Shown here piece after piece: positions 1 to 64,000 of a DNA stretch of 64,000 nt. Within the stretch, counting starts at the first letter, position 1; the number at the start of each line of letters is the position of its first letter. Origin of the DNA: Clostridia bacterium (GTDB lineage: Bacteria; Bacillota; Clostridia; JAAYHZ01); NCBI GenBank assembly GCA_050950825.1, contig JBMNIH010000007.1, positions 243,263 through 307,262 on the forward strand, written 5' to 3'. The notes under the pieces are model-generated. The model was not told the DNA's origin, did no database searches, and saw nothing but the letters and a program-made list of their open reading frames with translations. Both the position numbers and the translations under genes were made by a program.

Positions 1-423
1 CCCCACTTCCTTCCAAATACTCGAGCATTTTTCATCCACCAGCTTCTTTACACGTTGCAAAAAGGCCATATCTCCGTTAGGTCCAAGCATGATTTGGCAC
101 CACTCGTGGTTTTTATCAAAGAAGGCAAATACTTTGGTTAGGATATAATACGGATCGGCTTCTTGGAAAAAAGGGGCTTTGATGGGGTCGATCAGTTCGT
201 AAAACTCGTTAAAAAATTCTTCCTCCACCTTTTTGATCATATCAAAGATATCCGTATAGTGGTAGTAGAAAGTACCCCGATTCACGTCCGCCAGATCGCA
301 TAACTCCTTTACCGTGATACTCGAATAAGGCTTTTTTTTAAGCAAAGCAATCAAGCATTCTTTTAGTCTTTTTTTTGTGTGTCGGACGCTTCTGTTCTCC
401 GCTTTCTTGTTTTCCATATCCAT
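1..423 (-). CDS. TetR/AcrR family transcriptional regulator (3' end outside the window)
   Basis: Manual minus-strand translation from ATG at 423: MDMENKKAENRSVRHTKKRLKECLIALLKKKPYSSITVKELCDLADVNRGTFYYHYTDIFD, a TetR N-terminal HTH; divergent from the ABC operon. Confidence 0.85.
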   Translation of the reverse strand, partial: MDMENKKAENRSVRHTKKRLKECLIALLKKKPYSSITVKELCDLADVNRGTFYYHYTDIFDMIKKVEEEFFNEFYELIDPIKAPFFQEADPYYILTKVFAFFDKNHEWCQIMLGPNGDMAFLQRVKKLVDEKCSSIWKEVG

Positions 424-442
424 ATCTTTACCCTTCTTTCGA

Positions 443-456
443 CATAAATATTTATG
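443..456. promoter_or_regulatory. Perfect 14-bp palindrome CATAAATATTTATG, candidate TetR operator
   Basis: Palindrome in the divergent intergenic region between tetR and the ABC genes. Confidence 0.4.
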
Positions 457-568
457 CTTGTTGAGATTTCACCTTTTATAAAAAAGTTGATGATTTAATA
501 AAATGGATAAATATGCTAGACTTGATTGTAGTTCAAAATTCAACACTTGTCAAGTTGGGAGGGGATCT

Positions 569-1273
569 ATGGACTCTTTTGTCCGTTTTGAAAATGTTAC
601 CAAGGAATACCGTGCAGGAGATGTAGTCGTTACCGCACTACAGGGTGTTTCTTTTGAAATCATGAAAGGCGAAATCTGCATTATACTCGGTGAATCCGGA
701 GCCGGAAAGACCACCGTTTTAAATATATTAGGGGGAATGGATACCCTGACTTCAGGGAAAGCGTATTTAGGAGAAAAAGAGATATCTTTATTGAACAAAA
801 AGGAATTAACCGCGTATCGGCGGGAAGATATCGGATTTGTATTCCAATTCTATAATCTGATTCCGAACCTTACCGCCATAGAAAACGTGGAAATTGTGAC
901 CCAGATGATTAAAGATCCTCTGCCTGCGGAACAAGTCTTAAAAGACGTAGGCTTGGAGGACCGCATGTATCATTTTCCTGCCCAGCTTTCCGGAGGCGAG
1001 CAGCAGCGGGTGGCCATTGCCCGAGCATTGGCAAAAAGGCCTCGGCTTTTGTTGTGCGACGAGCCTACGGGCGCCTTGGATTATCGCACCGGAAGGCAGA
1101 TCTTAAAGCTTTTACAGGACCAAAGCCGTAACAACGGAATATCCGTTGTTATCGTTACCCATAACTCGGCTCTTACGGGGATGGCGGACCGCATCATTCG
1201 GTTGAAAAGCGGAAAAGTCGTTTCCATTAAGGAAAACGAACGTGTTCTGTCTGTAGAGGAGATCGAATGGTAA
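569..1273 (+). CDS. ABC transporter ATP-binding protein (LolD/MacB type)
   Basis: Walker A GESGAGKT, signature [15 protein letters not shown], Walker B LLLCDEPT; GGGAGG RBS before ATG 569. Confidence 0.95.
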
Positions 1274-4200
1274 TGAGAAGAAGTTCGGCATGGAGAAAAA
1301 ACAACCTACGGGAAATTAAAAAAACACCGGGCCGCTATTTTGCCATTCTTGCCATCATCGCATTGGGAGTGGGCTTTTTTTCAGGGTTAATAATTACAAA
1401 ACCGGCCATGGTAAAAACATTGGACAAATACGTAACGGAGCATAAGATGTATGACTTCCGTTTGTTGTCGACGTTAGGCCTTACCGATGAAGACGTAAGC
1501 TTTTTCAATGCAAAAGAAGGAATGACGGCGGAAGGCGCCCTATCCGTCGATTTTATGGCCGCTTTGGATGCAGGGGAAGAGGAAATCATTCTAAAAGCCC
1601 ATTCCGTAACCGAATCGGTAAGCTTGCTTTCGGTCCGGCAGGGTAGGCTTCCGAAGGCCGCTAACGAGTGCGTGCTGGATGCTCGGATGTTTTCGGATGA
1701 CGTTATAGGCACTAAAATTAAAGTATCCGAATCCAACGACAAGGATACGAAGGACCTTTTCGCTTACGACGAATACGAGGTCGTAGGTCTTGTCAATTCG
1801 GTCCATTATATCAGCTACGACCGCGGTACCACCGGCATCGGTACCGGGTCCGTCCATGCCTTCGCATTTATTCCGATTGAAGGCTTTGACGTTGAATATT
1901 TTACGGAAATTCAGCTTTGGCTGCCTCATGATTTTGAAATCTACAGCGAGGAATACGAAGACTTTATATCCTCACGCGAAGAGATTGTAAAGGCCGCTTT
2001 GGAGGAAAGAGCCGATCTTCGCTACAAAAGTATTGTGGACGAAGCAATGGAGAAAATTGCGGACGGCCAAAAGGAATACGATGAGGCGTACGAGGAATAT
2101 TTGAAAGAAAAAGCCGATGCGGAAAAAGAATTGGAAGATGCAAAAAAGGAATTGGAGGATGCCGAAAAGAAAATCCGTGAAGAAGAAGAAAAACTGCTGG
2201 ACGGAGAGAAGAAGCTTCTTGACGGGGAAAAAGAATACCTTGAAGCGGTTAAAGAATACGAGGAATCCTTGGCGGATTTTACTCAAAAGGAAAAGGATGC
2301 TTATGCCGCCTTGGATGCGGCGAAGCAAGAGCTTCAACAACAGCGCCTCCAAGTGGAATCCGGTATATCGCAAATAGAGAAAAGCGGCGTTTTGGAGCAG
2401 TTTGCGCAATTGACGGAAACCATTGCTTCTCTTAAGGAAGCCCTATCGATGATCTCTCCGAGCCTTCCGCAGTACCAAGCATTTAAAATGCAGCTGGCTC
2501 AAGCGGAGGTAGCCCTTCAAAGGATTCATGAATCCGGAGCTCTTGTGCAATACGAGCAATTAAAAGGCGCTCTTGTTCAGATCGAAGAAGGAGAAGTCCG
2601 TTGGGAAAGAGAAAAAGAAATGACCGTCCAAATGCTGGAGGAGGGAAAAGCAAAGCTTTCGGAGGGAAAGATCAGGCTGGATGATGCAAAAGCGGAAATC
2701 GATAAAAACAAAAAGGACATTGAGGAAGGCAAGAAAGCCATCCAAGAGGCAAAGGAGGAATACGAAAAAGGCCTTTTGGACTATGAGAAGGGTAAAAAGG
2801 AAGCCGACGAGGCATTTCAAGAAGCGGAAGAAGAATTGGCCAAGGCTTTAAAAGATTTGGAGAATGCTCGTAAAGAGGTGGAAGACATTCCGAAGCCGAA
2901 AACCTTCATTTTGGACCGTACCTACAACCAAGGATATGCGTCTTTTGAAAACGATTCCTCCATCTTGGAGGGTATCGGAAAGGTCCTTCCCGTTTTCTTT
3001 TTCTTGGTGGCCGCCATGGTATGCTCCGTCACCATGACCCGAATGACCGATGAACACCGTACCCAAATCGGTACGCTAAAAGCTTTAGGGTACGGCGACT
3101 TTAAGATCGCGCGAAAATACATGACCTATGCCGGCAGTGCCGCGTTGATCGGCTGTGTGATCGGGTATTTTATGGGAACGAAATATTTCCCGATGGCCAT
3201 ATGGGCAGCCTACAGCATGATTTACGATATTTCTTCCATTGCATATATCCACGACATACGGCTGGCAGTCATTTCTTTGGCGGTTTCTTTCCTTTGCTCA
3301 GTAGGGGTTACGTATGTATCCTGCAAAAGCGAGCTTTTACAGATGCCGGCCGAGTTAATAAGGCCGAAGGCGCCCAAGCCCGGAAAACGGGTTTTATTGG
3401 AGAGAATTCCCGTCATTTGGAGTCGACTTCGGTTTGTACAAAAAGTGTCCATTCGCAATATATTCCGGTATAAGCGGAGGCTTTTGATGACGGTTTTGGG
3501 GGTTGCAGGGTGCATGTCCATGGTTGTGGCGGCTCTTGGAATCAAGAACTCCGTCAGCAATGTGGTCAACGACCAGTTTGACAACATCATGATTTACGAC
3601 TTTAACATCCGGTTTTCCGAAGGACAAACCTCGGCGGAAAGAGCGGAATTCATAAAAACCTACAAGGACGTATTATCGGAATGCGCATTCGTTTTGGAAA
3701 GCGATATCGAAGCGGTGAAAGGCGAAAGTATAAAAACCGTTACGATGGTGGCTACCGATGACCCGAATATCACTTCCGTGGTTCGGCTGTATTCGAAAAG
3801 CGGAAATATGCCCTATCCTTCCGACGGAAAAGCGGTGTTAAGCCATCGATTGGCGGAAAATTTCAATATTGCGGTAGGAGATACGATCACCGTTCGGATC
3901 AATGACCTTGAAACGGCGGATATTCCCGTGGAGGGCATCTTTGAAAACTATATGGGCAACTTCTTGTTTATGACCGGTAATACCTACAAAGCCTTTTTCG
4001 AAAAAGAGCCCTCTTACCAAAACGCCTATGCTTCTACCGACAAGGAGGATCTGTATTCCGTATCCGCCTTGCTGACCAACGACGACAGCGTGGCCTCCGT
4101 AACGGTTCTTTACGATTTGAGAGTGATGGTGGACAATATGATGGAAAGCCTGAACCGAGTCGTAACCTTGGTCATCTTTTGCGCGGCGGCCTTAAGCTTT

Positions 4201-4551
4201 GTCGTGATTTACAATCTGAATAACATCAACATTACGGAACGGGCTCGGGAGATTGCCACCATAAAAGTGCTAGGCTTTTATCCTTATGAGACGGAAGAAT
4301 ATATTTTCCGCGAAACGCTCATATTGACGGCTATCAGTGTCATAATAGGATTAGGCTTGGGTAAATTGCTCCATCAATTTGTGATGGACCAAATCCGGGT
4401 GGATGCGGTTTCCTTTAAGTATCGAATTTTATGGAGCAGCTATTTCATCGGTGCCGCGGTCACCTTCGTTATCACCTTCCTTGTGAATTTGATGCTGAGG
4501 AAGAAGATCGACAACATTAAACCGGCGGAATCGCTGAAATCCGTTGAATAG
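1267..4551 (+). CDS. FtsX-like ABC transporter permease with long coiled-coil extracytoplasmic insert
   Basis: Two FtsX-type TM blocks (QIGTLKALGY; ERAREIATIKVLGF), E/K-rich coiled coil, overlaps the ATPase gene. Confidence 0.92.
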   Translation: MVMRRSSAWRKNNLREIKKTPGRYFAILAIIALGVGFFSGLIITKPAMVKTLDKYVTEHKMYDFRLLSTLGLTDEDVSFFNAKEGMTAEGALSVDFMAALDAGEEEIILKAHSVTESVSLLSVRQGRLPKAANECVLDARMFSDDVIGTKIKVSESNDKDTKDLFAYDEYEVVGLVNSVHYISYDRGTTGIGTGSVHAFAFIPIEGFDVEYFTEIQLWLPHDFEIYSEEYEDFISSREEIVKAALEERADLRYKSIVDEAMEKIADGQKEYDEAYEEYLKEKADAEKELEDAKKELEDAEKKIREEEEKLLDGEKKLLDGEKEYLEAVKEYEESLADFTQKEKDAYAALDAAKQELQQQRLQVESGISQIEKSGVLEQFAQLTETIASLKEALSMISPSLPQYQAFKMQLAQAEVALQRIHESGALVQYEQLKGALVQIEEGEVRWEREKEMTVQMLEEGKAKLSEGKIRLDDAKAEIDKNKKDIEEGKKAIQEAKEEYEKGLLDYEKGKKEADEAFQEAEEELAKALKDLENARKEVEDIPKPKTFILDRTYNQGYASFENDSSILEGIGKVLPVFFFLVAAMVCSVTMTRMTDEHRTQIGTLKALGYGDFKIARKYMTYAGSAALIGCVIGYFMGTKYFPMAIWAAYSMIYDISSIAYIHDIRLAVISLAVSFLCSVGVTYVSCKSELLQMPAELIRPKAPKPGKRVLLERIPVIWSRLRFVQKVSIRNIFRYKRRLLMTVLGVAGCMSMVVAALGIKNSVSNVVNDQFDNIMIYDFNIRFSEGQTSAERAEFIKTYKDVLSECAFVLESDIEAVKGESIKTVTMVATDDPNITSVVRLYSKSGNMPYPSDGKAVLSHRLAENFNIAVGDTITVRINDLETADIPVEGIFENYMGNFLFMTGNTYKAFFEKEPSYQNAYASTDKEDLYSVSALLTNDDSVASVTVLYDLRVMVDNMMESLNRVVTLVIFCAAALSFVVIYNLNNINITERAREIATIKVLGFYPYETEEYIFRETLILTAISVIIGLGLGKLLHQFVMDQIRVDAVSFKYRILWSSYFIGAAVTFVITFLVNLMLRKKIDNIKPAESLKSVE

Positions 4552-4770
4552 ATCGAAGATAAGGAAGAATTTACCAAATGAACGCTCACTCACTAAATTT
4601 TACCATAACAAAATTAGACTGCCAATTTCTTAAAAAACGTATTAAATGTTACGGACATAAAAGACAAGTTATGGTAAGATAAGAAGGGAATGACGTTCGA
4701 AGGCATGATTTTCGAATAGTCGGAAACCGTAAGGGAGTACACCTTTTCTAAACGACGGGAGGTTTGCAGT

Positions 4771-5964
4771 ATGAGCTTTAAAATTAGCGATACGATTACT
4801 TGGACGGGTAAAATCGATTGGGAATTGAACCGATTTCACGGAGACGAGTACTCCGTTCATCGAGGAACATCCTACAACTCGTATTTAATTCGTGACGAAA
4901 AGACCGTTTTGATCGATACGGTTTGGGCGCCTTTTGCCAAAGAATTCGTTGAAAACTTGAAAAAAGAAATCGATCTTGACGAAATCGACTATATAATCGC
5001 CAACCACGGTGAAATCGATCACAGCGGGGCCCTTCCCGAATTGATGCGATATATACCGGACAAGCCCATTTACTGCACAAAAAATGCCGTTCGATCCATC
5101 AAAGGCCACCATCATGAGGATTGGAATTTTGTTGAAGTAAAGACGGGAGATACGCTGGATATCGGGAAGAACAAGCTGGTTTTCGTGGAAGCCCGCATGC
5201 TGCATTGGCCGGATACCATGATGACGTATATGGCCGGAGAAAACGTTTTGTTCAGCAACGACGCTTTTGGGCAGCATTACGCCTCGGAGCTCATGTTTAA
5301 CGATTTGGTTGACCGAGAGGAATTGTACCGTGAGGCCATGAAGTATTACGCCAACATATTGACGCCTTTCAGCCCTTTGGTGACGAAGAAGATTCAAGAA
5401 GTGATAGACATGAATATACCCATCAACATGATTTGTCCGAGTCACGGAATCATTTGGAGGGACAACCCCTTACAGATCGTAGAGACCTATCTGAAGTGGG
5501 CGGCCGATTACCAAGAAAACCAAATCGTCATCGTATACGATACCATGTGGAACGGCACACGCAAAATGGCGGAGGCCATTGCGGAAGGGATCAAGGAAGC
5601 GGACAAGGATGTGACCGTAAAGCTTTTCAACAGCGCAAAACGAGATAAGAACGACATCTTGACCGAGATTTTTAAATCCAAAGCATTCTTGATCGGTTCA
5701 CCTACCATCAACAAGGGATTGGCTCATTCGATCGGCGGACTTTTGGAAATGATGAGAGGATTAGGCTTCAAGAATAAGAAAGCGGCAAGCTTCGGAAGCT
5801 ACGGCTGGAGTGGGGAAGGTATAAAATTAATTACCCAAGCTTTGAAGGAAGCGGGTATAGCGACGGTGGACGACGGCATAAGGGAATTGTGGAACCCGGA
5901 TGATGAAGCGAAAGAGCGCTTGAAAGCGTACGGGAAAAATTTCGTAGAAGCGATAAAGGCTTAA
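4771..5964 (+). CDS. fprA: Flavodiiron protein (FprA/rubredoxin:O2/NO oxidoreductase family)
   Basis: GTSYNSYLI, HGEIDHSG, HWPD, FSNDAFGQH, CPSHG; flavodoxin domain TMWNGT and FGSYGWSG. Confidence 0.93.
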   Translation: MSFKISDTITWTGKIDWELNRFHGDEYSVHRGTSYNSYLIRDEKTVLIDTVWAPFAKEFVENLKKEIDLDEIDYIIANHGEIDHSGALPELMRYIPDKPIYCTKNAVRSIKGHHHEDWNFVEVKTGDTLDIGKNKLVFVEARMLHWPDTMMTYMAGENVLFSNDAFGQHYASELMFNDLVDREELYREAMKYYANILTPFSPLVTKKIQEVIDMNIPINMICPSHGIIWRDNPLQIVETYLKWAADYQENQIVIVYDTMWNGTRKMAEAIAEGIKEADKDVTVKLFNSAKRDKNDILTEIFKSKAFLIGSPTINKGLAHSIGGLLEMMRGLGFKNKKAASFGSYGWSGEGIKLITQALKEAGIATVDDGIRELWNPDDEAKERLKAYGKNFVEAIKA

Positions 5965-5989
5965 CGAGCTTGCGGCAAGCTTATTTAAC

Positions 5990-6011
5990 AAGAGGCGGAA
6001 AAGCCTCTTTT
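5990..6011 (+). terminator. Intrinsic terminator after fprA
   Basis: AGAGGC-ggaaaa-GCCTCT followed by T run. Confidence 0.5.
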
Positions 6012-6181
6012 CTTGTGGATTTTTGGCGAATCGAGGCCAAGTTTTTCGGTTTCCTCGGTTCCTCCGGTCCTTTGCTTGAAAGGGAAGCTTTCGGTGTGAT
6101 AGAATACTTAATAATAATAAGGAACAACAAAGCAAAGAACCTAAATAGGTGCATTTTGATACGGCACGGTAGGGGGTACAT

Positions 6182-7351
6182 ATGATACTGATTAAAAATG
6201 CCAAGATCTTGACCATGGCGGGTAAAAATATCGAATCCGGATATATTATTATCCGAGACGGAAAAATTCGACAACTGGGAACCGATGCGGACATGCCGTC
6301 GGAAACCGGATTTGAAAAGGTGATTGACGCCCACGGAGGCTACGTTTTGCCCGGGTTTGTGGATGCCCACTGTCATATCGGAATGTGGGAAGACGGAGTC
6401 GGCCAAGAAGGAGCCGACGGAAACGAAGCGACGGATCCGGTAACGCCTCAATTGAAGGCCATTGACGGCATCTTTTTTAAAGACAATTGCTTTAACGAAG
6501 CAAGAGAAGCCGGAGTCACCGTCTGCGTCACCGGTCCCGGGAGCGCTAACGTCATAGGCGGCCAATTTGCCGCGGTGAAAACACTGCCGGGTACCCCGGA
6601 CGATATGATCTTAAGCGACTGTATTGCCATGAAGATGGCTTTCGGCGAAAATCCGAAGAGAGTGTACGGCGGACAGAATAAATGCCCTTCCACCCGTATG
6701 GGAACGGCGGCCATTATCCGAGAAAGCCTGTTAATGGCGGATGAATACCAAAGAAAAATCGAACAGGCGAAGGAAAGCAACGAATCCAAAAAGCCGGATT
6801 TTAATTATAAATATGAGAGCTTGGCGAAGGTACTGGGCGGAAGGCTTCTTGTAAAGGCTCATGCCCACAGGCAGGACGACATCATAACCGCCATTCGTGT
6901 TGCAAGAGAATTCAATCTTCATATGACGATTGAACACGGTACCGAAGGATACTTGATTTCGGAGTACATAAAGAATGCGAATTTCGGCGTCATAGCAGGG
7001 CCGATCATAAGCGATCGCAGTAAAATCGAGCTTCGAAACCAAAGTCCGAAAAATCCCGGAATATTGGCGAAAGCCGGAATCTTAACCGCCATTATGACGG
7101 ACCATCCGGTGATTCCCATCCAATACCTTCCCTTGTGCGCCACCGTGGCTTACAAGGCGGGAATGGACGAGGAAGAAGCGTTGAAGGCCATTACCATCAA
7201 TGCGGCGAAGCTCACAGGAATCGACCATCGGGTAGGAAGCATAGAGCCCGGAAAGGATGCGGATATTTCCGTATTCGACGGACATCCTTTCGAATTCCGA
7301 ACAAAATTACGCTATGTATTTATAAACGGTAAATTGGTACATGAGGGATAA
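6182..7351 (+). CDS. Amidohydrolase family protein
   Basis: PGFVDAHCH metal motif, KMAFGENPK, HAHR, TDHP, GSIEPGKDAD. Confidence 0.9.
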   Translation: MILIKNAKILTMAGKNIESGYIIIRDGKIRQLGTDADMPSETGFEKVIDAHGGYVLPGFVDAHCHIGMWEDGVGQEGADGNEATDPVTPQLKAIDGIFFKDNCFNEAREAGVTVCVTGPGSANVIGGQFAAVKTLPGTPDDMILSDCIAMKMAFGENPKRVYGGQNKCPSTRMGTAAIIRESLLMADEYQRKIEQAKESNESKKPDFNYKYESLAKVLGGRLLVKAHAHRQDDIITAIRVAREFNLHMTIEHGTEGYLISEYIKNANFGVIAGPIISDRSKIELRNQSPKNPGILAKAGILTAIMTDHPVIPIQYLPLCATVAYKAGMDEEEALKAITINAAKLTGIDHRVGSIEPGKDADISVFDGHPFEFRTKLRYVFINGKLVHEG

Positions 7352-7835
7352 ATATATTCGGACAATTGAAACCCGCAACGAAGAAGAAACGAAGGCGTTC
7401 GGGAAGTTTTTAGGTGAACATGCCAAGGCCGGGGATACCTTTTGTTTGACCGGCGATTTGGGCAGCGGAAAAACCGTATTGACAAAAGGAATAGCGGAAG
7501 GCTTGGGGTTGTCCGACGAAGTGACAAGCCCTACATTCGCCTTAATGAACATTTATCAAGGCGAGGTTCCGCTGTATCATTTCGATGTTTATCGCTTGGA
7601 GGATCCCTCCATGATCGCGGATATCGGTTTTTACGATTTCGTAGGAAGCGACGGCGTATCGGTTATCGAATGGGCGGACCTTATACAAGACTATTTGCCG
7701 GACGGATACATTCGACTGGATATCAAAAGGGATTTTAAAACCGGAAGCGACCGAAGGGTCATAACGGTGTATCAAAAAGGAGAGAGCATGGCCCACGTCC
7801 TGCATGCATTAGAGGAACGGGAGAAAGAACTATGA
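7341..7835 (+). CDS. tsaE: tRNA threonylcarbamoyladenosine biosynthesis ATPase TsaE
   Basis: GDLGSGKT, VTSPTF, YHFDVYRL, VIEWAD. Confidence 0.95.
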   Translation: MRDKYIRTIETRNEEETKAFGKFLGEHAKAGDTFCLTGDLGSGKTVLTKGIAEGLGLSDEVTSPTFALMNIYQGEVPLYHFDVYRLEDPSMIADIGFYDFVGSDGVSVIEWADLIQDYLPDGYIRLDIKRDFKTGSDRRVITVYQKGESMAHVLHALEEREKEL

Positions 7836-8521
7836 TTGTATTGGCCGTTGATACTGCAACCAAAGCGGCTTCGGCCGCCTTAATTGATAACGGGGAAATC
7901 CGTTCGGAGTTTTTGATCAACAATCGAACGATGCATTCGAGAAATTTAATGCCTTTGGTGGAGGAAGCGGTCAAGGCCGCCGGCATCAAGAAGTCGGATA
8001 TCGATTTGTTTGCTTCCACCGTCGGACCCGGATCCTTTACCGGAGTTCGAATCGGGGTTGCAACCGTGAAGGCTATGGCATACGCATTGAAAAAGCCCGT
8101 CGTAGGCATCAACACGTTGGACTGCTTGGCATATGATGTCTGCGAATACGAGAAATTGATTTGCCCCGTTTTGGATGCGAGAAACGAACAGGTTTTTTGT
8201 GCCGTATATCGTAAGGACGAGAACAATACCTTGGAACGCCTGACCGACTACATGGGTATTCCCATAGAGGAGCTGATGGAACTTTTGGAAGGCTATCAAA
8301 AAGACGTCATTTTTACGGGAGATGCCTATGAAATGTGCCTCCGCCGAGAGCCTTCTCGAAAATTTAGAAAGTACGGTGTTCACCGCGGCGCCTATATGCC
8401 TAAAGCTTCTACGGTAGGACTGATGGCCCTTCATGAGCCTTTCACGGATCCCGCTCTTTTAAAGCCGTTTTATCTACGAATGTCTCAAGCCGAAAGATTA
8501 ATGGGTAGCAAAAATGAGTGA
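7832..8521 (+). CDS. tsaB: t6A biosynthesis protein TsaB
   Basis: LAVDTAT, GPGSFTGVRIG, DAR, LKPFYLR. Confidence 0.95.
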   Translation: MIVLAVDTATKAASAALIDNGEIRSEFLINNRTMHSRNLMPLVEEAVKAAGIKKSDIDLFASTVGPGSFTGVRIGVATVKAMAYALKKPVVGINTLDCLAYDVCEYEKLICPVLDARNEQVFCAVYRKDENNTLERLTDYMGIPIEELMELLEGYQKDVIFTGDAYEMCLRREPSRKFRKYGVHRGAYMPKASTVGLMALHEPFTDPALLKPFYLRMSQAERLMGSKNE

Positions 8522-8969
8522 TCGAATACGCATCGTAAGAAGCAATGATAGTCATATTGACGGTATCTATGAAATTGAAAAGTCCGTATTCGCCGTTCCT
8601 TGGTCGAAAAAGGCTTTGTATGAAGATATCGTGGAAAATATCTTATCCTATTACGTTACCGCTTTGTCGGAAAAGGAAAAACGCGTTGTGGGATACGGCG
8701 GAATGTGGCTGGTACAGGATGAGGCACATGTAACCAATATTGCCGTTGACAAGGCTTTTCAAGGGAAGGGCGTAGGCTCGGCCATCTTAGAAGCGTTGAT
8801 CCGAAAGTGCGAAATTTCCGGGATCCGGTATATGACCTTGGAGGTTCGGGAAAGCAACTATGTGGCTCAACGTCTTTACCAAAAGTTCGGATTCAAGGCG
8901 GAAGGGATTCGCAAAGGATATTACTCGGATAATAAAAAGGATGCGATTATCATGTGGAAGTATTTGTGA
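8514..8969 (+). CDS. rimI: Ribosomal protein S18-alanine N-acetyltransferase
   Basis: GNAT QGKGVG, LEVRESN, RKGYYSDNKKDAIIM; tsaE-tsaB-rimI synteny. Confidence 0.92.
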   Translation: MSDRIRIVRSNDSHIDGIYEIEKSVFAVPWSKKALYEDIVENILSYYVTALSEKEKRVVGYGGMWLVQDEAHVTNIAVDKAFQGKGVGSAILEALIRKCEISGIRYMTLEVRESNYVAQRLYQKFGFKAEGIRKGYYSDNKKDAIIMWKYL

Positions 8970-9003
8970 GTATTGCCTTTGGAAAGCGGGGGATTCATCG
9001 TAA

Positions 9004-10821
9004 ATGTTTGACATACGGGAAGAACTGAAAACATTGCCTGAATTGCCGGGCGTTTATTTGATGAAAAACGCTTCCGGAAAAATCATATATATCGGAAAAG
9101 CCCGCGTACTTAAAAACAGAGTGAAGCAGTATTTCACGGGAACCCATGATCCGAAAACCTCCGCTTTGGTGGACAGGATCAAGTCCTTTGAATATATCGT
9201 AACCGATAACGAAGTAGAGGCATTGATTTTGGAATCCACGTTGATAAAAAAGCACATGCCCTACTACAACATACTGCTGAAAGACGACAAGTCCTTTCCG
9301 TATCTTCGCGTAGACACGGAAGCCTATTTCCCTACCGTTACCATTGTTCGGAGACCGGCGGAGGACGGTGCCAAATATTTCGGCCCTTTTCACATCAGCG
9401 CCACCAATTTGAATCGTACGCTGAACATTTTGAAAAAAGCTTTTCCCATAAGGTCGTGCAATAAACAGTTGGACGGTAAAGATATTCTTCGACCTTGCTT
9501 GAATTACCACATTAAAAAGTGTGCCGGAGCCTGTGCAGGATATATATCCCGGGAAGAGTACTTGGCTTACGTCAAACATATCATCGATTTTTTTTCAGGA
9601 AAACACGAGGACATTGTAAAATCTCTTGAAAAAGAAATGCTGGAAGCTTCGGATGATCTGGATTTTGAGAAAGCGGCGGATTTAAGAGATAAAATCGGAT
9701 TGATAAAGTCGGTAACGGAAAGGCAAAAAATCGTATCCGTGGGCGGCGAAGACGAAGACTATATCGCCATTTATTCGGAGTACGATCTTTGCTGTATCGC
9801 CGTCTTTTACGTTCGAGACGGCAAGGTATCGGACAAAAGGGAGTTTATCCAAAAAAACATATTGGGAGAGCCTATAGAGACGGTGCTCGACTCCTTTATG
9901 AAGCAATACTATACTTCCGAAACCTTGGTTCCGAAAACCATTGTTGTCAATGTAGAGCCCCCCGATTCGGAGCTGATTCAAAAATGGCTTTCGGAAATGA
10001 CGGGAAGGTCCGTAACGATCAAAGTACCCCAAAGAGGAAAGAAAAAAGAGATGATCGATATGGTCCTTCAAAATGCGCAGATCCATTTGAAGAATACTTG
10101 CTTAAGGCAGAGTAATGCGAGAATGATCGCCGAAGAAGGCTTACACGGCTTGAAGGAGCTTTTGGACCTTGAAGATATACCGGTTCGAATCGAGGCCTAT
10201 GATGTATCCAATTTCGGCTCCTCCCATATTGTTGCGGGAAGAATCGTATACATCAACGGAAAAAAGGAGCCTTCCCAATACCGCAGGTACAAAATCCGAG
10301 GAACCGATTCCCAAGACGACTACCTTTCCATGTCCGAAGTCCTTCGAAGAAGGTTCAAGGGCGGAAAGGATTCCGAGGATATGCCGGATTTGATTTTAAT
10401 CGATGGCGGAAAAGGCCATGTAGCTGCCGTATCCAAGGTCTTGCGGGAATGCGGTTTGTCTCATTTAAAGATTGCCGGTATGGTAAAGGACGACAAGCAT
10501 AAAACCGCAGGGCTTATCACCCCGGAGGGACCTGTGGATATGAGCGGTCATATGCCGGTGTTAAGGTTTTTGTCCGGTATACAAGAGGAGACCCACCGAT
10601 ACGCCATTGCCTACAGCCGCTTGCTGACCGAAAAAGCCATGCGGGAGTCGGCTTTAGACGATATACCGGGGATAGGACCGACACGGAAAAAAGCGCTTTT
10701 AAAGGCGTTCCAATCGGTAGATAAGATTAAGAAAGCAAGCACGGAAGAGCTTAAGAAAGTAAAAGGAATCACGGAACAAGTAGCGGAAAACATTTATCAT
10801 TATTTCAATGAAGACGAGTAG
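9004..10821 (+). CDS. uvrC: Excinuclease ABC subunit C
   Basis: GIY-YIG PGVYLM..IYIGKA, UVR domain, RIEAYDVSN, PDLILIDGG, C-terminal HhH. Confidence 0.97.
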   Translation: MFDIREELKTLPELPGVYLMKNASGKIIYIGKARVLKNRVKQYFTGTHDPKTSALVDRIKSFEYIVTDNEVEALILESTLIKKHMPYYNILLKDDKSFPYLRVDTEAYFPTVTIVRRPAEDGAKYFGPFHISATNLNRTLNILKKAFPIRSCNKQLDGKDILRPCLNYHIKKCAGACAGYISREEYLAYVKHIIDFFSGKHEDIVKSLEKEMLEASDDLDFEKAADLRDKIGLIKSVTERQKIVSVGGEDEDYIAIYSEYDLCCIAVFYVRDGKVSDKREFIQKNILGEPIETVLDSFMKQYYTSETLVPKTIVVNVEPPDSELIQKWLSEMTGRSVTIKVPQRGKKKEMIDMVLQNAQIHLKNTCLRQSNARMIAEEGLHGLKELLDLEDIPVRIEAYDVSNFGSSHIVAGRIVYINGKKEPSQYRRYKIRGTDSQDDYLSMSEVLRRRFKGGKDSEDMPDLILIDGGKGHVAAVSKVLRECGLSHLKIAGMVKDDKHKTAGLITPEGPVDMSGHMPVLRFLSGIQEETHRYAIAYSRLLTEKAMRESALDDIPGIGPTRKKALLKAFQSVDKIKKASTEELKKVKGITEQVAENIYHYFNEDE

Positions 10822-10832
10822 ACGGTGAGAGC

Positions 10833-11534
10833 ATGAGTATTTTCGCAATTTCGGACCTGCATTTATCCTTAGGAGCGGACAAGCCTATGGATATTTTTGG
10901 TCCTACATGGGAAGGATATACGGAGAAGATAAAGGAGAATTGGGAAGCCCGAATCACGGACAGCGATACGGTCTTGATTCCGGGCGACATTTCTTGGGCT
11001 ATGCGCATACAAGAAGCGGAAAAAGACTTTGTGTTTCTCGACCGTTTACCGGGACGTAAGATCGTTTCCAAGGGCAACCACGATTATTGGTGGAACAGCA
11101 TGAAGAAAATCAAGGAGGCTTTTGATTCCTGGGGGGTTACCACCATCGATATACTCCACAACAATTATTACGAGGCGGAAGGCTACGTAATATGCGGAAC
11201 GAGAGGATGGAGGCACCCCGATAGCCCGGATGCCACGGAGCAGGATCGAAAGGTCTACGAAAGGGAATTGCACCGTTTGACCTTATCGTTGGAATCGGCA
11301 AAGCCGACAAACAAGCCGATCCTGTGCGGCTTGCATTATCCGCCCTTTGGACCCTCCGGAGAGGATTCGGAATTTACCGAGCTTTTGGAAAAATACGGGG
11401 TAAAGATATGCATATACGGACATATCCACTACAATTTTGACGTGACGGGAATTGTTCGGGGGATGTATAACGGGATTCATTACCGGCTGGTATCGGCGGA
11501 TTATTTGCAGTTCAAACCCTCTTTGGTGATATAG
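10833..11534 (+). CDS. Metallophosphoesterase
   Basis: SDLH, GDISW, GNHD, HYPP, GHIH calcineurin-like motifs. Confidence 0.9.
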   Translation: MSIFAISDLHLSLGADKPMDIFGPTWEGYTEKIKENWEARITDSDTVLIPGDISWAMRIQEAEKDFVFLDRLPGRKIVSKGNHDYWWNSMKKIKEAFDSWGVTTIDILHNNYYEAEGYVICGTRGWRHPDSPDATEQDRKVYERELHRLTLSLESAKPTNKPILCGLHYPPFGPSGEDSEFTELLEKYGVKICIYGHIHYNFDVTGIVRGMYNGIHYRLVSADYLQFKPSLVI

Positions 11535-11566
11535 GCGGGAGAAGACTCGGAAGAGGAAAAATGTTA

Positions 11567-11594
11567 TTGATTTTACTCTTGACTGTGGTATAAT
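11567..11594 (+). promoter_or_regulatory. Sigma-A promoter for tig-clpP-clpX
   Basis: TTGATT-N16-TATAAT with TG extension. Confidence 0.6.
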
Positions 11595-11660
11595 ATACAA
11601 GTTAAAGTGGCGAAAAAGCTAATTAATCGTAATATTTTGTTATCGATCGGAGGACATGGA

Positions 11661-13076
11661 ATGAGCGTTAAGCTGGAAAAACCGGAAAAAAACGTAGTGG
11701 TACTTGAAATAGAAGTGGACAAAGAAGTATTTAAAGATGCTTTAAGAAAATCTTACAATAAGAACAAACATAGATTTAACGTACCCGGGTTCCGAAAAGG
11801 AAAGGCTCCTATGGAAGCCATTAAGCGCCTGTACGGTGAAGGCGTATTTTACGAAGATGCGTTGGATATTGTAATCCCGGATGCATATGAAAAAGCGGTA
11901 AAGGAAACCAACATCGAGCCGGTAGAATCACCGAAAATTAATTTTGACGAAATTCCGGAAGACGGAAACTTTATCTTTACGGCCCGCGTAACCGTGAAGC
12001 CGGAAGTTCATATAACCCAATACAAGGGTGTGGATGCTGAAAAAGTCGTATACAAGGTGGAAGACAAGGACATCGAAAGAGAATTGGACCGCGTTGTTAA
12101 GCGCTGTGCAAGAAAGGTTACGGTGGAAGGCCGTCCCGTACAAGATCAGGATACGGTGGATATTGACTACGAAGGATTTATCGACGGTGTTGCCTTCGAA
12201 GGCGGAAAAGCGGAAGGCTACAGCTTGGTAATCGGATCGAAAACCTTCATTCCGGGCTTTGAAGATCAAATCATCGGCAAAAATGCAGGTGACGAGTTCG
12301 AAGTGAACGTAAAATTCCCGGAAGATTATCATAACAAAGACGTTGCCGGAAAAGATGCGGTATTTAAAGTGAAGCTGAACTCCATTTCCACGCTTGAATA
12401 TCCCGAGGTAGACGACGAGTTCGCAAAAGATGTCAGCGAATTTGACACCTTGGAAGAATACAAAGCGGACATTCGAAAGAATTTGGAAAAACAAGCGGAA
12501 GCACGCACAAAATCGGAAGTCGAGAATAATGTAATTGAGGCGGTATTAAAAAATACCGAGATTGACGTTCCCGAAGTGATGGTTGAAAATGCCGTCGACA
12601 ATTACGTAGAGGACTACGAAAGAAACATCCAACAGCAATATCCGGGAACGGGATTAAACTTGGAAAAAATCCTATCCTTCCAAGGCATGACCCTTGCCGA
12701 CTTTCGAAATCATCAAAAAGAGCATGCGTTGAGAGAAATTAAAGTAAACTTGATGCTGGAAAAAATCGTAGAGCTTGAGAATATAACGGTTGGTGACGAT
12801 AAAGTAGAAGAAGAGCTGAAAAAATATGCGGAACAGTACAAAATCGAATTGGAAAAGCTTAAGGAAAACATGAGACCGGAAAACATCGAATATATCCGCA
12901 ACCAGCTGAAGATGCCTGCAGCCGTAGAGCTCCTCGTAAATTCCGCGAATCTTACGGTTGTAGAAAAACCGTTCTATGAAGAACATCATCATGACCATGA
13001 CCACGACCACTGCGACGACGATACCTGCGACTGCGGTCATGACCATGACGAAGAACACGAAGAAGGAAAAGAATAA
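11661..13076 (+). CDS. tig: Trigger factor with His/Asp/Cys-rich C-terminal tail
   Basis: PGFRKGKAP signature, FKBP domain FIPGFEDQIIG, DDEFAKDVSEFDTL; upstream of clpP. Confidence 0.97.
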   Translation: MSVKLEKPEKNVVVLEIEVDKEVFKDALRKSYNKNKHRFNVPGFRKGKAPMEAIKRLYGEGVFYEDALDIVIPDAYEKAVKETNIEPVESPKINFDEIPEDGNFIFTARVTVKPEVHITQYKGVDAEKVVYKVEDKDIERELDRVVKRCARKVTVEGRPVQDQDTVDIDYEGFIDGVAFEGGKAEGYSLVIGSKTFIPGFEDQIIGKNAGDEFEVNVKFPEDYHNKDVAGKDAVFKVKLNSISTLEYPEVDDEFAKDVSEFDTLEEYKADIRKNLEKQAEARTKSEVENNVIEAVLKNTEIDVPEVMVENAVDNYVEDYERNIQQQYPGTGLNLEKILSFQGMTLADFRNHQKEHALREIKVNLMLEKIVELENITVGDDKVEEELKKYAEQYKIELEKLKENMRPENIEYIRNQLKMPAAVELLVNSANLTVVEKPFYEEHHHDHDHDHCDDDTCDCGHDHDEEHEEGKE

Positions 13077-13245
13077 ATTTAAAAAATTATTGCCTAAAAA
13101 GAATATTCGATAAAAAACGGGTAATATTCAAAGACAGTGTATATAAAAAGGTTTATTGTACGTAGAATATAGGGAGCAGATGCCCTTCCTTTTATTTCAA
13201 TAAACCTCGTTTTGAAAGAACGCTTGTAAGAAAGGAGAGATCAAT

Positions 13246-13839
13246 ATGGATATGAATTTGGTTCCGATAGTTGTGGAACAAACCAGCCGCGGGGAAAGAT
13301 CGTACGACATTTTTTCCAGGCTGCTGAAGTCCCGAATTATTGTATTAAGCGATCAAATCAACGACGTGACCGCCAGCTTGGTAGTCGCACAGCTCATATA
13401 TTTGGAACATGAAGATCCGGATAGAGACATTACTTTATATATAAACAGTCCGGGAGGATCCATCACATCCGGTTTTGCCATCTACGACACGATGCAATAT
13501 ATTAAGCCGGATGTATCCACCATATGCATTGGTATGGCGGCCAGTATGGGAGCCTTCCTCTTGGCAGCGGGGACAAAAGGAAAACGCTTCGCTCTGCCCA
13601 ACAGCGAAATTATGATTCATCAACCCTTAGGAGGTATCCAAGGTCAAGCAACGGACATTAAGATACATACCGAAAGGTTAATGAGGATGAAGGATACCCT
13701 CAATTCGATTTTAAGTAAAAATACGGGGCAGCCTTTGGAAAAGATCGAAAAAGATGTGGAGCGGGATTACTTTATGACCGCCCAAGAAGCATTGGAATAC
13801 GGAATTATCGACAAGGTGATGACTCACCGCCAAGAATAG
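13246..13839 (+). CDS. clpP: ATP-dependent Clp protease proteolytic subunit
   Basis: [29 protein letters not shown]. Confidence 0.98.
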
Positions 13840-13854
13840 GAATCGAGGTGAAAA

Positions 13855-15126
13855 ATGGCAAAGAACGACGATTTTAGACGTATGAAATGTTCCTTTTGCG
13901 GGAAAAACCAGGACGAAGTCCGAAAATTGATACAAGGCCCCGGTGTCTACATTTGCGATGAATGCATCGAATTGTGCAGCGAAATCATCGATGAAGACCC
14001 CGGTGATATAGATGACGATTTTGAAATAAATTTTGAAAAGGTTCCGAAACCGAAAGAAATTGTCGAAATTTTCGATAAGTACGTAATCGGCCAGGAGGAA
14101 GCGAAGAAGGCTTTGGCCGTGGCCGTATACAATCATTACAAAAGAATTAACTCGGTACTCAACAACGACGAAGTGGAGCTTCAAAAAAGCAATATCATTA
14201 TGATAGGTCCTACCGGAAGCGGTAAAACCTATCTGGCTCAAACGTTAGCCAAGATTTTGAACGTACCCTTTGCGATTGCCGACGCAACGTCTCTGACGGA
14301 AGCGGGATACGTAGGAGAAGACGTGGAAAACATTCTCTTACGCTTGATCCAAGCGGCGGACTACGACATTGAAAGAGCCGAGCGTGGAATTATCTACTTG
14401 GACGAAGTGGATAAGATTGCACGTAAATCGGATAATCCGTCCATCACAAGAGACGTCAGCGGCGAAGGCGTGCAGCAAGCTCTGTTGAAGATATTCGAAG
14501 GTACCATCGCATCGGTTCCTCCTTTGGGAGGACGAAAGCATCCCCAGCAGGAGTTCATACAAATTGACACCACCAACATTCTTTTCATCTGCGGCGGTGC
14601 TTTTGACGGTATCCATGAAATTATAAAGAACCGAATCGGAAAGGGGACCATGGGCTTTGGCGGCAGCTTGAAAAAATCCGCCGAAGACATCAATCTCCTT
14701 ACGGACGTTACACCGCAGGATTTGTTAAAATACGGGCTGATTCCCGAATTCGTCGGCCGTCTGCCGGTGATCGTTGGCCTTCATGAATTGGATAAGGCAA
14801 CGCTGATTCGCATTCTGACGGAACCGAAGAATTCTTTGGTGAAGCAGTACCAAGCTCTCTTTGATATGGATAACGTGAAGCTTGAAATCGAAGAAGACGC
14901 TTTGGAAGCCATTGCCGAAAAAGCCATTCAAAGAAAATCCGGTGCCAGAGGGTTGAGAGCCATTATGGAGGAAACTCTTCGCGACATTATGTTCGAAATA
15001 CCCTCTAGAAGCGACGTTGAAAAAGTGATCATAACGAAGCAAACCGTTGTGAGCAAGGACCCGCCCACATTGGTGCTAGGAAAAAAAGCGGCGAATAAGC
15101 CGGCCGTTAAAAAAGATATCGGATAA
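13855..15126 (+). CDS. clpX: ATP-dependent Clp protease ATP-binding subunit
   Basis: CSFCGK zinc finger, [28 protein letters not shown]. Confidence 0.98.
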
Positions 15127-15142
15127 ATCCGGTATCTTTTTT
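15109..15142 (+). terminator. Intrinsic terminator after clpX
   Basis: AAAAGATATCGGA-taaa-TCCGGTATCTTTT hairpin with T run. Confidence 0.6.
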
Positions 15143-15201
15143 AAAGTTATTGCGTAAAATGTTAGGACAAGTACGGTTTTGTTTTCTTAGGGGGTAGTTT
15201 T

Positions 15202-15993
15202 GTGAGTGTTTTGGAAGGACTGCTTTTGGGAATTATACAGGGGCTTACGGAGTTTTTGCCGGTAAGCAGCTCCGGGCATTTGGTTTTGTTTCAGAACATA
15301 TTTGGCGTCGAAGGAAATACGTTTACCTTTGACCTCTGTGTTCATTTTGCCACGTTAGTTGCCGTATGCACCGTCTACCGGAAGGACATCTTGGCTTATG
15401 CAAGAAAGCCTTTTTCAAAGCCTGTGCTGCTGCTGGTAACGGCAACCGTACCGGCCGTTATTGCCGCATTGCTATTGGAGGATTGGCTCAAGGGCTTTTT
15501 TGATACCGGCGGGTCGTTGGGAGTCGGGTTTTTGTTCACCGCCTTTGTGCTTTTGGTCGTATCCAAAATCCCGAAAGGGAAAAAGAGCATCGAAGAGTCA
15601 AAGGGAATCGACGCATTTCTTATCGGCTGCGGCCAAGCCATCGCCCTTTTGCCGGGGGTATCTCGATCCGGTATGACCATATCCGCGTCGCTGTCGAGAG
15701 GACTTAAAAGAGAAGAAGCGTCGAAGTTTTCTTTTCTTTTATCCATACCGGTAATCTTGGGGGCCTTGGTTTTCGATATTTACGATTTGATCAAGGATCC
15801 TTCTTTGGCGGACGGTATCGCCTTCGCCCCGTTGGCCGTAGGCATGATTGCGGCCGGCTTTTGCGGTTATTTGGCGGTTCGATTTATGATCAAAGCGGTG
15901 AATCGAGGCAAGCTCAACTATTTTTCCTATTACCTGTTTGCTCTCGGTGCATTGGTTTTGGCGGATCAATTATTTATCGGAAAAATATTCTAA
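15202..15993 (+). CDS. uppP: Undecaprenyl-diphosphate phosphatase (BacA)
   Basis: [14 protein letters not shown] and PGVSRSG motifs. Confidence 0.95.
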
Positions 15994-16009
15994 GAAAAAG
16001 GGAGTTATC

Positions 16010-17047
16010 TTGAAAGACATATATATTCTGGGCGTGGAAACCACTTGCGACGAGACCGCTTGCTCCATCGTTAAAAACGGAAGAGAGCTTTTGGCAAGCG
16101 TCATTTCGTCCCAAATCGATATTCATAAGCCTTACGGCGGTGTGGTGCCGGAGATTGCATCCCGAAAGCACGTGGAGAACATTATCCCGGTGCTGGACCA
16201 ATGCCTTGCGAAAAGCAATACGGACCCGAAAGACATCGACGGAGTTGCCGTATCCTACGGCCCCGGTTTGGTAGGGGCTCTTCTTACGGGAATCGCCGTA
16301 GCAAAAGCATTGGCCTGGTCTTGGGATGTTCCTTTATTGGGTGTCAACCATATTGAAGGCCACATTTTCGCCAACTTTTTAACCCACAAGGAGCTGGAAC
16401 CGCCCTTTATTGCCTTGGTCGTGTCCGGAGGACACAGCCATATCGTCTTGATGAAGGACTATTTGCAATATGAAATCATAGGAAAGACAAGGGATGACGC
16501 TGCGGGAGAAGCCTTTGACAAGACGGCAAGGGTATTGGGCCTTGGGTATCCCGGGGGACCCGCCATTGACAAGGCGGCAAAGGACGGGGACGACCAGGCC
16601 TTTGATTTTCCGAAGACAAAATTCGACGACCGTCCTTACGACTTTAGCTTCAGCGGGATTAAAACCGCCGTTATTAACCGGCTCAATACCATGAAGATGA
16701 AAGGGGAATCCTATCGGGTAGAAGACGTGGCGGCATCCTTCCAAAGAGCGGTTGTCGATGTTCTGGTTCGAAATACAATCGAAGCGGCAAAAGCCTGCGG
16801 CATGAAAACCGTATGTCTTGCCGGGGGCGTTTCGGCCAACTCGTTATTAAGAAAATATATGAAGGAAGAAGGAGAAAAGGCGGGAATAAAGGTGTATTAT
16901 CCCGAGCCTGTTTACTGTACCGATAACGGCGCCATGGTGGCTGCTACCGGGTACTATTATTACATCAACGGCGTTTATTCGGATTTAACGTTAAACGCCG
17001 CACCGAATTTGCGAATTGACCGGTTGGTCAAAGAAGCAAGCCTATGA
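16010..17047 (+). CDS. tsaD: t6A transferase TsaD
   Basis: [51 protein letters not shown]; TTG start after GGGAG. Confidence 0.97.
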
Positions 17048-17080
17048 TTGTTTGAGATTAAAAGGGAAGGGGAATAAAAA

Positions 17081-17923
17081 ATGGCGGACTGCAACAATTG
17101 CCCGAGCAAGAACAAGTGCTCAAGCCAACAAAAAGAAAACTGCGGCAAAGAGGATTTTCGTTTTCCTCAAAATGCTTTGAGTGAAATTAAAAGAGTGATA
17201 CCGGTCATAAGCGGCAAGGGGGGAGTAGGAAAATCCTCCATTACCTCCATGCTGGCGGTGTTAATGAGACGTAAAGGATACAAAACGGCCATCTTGGATG
17301 CCGATGTTACAGGTCCCTCCATTCCGAGGATGTTCGGATTGAAATCGGGGGGCGTCCAAGGAGATAACAACGGCATGTATCCCGTAACCACCCATAACGA
17401 CATCCGTGTCATGTCCGTGAATCTTTTGTTAAAGGAAGAAGACCAACCGGTGGTTTGGAGAGGCCCCGTCATTGCCGGAGCCATTAAACAGTTTTGGAGC
17501 GATGTCATATGGGAAGACATAGACTATATGTTTATCGATATGCCTCCCGGAACCGGGGATGTTCCGCTGACGGTGTTCCAATCGCTGCCCGTTGACGGCG
17601 TGATTATAGCCACCTCGCCTCAAGAACTGGTATCCGTCATTGTGAAAAAGGCCGTTCATATGGCCAACAAGATGAATATTGAAGTGGCGGGAATCGTGGA
17701 AAATATGAGCTACGTCCTGTGTCCGGACTGCGGAAAAAGAATCGATGTCTTCGGCAGCGGAAAGACGGAAGAAATCGCTTCCGCAATGGGTATTCCTTTT
17801 TTAGGAAAGGTGCCGATGGACCTGAACATAGCGAAGCTCAGCGACTTAGGAGAAATTGAAAAGTTTACGGGAGACTATTTGGATTTCTGCATTGAATATT
17901 TGGAAGAAAGGTTTCCGGTATGA
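17081..17923 (+). CDS. mrp: Mrp/NBP35 Fe-S carrier ATPase
   Basis: SGKGGVGKS, WRGP, DMPPGTGD, ENMSYVLCPDC; N-terminal CxxC. Confidence 0.93.
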   Translation: MADCNNCPSKNKCSSQQKENCGKEDFRFPQNALSEIKRVIPVISGKGGVGKSSITSMLAVLMRRKGYKTAILDADVTGPSIPRMFGLKSGGVQGDNNGMYPVTTHNDIRVMSVNLLLKEEDQPVVWRGPVIAGAIKQFWSDVIWEDIDYMFIDMPPGTGDVPLTVFQSLPVDGVIIATSPQELVSVIVKKAVHMANKMNIEVAGIVENMSYVLCPDCGKRIDVFGSGKTEEIASAMGIPFLGKVPMDLNIAKLSDLGEIEKFTGDYLDFCIEYLEERFPV

Positions 17924-18339
17924 AAACCTTCGAGGAAAAAATAACGGTTCGGTATGCGGAAACGGACCAAATGGGCATTGTTCATCATTCTCATTACCCC
18001 GTTTGGTTTGAAGCGGCAAGAACCGGATTCATCAAAAGCTTAGGTATGTCCTATTCCGAAGTGGAAAAGAAGGGGCTTTTGCTCCCTTTGTCCGAGCTTT
18101 ATGTAAAATACCGATCGGGAGCTTTATACGAGGACGAGTTGACCGTTTCCGTGCATATTGAAAAACTGACCGGAGCTCGGGTGACCTTCGGTTACCGTGT
18201 AACCCGAGATAAGGATTGCACATTAATAGCGGAAGGCTTTACCGTTCATGCTTTTACCGATTCCAACCTTTGCGTTGTAAATGTGATGAAGACGCACAAG
18301 GAAATATATGATATGCTGTATAGGGCATGGAAAGATTAA
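17920..18339 (+). CDS. Acyl-CoA thioesterase (4HBT/YbgC family)
   Basis: VRYAETDQMGIVHHSHY motif. Confidence 0.9.
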   Translation: MKTFEEKITVRYAETDQMGIVHHSHYPVWFEAARTGFIKSLGMSYSEVEKKGLLLPLSELYVKYRSGALYEDELTVSVHIEKLTGARVTFGYRVTRDKDCTLIAEGFTVHAFTDSNLCVVNVMKTHKEIYDMLYRAWKD

Positions 18340-18391
18340 AGAAGCTTTTTAAGGCATAAAAAGGGCCCTTTTTCGGGTAAGGAGAATTCAC

Positions 18392-19081
18392 ATGGCACAG
18401 GATAAGAGAAGGATGAAAATCAAGGTGACCAAAAACGGCCCCTACATTGTAACGGGCGGAGTGCCCCTTAAAGAAAAAATTATTGTTCCGAAGGGGAAGC
18501 ATTATGTATTCGAGGAGGGACGTACCCTTCCTCAAAGGGAAACTTACGCTCTATGCCGATGCGGAAAAACGAAAACACCTCCTTTTTGCGACGGAACCCA
18601 CGGGAAAATCGGTTTCGAAGGAAAGGAAACGGCTTCGAAAGCTCCGTACGATGAAAGAGCCGAATTGATCAAGGGGTCCGGCTTGAACCTCTTGGACGAT
18701 TATCGGTGTGCGTTAGCAAGGTTTTGCCATCGAGACAAGGGAACCGCTTGGGAGCTGATTGAAAACTCCGAGGAGGAAGAGAATAAACAAGAAGCCATCC
18801 GTGCCGCCGTCGAGTGCCCGGCGGGAAGGATTACCGCCGTATATAAAAACGGCGAAAAAATCGAACCGGACCACGAACCCGAGGTTGTCATTTTGCAGGA
18901 TCCTGAAATGGACGTAAGCTCCGGCATCTTTGTGAAAGGGTATATCCCCATTGAATCGGAAGACGGAACCCTTTACGAAACGAGGAACCGAGTGATGCTG
19001 TGTAGGTGCGGACATTCGAAAAACAAGCCTTTTTGCGATGCAAGCCACATTGACGAAGAGTATTCGGACGAGGATACGTAG
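18392..19081 (+). CDS. CDGSH iron-sulfur domain protein (two CDGSH domains around a ferredoxin-like domain)
   Basis: ALCRCGKTKTPPFCDGTH, LCRCGHSKNKPFCDASH, central CALARFC...ECPAG. Confidence 0.9.
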   Translation: MAQDKRRMKIKVTKNGPYIVTGGVPLKEKIIVPKGKHYVFEEGRTLPQRETYALCRCGKTKTPPFCDGTHGKIGFEGKETASKAPYDERAELIKGSGLNLLDDYRCALARFCHRDKGTAWELIENSEEEENKQEAIRAAVECPAGRITAVYKNGEKIEPDHEPEVVILQDPEMDVSSGIFVKGYIPIESEDGTLYETRNRVMLCRCGHSKNKPFCDASHIDEEYSDEDT

Positions 19082-19108
19082 ATATGGAGTATTGCAAGTA
19101 TTTTCATT

Positions 19109-19137
19109 TTGACAAAGTACGATAATTGTGATACACT
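19109..19137 (+). promoter_or_regulatory. Sigma-A promoter with no downstream ORF
   Basis: TTGACA-N17-TACACT with TG extension. Confidence 0.6.
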
Positions 19138-19142
19138 TCCTC

Positions 19143-19248
19143 ACAGTTGTTGGTTTCTAAAACACTTTGCAAATATTTGCCAAGTGTTAACATCCTTTCT
19201 TTTTGTGTTTGTTTTGTAACGGGAGCGTTTATAACGCTCCCGTTTCAA
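19143..19248 (+). ncRNA. Candidate ~100-nt small RNA
   Basis: Lies between that promoter and a 12-bp stem (19218-19244); internal hairpin 19161-19188; anti-SD-like CATCCTTTCT; no ORF. Confidence 0.45.
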
Positions 19249-19294
19249 ATGGAATTCTATTGAATCCAAACCGAAAAAAATTTTTAAAAATGTA

Positions 19295-19342
19295 TTGACA
19301 TTCGGTTTACCATATGATACCATTCTAACGAACGTTAAATAA
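19295..19342 (+). promoter_or_regulatory. tetR promoter with operator copy 1 (CTAACGAACGTTAAATAA)
   Basis: TTGACA-N17-TACCAT followed by an 18-bp sequence repeated exactly at 19970-19987. Confidence 0.65.
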
Positions 19343-19355
19343 GAGGGCGGATGTT

Positions 19356-19916
19356 ATGGTAAATACGGATTTGAAAGAAAGAATCAAGGAAACGGCGGTT
19401 GATCATTTTAACAAAAACGGGTATTACGGAACCACCATACGCAATATTGCCAATGACGTTAACTGCTCCCTGCCGATGATTTACTATTACTATAAAAACA
19501 AAAAGGAGCTTTTTGATGAAATCATTAAAAAGGATTTTTTTGATATTTTAAATAAACAGGCATCGCAAGTAGAGCCGGGCAATATCGTTGATCTTTATAC
19601 GCAGTTCATATACGGCTTAAATGATTTAAGCGATTACGATAAACAAGTGTACCGGCTGGGAATCAAGGTATATCTGTCCTTTGACGGCGACGAGGAGCTA
19701 AAGAAGGTGATGGACGATTGGGAAAAGACCGTGTTCCCAAGGCACCTTCGGCTGTTAAAGCCGTATCTAACCGATGCGGATCACGAGGAAGCAATCGTTA
19801 GAACCTTGGTGCATTTGTTGGAAACCATGATTATAAATATCATCGTAAAAAACAGACATATGGCCGAGGAGGAGATTCGAGAAGAAATCGCCATCGTTTT
19901 GCGTAATTGTAAATAA
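19356..19916 (+). CDS. TetR/AcrR family transcriptional regulator
   Basis: GYYGTTIRNIANDVNCSLPMIYYYYKNKKELF HTH. Confidence 0.92.
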   Translation: MVNTDLKERIKETAVDHFNKNGYYGTTIRNIANDVNCSLPMIYYYYKNKKELFDEIIKKDFFDILNKQASQVEPGNIVDLYTQFIYGLNDLSDYDKQVYRLGIKVYLSFDGDEELKKVMDDWEKTVFPRHLRLLKPYLTDADHEEAIVRTLVHLLETMIINIIVKNRHMAEEEIREEIAIVLRNCK

Positions 19917-19969
19917 TTTTGCTTTATTAAAATCGGCATCCCGGATGCCGATATATATTTAAACGAAGC

Positions 19970-19987
19970 CTAACGAACGTTAAATAA
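19970..19987 (+). promoter_or_regulatory. Operator copy 2 (CTAACGAACGTTAAATAA)
   Basis: Exact repeat of 19325-19342; near-palindromic core TAACGAACGTTA. Confidence 0.65.
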
Positions 19988-20019
19988 TAAAACGTTCCAT
20001 AATAATATAAGGAGTGATC

Positions 20020-20478
20020 ATGATGGAAATCGAAAAAAGAATGGCCGTTTTGCAAAACACCTATGCGGCCTCCGTTGCGGAAAACGCAAACATGTACGAT
20101 AAGCTTCATGTTTTGGAGCTCGTTGTCGGGAAAAGAAAGGAAAGGCAAACACAGACGGCACCTTATCTCAATCAACAGCTGGGGATTCATTGCGCCGAAG
20201 ATGTTTTCCGGATTCTTTCGGAAATATACGGGTGTGCAAATTGGTCCGTTGAGAAATCGGAGGAAGGTTTTCTTGCTACGGCAACCTCCTGCAAGCTTTG
20301 TGCGTTGTCTAAAAAAATGGGGGGAGCCAATCCCTGCTACGGTTGGTGTCTTGACCCTATGATTGCCATGTTATCCGACGTATGTAAAATCGACGCTAAC
20401 TCCATAGCCGTGGAAAGCACGTTGATGGATTCGGATAGCTGCAAGGTTTGCATAAAGCTCGGGACGACACCGGAATAA
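20020..20478 (+). CDS. Cys-rich hypothetical protein (possible V4R/ligand-binding fold)
   Basis: GGAG RBS; CANW, SCKLC, PCYGWC, SCK pattern; fold is inference. Confidence 0.7.
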   Translation: MMEIEKRMAVLQNTYAASVAENANMYDKLHVLELVVGKRKERQTQTAPYLNQQLGIHCAEDVFRILSEIYGCANWSVEKSEEGFLATATSCKLCALSKKMGGANPCYGWCLDPMIAMLSDVCKIDANSIAVESTLMDSDSCKVCIKLGTTPE

Positions 20479-20504
20479 AGGAAGGAAAAGGAGGTACGGA
20501 TATC

Positions 20505-21236
20505 ATGGAAAAGCGGAAACGTTACGGGACCTTGTTCGGTATCGCCGTTTTCTTCTTGTTGTTCCTTCTGCAGGTCCTCTCGGGGATGGCGGGATCTTTT
20601 GTCGCAGACCGGATTCCCTTTGAAAAAATCGATCCTTATGACAGCTTTGCCCGTATTTCCATACACCATGCCGTAATTACGGCCATTTCCGTTATTGTGA
20701 TTGTACTGATGAGAAAGCGATTAAAAATCGACTTTTATATTCAACTCGGTGACAAGGAGAAGGGAAAAAGATATCTGGGCATATTTTTGCTTGCTTTTGC
20801 GTTGATATCCGTTGCCGTACATATTTTTATGCGCATTTTTGATCGGCTGCCCGTATATTCGTTTCCTTTAGACAAAAGAAACGTTATCGGGACCTTGGGA
20901 TTCCAATTGCTGTTAAGCGGACCTGCGGAAGAGCTCCTATACCGAGCCTTGCCCGTATCCTTGTTGACGTACGCCTTTGGAAGAAGCATTCCGATCACAA
21001 AGAACATGACGTTGGAGGTTTTTTTGGCATCGCTTTTATTCTCCTTTGCCCATACCCGGTGGTCTTTAAATCCGCCGGTATTTGAGATCGATTTCTTTAA
21101 CGTTTTTTACGCTTTTATCCTCGGAAGCATACAAGGAACGGTATACCAAAAAAGCAAAAGCATTGTATATCCCGTTCTTATGCACAGCTTCAGCAACGTT
21201 TTCATGGTCGGTATCGGTTATTTGTTTTCGGCCTGA
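20505..21236 (+). CDS. CPBP (CAAX/Abi) intramembrane metalloprotease
   Basis: EELLYR, FSFAH, HSFSN motifs; hydrophobic. Confidence 0.9.
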   Translation: MEKRKRYGTLFGIAVFFLLFLLQVLSGMAGSFVADRIPFEKIDPYDSFARISIHHAVITAISVIVIVLMRKRLKIDFYIQLGDKEKGKRYLGIFLLAFALISVAVHIFMRIFDRLPVYSFPLDKRNVIGTLGFQLLLSGPAEELLYRALPVSLLTYAFGRSIPITKNMTLEVFLASLLFSFAHTRWSLNPPVFEIDFFNVFYAFILGSIQGTVYQKSKSIVYPVLMHSFSNVFMVGIGYLFSA

Positions 21237-21470
21237 AAGACCGGTATTTTGTGAGGTAGAAAATGGATTATTTTCATTTCGAAAGCTTTCACACCGGCAA
21301 AAAGCGGTATGATGCGATACGAGAGTTTTGCCGGTGCGAGGGAATAAACGAAGAATACGTAAGAAGTACGATAAAAGAAAAGAGGTCCGATCGGAAAGAA
21401 ATGAAAAAACCGATTTTGTCCGTATTGGGTATCGTTTTCTTTCGTTTAAGACATCGAGTATTGTAAAAGG

Positions 21471-21502
21471 AAGAAGGAGGGAAGTCGGCTTCCTTCCTTC
21501 TT
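21471..21502. terminator. Bidirectional terminator between convergent genes
   Basis: AAGAAGGAGGGAAG-tcgg-CTTCCTTCCTTCTT. Confidence 0.55.
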
Positions 21503-21512
21503 CTGCTATATA

Positions 21513-23210
21513 CTAATACAAAGGCAGGTTGTTGGCCTTCAAATAGCTTTCTTTCGTTTGGATTAAGAAGTGGAAGCAGGGATCGGTTTTCCCGTGTATT
21601 TGGGAAAACAGCTGCTGGGAATATCTTAAGTCTTTCAAAGTTAAGTTCACGTAATCGTCTCGCCCGTACGAGCCGTCCTTCATGTAGGCGTACCATAAAT
21701 CCTTGCTGGGTCTCGGCCAATCCTTGTAGGTATCTCGGACCGCCAATTTGATTTTATCTGCAATCAATAAGTATACGGGTTCTTGGGTATCGATATATAG
21801 CTCGTATAAAAAGTTCATTTCGGTAACCAGATGATTTAACGATACGTGGGTGGGGATTAAGGAAAAGTTTTTATCCGTATAATCCCAAACCAAATATCCT
21901 CCGTTTTCCGTTTCGAATCGGTGGGTCATGGCAAAGTCGACCAAAAAATCCCCGTAAGCGCGGACGGCGTTCAGCATAGCCGGATCCTTCCACTTGCGAT
22001 AACCGCGGATTAAAAACAGTCCGGCATCGGTGTTAAATCTTGTGTCGTAGAAGGACTCGTAAATGCCGTAGTCCTCCCTTAACCAATCGGATTCAGGCTC
22101 CGTAGGCCATATCCCTTCCGGCGTTTGGTCCGATATGGCGGTGTACAAGGCCACGATGGACATGGCATCGAAATATCGTCCTTCCGTTCTTAAAAACTTT
22201 TCGCCTACATGGTGTGCGGCATTTTTGTAGAAGCAGTCGTTCCCGGAGGGCTTATAGGAAAGCGGAGTGATATAGTATTGGCCGTTCATGGACCATTTGC
22301 GGAAACGGGAAAAGTCCGCAAGCTTAACCGTCGCTTCCGTATCGGGGTTTGAAAAATCCACAAGCAGATCTTTTGAAAATACCCCCCATTGCTCCGTCAT
22401 CCGTTTATTGGAAATGGGAAGCTTGGCGGTTATTTTTCCTTTGCCGATTTGTATTGCGGAGCTTTCGCCTGTTAAATCCCTTAATACTCCGTGGTCCATT
22501 TTTTCGTAAACATTTATGCAGCTTGCCACCATGGAAAACGAAGGAGATTCCATGTATACGGTATAGGGGAGGGATAAAGGCTTTTGCTTGGAATCAAAAG
22601 GGCCCTCCAACACGGAGGTGGTATTGTCCCGTCCCTTCGGGTAGCTGTAATAGCGGTATTGAAATGAAGGATCCGTGTCAAGATAAAGCTCTACCGTTAA
22701 AGGGTTCGGTACGGATTTGAAGCTGTCCATCCGCATACAGTAGTAAAGATCCCCCGAATAGATCTCGTAAAGGTCCAGAATGAAGATTCCCGCTTCCTCT
22801 TCCTTATAGCATACGGTATATTCATACCTTTTATTGTAGGCGGCGGTGTATTGGTTGTGGGTCTCGCTTATCAAAGAAAGGGTCAGGTCTTTTCCGTAAG
22901 CTTTAAAAAGATTTTCCACCCGTCCTTCAATCGTTGTTGTTTCCGATAAAGAAGATTCGACGGTTGTCGTAACCGTGGTTGTCGTTGTTGCCGTAGTCGG
23001 AGCCGGTGTCGTCTCTTTCGTTACGGTAACGATTGGGCTTGTTGTTGCCGAAGTCGTTTCTTTCGTTGTTATTTCTTCAGGTTCTTCTTTTTGAAGCTCC
23101 GCTCTTTTGTATATGACATTAACTTGAATCAGGAATAATGCAATGATTAAAAATATGGCGGCGCAGGCTGTAAAAACGAAGATCTTGTCGTTATCGTTCA
23201 ACTGTCTCAT
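21513..23210 (-). CDS. Membrane-anchored hypothetical protein with Thr-rich linker and helical C-terminal domain
   Basis: N-terminal TM helix, TTPAPTTATTTTTVTTT linker, aromatic-rich C-terminus; GGGAGG RBS. Confidence 0.8.
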   Translation of the reverse strand: MRQLNDNDKIFVFTACAAIFLIIALFLIQVNVIYKRAELQKEEPEEITTKETTSATTSPIVTVTKETTPAPTTATTTTTVTTTVESSLSETTTIEGRVENLFKAYGKDLTLSLISETHNQYTAAYNKRYEYTVCYKEEEAGIFILDLYEIYSGDLYYCMRMDSFKSVPNPLTVELYLDTDPSFQYRYYSYPKGRDNTTSVLEGPFDSKQKPLSLPYTVYMESPSFSMVASCINVYEKMDHGVLRDLTGESSAIQIGKGKITAKLPISNKRMTEQWGVFSKDLLVDFSNPDTEATVKLADFSRFRKWSMNGQYYITPLSYKPSGNDCFYKNAAHHVGEKFLRTEGRYFDAMSIVALYTAISDQTPEGIWPTEPESDWLREDYGIYESFYDTRFNTDAGLFLIRGYRKWKDPAMLNAVRAYGDFLVDFAMTHRFETENGGYLVWDYTDKNFSLIPTHVSLNHLVTEMNFLYELYIDTQEPVYLLIADKIKLAVRDTYKDWPRPSKDLWYAYMKDGSYGRDDYVNLTLKDLRYSQQLFSQIHGKTDPCFHFLIQTKESYLKANNLPLY

Positions 23211-23387
23211 GGATACCCTCCCTTGCATATACTGATTATAGCACGGGCATTGGAAACTGAAAACAGGCTTTCTATAGTGGATTGAGTTAAAAAGCGTATG
23301 ATAGTCCTCGGGTCATTCGTGATATAATATAGGCAAGGTAAGGTGAAAGTGCGAAAAAATGCAATAACGGGATGAAAGGAGATTCGT

Positions 23388-24962
23388 ATGATTATCCTGA
23401 CACCGGAACAAATGAACCGGTTGGACGAATACGTCATCAACAAGCTGAACATACCGGGGACGGTTTTGATGGAACACGCGGCTTTGGCGGTAGCGGAAAA
23501 AGTCGAGAAAATGGTAGAAGGAATACCCGAACCCAAAGCGGTGCTGTTTGTAGGTACCGGAAACAACGGGGGAGACGGCTTTGCAGCGGCTCGAATACTG
23601 GAAAGCAAGGGTATAAAAACGGTGACCTGCTTGTTTGGAGATCCCGAAAAAATCAAAGGCGATGCTCGTGTCAATTATGACATCCACAAGGCCATGGGAT
23701 TAACCTTGTTGGAATACGGAAAGGATCGGCACGAGGAATTCGTCCGAAACGTCCAAGAGGCGGATTTGGCCGTGGATGCTTTAATGGGAACGGGTTTTTC
23801 CGGAACTCCGCGTTATCCTATTGACGAAGCCATTCATATCTTGAACGGATATGCAAAAAAGGTATTGAGCGTGGATATCCCCTCCGGAGTCAACGGAACG
23901 GACGGCAGCGTAAGCACCTGCTGCGTTCAAGCGGACGAAACCGTTACCTTTTGCTGCCTGAAGCCCGGGCTGTGTCTTTATCCCGGAAGAGGCATGGCCG
24001 GCAACGTGACCGTCGTACCCATACAAATACCCAAGCAAGCCGTGGAACGGATGAACAGCACCATGCATTTTGTGGATGCGGACTTGGCAAGAGAATGGCT
24101 GCCTTTAAGGAAGGTGGACGGGAATAAAGGTGATTACGGAAGATTGACCATCATCACCGGAACCGGAGGAATGACGGGAGCATCGGTTTTAGCGGCAAAG
24201 GCTGCCTATAGGACCGGCTCGGGACTGGTGTATTTGTTAACCGATAAAAAAACATTGCCTGTCTTTGAAACGACGGCTATTGAAGCGGTTAAAATACCTA
24301 TCGAATCGGATTCTTTGGAAGAGGAATTTGAAAGATTAAAAAGCTTTTTGGATAAACAGGACTGCCTTGTCATCGGTCCCGGCATGGGAAACAACGAAAG
24401 GACTTTTCGAATCGTTCGGTACTTTTTAAATACCGATAAAAATATCGTGTTGGATGCGGACGGATTGAACGTATTGGAAGGAAAGACGGAGCTTTTGAAA
24501 ACATCCAAAGCCAATATTGTGATTACTCCTCATCCCGGAGAGATGAGCCGGCTGTGCGGCAAGAGCATCGGCGAAATTCAGATGAACCGCCTGAAGGCTG
24601 CCGGCGATTTTGCAGCCCAAACGGGTGTGACGGTGGTTTTAAAGGGTGCAGGCACCGTCATTTCTTCCCCGGAAGGAATCCATATGATCAATTCCACCGG
24701 AAGTGCGGGGCTTTCCGTTGCGGGAAGCGGAGACGTGTTGTCCGGTATGATCGGATCCTTGATGGGGCAAGGACTGCCCACGTTGAAGGCCTGTGCCTTG
24801 GGGGTTTACCTCCACGGCTTGGCCGGAGAATATGCGGCGGATCAATTTACTGAATACGGAGTAACGGCTTCGGATATAATAGAATTGATACCTTCTGCAT
24901 ACAAAGGAGCCGGCAAAAATTACAATCGTCCGGCAGGGGTTTTTGATTTGACTTGTACTTGA
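23388..24962 (+). CDS. nnr: Bifunctional NAD(P)HX epimerase/dehydratase
   Basis: GTGNNGGDG, VDALMGTG, VDIPSG; NKGDYG, GPGMG, LDADG, TPHPGEM, AGSGDVLSG. Confidence 0.95.
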   Translation: MIILTPEQMNRLDEYVINKLNIPGTVLMEHAALAVAEKVEKMVEGIPEPKAVLFVGTGNNGGDGFAAARILESKGIKTVTCLFGDPEKIKGDARVNYDIHKAMGLTLLEYGKDRHEEFVRNVQEADLAVDALMGTGFSGTPRYPIDEAIHILNGYAKKVLSVDIPSGVNGTDGSVSTCCVQADETVTFCCLKPGLCLYPGRGMAGNVTVVPIQIPKQAVERMNSTMHFVDADLAREWLPLRKVDGNKGDYGRLTIITGTGGMTGASVLAAKAAYRTGSGLVYLLTDKKTLPVFETTAIEAVKIPIESDSLEEEFERLKSFLDKQDCLVIGPGMGNNERTFRIVRYFLNTDKNIVLDADGLNVLEGKTELLKTSKANIVITPHPGEMSRLCGKSIGEIQMNRLKAAGDFAAQTGVTVVLKGAGTVISSPEGIHMINSTGSAGLSVAGSGDVLSGMIGSLMGQGLPTLKACALGVYLHGLAGEYAADQFTEYGVTASDIIELIPSAYKGAGKNYNRPAGVFDLTCT

Positions 24963-24976
24963 TATGCCATTATAAT
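24948..24976 (+). promoter_or_regulatory. Sigma-A promoter upstream of the TA operon
   Basis: TTGACT-N17-TATAAT. Confidence 0.6.
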
Positions 24977-25121
24977 GGAGTTCGCAAGACATTTAAATCT
25001 TGCATTTGTGGAATAAAATATATTATCAAACGTTATTATTAAAAACAGAGAGAAATTATATATAAAAATCGTTTGATTTGAGTTTACGTTATCTTTATTC
25101 ACGATAGAAAGAGGGATCAAA

Positions 25122-25406
25122 ATGTCACGTACAAAGAGAATAAATATATCCATACCTGAAGATATGCTGAAGGAAATCGATGAAGCGGTTAAAAACGCGA
25201 AGACCGGGAGAAGTCGATTCTTCCGACAAGCGGTCAGGTACTATTTAACCAAAGGTACCATTCAGGATTTAAGGGGGCAGATGGCGAAAGGTTATGCCGA
25301 AATGGGAGACATTAATTTGGAAATTGCGGAAAGCTGGCTCCAAGCGGACAATAACCAAGTAGAAAGGTCAGAAATGCTATTAAGGGAGATGGAGATGGAG
25401 TGGTAA
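25122..25406 (+). CDS. ndoAI: CopG/RHH antitoxin (NdoAI/MazE-like)
   Basis: [35 protein letters not shown]; overlaps toxin gene. Confidence 0.9.
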
Positions 25407-25750
25407 TTAAACGTGGCGATGTTTATTACGCTGACCTCAGTCCTGTCATCGGATCGGAGCAAGGTGGAGTCCGACCGGTTTTGGTCATACAAAACGATAT
25501 CGGCAACAAATACAGTCCTACCGTAATTGTTGCTGCCATTACGTCGAAGATTAACAAGGCGAAAATGCCTACCCATTTTGAATTGTCCGTAAAAGATATC
25601 GGACTAAGCAAGGATTCGGTGGTCCTGCTTGAACAAGTCAGGACCATCGATAAAAGAAGACTTCGAGAAAAAATCGGTCAAATCAGCCCGGCGAACATGT
25701 ATAAAATCAACCGGGCGCTGATGATCAGTTTAGGGCTTGTGGATATATAG
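25400..25750 (+). CDS. ndoA: MazF/PemK family endoribonuclease toxin
   Basis: [45 protein letters not shown]. Confidence 0.96.
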
Positions 25751-25895
25751 TTACATACCAAAGAGTTATTCACAAGCGGAGTTTGGGAAAACCCTAATTC
25801 AGGGAGAAAAAAAGATAGATTTTTCACGCTTTTCACGTTATAATTTCATTTAATGGGTATTCATAATACCGGGGAAAATTTTAAAGGGGGTCATT

Positions 25896-26528
25896 ATGTA
25901 TTCGAAGAAAGAGAAAAGAATGAAAGCGATCATCGCTTTGGCTGCAGTCATGTGCTCTTTTATCGTATACGGCTCGCTGGTAAGCGCTACGTCTCCGAAT
26001 AATGTGATTGTGGCCAGCGTGAATTACGTAGACGAGAAGTTCAACCAGATTATGCAGAAGGTGAACCAATTGGAGGCAAGAATCGGGACGGGCGGCACAC
26101 CCTCCGTGCCTACGTATCCGGGAACACAGCCGGGGCAGCAGGTCAGCAGCGAAGCTTTGCAGAAGCTGGAAGAGAAAATCGACAAGCTGGAGGGAAGGAT
26201 TAAAAACGCGGATTTTGTAGCACGCGCGGCGTCCGAAAGCAGCAAGTACAGCGTCGTTGTACTTGAAAAAGGCCAAACCCTTATTGCCGGCGATGTGATT
26301 GAGTTTATCGTACGAAGCGGCGTTTGTACCGCCATTGAAGGGGCTAACGGCGACGGAATTGCCGATATGACCTCGGGAGACGGCAAAGACTTTTATACCG
26401 GAGATCAACTGCCTAAGAACCACTATATGCTGATATCTCGCCCGGACGGAAGGGGTATCAAAGCGGTCAGCGACACCGTGTATCTCATGGTAAAAGGAAT
26501 GTATTCAATCTATTTGGCGGATAATTAA
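25896..26528 (+). CDS. Secreted hypothetical protein
   Basis: Signal-peptide-like N-terminus, short coiled coils, beta-rich C-terminus PKNHYMLISRPDGRG. Confidence 0.75.
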   Translation: MYSKKEKRMKAIIALAAVMCSFIVYGSLVSATSPNNVIVASVNYVDEKFNQIMQKVNQLEARIGTGGTPSVPTYPGTQPGQQVSSEALQKLEEKIDKLEGRIKNADFVARAASESSKYSVVVLEKGQTLIAGDVIEFIVRSGVCTAIEGANGDGIADMTSGDGKDFYTGDQLPKNHYMLISRPDGRGIKAVSDTVYLMVKGMYSIYLADN

Positions 26529-26559
26529 GGTTGATAACAACAAAAAATGTGAAATAAGA

Positions 26560-26597
26560 AAAGAGCTTGGTTCGGCGAAGATATAACCAAGCTCTTT
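26560..26597. terminator. Bidirectional terminator
   Basis: AAAGAGCTTGGTT / AACCAAGCTCTTT 13-bp stem between convergent genes. Confidence 0.65.
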
Positions 26598-26634
26598 ATA
26601 TATCAAATCAATTGTATGTGGTGCTCGTACCTTT

Positions 26635-27111
26635 TTAGTCCAATTTCGTACCGCAGCTGATACAGAATGCGGAATCCGAAGGCGATTTGGCTTTGCAAGA
26701 AGGACATACTTTCGTATCATCGGAGTTTCCCTCTTCCGCCTTCGCTTCGGCTACCTCAAACTTGTTCCCGCATTTGGGGCAGAAAAGAACATCCTTTGCC
26801 ACTTCGTTCCCGCAGTTCGGACATTTTTTAAGATTTTTGTGATTAAGTATCTGCTCTTGGAACGATACGATCGCTTTTTCCGCTAAATCAATGGTTTGGC
26901 ATTCGTCGGCAAAACTGTCGTGTATAAGCTCACCCTGCTTGTAAAATTCGTAAACTTTTTTGCCGATATCGGTGTATGCTTGTGCGATTTTTTTATTCTC
27001 GTCCGCAATGGACTTGTTTAATTTCGCAATAGCCGCTAATTCGTCGGTTTTTTCTTTTACACCTTTCGCCGCGTCCCCTACTTTTTTACCGAGGTTTTGA
27101 AAAAATGACAT
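26635..27111 (-). CDS. Double zinc-ribbon domain protein
   Basis: CPNCG..FCPKCG and CPSC..FCISCG; helical N-terminus. Confidence 0.85.
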   Translation of the reverse strand: MSFFQNLGKKVGDAAKGVKEKTDELAAIAKLNKSIADENKKIAQAYTDIGKKVYEFYKQGELIHDSFADECQTIDLAEKAIVSFQEQILNHKNLKKCPNCGNEVAKDVLFCPKCGNKFEVAEAKAEEGNSDDTKVCPSCKAKSPSDSAFCISCGTKLD

Positions 27112-27135
27112 GTTATTGTTCCCTCCTTCTATTTT

Positions 27136-27510
27136 TTAGCCTTTAAGCTTGATGTCGCCGATCTTTTTAAAAACGATATAGCTCAGTCCTAAGAACAAAA
27201 GCATTGCCGCCAATTTGAACCAAGTGAATCCAAATAGCATGGAAATCAGCCTTGTAAGGGCATATCCCAATAGACCTAACAGCAGGTAATTGTTTTGGTA
27301 TTCGATGAATAAAAGTATCAAAGAAAACATGAATATATAGACAAACAACATATTCAAAAAACCGCCGAAGGGAACCGTAAATGCGGAAAGTAAAACGAAA
27401 ATTAGGCTTACACCGCATATATATACACCGTAATCGCTGATTTTTTCGATGAGCGGTATACTTTTTAAGGCTTCCCCCAGATTCTTGCTTATGTTTTTAT
27501 AATAATCCAT
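27136..27510 (-). CDS. Hypothetical membrane protein
   Basis: About four hydrophobic segments; AGGAGG RBS. Confidence 0.75.
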   Translation of the reverse strand: MDYYKNISKNLGEALKSIPLIEKISDYGVYICGVSLIFVLLSAFTVPFGGFLNMLFVYIFMFSLILLFIEYQNNYLLLGLLGYALTRLISMLFGFTWFKLAAMLLFLGLSYIVFKKIGDIKLKG

Positions 27511-27674
27511 ATTGCGAAAACCTCCTGATTTGGTCTACCTCCCGACTATATATTTTCATTATAAGTTAAAGCCTTTTTTATTTCAATACATGCATCTTGT
27601 TTTTTTTAATTAATTACCAATACAAGTATATATATGCTATAATATGCTTACCTATGAACAAAGGGGGTATCCAT

Positions 27675-28298
27675 GTGGTTGAGGTATACAAACATGTTCC
27701 GAAAGAACTGGCGCAAGATATCGTTCACTGCGGATTAAAACTGTCTCAATACGGAACCGTTACCGTCGAAGGAAAGGGCGGTGTCAGCCGTTACATTCCT
27801 TGCTATTTTAATCCGAAGGATGAAAAGGAGCTGTACGGTAAGGAAGACTATGCTTGTATACGAATCACCATTCCGAATAACTACTGCAAAGTAGGAAATG
27901 AATTTTTAAGAAACGATACCAACGAGCTGATAAACGATTTGTTCGAGCAATCCCTCATGCCGGTGGATCAATACCTATTCGGCATGTACCGAAAGCCCGT
28001 ATGTCTCATTACGAGGACCGTTCAAGCGGGAGAAATCGCTTTGGCCGGAAAGCATTTGGATTACCCCGTGATTGTAGACGATGCGGAGCGGCTGTATTTG
28101 CAGAATATTTTGACATGCAGGACCGAAGAAAACGAGAAATGGCTGGACGCGGTTCTCTATGCCTACTACTGCGATTTGGCCGATAAAGGCTATGTGGTAA
28201 AAATCGAATCGCCGGAAACGGGTATCAGCGTGTTTATAAACAAAGATCGACAAATCGTGACTTTAAAGATACCTTCGATGGAGGAAGTACCATTTTGA
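27675..28298 (+). CDS. Hypothetical protein
   Basis: Open frame with GGGGG RBS before GTG; overlaps birA start. Confidence 0.7.
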   Translation: MVEVYKHVPKELAQDIVHCGLKLSQYGTVTVEGKGGVSRYIPCYFNPKDEKELYGKEDYACIRITIPNNYCKVGNEFLRNDTNELINDLFEQSLMPVDQYLFGMYRKPVCLITRTVQAGEIALAGKHLDYPVIVDDAERLYLQNILTCRTEENEKWLDAVLYAYYCDLADKGYVVKIESPETGISVFINKDRQIVTLKIPSMEEVPF

Positions 28299-29290
28299 CG
28301 AAACAAGATTCTCAATCGGAACATATTCGTTTACGAATACTGACACTTTTGGAGAGCCGACCGGGAGATTATTTTTCCGGAGAAGAAATCGGAAAAGCCT
28401 TGGGAGTATCCCGGAGCGCGGTATGGAAGCAGATTAACCGGTTAAGAAGATCCGGATACCGTATTCACTCGGCTCCGAACAAAGGATACTGCATTGAAAA
28501 GCAGGAAAATGTCTACAATGACTTGGAAATCACCAAAAGGTTAAAAACGAAAGCTTGTGTCATTTTCTTGGAAAAGACGGACTCTACCAATAACACGGTT
28601 AAAGCATTGGCCCAAGAGGGATGCGAACAAGGAACCGTTGCGGTAGCCTTGGAACAAACCGCAGGGAAGGGCCGTTTAGGACGTTATTGGAAATCGTCCA
28701 AAGGAAAAGGCATATGGCTGTCCTACTGCTTAAGACCGTCCTTTTCCGTTGCGGAATTAGGCTTGGTTACCTTAGCCGGAGCCTGTGCCGTTTGCCGGCT
28801 TTTAAAAGAAGAAGGATTCGATGCCGGAATCAAATGGCCCAACGACATTTTAATCGGCGGGAAAAAAGTATGCGGCATCTTAACGGAGACGGGCTTTGAA
28901 GAAACGCGGGTGGAATACGTGGTGGTGGGTATCGGCTTGAACGTATTCCAAGACACGGAGGACTTCGGTCCGGAGCTGAAGGATTTTGCCACTTCGTTAA
29001 GGCTGGAGAAGGATAAGGATTACGACATGGCATCCTTGGCTTCCGCTCTTATCGATTACTTGTATGAGTATTTCTCCTTATTGGAAAAAGGAGAAGGAGA
29101 AAAAATCATCGAATGCTGGAAATCGTATTCCAAAACATTGGGAAAAACCATTTATACCACCGTAGGCAGCAGGAAAGAATGGGTAACGGCACTTGATATT
29201 CGAAGAGACGGCGCTCTCATTGTAAAAAGAGAGGACGGAACCGTAACGCCGATTATTTCCGGAGAAATATGGCTCGGACAAGATGGCTAA
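28295..29290 (+). CDS. birA: Bifunctional biotin ligase/repressor
   Basis: HTH SGEEIGKALGVSRSAVWK, DSTN, QTAGKGRLGR, KWPND, KKVCGIL. Confidence 0.96.
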   Translation: MTKQDSQSEHIRLRILTLLESRPGDYFSGEEIGKALGVSRSAVWKQINRLRRSGYRIHSAPNKGYCIEKQENVYNDLEITKRLKTKACVIFLEKTDSTNNTVKALAQEGCEQGTVAVALEQTAGKGRLGRYWKSSKGKGIWLSYCLRPSFSVAELGLVTLAGACAVCRLLKEEGFDAGIKWPNDILIGGKKVCGILTETGFEETRVEYVVVGIGLNVFQDTEDFGPELKDFATSLRLEKDKDYDMASLASALIDYLYEYFSLLEKGEGEKIIECWKSYSKTLGKTIYTTVGSRKEWVTALDIRRDGALIVKREDGTVTPIISGEIWLGQDG

Positions 29291-29378
29291 TGCTTTTTAC
29301 GGTCGTCTCCAAAAGCCGTTTTTGCATTTATTTACGATGTTGTGTTATAATACTTTTAATATGGATAAGGAGGATTCT

Positions 29379-29750
29379 ATGCAGAATTCGGATACAACAA
29401 ACACAAATGAAAATAGCCGGGCGGCTCAAGATAACGGTGCCGATGCCAAGGCACGAAACGCAAAGCCCGGCAACCGACCCTATGATCAAGGGAACAACCA
29501 AAAAAACAAAGGAAATCGGGATAAGAAGATGAATCGGAATCGCCCGGAAAACAAGGAGCAGGCGGCCGCTCCGAATCCCGGTCACAACCAAAAGCATTTT
29601 AACAAAGGAAGACCACGAAGCGGTAAGGGACCGAAATACAACCGCCAGGTGATGCCCGGTGAAACCATCGAAGATATTGCCGGCGATATTACCAGAATAG
29701 AAAAAGAATTGGAACTGGTAATAGAAGAAATTTCCCATATTACGCTATAG
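29379..29750 (+). CDS. Hypothetical protein, Asn/Lys/Arg-rich N-terminus and helical C-terminus
   Basis: AAGGAGG RBS before ATG 29379; C-terminus ETIEDIAGDITRIEKELEL. Confidence 0.7.
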   Translation: MQNSDTTNTNENSRAAQDNGADAKARNAKPGNRPYDQGNNQKNKGNRDKKMNRNRPENKEQAAAPNPGHNQKHFNKGRPRSGKGPKYNRQVMPGETIEDIAGDITRIEKELELVIEEISHITL

Positions 29751-29760
29751 CGATCGTATA

Positions 29761-31194
29761 ATGGATAGCGATTCTATCATAAATCGACTGCATATACTGA
29801 ATGCCGTTTTAGAATATGACCGAGGTCGGCCGGTACGATATCATATGCCCGGTCATAAAGGAGGAGCAGGCATTCCCGAAAATCTTTGGAATACTCTTAT
29901 TCGAGCCGATGTAACGGAAATTCCGGGGATGGACAATTTATACCGGCCTCAAGACTTCATCGCCCGTGCTTTGGAAAGATGCAGCGAAATTTTCGGGACG
30001 GTTCAAACCTTCTTTTCGGTTAACGGCTCGACGGCGGGGATTCATGCCGCCATGGAAGCGATTGCAGGTGACCGAAAAGAAATCATCATGTCAAGGGATT
30101 GCCATAAAGCCGTTTATAATCAAGTGATTTTAGGAGGTTATACTCCTTACTATGTTCCCGTGGGGTTCGATCCGAAGACTTTGACTCCTTCCTTGGCGAC
30201 ACCAAGCGATATCGCCGATGCGATGGATAAAACCGGCTGCAAAACCGTGATTATCACCGGTGTGAACTACTACGGCATGGTGGCGGATATCCAAGGGATC
30301 GCCCGTGAGGTTCATAAAAGGTCCGGCATCTTGATTGTGGATGAAGCCCACGGTGCTCACTTTAAATTCTCGAAATCCCTGCCGGATTCGGCCATTGACT
30401 GCGGTGCGGATATTGTGATCCAAAGCGCCCACAAAACCCTGCCGGTGATCAACCAAGGGGCGTATATACATGTAGCAAGTCATAGGGCGGATCCTGAAAA
30501 AATCAATACGGCGCTGTCCATGATTCAAACATCCAGCCCGTCCTATATCATTATGGGATTGCTGGAATATGCCGCTCTTTATTTGCACACGTACGGAGAT
30601 GTGTTATATAATAAATTATGTAAGGATATCGATGCTTTGGCGGCGTCGGTAAGCGGTGAAAACGATATACATATCAAGTCGGATATATGCATCCATGCCG
30701 TTGATAAGGACAAAACCCGAATCCTTTTGGATGCCTACCGGGCAGGCTTTACCGGTTACCGGCTGGAAAACCGGCTACGGCAAGAACACAATATCGCCGT
30801 TGAGGCGGTGGATTTATACAACTGCACATTGATTGCAGCGGCTTGCGATCCTGCTTGGTATTTCGACCGTTTATACGAGGCATTGAAAAACGGGGCCATC
30901 GCCGATACAAAGTCGGAGCCGAAAGCGTACGGGATCCTATCGATTCCGGATACGGTTTTGTTACCTTGCGAAGCGGTCAGAAAAGAATCGAAAAATAAAA
31001 AACCGGATGAAGCAATCGGTTCGGTTGCCCGTAGGGCCTTGATTCCTTATCCGCCGGGAATCCCTCTGATTGTGCCGGGGGAAAGAATAACGAAGGAAGC
31101 GGTGGAATATATAAAAGCCGTTATAAATGAGGGCGGTTTCATAGAAGGAATCGAAGAGGAAGACGGGAATATATATATAAATGTGGTGAAGTAG
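29761..31194 (+). CDS. Arg/Lys/Orn decarboxylase (YaaO-like, PLP)
   Basis: HMPGHKGG, VNGST, VDEAHGAH, QSAHKTLP, TSSPSY, PYPPGIP; upstream of tmk. Confidence 0.93.
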   Translation: MDSDSIINRLHILNAVLEYDRGRPVRYHMPGHKGGAGIPENLWNTLIRADVTEIPGMDNLYRPQDFIARALERCSEIFGTVQTFFSVNGSTAGIHAAMEAIAGDRKEIIMSRDCHKAVYNQVILGGYTPYYVPVGFDPKTLTPSLATPSDIADAMDKTGCKTVIITGVNYYGMVADIQGIAREVHKRSGILIVDEAHGAHFKFSKSLPDSAIDCGADIVIQSAHKTLPVINQGAYIHVASHRADPEKINTALSMIQTSSPSYIIMGLLEYAALYLHTYGDVLYNKLCKDIDALAASVSGENDIHIKSDICIHAVDKDKTRILLDAYRAGFTGYRLENRLRQEHNIAVEAVDLYNCTLIAAACDPAWYFDRLYEALKNGAIADTKSEPKAYGILSIPDTVLLPCEAVRKESKNKKPDEAIGSVARRALIPYPPGIPLIVPGERITKEAVEYIKAVINEGGFIEGIEEEDGNIYINVVK

Positions 31195-31848
31195 ATGACA
31201 GCAAAAGGTTTGTTCATAGTGATAGAGGGCATTGACGGATCGGGGAAAACCACCCAGATTGAAAATTTAAAAGCGTATTTTCAAAAAAAGGGGGCAGAAG
31301 CGATTGTAACCCGAGAACCGGGCGGGACGAAAATTGGGGAGAAAATAAGGGAGATCCTGTTGAATCCCGATAACAAAGAGATGGACCCGATTGCGGAAAT
31401 GCTCCTGTATGCCGCCTCTCGAGCACAGCATGTGAAAGAATTGATCGAAAAGAATTTAAAAGAAGGGAAGCACGTGATCTGCGACCGCTTTGTTTTGTCC
31501 AGTTACGTGTACCAAGGATTTGCTCGGGGAATCGATTTGGAGGCGGTAAAAAAGGTCAACGAAATTGCCATGCAAGGAGTTGTACCCGACATCATCTTTT
31601 TTATCAATATCTCGGACGAAGAGTCCTTTAAAAGAAGAATGGGCAGAAGCTATTGCGACCGCATTGAGAATGAAGAAAAAGAGTTTCATATCAACGTTTG
31701 CAAAGGATATCGAAAGCTTGCAAAGGATATGGAAAATGCGGTGTGGATCGACGGTATGAAAAGCGTTGATGAAGTGGCAAAAGATATGATCGCGTATATC
31801 GAAAAAAAGCTTTATGATATAGCGATTGTCGGTACACAAAATAAATAG
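31195..31848 (+). CDS. tmk: Thymidylate kinase
   Basis: EGIDGSGKTT, TREPGG, CDRF, YQG. Confidence 0.96.
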   Translation: MTAKGLFIVIEGIDGSGKTTQIENLKAYFQKKGAEAIVTREPGGTKIGEKIREILLNPDNKEMDPIAEMLLYAASRAQHVKELIEKNLKEGKHVICDRFVLSSYVYQGFARGIDLEAVKKVNEIAMQGVVPDIIFFINISDEESFKRRMGRSYCDRIENEEKEFHINVCKGYRKLAKDMENAVWIDGMKSVDEVAKDMIAYIEKKLYDIAIVGTQNK

Positions 31849-31868
31849 AATAAGGAGGATATCGGCCT

Positions 31869-32201
31869 ATGAAACTAGTATACGCAATTGTTCATGACGA
31901 AGATCAAAACAATGTGATTACGTCCTTAAACGAAAATGGATTTTCCGTAACAAAACTGTTTTCCACCGGGGGCTTTTTAAGAGCAGGGAACACCACCATC
32001 ATCGTGGGTGTTGCAGACGAAAAAGTAGACGAAGTTATTGAAATCATCAAGCAAAATTCAAAAAGCCGTAAAAAGGTCATGGATACCGCCATGTCACCGG
32101 GAAGCGGTTTGAACGGCGTAATGTTATCTTTCCCCTTGGAAGTGACCGTAGGCGGAGCGACCATATTCGTTTTGGATGTGGAAAGGTACGAAAAAATATA
32201 A
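31869..32201 (+). CDS. darA: Cyclic-di-AMP receptor (PII-like DarA/PstA/YaaQ)
   Basis: TKLFSTGGFLRAGNTT, VGGATIFV; tmk-yaaQ-holB synteny. Confidence 0.92.
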   Translation: MKLVYAIVHDEDQNNVITSLNENGFSVTKLFSTGGFLRAGNTTIIVGVADEKVDEVIEIIKQNSKSRKKVMDTAMSPGSGLNGVMLSFPLEVTVGGATIFVLDVERYEKI

Positions 32202-33182
32202 ATGGCCCTGAAGAGCTTTATCGGTCAAAAGAAGATTACGGACAAGCTGCGTCGAGCCCTAAGCTTAGGCACCTTGTCGCATTCTTACCTGTTCAGCGGT
32301 CCGGAAGGCATCGGTAAAAAGACCTTGGCTCGAGCCTTTGCTTCGGAGTTGGTATGTACGTCCCCCGATACCAACGGTCCGTGCGGAAATTGCAATGCAT
32401 GTAAAATGTTTCGTGCAGGCATACCTACGGACTATTTTTGGTTGCAGCCGGAGGGGGACCATGTCAGCGTAGACGATATACGAAATATCCAAAGCGATAT
32501 CGTCATACGCCCCATGTATTCGGAAAGAAAAATATACGTAATAACCGGGGGAGATACCATGACGGTTCAAGCGCAGAATTGTCTTCTGAAAACATTAGAG
32601 GAGCCCCCCGGATATGCCGTTATTATTCTATTAGCGGAAAAAAGCGAATCCTTGCTTCCTACCGTCATGTCTCGTGTCATTCATTACGAATTGGAAAAGT
32701 ATACGAAAGAAGACCTTTCCGCCATCCTTGCTCAAAACGATATTCGGATAAGCCCGGAATTTTTGAATGCGGTTTACGGCTACAGCGAAGGAGTTCCCGG
32801 AAAGGCCATGGATTTGATCCGGTCGGAAGATTTCGTGCAAATGCGAGAAGACATGATTCGGTTGATTTTAGAATTAATCGGTGATAAACTGAACATAATC
32901 GATTGGGCTAACTATTTTGAGAATTATAAAGAAAAGTTTGCGATTTTATTGAATATACTGCAGCTCTTCTACCGAGATGCACTTATGATTATAAATTCAA
33001 ATAAGAATAGCATCATCAATGCCGACAAGGAGGATATCGCGGAAAAGATCGCGAAAAGCCTTGACGGAAGGGAAATAATTCGAAATATCCAACATATCAG
33101 TGAAACTCAAGTGAACATTAAAAGAAACGCAAATTATAGGTTAGCCTTGGAGAATATGTTATTAAACCTTACGGAGGAATGA
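32202..33182 (+). CDS. holB: DNA polymerase III delta' subunit
   Basis: HSYLFSGPEGIGK, CGNCNAC, AQNCLLKTLEEPP. Confidence 0.93.
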   Translation: MALKSFIGQKKITDKLRRALSLGTLSHSYLFSGPEGIGKKTLARAFASELVCTSPDTNGPCGNCNACKMFRAGIPTDYFWLQPEGDHVSVDDIRNIQSDIVIRPMYSERKIYVITGGDTMTVQAQNCLLKTLEEPPGYAVIILLAEKSESLLPTVMSRVIHYELEKYTKEDLSAILAQNDIRISPEFLNAVYGYSEGVPGKAMDLIRSEDFVQMREDMIRLILELIGDKLNIIDWANYFENYKEKFAILLNILQLFYRDALMIINSNKNSIINADKEDIAEKIAKSLDGREIIRNIQHISETQVNIKRNANYRLALENMLLNLTEE

Positions 33183-33185
33183 CAC

Positions 33186-34082
33186 ATGGCTAGAATTGTC
33201 GGCGTTAGGTTTAAAAAAGTAGGCAAGATCTACTATTTTAGTCCTGACGATTTAGATATAAAGGTAAACGATAATGTAATTGTGGAGACGGCTCGCGGTA
33301 TCGAGTTCGGTACCGTAGTCGTAGGGATCCGGGATATTCCGGATGAAGAATTGATTCACCCTTTGAAAAAGGTGCTCCGGGTAGCGACGTCGGAGGATTT
33401 GGAAAAACACCAAGAGAATGCGCAAAAAGAAAAAGAAGCCTTCAAGATTTGTTTGGAGAAAATAGAAAAGCATAAGCTTCCCATGAAGCTGGTGGATGTG
33501 GAATACACCTTTGATAACAACAAAATACTCTTTTACTTTACGGCGGAAGGAAGGGTGGACTTCCGAGAGCTGGTGAAGGATTTGGCTTCGGTGTTCCGTA
33601 CAAGAATCGAGCTGAGGCAAATCGGTGTTCGAGACGAAGCCAAAATGACCGGAAGCATCGGTATTTGCGGAAGAATGCTTTGCTGCAATTCATTTTTAGG
33701 CGAGTTCCAACCGGTATCCATAAAAATGGCAAAGGAACAAGGATTGTCTTTGAATCCCGCGAAGATCTCGGGAGCTTGCGGTCGTTTGATGTGCTGCTTG
33801 AAATACGAGCAGGAATCTTACGAATACTTAATTGATAAGATGCCCACAATAGGGTCGGAAGTATCTACTCCGAAGGGTGTCGGCGAAGTGATCGGCGTGG
33901 AGCTGTTAAAAGAAAAGGTTAAAGTCAAGTTTGTAACCAACGACGTTATCCAAACGGAAGTATTTCATGCGGATGACATTACGGTATTGAAGAAGACGGA
34001 AACCGATACGCCGCCTTCGGTGATTCCGCCCGATTTGGAAGAAGAAGTTGACATCAACGCATTGAAGAGCTTGGAAGATTAA
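33186..34082 (+). CDS. ricT: PSP1 domain protein RicT/YaaT
   Basis: RVDFRELVKDLA, RIELRQIGVRDE, CGRMLCC, CGRLMCCL. Confidence 0.95.
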   Translation: MARIVGVRFKKVGKIYYFSPDDLDIKVNDNVIVETARGIEFGTVVVGIRDIPDEELIHPLKKVLRVATSEDLEKHQENAQKEKEAFKICLEKIEKHKLPMKLVDVEYTFDNNKILFYFTAEGRVDFRELVKDLASVFRTRIELRQIGVRDEAKMTGSIGICGRMLCCNSFLGEFQPVSIKMAKEQGLSLNPAKISGACGRLMCCLKYEQESYEYLIDKMPTIGSEVSTPKGVGEVIGVELLKEKVKVKFVTNDVIQTEVFHADDITVLKKTETDTPPSVIPPDLEEEVDINALKSLED

Positions 34083-34137
34083 TTGACGCGGATCAAATCC
34101 TATACATGTACTTAATTGGACGGGTTTACAAAAAGAA

Positions 34138-35535
34138 ATGACGGATCAATTTGTCAAGAACCAAACGGTAGAAGTCGATATCACCGGGATGTCCCACCAA
34201 GGATTTGGTGTGGGCAGAGTGGGAGATTTTGTGGTATTTATCGAAGAAGCTCTGCCCGGTGAGAGAATAAAAGGAAAGCTTGTATCGATTAAAAAAGATT
34301 ATGCTTACGCCATTATACAGGAGATTATAAAGGAAAGCCCTGATCGCAGGGCTCCTTTTTGTCCTGTCTTCGGTTTGTGCGGAGGTTGCAGTCTCCAGCA
34401 CATGAGCTATGAAAGCCAATTAAGAAACAAAACGCAGCGTGTCGATGATTGCATGAAGCGTATCGGCGGATTTGAGAATGTCCCCGTATTGCCTTGCATA
34501 GGCATGGAAGACCCCTTTGATTACCGCAATAAAGTGCAATTGGTGGTAAGCGGTTCGGGATTAGGTAAAAAAAGAAACAACAGAGGCTTAAGCGCCGGCT
34601 TTTATGCAAGGCGGACCCACCAAGTGGTGTATACGGAAAGGTGCCGAATTCAACCCGAGATAGCGGATCAAATAAAGGACACCGTATTGCTTTACATGAA
34701 AAGCAATAACATATCGGTTTATGACGAAACCAAGCACAAGGGATTGGTTCGCCATATTATGATACGAAAAAGCGTCAACACCGACGATATTATGGTGGCC
34801 ATTGTGGCAACCGAGAATAACCGTTCCTTTATGAAAGGCTTAACGGATTTTCTTGTGTCCTTTTTCCCGGATATAAAGACGGTGGTGTTGAATTTGAATG
34901 ATAAAGTCACCAATGTCATATTGGGGGACGAATGCATCCATTACTACGGGGACGGAACCATCGAAGAAAAGATCAACGATTTGACATTCCGCATATCCGT
35001 TTTGTCTTTCTTCCAAGTCAATACCGTTCAAATGAAGGTTCTGTATGACAAAGTAAAAGAATTCGCAGCGCTTACCGGAGATGAAACCGTTTGGGATTTA
35101 TATTGCGGCGCCGGAACCATCGGTCTTTATTTGGCTCATCAGGCCAAGAAGGTAATCGGTATTGAAGCGGTTCCCGAAGCCGTTGAGAATGCAAGAGAAA
35201 ATGCTCTGATAAACAAAATCGACAATGCGGAATTTATTGTCGGCAAGGCGGAAGATAAAATTGAGGAGCTTGTACAAAAGGCTAAAGACCACATCCCCGA
35301 TCTTGTCATCGTAGATCCTCCTCGAAAAGGATGTCACCAACGCCTTCTAGACGCCCTATGTGAACTTAAGGCTCCTAAACTCATCTATGTTTCATGTAAC
35401 CCTTCCACGTTGGCAAGAGACTTACAACACCTTACGCAACACGGCCAATACGAAATACAAAAAGTGCAGCCTGTAGACATGTTCCCGTGGACAGAGCACG
35501 TTGAGTGCGTAGTAATGATGTCAAGGGAAAAATAG
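34138..35535 (+). CDS. rlmD: 23S rRNA (uracil-1939-C5)-methyltransferase
   Basis: TRAM domain, CGGC, SFFQVN, DLYCGAG, VDPPRKG, YVSCNP, VDMFPWTEHVE. Confidence 0.96.
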   Translation: MTDQFVKNQTVEVDITGMSHQGFGVGRVGDFVVFIEEALPGERIKGKLVSIKKDYAYAIIQEIIKESPDRRAPFCPVFGLCGGCSLQHMSYESQLRNKTQRVDDCMKRIGGFENVPVLPCIGMEDPFDYRNKVQLVVSGSGLGKKRNNRGLSAGFYARRTHQVVYTERCRIQPEIADQIKDTVLLYMKSNNISVYDETKHKGLVRHIMIRKSVNTDDIMVAIVATENNRSFMKGLTDFLVSFFPDIKTVVLNLNDKVTNVILGDECIHYYGDGTIEEKINDLTFRISVLSFFQVNTVQMKVLYDKVKEFAALTGDETVWDLYCGAGTIGLYLAHQAKKVIGIEAVPEAVENARENALINKIDNAEFIVGKAEDKIEELVQKAKDHIPDLVIVDPPRKGCHQRLLDALCELKAPKLIYVSCNPSTLARDLQHLTQHGQYEIQKVQPVDMFPWTEHVECVVMMSREK

Positions 35536-35621
35536 CAAGTGTAAAAAAGGCCTTGATATAAGGGAATTTCGAGGTTTCCACCTAGAAAAACACTGCATAT
35601 AAATTACCGGATTTTCACTTC

Positions 35622-35776
35622 ATGAGAACAGGTCTGAACAGCTAAAAAACCTTGTGATAGAGCGATTTAGATGTCAGCGCTTTGTGAGTGTACAGGTTAG
35701 ATGTCAGCCTTCGCGAGTGGACGATTTAGATGTTTTTTCAGATTTTTTTGAGGTTGTGTGGTCAGGTTGGATGTTG
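35622..35776 (+). repeat. Degenerate direct-repeat array, consensus ~TGWGTGGAC(AGG/GAT)TTAGATGTCAGC
   Basis: TTAGATGT/TTGGATGT cores at 35667, 35697, 35726, 35767 and a decayed unit near 35622. Confidence 0.75.
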
Positions 35777-35937
35777 GTATAATAAGTTGTAAAATAGGCT
35801 AATCAACATTGTGGGAATATACTTATATGTTTATTAGCTATTATACAATAAGAAAAGATGAATCTATACTCAATATTAAAATTTTAGCAAATAATATTTT
35901 GATAAAACAATGAGTGGAAAGGTGGTTGTTATGATTT

Positions 35938-36777
35938 ATGGAATGTGTATATTCTCTTTTAGTTGGAGCTTTAAAGGTATTTAATGACTTTAGTTGGAGC
36001 ACTGAAAAAGTTGAATTTACGTATGACTATAAAGCGATACGATTTAAAGAATTAATGAATAAATATAAAATACATGAAGTTGCAGGTAATGGAAGTGAAC
36101 TCGAAAAAGCTATAAATTTACTGCAGTGGTGTAGTAAAAATGTACTTCATAATGGTGGAACAAAGGACGTTGAGTTTATTCCTAAAACGTCTATTGATAT
36201 TCTTGATTATTCTTATCAAAAAGGTCGTGAGTTTGGCGTCTATTGTCGTCTTCAAGCTATTGTATTTACAGAATGTTGTCTTGCATTGGGTATAAAGTCA
36301 AGAATATTGCATTGCTTGCCTTATTCTCCCTATGATTTTGATACACACGTAGTTTCTATGGTTTACATAAAAGATTTATCAAAATGGATTCTATTTGACC
36401 CTGGTAATAACCGTTATTTTATTGATGAAATGGACAATATTTTGTCTCCGTTGGAAATTCGTAGCCGTTTAGCCAATGACAGATTTATTAAATGTAATAT
36501 TCAAGATGACAACTATAAAGCTTATATGGCGAAAAATCTGTTTTATTTTAAATCCTTGCAAATCAATACTTTTGGTTCGGATTTGCAAACAAATCAAAAA
36601 ACTATTTACTGTATTCCTAACGGTTTTAATGCGTTGGATAGAGAAGTAGCATATTGTGAATATGCTATAAAAAACAGCCCTGATTATTTGATTGATGATT
36701 GGAAAAAAGCACTTAATGATTATAAAAACAGAACATATTTTATTAATTTAAGTGCAGAAGATTTCTTTGGTAACTGA
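35938..36777 (+). CDS. Transglutaminase-like domain protein
   Basis: YCRLQA..CCLALGIKSR, HVV, WILFDP Cys-His-Asp triad pattern. Confidence 0.8.
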   Translation: MECVYSLLVGALKVFNDFSWSTEKVEFTYDYKAIRFKELMNKYKIHEVAGNGSELEKAINLLQWCSKNVLHNGGTKDVEFIPKTSIDILDYSYQKGREFGVYCRLQAIVFTECCLALGIKSRILHCLPYSPYDFDTHVVSMVYIKDLSKWILFDPGNNRYFIDEMDNILSPLEIRSRLANDRFIKCNIQDDNYKAYMAKNLFYFKSLQINTFGSDLQTNQKTIYCIPNGFNALDREVAYCEYAIKNSPDYLIDDWKKALNDYKNRTYFINLSAEDFFGN

Positions 36778-36833
36778 ACATATTCAACAAGGCATATCTT
36801 AACCTAATAATCTGTTATTTCGGAGGTTTTGCC

Positions 36834-37805
36834 ATGGCCGATCACAACAAAATAATCCACTATATACCACCCATGCCTCCAAAGCGTGAAAAACGAGTAG
36901 GCATATATTGCCGCGTGAGTACAAACAGTGTTGATCAATTGAAAAGCCTTACTACTCAAGTCTCAGCGCTAACAAGATTAGTTGCAGCAAATCCTAAATG
37001 GCTACTGGTTGATGTATATCTTGACGTTGCCTCTAGTAAGACCGGTTCTACCAGGAAAGAATTTACCCGTATGCTGCAAGACTGCAAATCACGCGATATA
37101 GAAATTGTTTTGACAAAGAGTATCAGCCGGTTTGGTCGTGATACGGTGGAAATTCTCGATGCATTGAACCAGCTAAGAAATCTCGGCGTTCGTGTTATAT
37201 TTGAACAGGAAGTACTTGATACAGCCGATACAGATAATGACCTTTTGATTTCAATTATCGAATCAATAGCGCAGGCAGAAAATGAATCACGCAGTGAAAA
37301 TATTAAGTGGGGAATCAAACAACGCGCTGCGCAAGGTACCTCAAAACTTTATAACAGAAAATGCTATGGATATTACAATGATGAAGATGGCAATCTGGCA
37401 ATTAATGAGTCAGAGGCAAAAAATGTTCGATTAATATATAACCTATACCTACAGGGCAAGAGTGTTATAGGTATTGTAAAAGAACTTAAACGGCTGGGGA
37501 TCAAATCCCCTACCGGAAAGGACACTTGGCCCAAAAGATCAATTGATGTAATCCTTAGTAACGAAAAGTACATCGGAAATGCTCGGCTGTTGGATGACGG
37601 AAAACATAGCTCATATTATTTAGCTGAAGACAATAATCCGGCAATAATCTCTAAGGAAACATTTCAAGCAGTGCAGATTGAAAAACAGCACCGGAGTAAT
37701 GTTATTAAAAAGCGAAGAAGGAGTCCAGAGAAAAAGCAAAAAATACAGCTCAAAAAGGTAAAAAACAAAAATAGCCTAATTGAAAATCATTTCTTGAGTG
37801 CATAG
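36834..37805 (+). CDS. Serine recombinase (resolvase plus recombinase domain); probable +1 indel near the C-terminus
   Basis: YCRVST, TKSISRFGR, AQAENESRSENIKWG, ILSNEKYIG; A5 at 37707-37711 shifts an alternative tail SEEGVQRKSKKYSSKR. Confidence 0.92.
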   Translation: MADHNKIIHYIPPMPPKREKRVGIYCRVSTNSVDQLKSLTTQVSALTRLVAANPKWLLVDVYLDVASSKTGSTRKEFTRMLQDCKSRDIEIVLTKSISRFGRDTVEILDALNQLRNLGVRVIFEQEVLDTADTDNDLLISIIESIAQAENESRSENIKWGIKQRAAQGTSKLYNRKCYGYYNDEDGNLAINESEAKNVRLIYNLYLQGKSVIGIVKELKRLGIKSPTGKDTWPKRSIDVILSNEKYIGNARLLDDGKHSSYYLAEDNNPAIISKETFQAVQIEKQHRSNVIKKRRRSPEKKQKIQLKKVKNKNSLIENHFLSA

Positions 37806-37879
37806 GTTGGATATAATAGCAGCTAAAATACAGCATTTTTCCTTTATTTGTGGGAATGTGTGAAATAGCCTAAAAATTT

Positions 37880-37921
37880 CATGTGGAGTGTGTAACATTG
37901 ATGTCAAGAGTTAAGAAATAA
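37880..37921 (+). other. Second copy of the rlmD 3' end (attachment-site remnant)
   Basis: Encodes HVECVTLMSRVKK* versus HVECVVMMSREK* in rlmD. Confidence 0.85.
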
Positions 37922-38156
37922 AAAACTGAAAAGCTTGTAAATAAAGGGTTTCCAGACATTTAGCTTTTCTCAAGGCCGATCTGCCGGATGTGGCAATGTC
38001 AGGGAACCCTTAATTTTATTGCTTGTGGGAACATATCAAAAACCTTGAAAATTTATAGTTGAGTTACCAGATTAGATAACTGCTTATTTTTCAAGGGGTT
38101 GAGGATATAGGATGGATGTATTACTGCTTATTATCTTTATGCGATAAAACACATGA

Positions 38157-39191
38157 TTATAATAACATCTTTTCTACTATTGCGTTCAACTGTTTTGATA
38201 TGTTGGAAAAGTCAGTATTCAAGTCCAAAGTTTTAACGCTAATACGATTACCGCCGATAATATAATCGTTGTCCGGTACAATATCTTCATCAGTTTTGGC
38301 ATAAAGCAAAAGGCCGCTTATATTTCCCGAACGAGCTAAATCCATGTTTTTTACATAAGTAAATATCTGATACAAATTGTGAGAATGGATTGTTTGGCTG
38401 TTGAACAAGCTGTTTATCTGCATGGTCTTCTCATAGTATTTTGTGTCTATAATGAGTGTTTTGCCCCGATATCGAAGAGTTATATCTGATTTCATAGTAG
38501 GTAAATATTCTATTTCTCCACCGTCGACATCCCAGTCAATAATGGTGGATGAAGCATTAAACTGGGGATAATGCCTACGATAATATTCCAACACAAATTT
38601 TTCATAAAGCCTGTGCATATGCTGGTCGTCTACATAGCGGGCCAACTTTCGGGAACCGTCCTGCTCGGTCATTAGCATACCTTCGATAACTAGATAGCAG
38701 ATATTCAGCAGCATTTTATAGGTGGCATTATTCCTATGGTATCTGATACTCGACCATTGAATTCTGCGCGGATTTATTTCATCAACATTACTGAAATAAA
38801 GCATTGTTTTCCTTAAGGCTTTTTTATGCTGCGTTGATACTTCCGGACAGCGTATCAAAAGCATTGCAGTGGTTTTGAGTATTTTATTCAAGTAACTGTT
38901 TTCTGTAAACTCATCATAATCACAGACCAGTTTCTTTTTAAGCATGGAATTCTGTACAATGGAGGCTGAGACATTGATTTTACCTGCAGGTGAAATAACG
39001 GCTTCTGTTTTGCTGATATACTCCCTACTTAATCCCCTTTTGATTTGGCTGGCGATACCTTTGGAAAGAATTGCTGCAAATAAATCAGAAGTATATTCGA
39101 AATCTTCAGTTGCTACTTGTTTATAGCCTTCTTCATTTAAGACATGAAAAGCATAAGCAAGCATATAGTATATATTTTGAATTCTAATCAT
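38157..39191 (-). CDS. mcrC: McrC restriction endonuclease subunit
   Basis: IQNIYYMLAYAF, LYEKFV, KSDI..IIDTKYY, LYQIFTY; overlaps mcrB stop. Confidence 0.92.
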   Translation of the reverse strand: MIRIQNIYYMLAYAFHVLNEEGYKQVATEDFEYTSDLFAAILSKGIASQIKRGLSREYISKTEAVISPAGKINVSASIVQNSMLKKKLVCDYDEFTENSYLNKILKTTAMLLIRCPEVSTQHKKALRKTMLYFSNVDEINPRRIQWSSIRYHRNNATYKMLLNICYLVIEGMLMTEQDGSRKLARYVDDQHMHRLYEKFVLEYYRRHYPQFNASSTIIDWDVDGGEIEYLPTMKSDITLRYRGKTLIIDTKYYEKTMQINSLFNSQTIHSHNLYQIFTYVKNMDLARSGNISGLLLYAKTDEDIVPDNDYIIGGNRISVKTLDLNTDFSNISKQLNAIVEKMLL

Positions 39192-41799
39192 ACAAAGCCT
39201 CACTCAGCCTTTTTGTCCACTGTTCTATTTTGGATGGTTCGTCAAACCAATATTCGTTTAAAAGAGGCAACAATTCATACTTAATAACGGATTCCAGCCA
39301 TTCGTCGGTTACCTCACTATTTGTGCACAGATAACTGTGTCCAATTCTGAACCCACTGCCAAGGGATTCATCCTTGCAGATAAAGTCATTCAAAGCTTTA
39401 ATTTGCTCAACCAGGGCATTAAACTTGGGGTTGTTTGCTTGCTGTATAATTTTTTTAAACCCTTCAGAGTCAAAAGCAGGCTCGAGTTCAAAGAAAGCGA
39501 ATCTTCTTCTCAAAGCATAATCGATTATGGCAAGGCTGCGGTCGGCAGTATTCATCATACCGATAATGTAGAGATTTTTGGGAACAGAAAATAACTCGTT
39601 GGAGTAAAGAAGGCGTAGTTTTTCACCGCGTTTTTCCTTTTCTATAAGCATCATCAACTCACCAAAAATTTTGCTTACATTGCCGCGGTTAATTTCGTCA
39701 ATGATAAAGAAATAATCCCGTTCATCGTCATCCTGTGCTGTTTTGCAGAACTGGTAAAAAGGCCCGGGGGTAAGCTCAAATCCGTCTTTGGTTGGCCGGA
39801 ATCCCATAATAAAGTCTTCATAGCTGTAACTTTGATGGAATTGAACCATCATAACGCGGCTTGTATCTTTTTGCCCCATTATGGAAAAAGCAAGTCTTTT
39901 GGCAGCAAAAGTTTTACCAACGCCGGGCGCTCCTTGCAGGATGATGTTTTTCTTGGTTTTTAAGAGATTAACCAAAGTATTGTAACGTTCGGCATCCATG
40001 AAAACTTCATTGAGGAAGTTATCTTCGGTGTAGGACTCATACACAATTTCTTTTTCTTCAATATCTACAGAGTCATCATCAATAAAGAGCGCTTCTAGTT
40101 TTTGTACATAATCAGTATAAGGAGTTATGTCGGTAAGGGTTTTCATGACAGCTTGTCCCGGGTGTTCCCACTCCCCGTTATGTGTCCATTTGATTTTACG
40201 AATATGTTTATACTCATCGCGATCTGCGTCAAAAATATAGTCGGATTCAACTATGCCACGCCCGATTACTTTACGCATACCTCTTTTTGCATAAACAATG
40301 TCGCCGACTTTGATCTCATTAGCAAACTGCCATGTGGCAAGGGCTGAATTCGTATATGAGTATTCAGCGCCATACATTTCCTTCATTTTGGCTTTCATGG
40401 CTTCTTTGCTTGGGTATTGTTTAAGGTCGCCTAATTCATCCCACCCAATACCCATAATCCCTTGAGAATAGAATTCTTCCCACTTGGAAGAATTACTACC
40501 TGGGGCGTAAATCCAGTATCGTCTTGGGGAAGCGGATGATATAGCTTCTTCTGTATTCCTTGGTGCCACACGATTGTAGGTACCATTGATAATGCTGTCT
40601 ATTGTATCAGCCTGTTCGATAGTAAGTTTATAGTTAGTAGCGTTGGGGAAATTAATAATACTTACATTTTTCAGCCGGTCATCTGCCAGTAAATCTTCTC
40701 TTTTTATAATAGCATCCGTTATTTTATGCGTCAGTTCAATATCCACGACAGGGCTTTCTCCTGTATTTAATTTGCCGGAAACTGCATAGGGATCAGGTTC
40801 ATTATTTTCTCTGATTTCCGGGTCACAGAGGATAACTCCTGAAGCAACAATGCCCCCCTTAGGGCCTGAAACCCATATATAAGCGCGGTCGCCTTTTTTA
40901 ATCTGATTATGGTATTGCTTTACGCTCCATGTTACAACATCAAGATCCTTAATAGCACCCATAACATCATAGTATTTGGGATTACCTTGAAAAATCCAAC
41001 CTATTTTTTTATCAGCGGTTGAAGTGATATTATTATTCCGTGCTCCCGAAGTTGTTGTAGCCCATGCTATGTGGGACAGTTCGGGAAAACTGTGATAAGG
41101 ACTGTCGCTCTTTGCAAAGATTTCTTTACATACAGTAATGAGATCTAAATAGGTTTTTGCACTTGGAAGCTGCTTCAAGTTAGAAATTTTGGTAATATTC
41201 GCGTAATAAGGAGAGCTATCTTGTGTCAGATAACTTCTGTTACGATCATCAAGGTTTAAGTAGGAAAAGGGGCGTACCCAATACAGTCCCATAGTTAAAT
41301 TCCACTTAATTCCAAGTTGCTTTCTTACTTTATCATAACAGGCTATAAATGCTGACTTGGAGACTTCTGACGGATTGTCTGCATAGTTTAATCCGGCTTC
41401 AAATGTGTCCCATAGGTTGGGAATATCATCTTCTTTTCGCTTACTTTTACCGGCGAAAAACCAGGCCTTCATGTTGTTTAGTACCGGAATGCCGTCAAAT
41501 TCTGTAGGCACTGAAGTCTTAACACCGAGTTTACTGCCAATGCCTTTCATCAAAGCAATACGATTTTCATTGGAAATTCCTTTATTGAAACAGCCAAATA
41601 CGGTAAACGGGCAAATATCATCAATCAGCATACCGCCCTTTTCTATAAACGGATAGCGCAATCCTAAATCGTTATAAACATCTTTTAACAACTCAAGAAG
41701 ATACGAACGATTATTTTTATATGGCAACAGTTTATCAGCAAACTCCATATAAAAAGAAGTCCAGGCAAATTGATTTTTTAATTGAATATTTGAATCCAT
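39184..41799 (-). CDS. mcrB: McrB family AAA+ GTPase with multi-domain N-terminus (EVE-like)
   Basis: GAPGVGKT, QFHQSYSYEDF, IIDEINRG, MNTADRS, ALRRRF, GHSY; WIFQGNPKYY..IKKGDRAYIW EVE-like block. Confidence 0.92.
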   Translation of the reverse strand: MDSNIQLKNQFAWTSFYMEFADKLLPYKNNRSYLLELLKDVYNDLGLRYPFIEKGGMLIDDICPFTVFGCFNKGISNENRIALMKGIGSKLGVKTSVPTEFDGIPVLNNMKAWFFAGKSKRKEDDIPNLWDTFEAGLNYADNPSEVSKSAFIACYDKVRKQLGIKWNLTMGLYWVRPFSYLNLDDRNRSYLTQDSSPYYANITKISNLKQLPSAKTYLDLITVCKEIFAKSDSPYHSFPELSHIAWATTTSGARNNNITSTADKKIGWIFQGNPKYYDVMGAIKDLDVVTWSVKQYHNQIKKGDRAYIWVSGPKGGIVASGVILCDPEIRENNEPDPYAVSGKLNTGESPVVDIELTHKITDAIIKREDLLADDRLKNVSIINFPNATNYKLTIEQADTIDSIINGTYNRVAPRNTEEAISSASPRRYWIYAPGSNSSKWEEFYSQGIMGIGWDELGDLKQYPSKEAMKAKMKEMYGAEYSYTNSALATWQFANEIKVGDIVYAKRGMRKVIGRGIVESDYIFDADRDEYKHIRKIKWTHNGEWEHPGQAVMKTLTDITPYTDYVQKLEALFIDDDSVDIEEKEIVYESYTEDNFLNEVFMDAERYNTLVNLLKTKKNIILQGAPGVGKTFAAKRLAFSIMGQKDTSRVMMVQFHQSYSYEDFIMGFRPTKDGFELTPGPFYQFCKTAQDDDERDYFFIIDEINRGNVSKIFGELMMLIEKEKRGEKLRLLYSNELFSVPKNLYIIGMMNTADRSLAIIDYALRRRFAFFELEPAFDSEGFKKIIQQANNPKFNALVEQIKALNDFICKDESLGSGFRIGHSYLCTNSEVTDEWLESVIKYELLPLLNEYWFDEPSKIEQWTKRLSEALYD

Positions 41800-41815
41800 A
41801 TCTTTGCACCTCTAA

Positions 41816-42430
41816 TCATCTAATTATAGGCAATCCGTATTTATGAAACGCCGCAATCAATTTTTCCCAATGGGGTGGATAGGCATTACTGCCATAACGC
41901 TTAATTGTTGTACCATTATCAAATGTAACATTAAGCTCCCATTGAGTTCCATCCAATACATTCTGGTTAATATAGCAGCTTTTCCAATCAATGAAATAAC
42001 ATCTAAGTAAATCTTTATTAAATTCAGCCCATTTATGGACTATAGGAATTAAGGAAATATTACAGTCTGCTAACTCAGATTTAATATCAATATAATGACT
42101 GTCTGATGCCACATGCCTTAATATTTTGCCAAATTTTTGCTCATGCAAATATACCCAGTGGGATGTACCAAAATACCCTCCAACATAAAAATATAATTCT
42201 CTAACAAAAGCAGGTTTGGTAAAGTAATTACCCCCAAAGTCTTTTCCACAAGAATTACAATGGTGGGTAGGAGAAGGAATTGCAATACAGCATCCTCCAA
42301 GCACTACTTCCTTTTTATCAAGTTTATTCTGCAATTCCTGTGTCATTGCAGGCATACCCCATAATATTGTTGCCGTATTCTTTGAGCCACAGCGTGGACA
42401 AATCCTTCTTGGCAAAACTATCACCTTCAT
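41816..42430 (-). CDS. Hypothetical Cys-rich protein inside the defence operon
   Basis: CPRCGS..ILWGMP..LGGCC..HCNSCG then LDGTQWEL..GSNAYPPHW; start uncertain (ATG 42430 or TTG 42415). Confidence 0.75.
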   Translation of the reverse strand: MKVIVLPRRICPRCGSKNTATILWGMPAMTQELQNKLDKKEVVLGGCCIAIPSPTHHCNSCGKDFGGNYFTKPAFVRELYFYVGGYFGTSHWVYLHEQKFGKILRHVASDSHYIDIKSELADCNISLIPIVHKWAEFNKDLLRCYFIDWKSCYINQNVLDGTQWELNVTFDNGTTIKRYGSNAYPPHWEKLIAAFHKYGLPIIR

Positions 42431-42452
42431 TACTTTGCTGAACGCATCATAT

Positions 42453-43673
42453 TTATTTGCATAAAAAGTCCATTGCCTGCTGTTCGCCATATTCTATAGC
42501 AATTTCCACTGCACGTTTGGCTTTTTCAAGCAGTGTTTTTGCTTCACGCCTCGCTGCGTGAGATTGCTGAACTAACGCTGAGATTTCTTTTTCCCTATCT
42601 GCCAATAGGCGTGGTATCCATGTCTTTTGCACTTGTGATGGTTTCCAATGTTTTATAATTGAACCACCAACACTTTGTTCAATTTGTAATTGAACAAATA
42701 TAGAGTTAAGTACGAGCTCAAGGTAGTATGGTGGTATATCTTCAATAAGTGAAAGCCGCAAAATTCCACTTGCAATAATCCCTTGTACAGATTCATCTAA
42801 AAAGTATGCAATCCCAGGCGTAGCGTCTTTTGATAGAAGTATTTCTCCTTGTTGAGGCTCATACTTTTCTCGTAAAACATTGTAGAGTTCTTTACTTATG
42901 AAGTTAACTGTGTCATCAACTATTCCATGTTTACTAAGATTGCTCACACGCAAAAAGAGAATACCCGATTCTGTATAAGCTGAGCTCCCGACTTCAATCC
43001 CTTTAGTATAAAGTGTAATCTTGCCAAGCAGCTGAAGGTAAACATTTGAAGGTAGTCTATCAAACATTTCCTTATACTTCGGTTGAAAAGCAATATATTC
43101 TTGTATATTGGTTAATAACGGTACTTTTATCAGGCCAATTTGCCATAAAAACACATGCTGTTGAATACTTCCTACAGGAAGGCGTTGAGTTTGGAATCTA
43201 CCATATTTTGAATTAAGAAATGTAGAGAGTAAGTAAGGATTAATAATGTCAGCAACTGTTATTTTCGCCAAATCTTGGCTTGAGTTAATAGGGTATTTCC
43301 ATTTATCGCTAGCAACGCAGGAGTTTCCAACCGAACCTGACATAGCTAATAAGACATTTCGTGGTTTAATCTCTGATTTCCAAAGTAGTTTATGAGCGTC
43401 TTTAGTTATTCTTACTACATTTGAAAAATCTGCATATCCTTCTTTTATGTCAATTGCACGTAGAAAGGGTATGCCTTTTTCTTGATATGTAACTTGATTC
43501 ATTAGAGAATAAGCACCAAAACTCTTAATTGACTTTACGAGTTTCTTTAGAGGTAACGGATTTGATGCTAGTAATATTTCTTCAAGTTTAGCATATTCTG
43601 GACGATAGTATTCAGCATCAATTCGAGTACCGCATTCCAATTCTTTTTTTGAAACAATTGATATTACAGCCAT
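42453..43673 (-). CDS. Restriction-modification specificity (HsdS-like) subunit with shortened central spacer
   Basis: RIDAEYY, two TRD-like halves (GIPFLRAIDI; GILFLRVSNL), C-terminal helix LLEKAKRAVEIAIE. Confidence 0.85.
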   Translation of the reverse strand: MAVISIVSKKELECGTRIDAEYYRPEYAKLEEILLASNPLPLKKLVKSIKSFGAYSLMNQVTYQEKGIPFLRAIDIKEGYADFSNVVRITKDAHKLLWKSEIKPRNVLLAMSGSVGNSCVASDKWKYPINSSQDLAKITVADIINPYLLSTFLNSKYGRFQTQRLPVGSIQQHVFLWQIGLIKVPLLTNIQEYIAFQPKYKEMFDRLPSNVYLQLLGKITLYTKGIEVGSSAYTESGILFLRVSNLSKHGIVDDTVNFISKELYNVLREKYEPQQGEILLSKDATPGIAYFLDESVQGIIASGILRLSLIEDIPPYYLELVLNSIFVQLQIEQSVGGSIIKHWKPSQVQKTWIPRLLADREKEISALVQQSHAARREAKTLLEKAKRAVEIAIEYGEQQAMDFLCK

Positions 43674-43675
43674 TT

Positions 43676-46060
43676 TTACTCCTCCGTCCAAAAATCAAAT
43701 CCCTGTTCTTTTGCAAAAGCAATAAAAGCCTCTGCAATTTCATCAAGGTCGTGGTCAACGATTAGGTGACCATGTTCATCCAGCATCAATTCGCCGTTTC
43801 CATCTTTCTTGTAAATCGGTTCACCGCTGTTGTCTTTACCACCATTTTCAGATACTGCAAAGAAAATCGGATAATCAAGTTCTTCTGCGGCTCTATCTGA
43901 TAACCATGTCTCCCTATATCGAGAAAGCAATTTTTCATCATCAAGTAGATACTTAATCTGTCCTTTAATAGAGCGTGATGCCAGTTTACGTTCAGCCTCT
44001 GCCAATGTCCTTTTGAGTGCAGCTTTTCCTTTTGCTCGTCCTGGCATTGCGGCAAGTTGCGCTTTAAGATTTTCAATGCGCTCTTGAAGTTCATCGTCGC
44101 TTTCGGTCTGTGTTTCTTCGTTTTTGATTTCATCTCCATTATTTTCTAATTCGACGGTATCGTCTTCTTCAAATTCAGCTTGCAGGAACGACATCAAAAG
44201 CGGTGGTAAGTCGTCTTCGGTCAGTTCCTCTCTTTCGCTCAAGGTTCTAATTTCGGCATAATGATTATCCCATTCAGCTATATGCCGATTCTGCACTTCT
44301 CGTATATTGGCTAATTCTTCATCAGTATATTTTTGCAGAAAAACAACGCTGGTTTTTGTACCGGTATGCGGCTTAAAAGTATTAGGATGTAAGCCAACGA
44401 CGGCCAAGATACGAGCTTTACTGAAAAGAAAGTTACGGATAAATAAGTCGTTCGTATTATTGAGACGGCCTTGCGGCAGTACAATTGCCATTCTGCCTCC
44501 GGGCTTTAGAAAATTAAGGTTGCGTTCAATAAATAGAATATCTCGCCCTATTTTAGAGACCGTCTTACCATTCTTTTCTGCAAGTCGGTATTGACGCAAA
44601 ATTTCACGCTCGCTTATGCTACCCGCAAACGGTGGATTGGTCATCAGTATATCAAAATCAAAGTATTGAAAGTTGCGTTGGTTAGCTTCGTCTTGCTCGT
44701 AGTTACTAAATCGGGTTAACAGCGGACGAAAAGCTGCTTTGCCTTCTTCACTCCATTTGGGCGGATTTAGGCTGTTAAGTTCATACACATTTGACTTGCC
44801 ATCGCCTGCAATTAAGTTAAGTGCTTTGGCAATTTTAACGGCTTTAGGACTTGAGTCAATGGCATAGACCATTGAACCTGCATATTCGCTGATAGCAGGA
44901 GGGAATCCATTAACAGTATATTGTTCGCCAGCAATCCAAAAGATGGTATGAACGGTAAAACCTGAAGAACCACAAGCAGTGTCAATTACCCGTTCGTGGA
45001 TTTTAGGATTAAGCATTTTTACGCACATATCAATTACCCAACGTGGGGTAAAATACTGCCCTTTTTTACCTTTAGCAACTTCTGTAATTAGATATTCAAA
45101 GGCTTCATCAATTACTTGAAGGTTAGCATTAAACAGTTTGACATCCTGCAAGAATGAAACACAAGTAAGCAAATGTTCAGGCTTTAGGCGGATTTTTTCA
45201 TCTTGTCCAAATATACCACGCCATTTATCCTTTGCTCTATTAAATAAACCATTTATTTTATCATAGAGTTCTCGCGGTGATTCGCCATAGATGCGAAAAT
45301 GTATCTTATGGTTTCGTGTACGGTCATTTGCCGCTGCCCATTCGTCGTATAATTTTGCATAAATCAGCTTAAAGACTTCATCAAAGGAGTCATCAATTCC
45401 CTCAGCATTAGCCAAAACAAGGTCTTCAAGATCGAGTATGATTTTTTTAAGAGAAAGACGTTCTTTCACTAAACGGTTTTCTTGTTTGAGTTTGTCTATC
45501 GTCCATTGCTCAGTGATGACATCTTGAAGCGTTTGATCTACTGTGGGTATTGATGAAATTTGCGAAAAAATGTTTGGCTCTTCTCGATGAAGGATAACCA
45601 ATTCTTCACCGTTCGACCATACGCCTATGGGTGAGCCTTCAGCATTACAGTATGACTTTAGTTGTTGAAGCCCATCTTTACGTTTGGGCTTTTTAACTTC
45701 AAAGATTATGTATGGGTGTTCACCATCGGTTTGCATAACAACAATATCTGCGCTTTTGTCACTAACGCCTGAGCCAAACCAAACCGCATATTCAACTTTT
45801 ATGCGCTCTTTTGGATAATGATACTCTTCCAGCAATTTTTTTATCCAAAGCTGACGAACGATTTCTTCCGGTTTAGCAGGACGATCTTTATCGCTGGCAA
45901 GGCATTTTAGATAAGGCTTGCCGTTTTTTTCAAATAACTGTGTTTCAAGCCATTTGATATATTCGGTTTTAAATAATGTTAATCTGTGTTTCGTTTCTTC
46001 ACTCTTAAAAATTTCATCAATTCTAAACAAAAAAATCACTCCATTTAGTAAAATAGACAT
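43676..46060 (-). CDS. HsdR_N-type nuclease domain fused to N6-adenine DNA methyltransferase
   Basis: PEEIVRQ..ADIVV..IFEVKK nuclease motif; GQYFTPR, DTACGSSGF, MTNPPF. Confidence 0.9.
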   Translation of the reverse strand: MSILLNGVIFLFRIDEIFKSEETKHRLTLFKTEYIKWLETQLFEKNGKPYLKCLASDKDRPAKPEEIVRQLWIKKLLEEYHYPKERIKVEYAVWFGSGVSDKSADIVVMQTDGEHPYIIFEVKKPKRKDGLQQLKSYCNAEGSPIGVWSNGEELVILHREEPNIFSQISSIPTVDQTLQDVITEQWTIDKLKQENRLVKERLSLKKIILDLEDLVLANAEGIDDSFDEVFKLIYAKLYDEWAAANDRTRNHKIHFRIYGESPRELYDKINGLFNRAKDKWRGIFGQDEKIRLKPEHLLTCVSFLQDVKLFNANLQVIDEAFEYLITEVAKGKKGQYFTPRWVIDMCVKMLNPKIHERVIDTACGSSGFTVHTIFWIAGEQYTVNGFPPAISEYAGSMVYAIDSSPKAVKIAKALNLIAGDGKSNVYELNSLNPPKWSEEGKAAFRPLLTRFSNYEQDEANQRNFQYFDFDILMTNPPFAGSISEREILRQYRLAEKNGKTVSKIGRDILFIERNLNFLKPGGRMAIVLPQGRLNNTNDLFIRNFLFSKARILAVVGLHPNTFKPHTGTKTSVVFLQKYTDEELANIREVQNRHIAEWDNHYAEIRTLSEREELTEDDLPPLLMSFLQAEFEEDDTVELENNGDEIKNEETQTESDDELQERIENLKAQLAAMPGRAKGKAALKRTLAEAERKLASRSIKGQIKYLLDDEKLLSRYRETWLSDRAAEELDYPIFFAVSENGGKDNSGEPIYKKDGNGELMLDEHGHLIVDHDLDEIAEAFIAFAKEQGFDFWTEE

Positions 46061-46101
46061 TATGCAATTTTGTTTGGCTAAACTGTTTTATTGAGCTAAA
46101 T

Positions 46102-46308
46102 TTAGTCATCATCAATAATTTCCATAATATCGGAAATATCACACTTTAATGCCTTGCAAATCTTCACAAGCACATCGGTCGTAACATTTTCGTTTTTACC
46201 CAGTTTTGCCATAGAAGATGTACTAATACCAGCCGCTTCTCTTAAATCTTTCTTTTTCATATCTTTATCAATTAAGAGTTTCCATAGTTTTTTATAGCTT
46301 ACGGCCAT
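46102..46308 (-). CDS. Small XRE-family HTH regulator
   Basis: SYKKLWKLLIDKDMKKKDL...KICKALKCDISDIME. Confidence 0.9.
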   Translation of the reverse strand: MAVSYKKLWKLLIDKDMKKKDLREAAGISTSSMAKLGKNENVTTDVLVKICKALKCDISDIMEIIDDD

Positions 46309-46469
46309 AATTGTCACCTCGCTCGCTATAAAGAATATCATAAAGTAAGCTGAAACACAATAAAAATTTGAGCCCGCAAATTAATTATTGTGTTTTGCGA
46401 AATTCATGCTATAATTTACATAAGGAAATATCTGGTCTGTATGATGAAATGTTATTATGGAGGTACGGT

Positions 46470-48381
46470 ATGGCAAGCGTCAGCTCGTTCAGAGATGTTA
46501 TTGCAAACATGTATTACAATGAACTCTTTGACGAGTTGTCCGAGTATATTGAGGACAACCCGGATAAGCTGGAATCCAACTCATACCGTGTGCAATCACC
46601 GGATGAAGCGGCTTTATCCGATTTTGACATTATAACGATTGACATAACCGACTCGCCAGGTAACAGTATTTTATTTGACGTAATTGTTTCTGCCGAAGTT
46701 GAAATTGCAGAAACAGTACGAAGGAATCGCGAGACTGATGGTATAGAACAATGGTTCCGTATCTCCTGCAGAGCTGACCTTGATGACGGAATTCAGAATT
46801 TTCAAATCAACTCTGTTTCAATATACAACAAGTACAGAGAAAGCAAATTAGGCCGACTGTCTGAGTATTTAGTGCCAATTATAGAAAAGGAACAGTTTGA
46901 CGATGTTGCTACCGAGTTTCTAAGTGAATTTTGCCCGGAAGCATTAAGTACTCCTATGCCTATTCCGGTAGATGAAGTAGTGAAAAGAATGGGGCTTAAG
47001 GTTAAGGAAATCCAGTTAACAAAGCATTTCACTATATTCGGTCAAATAGTTTTTGGAGATTGTACGATAGAATATTACGACAGAAATGAAAGAGCATATA
47101 AGCCTTTGGAAGTTTCAAGAGGAACAATTCTCGTGGATCCTAATGTGTATTTCATGCGAAACGTAGGGTGCATGAACAATACCATTATTCATGAGTGTGT
47201 TCACTGGTATAAGCATAGAAAATACCATGAGTTAGTTAAGACATATAACAGCGATGCTTTACTCATAAGCTGCAGGGTAAACGAAACAACTAAATACAAA
47301 AAGCAATGGACGCCAGAAGACTGGATGGAATGGCATGCTAACGGAATCGCACCTCGCATCCTTATGCCTAAATCAATGACCATTAAAAAGATTGAGGAGC
47401 TAATTAAAAAGAATGAGCTCCTTTTTGGTAATCACGACAGGTTAAATATAATGGAAAATGTCGTGTATGAATTAGCTGACTTCTTCCAGGTGTCAAGGAT
47501 AGCAGCCAAAATAAGGATGCTTGACCTCGGATATAAGGAAGTTGAAGGTGTATATACCTACGTAGATGACCATTTTATCAGCAATTATACATTTAAGGCA
47601 GACTCATTACATAAAAACCAAACATATAGTATTAGCCTAAGCGATTCATTTTTTGAATACTATGCAAATCCTGAATTTGCCAAGATTATAGACAGCGGTA
47701 ATTTTATTTATGTTGACGGTCATTACGTTATTAACGACTCTAAATACATAAAAAGGTTAGAAAATGGAAGCCTTGATCTTACAGACTATGCAAAACTGCA
47801 TGTAGATGAATGCTGTCTTCTGTTTGATTTAAAGCTAAATAAGGCCTCCAAAATGGACATTGTAGTATACCTCGATTCTATAATGTTCCGTAAAGCTACA
47901 CCGGATTATAACAGAGTGCCGACATTTAATCCGGACAAGCATAATATGGAAGTATTTAATCGTTCAGAAGAGCTAAAGAAGTTTCACGAAGAATTCGTCG
48001 AAGAAGGTCAGCATTTGAGCCGTACAACCCAGACATTTTCCCAAGCGGTATACGGACATATCAAAAGGAAAGGCTACAATAAGGTTGTTTTTATAGAAAA
48101 GACTTTGCTTTCAGGAAAAACATATGACAGAATAAAAAATAATGAACTTAACAATCCAACTTTAGAAACCGTTGTTGCAATCTGCATCGGATTGGAGCTT
48201 AGCCCTACATACAATATTAAGGCTTGCCGGATATACTCTCAATAACACTCCACAGCAATTGGCGTATAAAAAGCTTATCCATTCGTATAGAGGGCATTCA
48301 ATATATGAATGCAATGAAGTTTTGGAAGCCTTGGGACTTTCCCCTCTTTGTGCAAAGGCATATAAAGAAATGATAAGTTAA
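46470..48381 (+). pseudogene. ImmA/IrrE-family metallopeptidase with C-terminal HTH, frameshifted near 48210
   Basis: IIHECVHW (HEXXH), EWHAN..RILMP; HTH PTLETVVAICIGLEL continues in another frame as ILRLAGYTL to the stop at 48381. Confidence 0.8.
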
Positions 48382-48388
48382 AAAAATT

Positions 48389-48525
48389 GTTGGACTTCTG
48401 AAGTCCAACTTTTTATATTTTAAACCGGCTATTATAATGAGATTTTAAGCCATTATGCAAAAAAGGCGCAAAAACCTTACTGCATAATGGCTATTTTTTT
48501 GCCAAAATCATGGACTTTAGATGTC
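48389..48525. promoter_or_regulatory. Two related palindromes around a 12-bp inverted repeat
   Basis: GTTGGACTTC-T-GAAGTCCAAC (48389-48409), GGACTTTAGATGTCC (48512-48526), AGCCATTATGCA/TGCATAATGGCT (48448-48492). Confidence 0.6.
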
Positions 48526-48604
48526 CGGACAGGCTTTAACAATTCAAGTAGCATTAAGTCAGAGAGTTGGCCAACCCTCAAAATTGAAGGATGGAGGATA
48601 TAAG

Positions 48605-48833
48605 ATGCAAGACTCTATGAACAATGCAAAAACGCTGTCAATAATTCCAATGCCCATAAAGGGCAGACCATATAAGCATCAGATTCGTGCTTTCAATTTC
48701 ATCTGCAGTCTATTTGGGCTTTTGAAGGGTGGTGGTGTTTCTGCCATTTCCGGATGGGGTGCAGCGCTCCTGATGGAAATGGGCTGACCAGCACCGGAAA
48801 AACGCTTGTCTCAATCGCCATTATAGGAGCATT
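48605..48833 (+). pseudogene. SNF2-family helicase 5' fragment, Walker A split by 8 nt, truncated by IS3
   Basis: PYKHQ..AF Q-motif; AALLMEMG* then TGKTLVSIAIIGAL in another frame. Confidence 0.75.
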
Positions 48834-49827
48834 GGGGGGTGCGGACGAAAACCTGGACTTAAAATAAGAGTCCGGAGGAGGTACTCCCATGTATTCATAT
48901 GAAGACAGAATGAAAGCAGTGGAGTTATACATAAAGTATGACTTAAGTGCTGCTGCTACCATTAGAGAACTTGGGTATCCAAATCGCAAAATGCTAGCTC
49001 GATGGTATAAAGAGTATAAAGAAACAGGCGATTTACACAAACACTATAACAAAAAGGCAAAATATACACCAGAACAGAAGAAGGCTGCTGTCGATTATTA
49101 TCTGGAGCATGGACGCAATATTTCCCGTACGGTGAAGATATTAGGATATCCTCATCGGGATGAACTTGCAAAGTGGATAGATGAATTAGCGCCCGGCAAA
49201 AGAAAAGCTCGCATAAAACACCGGGCAATGGTACAATTTTCCCAGGAGCAGAAAAAAGATGCAGTTATTGAACTGTGTGCAAGGGACGGATCTGCTGCTG
49301 CCGTTGCTGGCAGGATAGGTACCAGCAGGGGCGTACTATATAAATGGAAGAATGAACTGCTCGGTAAGGAGAACACTAAGACTATGAAAAGTTCTAAAAA
49401 ACGATCGCTTTCTGATGACAAGGAGACGCTTTTAACTGAAGTTGAGTCGCTTAAAAAAGAGATATATCGCAAACAAATGGAACTGGATATTCTAAAAAAG
49501 GCGGCAGAAATCGTAAAAAAAGACCTGGGCATCGATCAGCGGAACCTGACAAACAGAGAAAAAGCAATACTGATCGATGCCCTCAGGACTAAATATCCAC
49601 TGAATGATCTGCTTGAGATGACTGGATTGTCAAAAAGCAGTTATTATTATCAAAAAACCCAGAAACAACCTGATAAATATGCCAGCTTGAGAACAGAGGT
49701 AACAGAGATTTTTTATGATAACCAACGCCGCTATGGATACAGGCGGGTACATGCAACAATAAAGGGTAAAGGGACAACAGTTTCAGAAAAGGTTATACGA
49801 AGGATAATGAAAGAAGAACAGCTTATT
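48833..49827 (+). mobile_element. IS3-family element, 3'-truncated (no DDE domain, no right end)
   Basis: TG start at the SNF2 breakpoint; ORF from 48889 with repeated HTHs, SKSSYYY, RYGYRRV..VSEKVIRRIM; stops at the IS91-like element. Confidence 0.85.
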
Positions 49828-49959
49828 GTACCAAACCGCTGCGCGGTAGCTCAACAGTATTTACCCTTTTCGGGTCCTAACCTTTATATTTAATTCCTAT
49901 CACCTTCAAAATCGTATATAATAGCTCCCATTAATTTGATTTTGAAAGGTGGTATTGTT

Positions 49960-50835
49960 ATGTCAACAAATTTATCCGTCGATTTTGATCAAGCGCTCCA
50001 CAATGTTAAGTTTGTTCTTGAGACCTGCCGTTATTCTCAAAGAACAATCTATCTTTATGAGCGACAAATTATTAAGTTTTATCAAACGGTTCAGAAACAT
50101 CCCTGTCAAATCTCTCAGCAAGATGTACTTTTGTATTTGCACGGTCTTGTTAAGCGATCCTTGAGTGCGGATTACATCAACCAAGTCAGAGCAGCCATAC
50201 GTCTTTTCTTCCGTGTAGGATTGCAAAAAACTTTTGATGAGTCTTTACTTCCTCGTGTTCGTAAGGAAACTGTACTGCCTGCCGTATTGTCGCAAAATGA
50301 AATCAAACGAATATTTTCCTACATAAGAAACCCTCGATACAGAGTCATTCTATACCTTTGTTATTCTGCAGGTCTTCGTCTCGGAGAAGCCTTGAATCTA
50401 AAAATCAAAGATATTGACAGTGAGAATATGCAGATCGCCGTTCGAAAAAGTAAAAACAACAAAGATCGCTATACGATACTGTCTCCGGAGTATTTGACGC
50501 TTCTTCGAGATTATTGGAGGCTTTACAGACCTGAAGGTCCTTATCTTTTCCCGGGTGCCTCTTCCGGTAAGCCTATGGCAGCGCAGGGAATCCAAAAGGC
50601 GTTTCATGATGCCGTAATAAAAGCCGGAATCCGCAAAAATGCGTGCATTCATTCTTTACGCCATAGCTTTGCGACACACCTTTACGAATCCGGACAAGAT
50701 ATCGAAGTCATACAATCCCTACTCGGTCATGCAAGCATTTGGACCACCAAACGTTACACGCACTTGGCACGGAAGCATCTTCAAGGGGTGAAGAGTCCGG
50801 CTGACGGTTTCGGAGGTGATTTTAATGTCCTCTAA
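49960..50835 (+). CDS. Tyrosine recombinase with N-terminal SAM-like domain, copy 1
   Basis: LPAVLS, YSAGLRLGE, HSLRHSFATH, LLGH, TTKRY; GAAAGGTGG RBS. Confidence 0.95.
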   Translation: MSTNLSVDFDQALHNVKFVLETCRYSQRTIYLYERQIIKFYQTVQKHPCQISQQDVLLYLHGLVKRSLSADYINQVRAAIRLFFRVGLQKTFDESLLPRVRKETVLPAVLSQNEIKRIFSYIRNPRYRVILYLCYSAGLRLGEALNLKIKDIDSENMQIAVRKSKNNKDRYTILSPEYLTLLRDYWRLYRPEGPYLFPGASSGKPMAAQGIQKAFHDAVIKAGIRKNACIHSLRHSFATHLYESGQDIEVIQSLLGHASIWTTKRYTHLARKHLQGVKSPADGFGGDFNVL

Positions 50836-51982
50836 AATTCAAAAGATCTTTCAGTCCTTTAAAGAGAGATTGCCGTCCCAAAGCTATTCTCCCCAAAAAA
50901 CAAAAGTCATTGACGCAATCTGTAAGTGCCGCACTCCCGAAATGGGAGGATTCGTCCAACGATGTGACGATTGCGGTTACACCGAGGCACATTTCAATTC
51001 CTGCCGAAATCGACATTGTCCCGTTTGTCAAGGGTCCAACCAAAGAAAATGGGTTGAAAAGCAAGTCGCCAACACGCTCCCGATACCCTATTTCCACGTG
51101 GTTTTCACCGTGCCTGCCGAACTCAATCCCTTGTTTCTTGCAAACCCCGACAATATGTTCAATCTGCTCTTTCGTGCCGCTAGTCAAACCGTTTTGACTC
51201 TCTCGGAGAACGAAAAATTTCTCGGGGCGCAACCCGGCTTTATCGCCGTCTTACATACATGGGGGCGAAACATTCAGTTCCATCCCCATTTGCATTGTAT
51301 CGTAACGGGCGGCGGATTGTCCAGCGATCGCAAACGATTCGTTGTTTCCAAAGATTCCTTTTTCCTTCCTCTTAAAGCGATCAGCATCGTTTTCCGGGGA
51401 AAGTTCCTCGAGGAATTGAAAACATTCTTTGTTAATAACACCCTTCAATTGACGGAAGGTTTGGATACCGTTCAAAAAAGGCAACAATTTCTGGACTTAC
51501 TGTACTCCAAGGATTGGGTATGCTATTGCAAGAAACCGTTTAAAGACGCTTCCGCCGTTATACGGTATCTCGGCCGATATACTCACAAAGTGGCGATCTC
51601 GGACAGCCGAATCGTTTCTCATAATCCCGACACGCAGACGGTGCGTTTCCACTGGAAAGATTACAAAGATCACAACAAAATCAAGATCATGCAGCTTTCC
51701 GAAGACGAGTTCGTACGCCGTTTTCTCCTCCATGTGTTGCCCAAAGGATTCATGAAAATTCGACATTACGGATTGCTTGCCAACCGAGGAAGAGAAGAGC
51801 GTTTGGAATTATGCAGAGATTTGCTGAAGGCAACCGCACCCACGGGAGTTATTCAAGAATTCCCCAAGTGCAAAGTTGAACCTCTTGACCGCTGTCCGAA
51901 ATGCGGAAGCCAATCTTTTCTTTTGGTTCCTCGCTCTTTGTACGCGCAGCCGGCTTTATTGCCTACCGGTACCGGACCGTAG
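50825..51982 (+). CDS. IS91-family HUH/Y2 transposase, copy 1
   Basis: NSCRNRHCPVCQ zinc domain, YFHVVFTVP, HTWG..HPHLHCIV, YLGRY, RRFLLHVLPKGF..IRHYG. Confidence 0.95.
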   Translation: MSSKIQKIFQSFKERLPSQSYSPQKTKVIDAICKCRTPEMGGFVQRCDDCGYTEAHFNSCRNRHCPVCQGSNQRKWVEKQVANTLPIPYFHVVFTVPAELNPLFLANPDNMFNLLFRAASQTVLTLSENEKFLGAQPGFIAVLHTWGRNIQFHPHLHCIVTGGGLSSDRKRFVVSKDSFFLPLKAISIVFRGKFLEELKTFFVNNTLQLTEGLDTVQKRQQFLDLLYSKDWVCYCKKPFKDASAVIRYLGRYTHKVAISDSRIVSHNPDTQTVRFHWKDYKDHNKIKIMQLSEDEFVRRFLLHVLPKGFMKIRHYGLLANRGREERLELCRDLLKATAPTGVIQEFPKCKVEPLDRCPKCGSQSFLLVPRSLYAQPALLPTGTGP

Positions 51983-52175
51983 ATTCTTGACAACTGAATA
52001 TCGTGTAAAACGACCCTTTATGGGAGGGCGTAGCTTGCTCTTTTTCAGGCGATTTTCCGCTTTTTCTTCGATTTTCAAGGTGCGAAGTACCGTTTTAACG
52101 TACTTTTAAGCCTAAAATGTTCGAATCAAACCGATGTTGACCTTTTAAAATTCCCATGGGAAAATGAGAACCTAC

Positions 52176-52312
52176 GCGGTTTGGTACAATATGCGTTTAT
52201 CAATTCTCTTGTCCGAATATATTTTAGTTTACAACACCCGCCACATTCACATTGTGGTGGTTTCTTTTTGTGTTGCGAATTGATAAAACGCATAATCATT
52301 GTACCAAACCGC
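52176..52312. other. Long attC-like inverted repeat spanning the tandem junction
   Basis: 15/15 outer arms 52176-52190 / 52298-52312; second stem 52191-52206 / 52277-52293; inner stem-loop 52232-52275. Confidence 0.85.
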
Positions 52313-52432
52313 TGCGCGGTAGCTCAACAGTATTTACCCTTTTCGGGTCCTAACCTTTATATTTAATTCCTATCACCTTCAAAATCGTATATAATAGCTC
52401 CCATTAATTTGATTTTGAAAGGTGGTATTGTT

Positions 52433-53308
52433 ATGTCAACAAATTTATCCGTCGATTTTGATCAAGCGCTCCACAATGTTAAGTTTGTTCTTGAGACCTG
52501 CCGTTATTCTCAAAGAACAATCTATCTTTATGAGCGACAAATTATTAAGTTTTATCAAACGGTTCAGAAACATCCCTGTCAAATCTCTCAGCAAGATGTA
52601 CTTTTGTATTTGCACGGTCTTGTTAAGCGATCCTTGAGTGCGGATTACATCAACCAAGTCAGAGCAGCCATACGTCTTTTCTTCCGTGTAGGATTGCAAA
52701 AAACTTTTGATGAGTCTTTACTTCCTCGTGTTCGTAAGGAAACTGTACTGCCTGCCGTATTGTCGCAAAATGAAATCAAACGAATATTTTCCTACATAAG
52801 AAACCCTCGATACAGAGTCATTCTATACCTTTGTTATTCTGCAGGTCTTCGTCTCGGAGAAGCCTTGAATCTAAAAATCAAAGATATTGACAGTGAGAAT
52901 ATGCAGATCGCCGTTCGAAAAAGTAAAAACAACAAAGATCGCTATACGATACTGTCTCCGGAGTGTTTGACGCTTCTTCGAGATTATTGGAGGCTTTACA
53001 GACCTGAAGGTCCTTATCTTTTCCCGGGTGCCTCTTCCGGTAAGCCTATGGCAGCGCAGGGAATCCAAAAGGCGTTTCATGATGCCGTAATAAAAGCCGG
53101 AATCCGCAAAAATGCGTGCATTCATTCTTTACGCCATAGCTTTGCGACACACCTTTACGAATCCGGACAAGATATCGAAGTCATACAATCCCTACTCGGT
53201 CATGCAAGCATTTGGACCACCAAACGTTACACGCACTTGGCACGGAAGCATCTTCAAGGGGTGAAGAGTCCGGCTGACGGTTTCGGAGGTGATTTTAATG
53301 TCCTCTAA
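52433..53308 (+). CDS. Tyrosine recombinase, copy 2
   Basis: Same protein as copy 1 except SPECL versus SPEYL. Confidence 0.95.
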   Translation: MSTNLSVDFDQALHNVKFVLETCRYSQRTIYLYERQIIKFYQTVQKHPCQISQQDVLLYLHGLVKRSLSADYINQVRAAIRLFFRVGLQKTFDESLLPRVRKETVLPAVLSQNEIKRIFSYIRNPRYRVILYLCYSAGLRLGEALNLKIKDIDSENMQIAVRKSKNNKDRYTILSPECLTLLRDYWRLYRPEGPYLFPGASSGKPMAAQGIQKAFHDAVIKAGIRKNACIHSLRHSFATHLYESGQDIEVIQSLLGHASIWTTKRYTHLARKHLQGVKSPADGFGGDFNVL

Positions 53309-54455
53309 AATTCAAAAGATCTTTCAGTCCTTTAAAGAGAGATTGCCGTCCCAAAGCTATTCTCCCCAAAAAACAAAAGTCATTGACGCAATCTGTAAGT
53401 GCCGCACTCCCGAAATGGGAGGATTCGTCCAACGATGTGACGATTGCGGTTACACCGAGGCACATTTCAATTCCTGCCGAAATCGACATTGTCCCGTTTG
53501 TCAAGGGTCCAACCAAAGAAAATGGGTTGAAAAGCAAGTCGCCAACACGCTCCCGATACCCTATTTCCACGTGGTTTTCACCGTGCCTGCCGAACTCAAT
53601 CCCTTGTTTCTTGCAAACCCCGACAATATGTTCAATCTGCTCTTTCGTGCCGCTAGTCAAACCGTTTTGACTCTCTCGGAGAACGAAAAATTTCTCGGGG
53701 CGCAACCCGGCTTTATCGCCGTCTTACATACATGGGGGCGAAACATTCAGTTCCATCCCCATTTGCATTGTATCGTAACGGGCGGCGGATTGTCCAGCGA
53801 TCGCAAACGATTCGTTGTTTCCAAAGATTCCTTTTTCCTTCCTCTTAAAGCGATCAGCATCGTTTTCCGGGGAAAGTTCCTCGAGGAATTGAAAACATTC
53901 TTTGTTAATAACACCCTTCAATTGACGGAAGGTTTGGATACCGTTCAAAAAAGGCAACAATTTCTGGACTTACTGTACTCCAAGGATTGGGTATGCTATT
54001 GCAAGAAACCGTTTAAAGACGCTTCCGCCGTTATACGGTATCTCGGCCGATATACTCACAAAGTGGCGATCTCGGACAGCCGAATCGTTTCTCATAATCC
54101 CGACACGCAGACGGTGCGTTTCCACTGGAAAGATTACAAAGATCACAACAAAATCAAGATCATGCAGCTTTCCGAAGACGAGTTCGTACGCCGTTTTCTC
54201 CTCCATGTGTTGCCCAAAGGATTCATGAAAATTCGACATTACGGATTGCTTGCCAACCGAGGAAGAGAAGAGCGTTTGGAATTATGCAGAGATTTGCTGA
54301 AGGCAACCGCACCCACGGGAGTTATTCAAGAATTCCCCAAGTGCAAAGTTGAACCTCTTGACCGCTGTCCGAAATGCGGAAGCCAATCTTTTCTTTTGGT
54401 TCCTCGCTCTTTGTACGCGCAGCCGGCTTTATTGCCTACCGGTACCGGACCGTAG
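53298..54455 (+). CDS. IS91-family HUH/Y2 transposase, copy 2
   Basis: Same translation as copy 1. Confidence 0.95.
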   Translation: MSSKIQKIFQSFKERLPSQSYSPQKTKVIDAICKCRTPEMGGFVQRCDDCGYTEAHFNSCRNRHCPVCQGSNQRKWVEKQVANTLPIPYFHVVFTVPAELNPLFLANPDNMFNLLFRAASQTVLTLSENEKFLGAQPGFIAVLHTWGRNIQFHPHLHCIVTGGGLSSDRKRFVVSKDSFFLPLKAISIVFRGKFLEELKTFFVNNTLQLTEGLDTVQKRQQFLDLLYSKDWVCYCKKPFKDASAVIRYLGRYTHKVAISDSRIVSHNPDTQTVRFHWKDYKDHNKIKIMQLSEDEFVRRFLLHVLPKGFMKIRHYGLLANRGREERLELCRDLLKATAPTGVIQEFPKCKVEPLDRCPKCGSQSFLLVPRSLYAQPALLPTGTGP

Positions 54456-54812
54456 ATTCTTGACAACTGAATATCGTGTAAAACGACCCTTTATGGGAGG
54501 GCGTAGCTTGCTCTTTTTCAGGCGATTTTCCGCTTTTTCTTCGATTTTCAAGGTGCGAAGTACCGTTTTAACGTACTTTTAAGCCTAAAATGTTCGAATC
54601 AAACCGATGTTGACCTTTTAAAATTCCCATGGGAAAATGAGAACCTACGCGGTTTGGTACAATATGCGTTTATCAATTCTCTTGTCCGAATATATTTTAG
54701 TTTACAACACCCGCCACATTCACATTGTGGTGGTTTCTTTTTGTGTTGCGAATTGATAAAACGCATAATCATTATATCAAATATAATGATAAGATATTTT
54801 TTGTTAAGTATA

Positions 54813-54847
54813 CTTTACATACATATGCAATTTGGTATAATTTTATA
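54813..54847 (+). repeat. 35-bp target-site duplication of IS1634, left copy
   Basis: CTTTACATACATATGCAATTTGGTATAATTTTATA, identical at 56884-56918. Confidence 0.92.
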
Positions 54848-56883
54848 CTTGACTTTAACAGTTACGGAATATAAAAAACCTTTGTAATCCTTGAGAAATG
54901 CGGCTTACAAAGGTTCTTTTGATTTCAGAAGATTGTTGTACATTTTTCTTAGTTATCTTTTAGTGTCGGCAATAAGTTGACGTATTGCTCCGGGTTTTAG
55001 AAAACGTTGATTAAGTACAAGATTCAAGGCATTACCGATATCCTTTAGAAGGGGATCATAATAAGCTACTCGGTATACGTTATCCTTAACTAAACAAGCC
55101 TGATATTTTCTCAAAGACTTAATTATCTGTTCGGGAGCGTACTCCTTATTCAAACGCTTTGCCAAGAGTCTTAAAATCAGCAATGCAATGAAGCACGTAA
55201 GAAAATGTCCTTCTATCCTTTGTTTCAATGTAACATAAACGGGACGGGTTTCAAGATCGCTTTTGGTAATTCGAAAACTATGTTCAATTTCCCAAAGCTC
55301 ATGATATCTCTTGGCGACTTCGTGATCCGGCATATTGATTTCGCTTGTAATAATTACATAATAACCGTCGTACTTTTCGTCTTCCATGATTTTTTCCGTA
55401 TCCAAATAAGGAATACGTTTCGTATTGATGCATTCGCCGGTTTCGGAATCGTATTCGATATTTTTAATATAACGCAATGCGCTTTGAGCATCTTGTTTTG
55501 TATAGCGTTTGGGATTCGCTATGATTTTTTGGGCCTTTTCAATCAGTTCGGCCCGCTTATGCTTCCGGCGTCCGGCATATAGTTCGTTGTAACATACAAT
55601 CTGTTTAACATCTATTGGAATCGGGCGTTTCTTGCCGTCCGCATGGGTAACCCGAAATTCCTGCGGATACGGTCTGGATTTTAAGCGGAAAACGGGTTCT
55701 CGTTTTTCCGTTTTTTCATCCCACAGATCCGCCGACTTTACCACTCCTTTTTTCTCCACATAACCCGAAGGGTCAAATACAAAAGACTGTAGTTCCTTAT
55801 TGGCTCCTCGTATTTTTTGCGAGAAGATGAAACCGTCTTTTTCAGCCGTTAAAAATGCCACGTTATCACCGCAATTTAACGCTTTATCCGCAACAACGAT
55901 AATTCTTCCCAATCCGTATTCTTCCCGTACCTTCTCAATAATTGGCATCATTGTTTGACTGTCATGGGTATTTCCTTCGAAGAGACGATATGTAATGGGA
56001 ATCGCATCCGAATCCAGCAATAAACCCATTTGTACCAAAGGGTTACCGGTATTATCTTTGCAATAACCTTTCTTACGAAACTTGTCTTCTTCGTCAATCT
56101 CAAAATAGTAATTGGTAACGTCATAAAAAGTTATGTCGGTCTTGCGATTGTAATGGATTCTTACCTGCTCATGGAGATGAAGAAGAAGGTCTTCTCGAAA
56201 ATCGGAAAAGTAATCCAATGCCCGATATACGTCATACCAATCGCAATTGAAAGGTCTTGCTATTCTTTCTTTCTCTTGAAAACTCGCTATTTTTGATCCC
56301 GGTGCGAGTATGCGTGTGTAGACCAAAAGTTGCATGACATCGTTTAGGGAATAGTCCATAGACTTACTGTGCTGACGGTTAATCAAGAATTGATCAATTT
56401 TGAGTTCATGATAAATTCGGCTTAAAGGCAGAAATCCCAAATGGTACATGGCATCTTCGTTCTCATCCATTACTTCATTTGTACTTACATACCCTAAATA
56501 GACATCTTCTTCGGCTTCTTGCTTTTTCTTCTCCAAAGTACGTAAACGTGCTACTTCTTTAAAGTGAGCAATCGGATCTTCAAAACGATCCAAATATTCG
56601 TCAACGTAACCTAAATTTTCGATTACATTATGCTTTACTTTCTTTGTTTTCGGATCTCTATAACCTTCGACAAAACTCAAATTTATACGACCGTTTTTTT
56701 GCGGAGTAACTTTCAGGTACATGACCGTCCTCCAAAGATCTATATTCTTAACTGATTATATCATAATACACAACAATAGTCAACAATATTAAGAAAATAA
56801 TTTGACATAAAAAAAGCGATCTAACAGCGTCATATCAATGGTTTTCATAATCTTTTTAGGACTAGTTAACTGTTAAACTCGCG
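54848..56883 (-). mobile_element. IS1634-family element (2,036 bp)
   Basis: Imperfect IRs CTTGACTTTAACAGTTA / TAACTGTTAAACTCGCG, long direct repeat, one transposase. Confidence 0.9.
54953..56722 (-). CDS. IS1634-family DDE transposase
   Basis: FYDVTNYYFE, GYCKD, FEGNTHD, VVADKA, YHELWEIEHSFRITKS, RPVY, GHFLTCFIAL. Confidence 0.93.
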   Translation of the reverse strand: MYLKVTPQKNGRINLSFVEGYRDPKTKKVKHNVIENLGYVDEYLDRFEDPIAHFKEVARLRTLEKKKQEAEEDVYLGYVSTNEVMDENEDAMYHLGFLPLSRIYHELKIDQFLINRQHSKSMDYSLNDVMQLLVYTRILAPGSKIASFQEKERIARPFNCDWYDVYRALDYFSDFREDLLLHLHEQVRIHYNRKTDITFYDVTNYYFEIDEEDKFRKKGYCKDNTGNPLVQMGLLLDSDAIPITYRLFEGNTHDSQTMMPIIEKVREEYGLGRIIVVADKALNCGDNVAFLTAEKDGFIFSQKIRGANKELQSFVFDPSGYVEKKGVVKSADLWDEKTEKREPVFRLKSRPYPQEFRVTHADGKKRPIPIDVKQIVCYNELYAGRRKHKRAELIEKAQKIIANPKRYTKQDAQSALRYIKNIEYDSETGECINTKRIPYLDTEKIMEDEKYDGYYVIITSEINMPDHEVAKRYHELWEIEHSFRITKSDLETRPVYVTLKQRIEGHFLTCFIALLILRLLAKRLNKEYAPEQIIKSLRKYQACLVKDNVYRVAYYDPLLKDIGNALNLVLNQRFLKPGAIRQLIADTKR

Positions 56884-56918
56884 CTTTACATACATATGCA
56901 ATTTGGTATAATTTTATA
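56884..56918 (+). repeat. 35-bp target-site duplication, right copy; contains the promoter for the next gene
   Basis: TTTACA-N16-TATAAT with TG extension. Confidence 0.9.
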
Positions 56919-56946
56919 GTGTAAAAAAATGTAGAAGGATAAACTT

Positions 56947-57888
56947 ATGATTTCATACCTTAAGCAAAGAAGCAAAGTCTTTTATGACGAACTGCTTTCT
57001 AATTTATTTTTTATTGCTATACTTGTTGCATACATACTGCTTAAAGCAATTAGCAATTTAACCTACGGCACATCCTATTTCACGGCATTTCGCAGCGGCA
57101 TTATGGGGGTTATCATGTATGTTGCGGGAATGTATGCAGTCAATCTGGCCTCAAATAATACCGACGAGAATAAGCAATCTTTTCGGATGGATACGAAAGT
57201 AGCCAAAAGAGGATTGGCGATATCGGCAGTATATTTCCTGTTCCTTTTTACTACGATCATTGACAATCTTCAGAGAAAGAACATTCTTTCCGGAGCTCCC
57301 GTTCTTTCCTTCCTGCCGGGATACAACCGGCTGATACTTGCCATAGAAAGCTTTTCTCAATCTGTTTCCGAAATTGCAAGCTTCGTGTTACCGGAGCAAA
57401 TTAAGAATATAATCCTGGGAAATCTGATTTATGTACTAATACCGCTTATCATTTTTAAGCTATCGGGTTATCGGTTTAAAGGATTCTTTTCATTGAAAAA
57501 CACAAGAGCAAGCCGGCCAATTCTTGGCATATATTTCATAATGTTTTTCTCTAGCGGTGTTACCGTAAAAAAAATTTGGGGTTTTGTTTACAGCCTTCTT
57601 TACCCTGCATTATGCGAGGAATTCTTTCATAGGGGTATTATATTCCGATCCGCAAGCAGTATTTTTAAAAAAGTTCCTGTCGCATTATTGGTAGGTACTA
57701 TTGCCTTTAGTTTAATGCATATTCCCGATTATTTTTTCCGAATATATAACGGTAATTTACTATTATCTTTTTCTAATATTGCCGATTTACTTCTGTTCGG
57801 TTTCTTACTGGCATACGGGTATCAAAAAACCGGGACACTATTGCCCTGGATACTCGTACATGCATTATCCGATGCACTTTATCTTTAA
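56947..57888 (+). CDS. CPBP (CAAX/Abi) intramembrane metalloprotease
   Basis: EEFFHRG, FSLMH, HALSD; multi-TM. Confidence 0.9.
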   Translation: MISYLKQRSKVFYDELLSNLFFIAILVAYILLKAISNLTYGTSYFTAFRSGIMGVIMYVAGMYAVNLASNNTDENKQSFRMDTKVAKRGLAISAVYFLFLFTTIIDNLQRKNILSGAPVLSFLPGYNRLILAIESFSQSVSEIASFVLPEQIKNIILGNLIYVLIPLIIFKLSGYRFKGFFSLKNTRASRPILGIYFIMFFSSGVTVKKIWGFVYSLLYPALCEEFFHRGIIFRSASSIFKKVPVALLVGTIAFSLMHIPDYFFRIYNGNLLLSFSNIADLLLFGFLLAYGYQKTGTLLPWILVHALSDALYL

Positions 57889-58171
57889 TAAAAGCTGCTG
57901 TAGATTGATTGATAGCCTCCCATTAAAAATTACATATCAAGTGGGAGGTCTATCATCTTGCACGCCGGATTCCGAGACAAAGATCTTGTGTATGTTGTTT
58001 GAAAAATAATAATCATTGCCATTAGCTAATGTTATGGATCCCCTTGCGAAAGGTCTACCCATTCACGTTCGTCGTAATCAGTGGCATATGCTACTGTTGG
58101 CCAAATAGCACCGGTCTCGAAATGTATGCTGTTGTAGGGTCCAATCATATCCGGTACCATACCGACCCGTA

Positions 58172-58714
58172 TTATTTTCCACATTTCTTCATTTCTTTCC
58201 ACTCGGCACGACTGATTGCATATACTTTAAGAATTTCATTTTTTTCATCCGTAAACTCATCAACCGGATGACATCCGTAAGATATTGCCGTTTTTATTGA
58301 CGGAACATTCGTATACTTCATATAGGAGTAAATAACATGAAATGGTGTATTTATAAATGTCCAATCTCTCACGGCTTTTGCAGCCTCACTTGCATACCCT
58401 TTCCTTTGGCAATCCTTTCGAATATGGTATCCTATTTCCGGCTTTATCTGCCCGTTGATTATCTGCATTGTTAGGCCGCAATCTCCTATCACTTCACCGG
58501 TTTCTTTTAAAACCACGGCCCACAAACCGAAGCCAAAAATTCGATACCTCTCCCTATTTCTCTTTATCCATCCTCTTACTCGATCCTCGTCAAAGGCATA
58601 GGGATAGTGTACCATAATATCCGAATCTGCAAGAACAGCATACAATGCATCAAAATCCTTCTCCGTCATTTCTCGCAATATTAATCTGTCCGTTTCTATT
58701 ACCATAATCTCCAT
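58172..58714 (-). CDS. GNAT N-acetyltransferase (RimJ/RimL type)
   Basis: IETDRLILRE, IGDCGL, PEIGYH..QRKGYASEAA. Confidence 0.9.
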   Translation of the reverse strand: MEIMVIETDRLILREMTEKDFDALYAVLADSDIMVHYPYAFDEDRVRGWIKRNRERYRIFGFGLWAVVLKETGEVIGDCGLTMQIINGQIKPEIGYHIRKDCQRKGYASEAAKAVRDWTFINTPFHVIYSYMKYTNVPSIKTAISYGCHPVDEFTDEKNEILKVYAISRAEWKEMKKCGK

Positions 58715-58735
58715 TCCTTAGCCCTTCGGTATACT

Positions 58736-59293
58736 CTAACCCTCGGTTTTTTCAGTCAATGCAGATCCCGATACCAAATCGAAACAATAGATATCATGCA
58801 AATATTTTTCTCCGTGAAATTCTTCATAATACCGGTCACCGGTCTTTACAAATCCCGTTTTTTCCGCTATTCGTATCGAAGCAATGTTATCTACAGAAAT
58901 ATGAGCAAATATTTTTTTAACCTTCATTTCTTCTTTTGCAAATTGAATAATGGCAGCCAGCGTCTCACTCATATAACCTTTTCTCCAATAGGACGGTTGC
59001 AAATCATAACCCGTCTCTACCTCGCCGGTTTCCCTGTTCCAACGGTGAAAACCACAAGTTCCGATCTTTTCACCGTTTTCCTTGAGGACCATAATCCACC
59101 TATGATGATTTCTAGGCTCGCTTTCCAGATAAAAGCGAATCCATTTTTGTGCTTCTTCCACGGAACTACAAGGCTCTGCATCATAAAGATATTGATTTAC
59201 TTCATCGGTTGAAAACTGTTTATAAAAAAATTCCGCATCATCATATCCGATGCATTTTAAAATTTATCTTTCCGTCTCTAAATCAACAAACAT
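58736..59293 (-). pseudogene. GNAT acetyltransferase with premature stop at codon 10
   Basis: MFVDLETER*ILKCIG... in frame with IGTCGFH..TGYDL..WRKGYMSE; TAA at 59264-59266 where ETERL is expected; GGGAGG RBS. Confidence 0.85.
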
Positions 59294-59760
59294 ATTAGCA
59301 TCCTCCCGTGAACAGGTATCCTTATGTCTAGCAAGTGAAAAATCAAGATGAGCCGTTAAACGCTACGTTATGAAAAAACCGGTCGCTTTTTTTATAGCGA
59401 TACCTTACATCTTGTATATCGAATCTTCGAAAACCCTTCATGTACCTTTAATTATATAATGCCCGTTTCCTATTTTCCATAAAAATTATTGTCTTATCTA
59501 TTCCTAAGGAGCGGCACATGTTATGGCCGACTAAAAAAACCATAATACACAAAGATAAAATTCGCTATCGGTATCAAGTCCGACATGACGGCGGACATTG
59601 AATAAATAGGCTAAAAAGAGAACAAAGCGCTCTACGAAATCATCATAACGTAGGGCGCCTTGTTTTTTAGGTTAAGGCTATTGACAAATGAGAAATTCAG
59701 GAATAGTCTAAAAAATCTCCGGTTTCAATAGGTACCAAAGCCAAGTATCAACCGGCATTT

Positions 59761-60129
59761 CATTTGCGTTGCAGATTTTTGCCGCACTTTCCGCGAAAAC
59801 GTGCGCCGGGAGGAACAGGAGCGCCGCATTCGGGGCAGAACTTTATCTGCGAGACATCTTGGTATGTCATCGGCAAATCTTCATTAAGGTGCAGCTTCGG
59901 AAAGAAAAAGCCGGTCTATTTCTCCTCCATACATGCATAACCCGATGGCTCCGGAAGGTGATACCCCATAAAAGTCGTCCTCGTCGATGGGGTTTTCACT
60001 GTCGCTTATCTCGGCGAGAGCCGGCAATTCTTTTACATCGTATCTTTCATCGGAAGTGGAAAAACGGAATCTTCCGCAGAGTGTAGCGGCATATTCCGCC
60101 GCCTCCGGCAAGTTGTCAAATTTTTTCAT
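59761..60129 (-). pseudogene. Degraded hypothetical gene with zinc-ribbon remnant
   Basis: ORF 59884-60129 with GGAGG RBS, then KFCPECGAPVPPGARFRGKCGKNL beyond its stop. Confidence 0.5.
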
Positions 60130-60377
60130 TATAAATTTCCTCCTTACTTAAACAATAGATTATTACAACGCTTACAGCGGTCATTTTGTATGGGGTTCAT
60201 CGTATAGCAGATGTTGCAGTAGATGATACGGTCTTTGGATTTATCGTATTTTTCGTATGAATCGAATTTCGGATGATAGCGTACCCTGTCGCCGACAGAG
60301 AGGTAGCTATTTAGCCCCCTAATATAATTGGAGAAACCATACGAATTTAGTAAAATGAATATAGGGGGTTAATCCAA

Positions 60378-60683
60378 ATGAAACACTATGATGATAAGTT
60401 CAAGGAACAAGTAATAAAAGAATGTCAAGAAGTGGGTAATATTTCCCTTGTTGCTAGACGCCATGATATATCCAAAACTACTATATATGGTTGGATAAAA
60501 GCTTATAAGAAGAGAGGTTCAGTCACTCCACTTCCTAAAAATAAAGACAATAGAGTAAAAGAATTAGAACATAGGCTTAATGTTGTAAGCACAGAAAATG
60601 ATAGATTAAAAAAGCTTGTTGCAGAAAAAGAGTTAGAGCTGCTAATACTTAGAGAATTAAGGGATAGAGTAAACCCCAAGTAG
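60378..60683 (+). CDS. IS3 OrfA (HTH plus leucine zipper)
   Basis: YDDKFKEQVIKE..VARRHDISKTTIYGW, ENDRLKKLVAEKELE. Confidence 0.9.
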   Translation: MKHYDDKFKEQVIKECQEVGNISLVARRHDISKTTIYGWIKAYKKRGSVTPLPKNKDNRVKELEHRLNVVSTENDRLKKLVAEKELELLILRELRDRVNPK

Positions 60684-61642
60684 CCGACAAGGTTGCAATT
60701 GCATTAAGGTGGATAAATAAAGGTTATGATATATCTTTAGTACTTGGCTTTGTCGGCATTGCTGCATCCACCTATTATGAATACATAAAAAGGCAATCAA
60801 AATCTAATAGAAATCATAATATTGCAGCATCTAATAAAGATAATGGAAGGCCTAGACCTGGTTATTCATATACAAAGACCGGTAGAAAAGTATCTGATGA
60901 ACAAATAAAGGAGTGGTTATGCAATTTAATATCAGGAGATGGTTTTCCCTATGGTTACCGTAAACTAACAATATGTCTTAGAGAAGATTATGATCTAATT
61001 ATCAATCATAAAAAAGTATATAGGCTGTGTAAAGAATTAGATATACTAAGACCTCAAAGAAAAATAAAGGAAAAGAGTTCTAAGCATTTAGCTAAGAAAG
61101 AAACAATATCAGCTCCCAATGAGCTTTGGGAAATGGATGTAAAATACGGATATATAAGCGGAGAAGATAAATTCTTCTTTCAACTATCTCTAATAGATGT
61201 ATTTGACAGAAGCATTATAGATTATCATATAGGCTTATCCTGTAAAGCTTCTGATGCTTGCAATGTATTGAGAAATAGTATAAGAAAGCGCAATATATAT
61301 GGTGGTTTAAGGACACCTAAGATAAGGACAGACAATGGCCCTCAATTTGTATCTAAAGAATTTGAAGAATTCTGCAACAGCAATAATATAGTTCATCAAA
61401 GGATACCAGTAAAAACTCCTAATATGAATGCACACATAGAATCATTCCATTCAATATTGGAAGATGAATGTTACAGTCGCAATGAATGGAACAATTTTAA
61501 GGAGGCATACGAAACAATAACTGAATATATGAATTATTATAATAATCGCAGAAGGCATGGAAGCATAAAATATATGGCTCCAAATAAATTCTATGAAGCA
61601 ATTATGAGAAAGAATGTAAAAGCTAAAGCATTTGCTGCATAA
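60680..61642 (+). CDS. IS3 OrfB DDE integrase domain (-1 frame relative to OrfA)
   Basis: YGYRKL, NHKKVYRL, WEMDVKY, RTDNGPQF, NAHIESFH; no start codon of its own. Confidence 0.88.
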   Translation, partial: VADKVAIALRWINKGYDISLVLGFVGIAASTYYEYIKRQSKSNRNHNIAASNKDNGRPRPGYSYTKTGRKVSDEQIKEWLCNLISGDGFPYGYRKLTICLREDYDLIINHKKVYRLCKELDILRPQRKIKEKSSKHLAKKETISAPNELWEMDVKYGYISGEDKFFFQLSLIDVFDRSIIDYHIGLSCKASDACNVLRNSIRKRNIYGGLRTPKIRTDNGPQFVSKEFEEFCNSNNIVHQRIPVKTPNMNAHIESFHSILEDECYSRNEWNNFKEAYETITEYMNYYNNRRRHGSIKYMAPNKFYEAIMRKNVKAKAFAA

Positions 61643-62241
61643 TCTCCATAATTAGGGGGTCAAACCGGTAGTCGTACATTTTTCTTCTGCTGCCTATTTC
61701 TACGATTGTCTTTTTCTTACCTGTATCGATTTGAATAACTACGGTAAATTCCGTATAGGTCTCCGGCTCGTCCCGATGCTTATACTTTTCTTTGCTGTAC
61801 TTATTGACGACCACACCCTCCCACATAGGTCACTTGGCTTTTCGCAGCCTTATCAGATTAAAGATCAGCATGACAAAAGAAAGACCCGCACTGATGATCA
61901 CCGCTTCGTTGAAAGGCATATCTTCCACCGGCAAACCGGCGACGGGAAAACCGATTTTAGGTCTTCGAACGTCAATAAGTAAAAATGCTTGGGGTTGTAT
62001 AATTTTCACTAACTTAATTAATTATTTGTCATATACGGTACATACGGAATTGATATAATATATATCATGATTCTACTGCAAAAACTCAAGTAAATCTATA
62101 CAATTAATGTACCTAGAAAATTTCATAAAAGGCTCTTAAAAAGCCTCGAAACACTTGAAAACACTAGACTTGAGTCAGGTTTTATGGTAAAATAGATATG
62201 TTTCATTAATCCATATTTTGAATTTTCCGGAGATATATTTT

Positions 62242-63830
62242 ATGTTCAGAGCAAACGATTCACATAAACAACAACCGATTTTCTCAAGTCTCGATTGGAT
62301 GCATGAAAAAGCACGCGAAAGATTTAAAAAATCTTGGGCACCTGTATTCTATGAACATGTATTTTGCCATATCAACGAAGAACCTTTTGCGAAATTGTAC
62401 AGCAAGACAGGCAGACCGAATACACCTGTGAATATATTGCTGTCTTTGGAATATATCAAGTATATGAAAGATCTGAATGATCAAGATCTTTTGGATTCCC
62501 TATATCTTGATTATCAAACGACTTATGCCGTCGGAGGGAAAACGCTTGGCGAGATTTACATATCGGAAAGAACGCTGTATTACTTTCGGGAAAGAGTATA
62601 TGAATATTTGACGGAGCATCCCGAGGACGAAAACCTCTTATTCGGTCAATTCATAGAGTTACTGAGGAATTTTGCGAAACTGACGGGAACCTCGCTCGAC
62701 GAACAAAGAACCGATACGACCATGTTCGTAAGCAATATCAAGAAAGCGGGTCGATTGGCATTGGCTTACGACGTATTGGAGAAAGGGGTAAAAGCCATTC
62801 CGAAAGAACAAAGACCCGAATCAATGGGGAAGGTTCTTGAAAAGGATTTCAAAACCGAAATGCTGCATAAGGTAAGAACCGTCGATACGGAAAGCAGGCT
62901 TACGACGCTTTTGTCTATGAGCGCGGAAGCTCTCAAGATATTGAAGGAACTGCCCGACAAGAAAGAATCGGACGAAGTTCGCATACTGGAACGGTTCATC
63001 AAAGAACAGTCGGAGACCGATAAAAACGGTAACCTTGTACCGAAGAAGAGCAAAGAAATCTCGTCCGATTCGCTTCAATCCGCCTATGACGAGGACGCCA
63101 CCTATCGAAAGAAAGGCAATAAAGGGCAAAGCGGCTATGTACTTGAGGTATCGGAAACCTGCTCGAAAGACAACAAAGTTCAATTGATTACCGATTACGC
63201 CGTTAAGCCCAACATTGTAAGCGACAAAGAAATATTAAGCGGGCGAATCCGAAAGGTCAAAGAAAACACCGGATGTACCGACATGTACATAGACGGAGGT
63301 TTTTCACTCGGAAGATGTTTACAAAGCCGCGGAAGCCAATGATGTCCAAATTCATTTGACGGACATGTGCGGACGGAAGCCGTCGGACAAGATCTCGGTG
63401 AGTGAGTTTGAAATAAAAGAAGAAACGGGATTGATTGAAAAAATGCCCTGCGGGTCATATGCCTTTCCGATCGGTTAGAGCGAAAGGACAATTGGTGGCA
63501 TACTTCGAAACAGATGTTTGTCTGCAATGCGAGCATTTTAACAGATGCTACAGCAAGCAACAGAACAAAAACTGTGTGGTGAGAATCAGTGAAAAAGCAA
63601 TGGAAACCGCAAGGAAACGAGAAGAAATACCCACTTGCAGGAAGGAAAATGTTAGTAAGAGAGCGGGAATCGAAGGAACCGTTTCGGCGTTGAAACGCAC
63701 AGGACTGAATAATATGAAGGTACGCGGTTTGATTAAATCAACCGTTGTATGCGGATTCTTATCAATGGCGCAGAACATAAAACGAGTTATCAAATTTTTG
63801 CAAGGCGGATATGCAAAAGTAACAACTTGA
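62242..63830 (+). pseudogene. DDE transposase (IS1182/IS5-like, family uncertain) with two +1 indels
   Basis: GRPNTPV, RTDTT, SLQSAYDEDATYRKK, YIDGG, RAGIEGTVSALKR, VRGL; extra T in 63300-63304 and extra A in 63438-63443. Confidence 0.82.
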
Positions 63831-64000
63831 CAAACAAAAGGGATTATTGTGCCTTTTATTAGGCAAAAGGTAAAAAAACACATGAAAACTACCTCGATTT
63901 GATATCGAATCGAGGTAGCTGATACCCAAATTCGGGACGTTTTATCGCAATTGAATACCATAAATTGGATTTTATTATGTCATTAGTGTAATTTTACGAG

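Follow-up and report, generated by a model that had tools for sequence, protein, structure and literature searches.

Which enzyme inserts a mobile element that encodes two candidates, and what does it recognise in its target? IS91-like elements abound, with at least 8000 scored transposase candidates passing an E-value of 1e-30, yet what their recombinase does appears unexplained. Elements with the gene pair described here have entries in ISfinder, ISWz1 and ISCARN110 being examples. A literature search, with subscription journals, ISfinder and TnCentral outside it, returned no description of a folded junction, palindromic targets or a recombinase role for IS91-like recombinase elements in the texts available. 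The present locus lies in a window of 64,000 nucleotides from a Clostridia bacterium, and the anatomy of its ends and targets bears directly on which enzyme integrates.

The element and its two enzymes

The 2473-bp element is present as a head-to-tail tandem pair whose copies differ at one position, 50492 (Table 1), and the window holds no further copy. The repeat extends 0 nt to the left and 3 nt to the right, and the core shared at the element edges is exactly ATT. The ends are dissimilar, sharing only a 3-5 nt core, with no terminal inverted repeats and no long target duplication. The left flank is IS3 coding sequence, as the earlier note had recognised; full-length homologues of this truncated ORF are 510 aa long and continue I-[IV]-P-Y past the truncation point. 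The rest of the ORF was sought within the window and not found, and the left and right flanks do not together make up a single site. No DNA relatives of the ORF spanning the insertion point were found, so the right half of the left target is only back-inferred from protein.

Table 1. Positions of the element, its genes, its ends and its flanks within the window
Feature	Position	Strand	Remarks
Truncated IS3-family transposase ORF	48889..49824	+	Ends in the left half of a different target, with AA-N7-TT spacing
Element copy 1	49825..52297	+	Tandem repeat; tyrosine recombinase and Y2 transposase; true boundary inside the shared ATT core
Element copy 2	52298..54770	+	Head to tail after copy 1; 52297/52298 is the end-to-end (circle-type) junction
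Left (ter-like) end box	49825..49839	+	Family motif N-TTGNACNRARCCGC, then small hairpin 49836-49847
Outward promoter-like sequence	49825..49854	-	TTGAGC-18-TG-n-TACAAT; recurs at the tandem junction, 52327-52298; same boxes in L001
Tyrosine recombinase	49936..50835; copy 2, 52409-53308	+	Probable start 49960; N-terminal SAM-like and phage-integrase domains (PF00589, PF13495)
IS91-family Y2 HUH transposase	50816..51982; copy 2, 53289-54455	+	Zinc-binding domain; PF04986, PF14319
Internal arm	52176..52190; copy 2, 54649..54663	+	Reverse complement of left-end nt 1-15, without mismatch
Right-end stem-loop	52191..52293	+	52191-52206 pairs with 52278-52293; terminator-like hairpin 52238-52270 in the loop
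4-nt bulge of the folded junction	52294..52297	+	Belongs to the right (ori-like) end
Right flank, right half of the target site	54771..54787	+	Minus strand reads TG-A-TATAAT; itself a 7-bp hairpin

The catalytic R-K-H-R-H-Y motifs of the recombinase are intact in alignments with PDB XerA and IntI4. Among NCBIfam models it scores best against XerA, with 206 bits, followed by integron integrase with 188 bits, each under its cut-off; TIGR02249 matches it in two separate stretches, also under cut-off, and the IntI-specific insertion is absent. The recombinases of IS91 transposons are placed in an integron-like subgroup as the closest IntI homologues, lacking the IntI insertion (bioRxiv 10.1101/542381). 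The transposase scores 423 bits against NF033538 (cut-off 125), with HPHLH and YLGRY present in the alignment, and is about 27% identical to the TnpA of IS91 and IS1294.

The recombinase lies directly upstream of the transposase in 77 of 79 GTDB loci, which span Bacillota, Proteobacteria, Bacteroidota, Acidobacteria and others. By motif search among relatives, 58 of 63 recombinases have kept their catalytic motifs, as have 60 of 63 transposases, and the pairwise identities of the two proteins correlate (Spearman 0.77, permutation maximum 0.25). L001, whose transposase is 75% identical, is the only close relative found with flanks; the others (P0002-P0015, 59-78% identity) are known as proteins only. 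A plasmid DNA search for relatives gave a single weak 110-bp match, and a phage search gave 5 protein matches, of which the one inspected (L107) is a linear fragment, not a circle.

The element resembles the IS91 family (IS91, IS801, IS1294; PMC13181058) in its Y2 HUH transposase and dissimilar ori/ter ends. It further shares with that family the lack of inverted repeats and of a long target duplication, tandem end-to-end junctions, an overlapping upstream ORF, and a right-end flank that resembles the left end. Unlike IS91, whose upstream ORF is Orf121, the element has a tyrosine recombinase at that place.

The internal arm and the predicted junction fold

The earlier note had proposed that target choice may rely on similarity or pairing between the foot of an internal hairpin and the target. 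What the internal arm inverts, however, is the left end of its own element rather than the target: the similarity to the right flank is real and reaches 9/15 positions, but the inverted left end is matched at 15/15. Arm and left end agree at 87% over 14 nt in 44 elements and covary, with at least three pair types at +4 and +7 (agreement at +4 is 0.90 vs 0.43 permuted). The left-end motif was scored in 49 of 55 testable GTDB copies, and left end and arm were both detected in 43 of 55 testable GTDB relatives. IS200/IS605 elements combine an HUH enzyme, a single-stranded intermediate and a hairpin-foot sequence complementary to an end. The present element would share all three, its single-stranded intermediate being putative, but differs in pairing over 15 nt with its own end, in lacking target covariation and in using a Y2 rather than a Y1 enzyme.

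The end-to-end junction is predicted to fold as a 140-nt hairpin, in which the arm pairs with the left end and the right-end stem is added; the fold at the tandem junction reaches -36 kcal/mol (z -9.7/-8.7). At the right flank the predicted fold (-21 kcal/mol) leaves the arm without a partner, while the flank pairs internally. An Rfam search gave 0 matches. A junction bulge of 3-6 nt is present in 71 of 77 family rows, and the junction spacer exceeds the arm-side spacer by 3-6 nt. This inequality bears on the idea that the recombinase acts on double-stranded DNA only, either on junction site and target or by inverting the segment between arm and junction, with the fold a by-product of an inverted duplicate site. 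Read backwards, the arm region does form a box-spacer-box site with a 5-7 nt spacer, but the longer junction spacer is too long for a normal core, and an inverted 105-bp segment was not seen in the loci inspected in a non-systematic look. We hold this idea to be very improbable.

The arm accompanies the recombinase, and IS91, for which one junction was examined, has neither: that canonical tandem junction, without recombinase, has no such arm spanning it, the best match being 8 bp. An IS1294-type locus (L109) likewise has no arm (score 17), its ends being fixed without certainty. L052 was considered as a recombinase-free control and rejected, being a deleted, truncated copy that still carries the left-end motif. 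The left end box is probably a binding arm of the recombinase.

Target sites and the promoter motif

GTDB yielded 83 transposase copies that include a stop codon; 52 of them, and the window, received a right-end register, and the remaining copies had no detected arm, reached a contig end or were ambiguous. For these 53 rows the register was assigned manually, with the left flank known. The window row, with its two unrelated flanks, was kept in the covariation, -1 to -3 identity and stem-box tests and left out of the palindrome test. L001 and L030, which a length filter left out of the count of arm against right end at -1, were restored in the 53-junction set, and the plasmid sets omit L093 (same flanks as L091), L080 and L106. 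Related loci are not independent, and a crude redundancy filter gives 17/34 vs 3.9.

Rebuilt targets show AA-N6/7-TT in 19 of 41 cases, vs 13% at control TT sites. The palindromicity of the 9-nt target halves peaks at spacer 6 (3.83 vs 2.34 in controls and 3.08 permuted), a peak reached by 0 of 2000 permutations (p<0.0005), and the signal persists without the AA/TT pair (2.76 vs 2.03). The best target palindromes match at 10/11. Plasmid copies in Clostridium estertheticum sit at the spacer edge of one palindrome, with AA-N6/7-TT in 10 of 11. The target carries the base of the right end at -1, -2 and -3 in 0.95, 0.64 and 0.50 of 42 cases (0.29, 0.25 and 0.23 permuted), with background from -4; the 0.95 is partly circular, owing to the manual register. 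The left-flank AA signal is not circular, as its motif register is automatic. The palindrome score is highest at the register chosen. The right flank is at background against the left end from +3. The targets appear to be palindromes with a 6-bp spacer, probably cut at the spacer edge, which is the geometry of tyrosine recombinases, the cut being uncertain by one base. Inverted arms around a 6-8 bp spacer and a crossover at its edge are Xer/dif-type core-site features, not seen in the Rhizobiales set, and this geometry matches that of dif/CTXphi (PMC4246890).

Compared with the element's own stem box, the left halves of the targets show no covariation (191 vs 194, p 0.70) and the right halves a marginal one (p 0.043; 0.10 after the redundancy filter). 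Thirteen of 15 G-TT target cores continue with a purine, and 5 of 15 fit GTTRRRY, the attC core consensus; checked as attC sites, the G-TT targets gave no convincing attC folds.

These targets also bear on rolling-circle transposition by the Y2 enzyme alone, as in IS91, with the recombinase merely resolving multimers or regulating. The arm would then capture the displaced left end for precise termination and circle closure, and Y2 would insert beside target hairpins with 6-nt loops. In favour of this, the transposase belongs fully to NF033538, the CCTA that the right ends have in common at -8..-5 looks like the ori end of IS91 and puts the nick at +1/+2, and the three +1 mismatches between arm and left end place the nick there too. 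IS91 TnpA by itself inserts bottom-strand single-stranded circles (PMC13181058). IS91 selects a one-sided tetranucleotide that resembles the ter cleavage site, whereas here information lies on both sides of the cut in a two-sided palindrome with a fixed 6-bp spacer, and the identity to the right end lies on the far side of the cut. The joint presence of arm and recombinase, and their joint absence from the one IS91 junction, likewise argue against it, and we consider it unlikely.

The remaining question is the promoter. The right flank at 54771-54781 is indeed identical to the left end at 49825-49835 at 9 of 11 positions, a match reached by 26 (0.85%) of 3058 ATT sites in the window's host DNA; 13 (0.4%) of the 3058 sites are a perfect TGnTATAAT. 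At 16-18 nt from the flank's TG-A-TATAAT a -35 box is lacking. The TTGAGC-18-TACAAT with TG on the minus strand at 49854-49825 was confirmed and found again at 52327-52298; with 9/12 consensus matches it is weak on its own, as one of 32 such hits vs 17.5 +- 4.6 in shuffles, and in the window it would read antisense into IS3. In L001, the same boxes point at a 408-aa gene starting 118 bp away, in agreement with the proposal of an outward end facing the displaced gene, and the minus strand of the right flank, which is independent, has TGGTATAAT, matching the arm at 6/8 (chance about 0.4-1%). The usual family left end, TTGAAC, yields no -10 box.

If the arm base-paired with the target as an IS200/IS605-like guide, it would bias insertion to melted sigma-A -10 boxes and rebuild the promoter. 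The window and L001 each match the arm at 6/8 and are perfect TGnTATAAT sites; TG plus at least 5/6 occurs in 4 of 53 targets vs 0.18 from flank-sampled nulls, and without these two, 2 of 51 are still -10-like (p 0.011). IS3 homologues imply ATT-[AG]TN-CCN-TAY at the left site, as back-inferred from protein, not codons. Where arm and right end differ at -3 (n=19), the target follows the arm in 9 cases and the right end in 5, and 11 of 12 Rhizobiales targets carry the arm's -3 base. This -3 trend is weak and inconsistent. Against a guide, the right flank matches its own arm at +3..+10 no better than chance over 53 junctions (115 matches vs 108.4 +- 8.8 and 110.5 +- 6.0 expected), so pairing is not supported family-wide; comparing flanks across copies thus gave no covariation with the arm. 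In all 4 of the 4 cases with unlike bases at -1 in arm and right end, the target agrees with the right end; Clostridium targets match the arm in 0 of 11 at -2 and -3; and the arm is unpaired in the predicted fold at the window's right flank. The -10-like target L045 is a 10/11 palindrome with a 6-bp spacer, and the window's left target is coding DNA. Guide pairing is, on this evidence, quite improbable. The suggested bias to -10 boxes survives in the window and L001 but not in the family, where 4 of 53 targets, 0 of 12 Rhizobiales copies and 0 of 12 Clostridium plasmid copies have an extended -10 box. Judged by these flanks, insertion at promoters holds only locally, for this lineage, and is not the rule among relatives.

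A proposed pathway and its relatives

We think it probable, from sequence and by analogy, that Y2 makes a single-stranded circle and that the recombinase integrates its folded junction, as for CTXphi or an integron cassette but with self-encoded enzymes. Following the IS91 precedent, the HUH protein would nick the right end and displace one strand by rolling-circle synthesis, and the strand would be closed at the left end into a circle; tandem copies like those in the window may arise by read-through or re-insertion. Only in the circle or tandem junction does the arm meet the left end, in a predicted and conserved long hairpin of two paired boxes, whose spacer is short on the arm strand but longer and bulged on the junction strand. 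Target statistics suggest that the recombinase accepts the fold as an attachment site. The partner would be a chromosomal pseudo-palindrome (arm, 6 or 7 bp, arm), with a single pair of strands exchanged where the spacer meets the TT, and 1-3 nt of identity beside the cut would be needed. Replication would then resolve the product. The target arms would be recognised by protein in a lineage-specific manner. The preferred half-site with overlap base in this lineage would be ATTATAYCA, an extended -10 box on the opposite strand, so that insertions can hit promoters, and the promoter-like left end may happen to supply a replacement.

Some observations count against this model. The IS91 ori motif aligns the nick between +1 and +2, one base off the expected recombinase cut, and the arm is mismatched to the left end in 3 of 44 elements at +1 and in none at +2. 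AA-N6/7-TT is missing from 22 of 41 GTDB targets, with no excess in Rhizobiales plasmid copies (2/12). The absence of covariation between target left halves and stem box and of convincing attC folds at G-TT-purine targets is counted here too.

At dif, CTXphi uses a folded attachment site of about 150 nt, made from two inverted sites separated by about 90 nt, the central region being long (12 bp) in one and short (5-7 bp) in the other, and the bases beside the cut give specificity (PMC4246890). The likeness covers a rolling-circle single strand, putative in the present element, the folded site predicted here, cut-adjacent specificity and tandem copies. As in the IMEX class, to which CTXphi belongs, a folded site from two inverted sites is indicated by predicted fold and covariation; the class trait of borrowing XerC/XerD at dif in place of an integrase of its own does not apply. 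CTXphi borrows XerC/XerD for one site, whereas the element encodes one recombinase for many degenerate sites, lacks virion genes and has its folded site split by the crossover between its two ends. With integron cassettes (PMC4792948) it shares a folded single-strand two-box site, here a predicted one, and the closest recombinase family, but it has no IntI insertion and is autonomous with an HUH protein; the region holds no cassette array.

CTXphi is noted as the only reaction resembling cassette recombination, incomplete in that it encodes no integrase (PMC4792948). The present element encodes IntI's closest homologue together with an attachment-like fold, which makes the origin of integrons a testable question. 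Tentatively, a large cross-phylum group annotated as IS91 may consist of autonomous single-stranded DNA integrative elements, each pairing a rolling-circle HUH circle-maker with an IntI-related recombinase that lacks the integron insertion and integrates the folded junction. This would be the complete, self-encoded CTXphi-like system so far missing as an integron precursor, whose specificity has here drifted to extended -10 boxes, with an end that restores the promoter. With palindromic targets that differ by lineage, such elements would offer compact single-strand integrases as a library found in nature. If promoter replacement is real, it would account for the way in which one lineage can insert upstream of genes and yet not silence them.

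The tandem element and its surroundings

In the window a 2473-bp unit occurs twice, head to tail, and the two copies differ at one base, where the recombinase residue is Tyr in copy 1 and Cys both in copy 2 and in L001, the closest relative (L-numbers denote related loci from GTDB genomes or plasmids). Each unit carries a tyrosine recombinase ORF overlapping an IS91-family Y2 transposase ORF (NF033538, 423 bits). The recombinase has the Pfam phage integrase and N-terminal SAM-like domains, and its nearest models, XerA and integron integrase, both score below cut-off. To the left lies an IS3 ORF broken off at residue 312 of about 510; since the remainder was looked for in the window and not found, the flanks belong to two separate targets, joined by a later deletion, by recombination between copies or by assembly. 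On the right, intergenic DNA precedes an IS1634-family element.

The direct repeats around this IS1634-family element duplicate a strong promoter-like sequence (TTTACA-16-TG-TATAAT, 11/12), with a CAAX protease gene downstream of the right copy; they also match the arm at 10/11 positions, in opposite orientation and 60 bp off the tandem element's right end. Within each unit, a terminator-like hairpin would end the transposase transcript ahead of the right end. Upstream of the IS3 remnant, ORFs resembling restriction-modification genes and an HTH and IrrE/M78-like pair (weak Pfam hit) suggest a mobile island.

Coordinates of the features in the window and at related loci
Feature	Location	Remarks
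Tandem pair	window 49825-54770	copies 49825-52297 and 52298-54770
Copy difference	window 50492 / 52965	only one
Internal arm	window 52176-52190; 54649-54663	
Terminator-like hairpin	window 52238-52270; 54711-54743	T run; inside loop of large stem
IS1634-family element	window 54848-56883	
35-bp direct repeats	window 54813-54847; 56884-56918	
Restriction-modification-like ORFs	window 42453-46060; 46102-48245	minus strand; by eye
Element copies at L003	L003 4884-7424; 8887-11427	each in a member of a 170-bp repeat
Lone XerA/integron-like recombinase	L003 12247-13032	near the two copies
Duplicated 36-bp tRNA-like end	L046 4693-4753; 7502-7537	inverted; both sides of element
Head-to-tail IS91 dimer	L108 655-945	E. 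coli plasmid, beside sul3; control junction

The arm and the folded junction

Positions are numbered with the left-end TTG at +1 to +3. The arm is complementary to the element's own left end at 15/15 positions, and this is its true partner. Directly after it, pairing with the right end gives a 16-bp stem, and the end-to-end junction is therefore predicted to fold as a 140-nt hairpin (-36 kcal/mol; 0/200 shuffles, either strand) that carries a 4-nt bulge. At the window's right flank the arm is unpaired in the predicted fold.

One GTDB scan with the transposase alignment gave 79 loci, drawn from the best 80 of at least 615 matches. The recombinase lies directly upstream of the transposase in 77 of them; the two proteins co-diverge, and catalytic motifs are intact in most copies of both. 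Among the 55 copies with enough flanking DNA, the left-end motif is scored in 49, its inverse downstream of the transposase in 44, and both in 43, a count that misses at least one copy (L047, with a gapped arm). Arm and left end covary: the pairs at +4 are A/A 28, G/G 5, T/T 4 and C/C 3, with 4 mismatched, and those at +10 are G/G 19, A/A 18 and C/C 1, with 6 mismatched. The junction strand exceeds the arm strand by 3-6 nt in 71/77 family rows. The single control, a tandem IS91 junction, is without such an arm. Ends were set directly where copies are comparable (including 12 Rhizobiales and 12 Clostridium plasmid copies) and elsewhere by hand.

Target sites

The earlier note had described a right flank resembling the left end; its sequence statements are all correct on recheck, and the resemblance is unusual, because only 26 of 3058 ATT sites in the window's host DNA reach 9/11. 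The IS200/IS605-like guide pairing proposed from it is not supported, because right flanks match arms no better than chance and -1 follows the right end. Over +3 to +10, 53 junctions give 115 matches, where the own-flank null gives 108.4 ± 8.8 and permutation 110.5 ± 6.0; position by position the values are those of the permutation, no junction besides the window and L001 reaches 6/8, and flank identity is limited to -3 to +2. Where arm and right end disagree, the target follows the right end in 4/4 cases at -1, and splits between arm and right end 5:4 at -2 (14 discordant cases) and 9:5 at -3 (19 cases). Agreement with the arm at -3 is 11/12 in the Rhizobiales set and 0/11 in the Clostridium set, and a minor arm-target contact there is possible.

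A bias to -10-like sequences holds for the window lineage (window, L001) and fails as a family rule. TG plus at least 5/6 of TATAAT occurs at 4/53 junctions (window, L001, L045, L076) versus 0.18 expected from flanking DNA, and at 2/51 once window and L001 are removed (p 0.011); an extended -10 fit was looked for in 24 plasmid copies and found in none. The L001 target is a perfect TGGTATAAT, and its left end carries the same outward promoter-like TTGAGC-18-TACAAT, an independent confirmation, by sequence likeness, of the combination seen in the window. A 408-aa MscS/ParB-domain gene starts 118 bp from that left end and points away, with a weaker promoter-like match between. Most family left ends read TTGAAC, yielding no -10 box. 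IS3 homologues (83-92% identity) read E-E-Q-L-I-I-P-Y across the insertion point, which implies that the window's left site, back-inferred from protein, read ATT-ATH-CCN-TAY, fitting the same consensus but within coding DNA. Since these three agree (two DNA cases, one inferred), the lineage appears to prefer ATTATAYCA, a -10 box in reverse. The likeness would arise because a TTAT-starting target arm follows the A demanded by the lineage's right end, with lineage-specific CA at +7/+8. On sequence criteria, then, the promoter overlap is real for this lineage.

Target statistics are drawn from related loci. In rebuilt empty sites, positions -10 to -7 are rich in A (A at -8 in 27/42, p 7e-8), and AA-N6/7-TT occurs in 19/41 versus 13% of control TT sites. 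The halves form inverted repeats specifically at a 6-bp spacer, scoring 3.83 of 9 versus 2.34 in controls and 3.08 when permuted (0/2000), and 2.76 versus 2.03 with the AA/TT pair left out; a 7-bp spacer is marginal (p 0.046). Many sites are weak palindromes. Site and right end share 0.95 identity at -1, a partly circular value, and are at background by -4. Among Rhizobiales copies the AA signal is found in 2/12 only, with GGATTC common instead.

The Rhizobiales copies (L084-L096, L017) all lie within GATTC (GGATTC in 11/12), a GANTC site, the CcrM methylation motif; this site is often the left end of an IS5/IS630-type element. Clostridium estertheticum plasmids (L081-L083, L097-L106) carry a repeated palindrome (arms about 13 bp, spacer 6-7 bp) between small genes (MerR, SdpI, MFS and others), and every copy sits at the spacer edge of this conserved palindrome, at which an undescribed cassette system may recombine. 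L105 (983 bp) and L106, which share a site, are deletion derivatives. At L003, the repeats, copies and lone recombinase could form a cassette array.

A proposed two-enzyme cycle

The observation in the earlier note thus stands, and its mechanism is mostly replaced. The recombinase-transposase pair is already known (10.1101/542381, which lists the recombinases of IS91 transposons, in which the IntI insertion is missing, as the closest homologues of IntI); no description of the folded junction or palindromic targets was found in the literature searched, which omits most subscription journals and IS databases. The targets obey the same rules as Xer recombination and CTXphi integration, namely arms with a 6-bp spacer, a spacer-edge cut and homology beside the cut, and the folded junction resembles CTXphi attP(+), likewise built from two inverted sites about 90 nt apart, one having a long central region and the other a short one (PMC4246890). 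The low AA signal in Rhizobiales copies, the many weak palindromes, the partly circular value at -1 and the relatedness of the loci count against this reading.

Sequence comparison establishes that the two genes form a pair, co-diverge and keep their motifs intact, that the predicted fold is conserved and covaries, and that the targets are palindromic. The Y2 enzyme would make a single-stranded circle, as IS91 does before inserting its bottom strand (PMC13181058); a single strand exchange by the recombinase would integrate the folded junction, and replication would complete integration. In the main rival model the Y2 enzyme acts alone, at hairpin targets. The CCTA motif of the right end, together with three mismatches at +1, places the Y2 nick between +1 and +2, off the position between -1 and +1 where a recombinase would be expected to cut. 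A cycle that uses two enzymes would accommodate both the Y2 nick and the recombinase cut.

What the first reader, a model, noticed from the sequence alone, without database searches (positions are those of the whole stretch)
52176..52312. attC-like hairpin with an ATT core is completed only at the head-to-tail junction of a tyrosine-recombinase/IS91 element
Seen: GCGGTTTGGTACAAT (52176-52190, inside the right end) is the exact reverse complement of ATTGTACCAAACCGC (52298-52312, the junction plus the left end). Inward lie a 4-nt asymmetric bulge (AATC), a 16-bp stem with one extra base (ATGCGTTTATCAATTC / GAATTGATAAAACGCAT) and a terminal stem-loop. All three junctions share ATT (49825, 52298, 54771); no classical terminal IRs. 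Known: integron attC sites are single-stranded hairpins with RYYYAAC/GTTRRRY outer boxes, an unpaired spacer and extrahelical bases, recombined at G|TT, and perfectly paired only in the excised circle. Canonical IS91 elements use GTTC/CTTG tetranucleotides. Inference: this element behaves like a self-mobile cassette. The HUH enzyme would make a ssDNA circle and the recombinase would integrate its folded end at A|TT (GTACAAT/ATTGTAC boxes). The YR+IS91 gene pair is catalogued, but I know of no established mechanism of this kind in Bacillota.
Basis: partly seen in the sequence, partly recalled or inferred. Interest (0 to 1): 0.9.

Follow-up and report, generated by a model that had tools for sequence, protein, structure and literature searches.

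The report
Folded junction of an IS91-recombinase transposon
The hairpin is real: it is the joint between the two ends of a rolling-circle (IS91-type) transposon that also carries an integron-like recombinase, and relatives from many bacteria keep the same fold on one DNA strand, so it is probably the site where the single-stranded circular copy is cut and inserted.

Summary
Observation confirmed. Window 49825-54770 is a head-to-tail dimer of a 2,473-bp element. It encodes a XerA/IntI-like tyrosine recombinase (YR) and an IS91 Y2-HUH transposase. The 15-nt left end is the exact inverse of an arm 107 nt inside the right end.

New here:
- Every right flank begins ATTATAYCA, and the insertion leaves no duplication. 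An empty site is seen in a sister genome and in contigs of 3 public runs.
- The architecture recurs in 50 of 78 evaluated YR+IS91 loci, from Bacillota to Sinorhizobium: box, arm, a second helix flush against the arm, a 4-9-nt one-sided bulge, R|TT, then the left end.
- The non-Watson-Crick positions of both helices are mostly G·T on the minus strand only (51 v 9; 42 v 7). In IS91 that is the strand of the functional ssDNA circle.
- Five YR-less IS91-family loci (IS91 and four more distant ones) and one closer relative without an adjacent YR lack the left-end/arm helix. The YR catalytic residues are conserved in 71-72 of 72.

Reading: this is the folded ori-ter junction of the minus-strand circle. 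Which enzyme cuts it is unresolved. It is not an integron: the IntI insert, the R-box consensus and the symmetric spacer are all missing. It is a new variant of a known kind.

The parts
49825..52297 (+). Element copy 1 (2,473 bp)
   Evidence: Direct repeat with spacing 2473. Identical to the copies at G000:C10 and C4.
52298..54770 (+). Element copy 2 (2,473 bp), head-to-tail with copy 1
   Evidence: One difference from copy 1, at 52965 (G for A; codon TAT to TGT in the YR).
49960..50835 (+). Tyrosine recombinase gene, copy 1 (copy 2: 52433-53308)
   Evidence: Pfam Phage_integrase 1e-40 and Phage_int_SAM_4. NCBIfam XerA_Arch 206.6 bits and integron integrase TIGR02249 188.3 bits, both below cut-off, the latter in two stretches. 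Nearest PDB sequences XerA 4a8e and 5hxy, then IntI4 2a3v.
50825..51982 (+). IS91-family Y2 HUH transposase gene, copy 1 (copy 2: 53298-54455); overlaps the YR stop by 11 nt
   Evidence: Pfam Y2_Tnp 2e-60 and Zn_Tnp_IS91 1e-29. NCBIfam transpos_IS91 423 bits, cut-off 125. H153/H155/H157 and Y248/Y252 are invariant in 9 relatives.
52298..52312 (+). Left-end motif L (X box ATTGTACC + AAACCGC) at the junction; same at 49825-49839
   Evidence: Its first 30 nt are identical in the G666 relative, which is 71% identical overall.
52308..52320 (+). Small left-end (ter-like) palindrome ACCGC-TGC-GCGGT; same at 49835-49847
   Evidence: Read. An equivalent palindrome follows the X box in the relatives and in IS91 (GCAGCC-TGAC-GGCTGC). 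PMC13181058 describes a single subterminal palindrome next to the ter cleavage site.
52150..52159 (+). Conserved box ATTCCCATGG, 16 nt upstream of the arm; same at 54623-54632
   Evidence: A CCCATAG-type box lies within 45 nt upstream of the arm in 37 of 50 elements by a strict pattern; most of the other 13 carry near variants.
52176..52190 (+). Subterminal arm, inverse of L; same at 54649-54663
   Evidence: Family-wide partner of L.
52191..52293 (+). Helix 2 (stems 52191-52206 / 52277-52293) around a loop that holds a terminator-like stem-loop, 52238-52260 + T run
   Evidence: Folds; terminator-like site. Helix 2 starts within about 2 nt of the arm end in most of the 36 relatives where it was found; its sequence varies while the pairing is kept.
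52294..52297 (+). One-sided 4-nt bulge AATC, the last bases of the right end; the joint follows
   Evidence: Relatives have 4-9 nt here, often with CTA(A/G), then R|TT.
54771..54779 (+). Target sequence ATTATATCA abutting the right (ori) end of the dimer
   Evidence: Right flanks: ATTATACCA (C10), ATTATATCA (C7, C4), ATTATATAA (remnant), ATTATACCA (G666). Further flank ATTATACCA+TACC in run X1. Empty site ATTATAACA in G002.
48889..49824 (+). Truncated IS3-type transposase ORF, cut off by the left end of copy 1
   Evidence: HTH_Tnp_1, HTH_28 and HTH_21 domains. This piece is unique in the genome and its 3' part is not to the right of the dimer.

Best explanation
The hairpin is the folded ori-ter junction of a rolling-circle transposon. 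The element belongs to an IS91 subclade that carries an IntI/XerA-like tyrosine recombinase gene translationally coupled to the Y2-HUH transposase gene.

Inferred from IS91: TnpA nicks the minus strand between the target copy (5'-GRTATAAT on that strand) and the right end. It peels that strand off toward the left end. It then cuts after 5'-GGTACAAT, which lies 10 nt past the small left-end palindrome, and closes a single-stranded circle.

Shown by comparison: in that circle, and in a tandem, the left end pairs with the subterminal arm (helix 1). Helix 1 lies flush against the right-end hairpin (helix 2). The joint therefore sits at the edge of a one-sided 4-nt bulge between two helices.

Inferred: this fold holds the two ends together and presents the joint. 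TnpA then cuts it and joins it to an ssDNA target, ATTATAYCA, that looks like the left end and can pair with the same arm at 7-8 of 9 positions. This gives a simple insertion without duplication. A head-to-tail dimer arises either by read-through of the ter end or by insertion next to a resident left end, which mimics the target.

The recombinase is catalytically conserved and co-inherited with helix 1. Its step is not identified. Candidates are acting on this same fold, or handling tandem or double-stranded circular forms.
For: Anatomy and copies:
- Four full copies and one 56-nt right-end remnant lie in the genome. Left flanks vary; right flanks all begin ATTATA(Y)(C/A)A.
- Insertion is exact and leaves no duplication. 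The sister genome G002 reads ..GCTTTG|ATTATAACACAA at the orthologous site. Contigs of 3 of 4 runs laid join L001 1500 to 3974, skipping 2,473 nt with 3 ambiguous letters.
- A 2,503-nt contig of run X4 carries the right-end to left-end joint.

Enzymes:
- IS91 equivalog at 423 bits, with HUH and both Tyr invariant.

Family-wide architecture:
- A family-type L/arm pair was found in 50 of 78 evaluated loci.
- Helix 2 was found in 36 of those 50.
- The same layout is present in S. meliloti plasmid NZ_CP021803.1.
- In 26 elements whose 15-nt cores could be put in register, the variable columns are the same in L and in the reverse complement of the arm in 19-26 of 26. Column 5 uses all four bases and agrees in 24 of 26.

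Strand:
- Helix 1 has 51 A.C juxtapositions on the + strand (G.T on the - strand) against 9 G.T on the + strand. Helix 2 has 42 against 7.
- After removing near-duplicates the counts are 44 v 9 and 34 v 5. By element they are 27 v 2 and 22 v 2.
- PMC13181058 reports that only the bottom-strand ss circle with the ori-ter junction is inserted, by TnpA alone, and that ter carries one palindrome next to the cut.

Continuity with IS91:
- G549 relatives end ..CTCCTT|CAAGAAC, which is CTTG^ on the minus strand, the IS91 target.
- Right-end tips such as ..ATCTATCG| resemble the IS91 tip ..CCTATCGAT|.
Against: - Helix 1 was not found in 6 loci without an adjacent YR: IS91, IS1294-like, IS801-like, a Photobacterium element, L041, and L107, which is a closer relative. 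It therefore tracks the recombinase, not the transposase. All carriers may be a single clade.
- HUH nucleases cut ssDNA, yet here the 5' side of the joint lies in a 15-nt (in some relatives over 30-nt) perfect duplex. That suits a duplex-binding recombinase better.
- The YR keeps R, H, R, H, Y in 71-72 of 72, so it must cut DNA somewhere, and this reading gives it no defined job.
- In several lineages the target shares only R-TT with the left end. Pairing of the arm with the target therefore cannot be a general rule.
- G021a, with 4 copies, shows no left-end/arm complementarity.
- The wobble bias could come partly from minus-strand C-to-T mutation rather than from selection for pairing. The + strand has C>G skew in 47 of 58 elements.
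- The related sequences are not independent, so the p-values overstate.
Confidence: 0.5

Rival explanations
1. TnpA only makes the minus-strand circle. The IntI-like recombinase then binds the folded junction as an attC-like (or CTX-phage attP(+)-like) site, with helix 1 as the cleaved box and helix 2 as the second box. It exchanges one strand with R|TT targets, and replication finishes the job.
For: - Helix 1 co-occurs with the YR and is missing from 6 loci without an adjacent YR.
- YR catalytic residues are conserved in 71-72 of 72.
- The YR scores best against XerA/IntI models and structures.
- The preprint 10.1101/542381 places the recombinases of IS91 elements beside IntI (passage).
- The fold is on the strand antisense to the genes, as for attC.
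- The two helices of 15-20 bp each fit one monomer apiece.
- R|TT lies at the joint in 24 of 35 (GTT 10, ATT 14).
- Some relatives have GTTGAAC / GTTCAAC, which fit GTTRRRY / RYYYAAC.
- That the site is complete only in the circle mirrors a cassette.
Against: - IS91 TnpA needs no recombinase to insert the circle.
- The YR lacks the IntI insert that reads extrahelical bases.
- The spacer is on one strand only, 0 nt against 4-9 nt, so the two boxes abut with no central region.
- The two helices show no dyad likeness (read).
- Only the side of the target that resembles the left end is conserved.
- G549-type ends carry the classical IS91 CTTG.
- The tandem in the window has not been resolved.
Confidence: 0.3
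2. There is no folding. The left end and the arm are ordinary inverted protein-binding sites in double-stranded DNA, bound by the YR or TnpA to bring the ends together, and the hairpin is a by-product.
For: - The L/arm core is conserved in sequence across elements whose transposases are only 42-50% identical.
- Co-variation of two copies of one binding site is expected if a protein reads both.
Against: - A binding-site model does not predict that mismatches are G.T on one strand only, in both helices.
- It does not explain helix 2, whose sequence is free while its pairing is kept and which starts flush with the arm.
- It does not explain why the arm lies about 100-125 nt inside the end, so that it meets the left end only across the joint.
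Confidence: 0.08
3. The structure works in RNA: a terminator or 3' structure of the YR-tnpA mRNA, or an antisense RNA from the outward promoter-like site in the left end.
For: - The inner stem-loop 52238-52260 with its T run is terminator-like and has T-rich tails in 5 of 10 relatives that have it.
- A promoter-like TTGAGC-18-TACAAT on the minus strand lies in the left end.
- Element contigs are 30-55 times deeper than the flanks in two RNA-library runs, against 6-9 times in two DNA runs.
Against: - The wobble bias is on the minus strand, so the mRNA is excluded for helices 1 and 2.
- A transcript from the left-end promoter would start downstream of L, so it could not contain the L half of helix 1.
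- Helix 1 needs the two ends joined.
- The inner stem-loop is absent from the 22 relatives with short loops.
- Promoter-like hits were 8 against 4.9 +/- 2.3 expected.
Confidence: 0.04

Closest known systems
IS91 / IS801 / IS1294 (canonical IS91 family, rolling-circle insertion sequences)
   Same: - Y2-HUH transposase with an N-terminal zinc domain.
- Unlike ends, with the ori end downstream of tnpA.
- A small palindrome beside the ter cut.
- A specific oligonucleotide abutting the ori end, and no target duplication (PMC13181058).
- The bottom strand is the relevant strand.
- An upstream gene overlaps the tnpA start (orf121 in IS91).
   Different: - The upstream gene is a catalytically intact tyrosine recombinase, not orf121.
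- The target is 8-9 nt (ATTATAYCA) rather than 4.
- A 15-nt or longer helix joins the left end to a subterminal arm. It is absent from IS91, IS1294-like and IS801-like loci.
Integron cassette attC site with IntI
   Same: - A hairpin downstream of the genes, folded on the strand antisense to them.
- The outer box is completed by the element's own first bases only in the circular form.
- The joint is at R|TT.
- The recombinase belongs to the group nearest IntI.
   Different: - No IntI-specific insert.
- The boxes here are ATTGTACC / GGTACAAT, not GTTRRRY / RYYYAAC.
- The helices are 15-17 bp, not about 7 bp.
- The spacer is on one strand only.
- The recombinase gene lies inside the mobile unit, with no attI platform or array.
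- A rolling-circle transposase is present.
CTX-type phage attP(+) hairpin used by XerCD (recalled, not from a call)
   Same: - An HUH replication protein makes a single-stranded circle from tandem integrated copies.
- Two inverted sites about 90-110 nt apart fold into the recombination site.
- Xer-like recombinase chemistry.
   Different: - Here the recombinase is encoded by the element.
- The target is a short AT-rich word, not dif.
- The element is a 2.5-kb insertion sequence, not a phage.
IS200/IS605 (IS608) guide sequences (recalled, not from a call)
   Same: - A subterminal hairpin.
- An internal stretch at its foot that can pair with the cleavage site and with the target.
- A single-stranded circle intermediate.
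   Different: - The transposase is Y1, not Y2.
- The guides are 4 nt, against 8-15 nt or more here.
- There is no recombinase.
- In several relatives here the target shares only 2-3 nt with the left end.

Membership tests
IS91 family insertion sequence | Y2-HUH transposase with N-terminal zinc-binding domain | tested here: met
   Pfam Y2_Tnp 2e-60 and Zn_Tnp_IS91 1e-29. NCBIfam transpos_IS91 equivalog 423 bits, cut-off 125. His and Tyr motif residues invariant in 9 relatives.
IS91 family insertion sequence | Insertion without target duplication | tested here: met
   The empty site in G002 aligns across the joint. Contigs of X1, X15 and X17 skip exactly 2,473 nt with 3 ambiguous letters.
IS91 family insertion sequence | Specific oligonucleotide abutting the ori end (downstream of tnpA); left flank free | tested here: met
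   4 of 4 right flanks in the genome (3 right junctions and the remnant), plus G666, begin ATTATA(Y)(C/A)A, while the left flanks differ. The word is longer than the IS91 tetranucleotide.
IS91 family insertion sequence | Functionally different ends with subterminal palindromes (one at ter, one or two at ori) | tested here: met
   ACCGC-TGC-GCGGT lies beside the left end. Helix 2 with an inner stem-loop lies at the right end. Same layout in relatives. Function of the ends was not tested.
IS91 family insertion sequence | Rolling-circle transposition through a bottom-strand ssDNA circle | not testable with these tools
   Consistent signs only: the tandem dimer, a joint-bearing contig in run X4 and minus-strand wobble bias.
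Integron (IntI + attC) | Integrase with the IntI-specific insertion in the catalytic domain | tested here: not met
   TIGR02249 188 bits, below its cut-off of 265, matched in two stretches. Profile positions about 177-250 have no counterpart. The match to IntI4 2a3v is likewise split. The preprint passage says the insert is absent from IS91-linked relatives.
Integron (IntI + attC) | Outer boxes RYYYAAC / GTTRRRY | tested here: not met
   Here the boxes are GGTACAAT / ATTGTACC. Some relatives do fit (GTTCAAC / GTTGAAC, GTCCAAC / GTTGGAC).
Integron (IntI + attC) | Folding of the bottom strand as the recombined form | tested here: inconclusive
   The wobble bias points to the minus strand, but it does not show which enzyme uses the fold.
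Integron (IntI + attC) | Unpaired central spacer on both strands, and extrahelical bases | tested here: not met
   The arm and helix 2 abut (offset about 0) while the other side has 4-9 unpaired nt. This element has one extra A in helix 2; relatives do not regularly have it.
Integron (IntI + attC) | Stationary platform (intI, attI, promoter) next to an array of promoterless cassettes | tested here: not met
   The recombinase gene lies inside each mobile 2,473-bp unit, upstream of tnpA. No array is seen beside it in 46000-58000.
IS200/IS605 | Single-domain Y1 HUH transposase | tested here: not met
   The transposase is Y2_Tnp / IS91.

The most novel reading that the evidence does not exclude
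YR+IS91 elements are self-mobile, cassette-like units. The HUH transposase copies out a minus-strand circle. The IntI-sister recombinase then recombines its folded junction (left end paired with the subterminal arm, beside a structure-only second helix) with R|TT targets by single-strand exchange.

This would be a free-living relative of the attC/IntI reaction and a plausible source of it. The arm would also act as an 8-15-nt DNA guide that could be rewritten to retarget insertion.
Probability: 0.3. Interest if true: 0.9.

Novelty: new variant of a known kind. Interest (0 to 1): 0.7.

Why it matters
The recombinase + IS91 gene pair is catalogued and annotated, but no role has been given to the recombinase. 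None of my five literature searches turned up a description of a junction-spanning fold in these elements.

The comparison here gives a concrete, conserved, strand-specific DNA structure and an exact joint. Two open questions become directly testable with existing ssDNA-delivery assays:
- What the integron-like recombinases of IS91 elements do.
- Whether folded-ssDNA recombination of the attC kind has relatives outside integrons.

It also extends IS91 target choice from 4 to 8-9 nt. It suggests that an internal arm may read both the left end and the target, which would be of interest for programmable insertion.

The family is abundant. 593 metagenome stretches matched. Matches were found in 23 of 401 sampled genomes of the phylum and on rhizobial plasmids. 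This element is present in contigs of 16 studies of digesters and bioreactors.

Tried and rejected
The repeat was shown with the repeat finder instead.
- The genome-contig scan with the single protein found only 1 relative. I used the genome search instead.
I therefore scored each element's own helices by script. I did not build a covariance model or use the count of structure pairs.
- L and arm were found by looking for the best complementarity. That they pair is therefore partly by construction. The support rests on shuffles (z up to 18), on the shared motif and spacing, and on the wobble asymmetry, which the search cannot bias.
- Rows dropped. 18 of 68 metagenome loci and 1 of 28 genome loci had flanks too short. 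16 of 78 scored below 24. 12 of the 62 that passed were removed by eye because their best pair was another repeat or palindrome: L033, L129, L057, L095, L089, L034, L126, L166, L159, L167, L008, L045.
- G021a (4 copies, 2,531-2,535 bp) is a true exception. Its left end, TAACGTTTAGTG.., resembles the arm in the same orientation and does not pair with it.
- L131 looked like a YR-less member with an inverted repeat. It proved to be a decayed copy with a recombinase remnant. L039 is also decayed.
- The inner stem-loop as a plus-strand control was too small to use: 3 v 4 wobbles in 10 elements.
- The catalytic Lys of the YR could not be placed in a column.
- Palindromes around the targets (for example TAATTGTG|ATTATAC|CACAATTA at C10) were not pursued. 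Three or four AT-rich sites cannot be told from chance.
- I did not try complex prediction or structure prediction, as neither would tell which enzyme cuts.
- Contigs cannot tell a free circle from a tandem. Parts of L001 without cover in X4 or X17 say nothing.
- Supplements of the papers were not seen. Figures 1 and 5A and the supplementary tables of PMC13181058 may show IS91 junction sequences that bear on the comparison.
- Papers. PMC13181058: passages and sections 4 and 11. 10.1101/542381, PMC8138268 and PMC9345347: passages only. All others: search listing only. What I say of CTX phage and IS608 is recalled.

Full report
WHAT IS THERE

Window 49825-54770 is a head-to-tail dimer of a 2,473-bp element. 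The two units differ at one base.

Each unit encodes two proteins:
- A 291-aa tyrosine recombinase (YR) with Phage_integrase and SAM_4 domains. Its best NCBIfam scores are to archaeal XerA and to integron integrase, both below their cut-offs.
- A 385-aa IS91-family Y2-HUH transposase, 423 bits against the IS91 equivalog. Its start overlaps the YR stop by 11 nt.

The genome, which is the window's own assembly, holds two more identical single copies and a 56-nt right-end remnant.

THE OBSERVATION

The 15-nt arm 52176-52190 is the exact inverse of the left end 52298-52312. That is far beyond chance. Either strand of the junction folds at about -36 kcal/mol, with z of -7 to -8. At a single-copy right end only the inner helix forms.

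BOUNDARIES AND TARGET

Left flanks differ, while every right flank begins ATTATA(Y)(C/A)A. A 71%-identical relative in another genome (G666) has the same first 30 nt, the same arm and the same target, ATTATACCA.

The sister genome G002 has the uninterrupted site ..GCTTTG|ATTATAACACAA. Contigs of three public runs join the two flanks of the C10 copy exactly, skipping 2,473 nt with three ambiguous letters.

So insertion is simple, leaves no duplication, and goes next to a word that resembles the element's own first bases (ATTGTACCA). This is the IS91 rule, a specific word abutting the ori end (PMC13181058), with 8-9 nt in place of 4.

A contig in a fourth run carries the right-end to left-end joint. 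A tandem and a free circle cannot be told apart from contigs.

RELATIVES

The transposase has relatives with an E-value of 1e-30 or better in 16 of 399 sampled genomes of the class. At 1e-60 or better it has them in 23 of 401 of the phylum. It also matches rhizobial plasmids and 593 metagenome stretches, of which 80 were kept.

A recombinase gene lies directly upstream in 68 of those 80. Ten of the other 12 have no room for one, and one is a decayed copy. It is also present in most genome loci with 37% identity or more.

I searched each locus for the best complementarity between the 400-450 nt upstream of the YR gene and the 700-900 nt downstream of tnpA. A pair of one family type appeared in 50 of 78 evaluated loci:
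- The left motif is [T/A/G]TG-N-AC, then (T/C/G)AAAC-like, then CGC, followed by a small palindrome.
- Its inverse lies about 100-125 nt inside the right end.

The arm is preceded by a CCCATAG-type box in 37 of 50 by a strict pattern. It is followed, with no gap, by a second helix whose sequence is free but whose pairing is kept, found in 36 of 50. Then come 4-9 unpaired nt and R-TT (GTT 10, ATT 14, of 35).

A named example, S. meliloti plasmid NZ_CP021803.1, has the same layout.

In 26 elements whose 15-nt cores could be put in register, the variable columns agree between the left end and the arm in 19-26 of 26.

One multi-copy relative, G021a, is an exception.

STRAND

Where the helices are not Watson-Crick, the two + strand bases are A and C far more often than G and T. 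A.C on the + strand is G.T on the minus strand.
- Helix 1: 51 v 9.
- Helix 2: 42 v 7.
- After removing near-duplicates: 44 v 9 and 34 v 5.
- By element: 27 v 2 and 22 v 2.

The search treats all mismatches alike, so it cannot create this bias. It means one of two things. Either the minus strand is selected to pair, or it suffers single-strand-type C-to-T change; a modest C>G skew on the + strand in 47 of 58 elements hints at the second. Both say the minus strand spends time single-stranded.

The sequences are related, so the p-values overstate. The bias is nevertheless seen at many different positions and in both helices.

For IS91 itself, a 2026 study shows that only the bottom-strand ss circle with the ori-ter junction is inserted, and by TnpA alone (PMC13181058, sections 4 and 11).

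WHICH ENZYME

For the transposase:
- It is intact.
- The target rule, the small palindrome beside the left end and the tip of the right end all resemble IS91.
- One lineage (G549) even uses CTTG on the minus strand.
- IS91 needs nothing else.

For the recombinase:
- Helix 1 was absent from IS91, IS1294-like, IS801-like and three other loci without an adjacent YR.
- The recombinase keeps its catalytic R, H, R, H, Y in 71-72 of 72.
- It sits nearest XerA and IntI.
- A preprint places the recombinases of IS91 elements beside IntI and notes that they lack its insert. [quoted passage not shown]
- A long perfect duplex beside the joint suits a duplex-binding enzyme.

Against an attC-type site: the unpaired spacer is on one strand only, the two helices have no dyad likeness, and this element's boxes do not fit the attC consensus.

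I therefore rank the explanations as follows:
- 0.5: a folded minus-strand ori-ter junction processed by TnpA, with the recombinase's step unidentified.
- 0.08: double-stranded binding sites with no folding.
- 0.04: an RNA role.

KNOWN OR NEW

The gene pair is known and annotated. The element meets the IS91 family features that I could test, and it fails four of the five integron features tested (the fifth was inconclusive).

The following were not found in print in five searches: the junction-spanning helix, its conservation from Bacillota to Alphaproteobacteria, the strand-specific wobble, and the 8-9-nt target.

Verdict: a real feature and a new variant of a known kind. The mechanism is open but directly testable.

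Noticed in passing
window 54813-54847 and 56884-56918: An identical 35-nt direct repeat flanks a roughly 2-kb element that encodes a 589-aa DDE_Tnp_1 transposase on the minus strand (54953-56722). Copies of that element lie on three other contigs. A 35-nt flanking repeat is unusually long for a target duplication.
   Followed up: partly
window 48889-49824: An IS3-type transposase ORF is cut off by the left end of the dimer. Its 3' part is nowhere in the genome, so the flanks of the dimer are not one intact target. This suggests a rearrangement or a one-ended event.
   Followed up: partly
G000:C4:567529-567584 (locus L005): A 56-nt remnant of the element's right end starts inside the inner stem-loop. 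It is still followed by a target-like ATTATATAACAG.
   Followed up: no
L080 (G415), upstream of the left end: A partial right end (helix 2 without the arm) abuts the left end of a full copy: ..AAAATG|TTGCAC... Its left break lies exactly at the arm/helix-2 border, as if the arm itself can be cut.
   Followed up: no
L032/L033 (G021a copies): In this 2.53-kb relative the left end, TAACGTTTAGTGTT.., resembles the arm in the same orientation. A 19-bp perfect palindrome containing CTTGTAC lies 35-80 nt inside. The right flanks all start TTA-N-GTG.
   Followed up: partly
window 49825-49854 and 52298-52327, minus strand: A promoter-like TTGAGC-18-TACAAT, with TG before the second hexamer, points out of the left end. 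Its -10 is the X box itself. At a joint it would read into the neighbouring right end.
   Followed up: no
L001 laid with runs X15, X17 (RNA libraries) and X1, X4 (DNA): The element's contig is 30-55 times deeper than its flanks in the two RNA-library runs, but 6-9 times deeper in the two DNA runs. This hints that the element is strongly transcribed in digester communities. Contig depth is a poor measure.
   Followed up: no
window 52965 (copy 2) against 50492 (copy 1): The only difference between the tandem units changes Tyr to Cys (TAT to TGT) in the recombinase of copy 2. The C10 and C4 copies carry the copy-1 form.
   Followed up: partly
L039 (G298): A decayed relative has the left end ATTATACCAAATCGC. 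Its X box equals the target word of the window's element.
   Followed up: no
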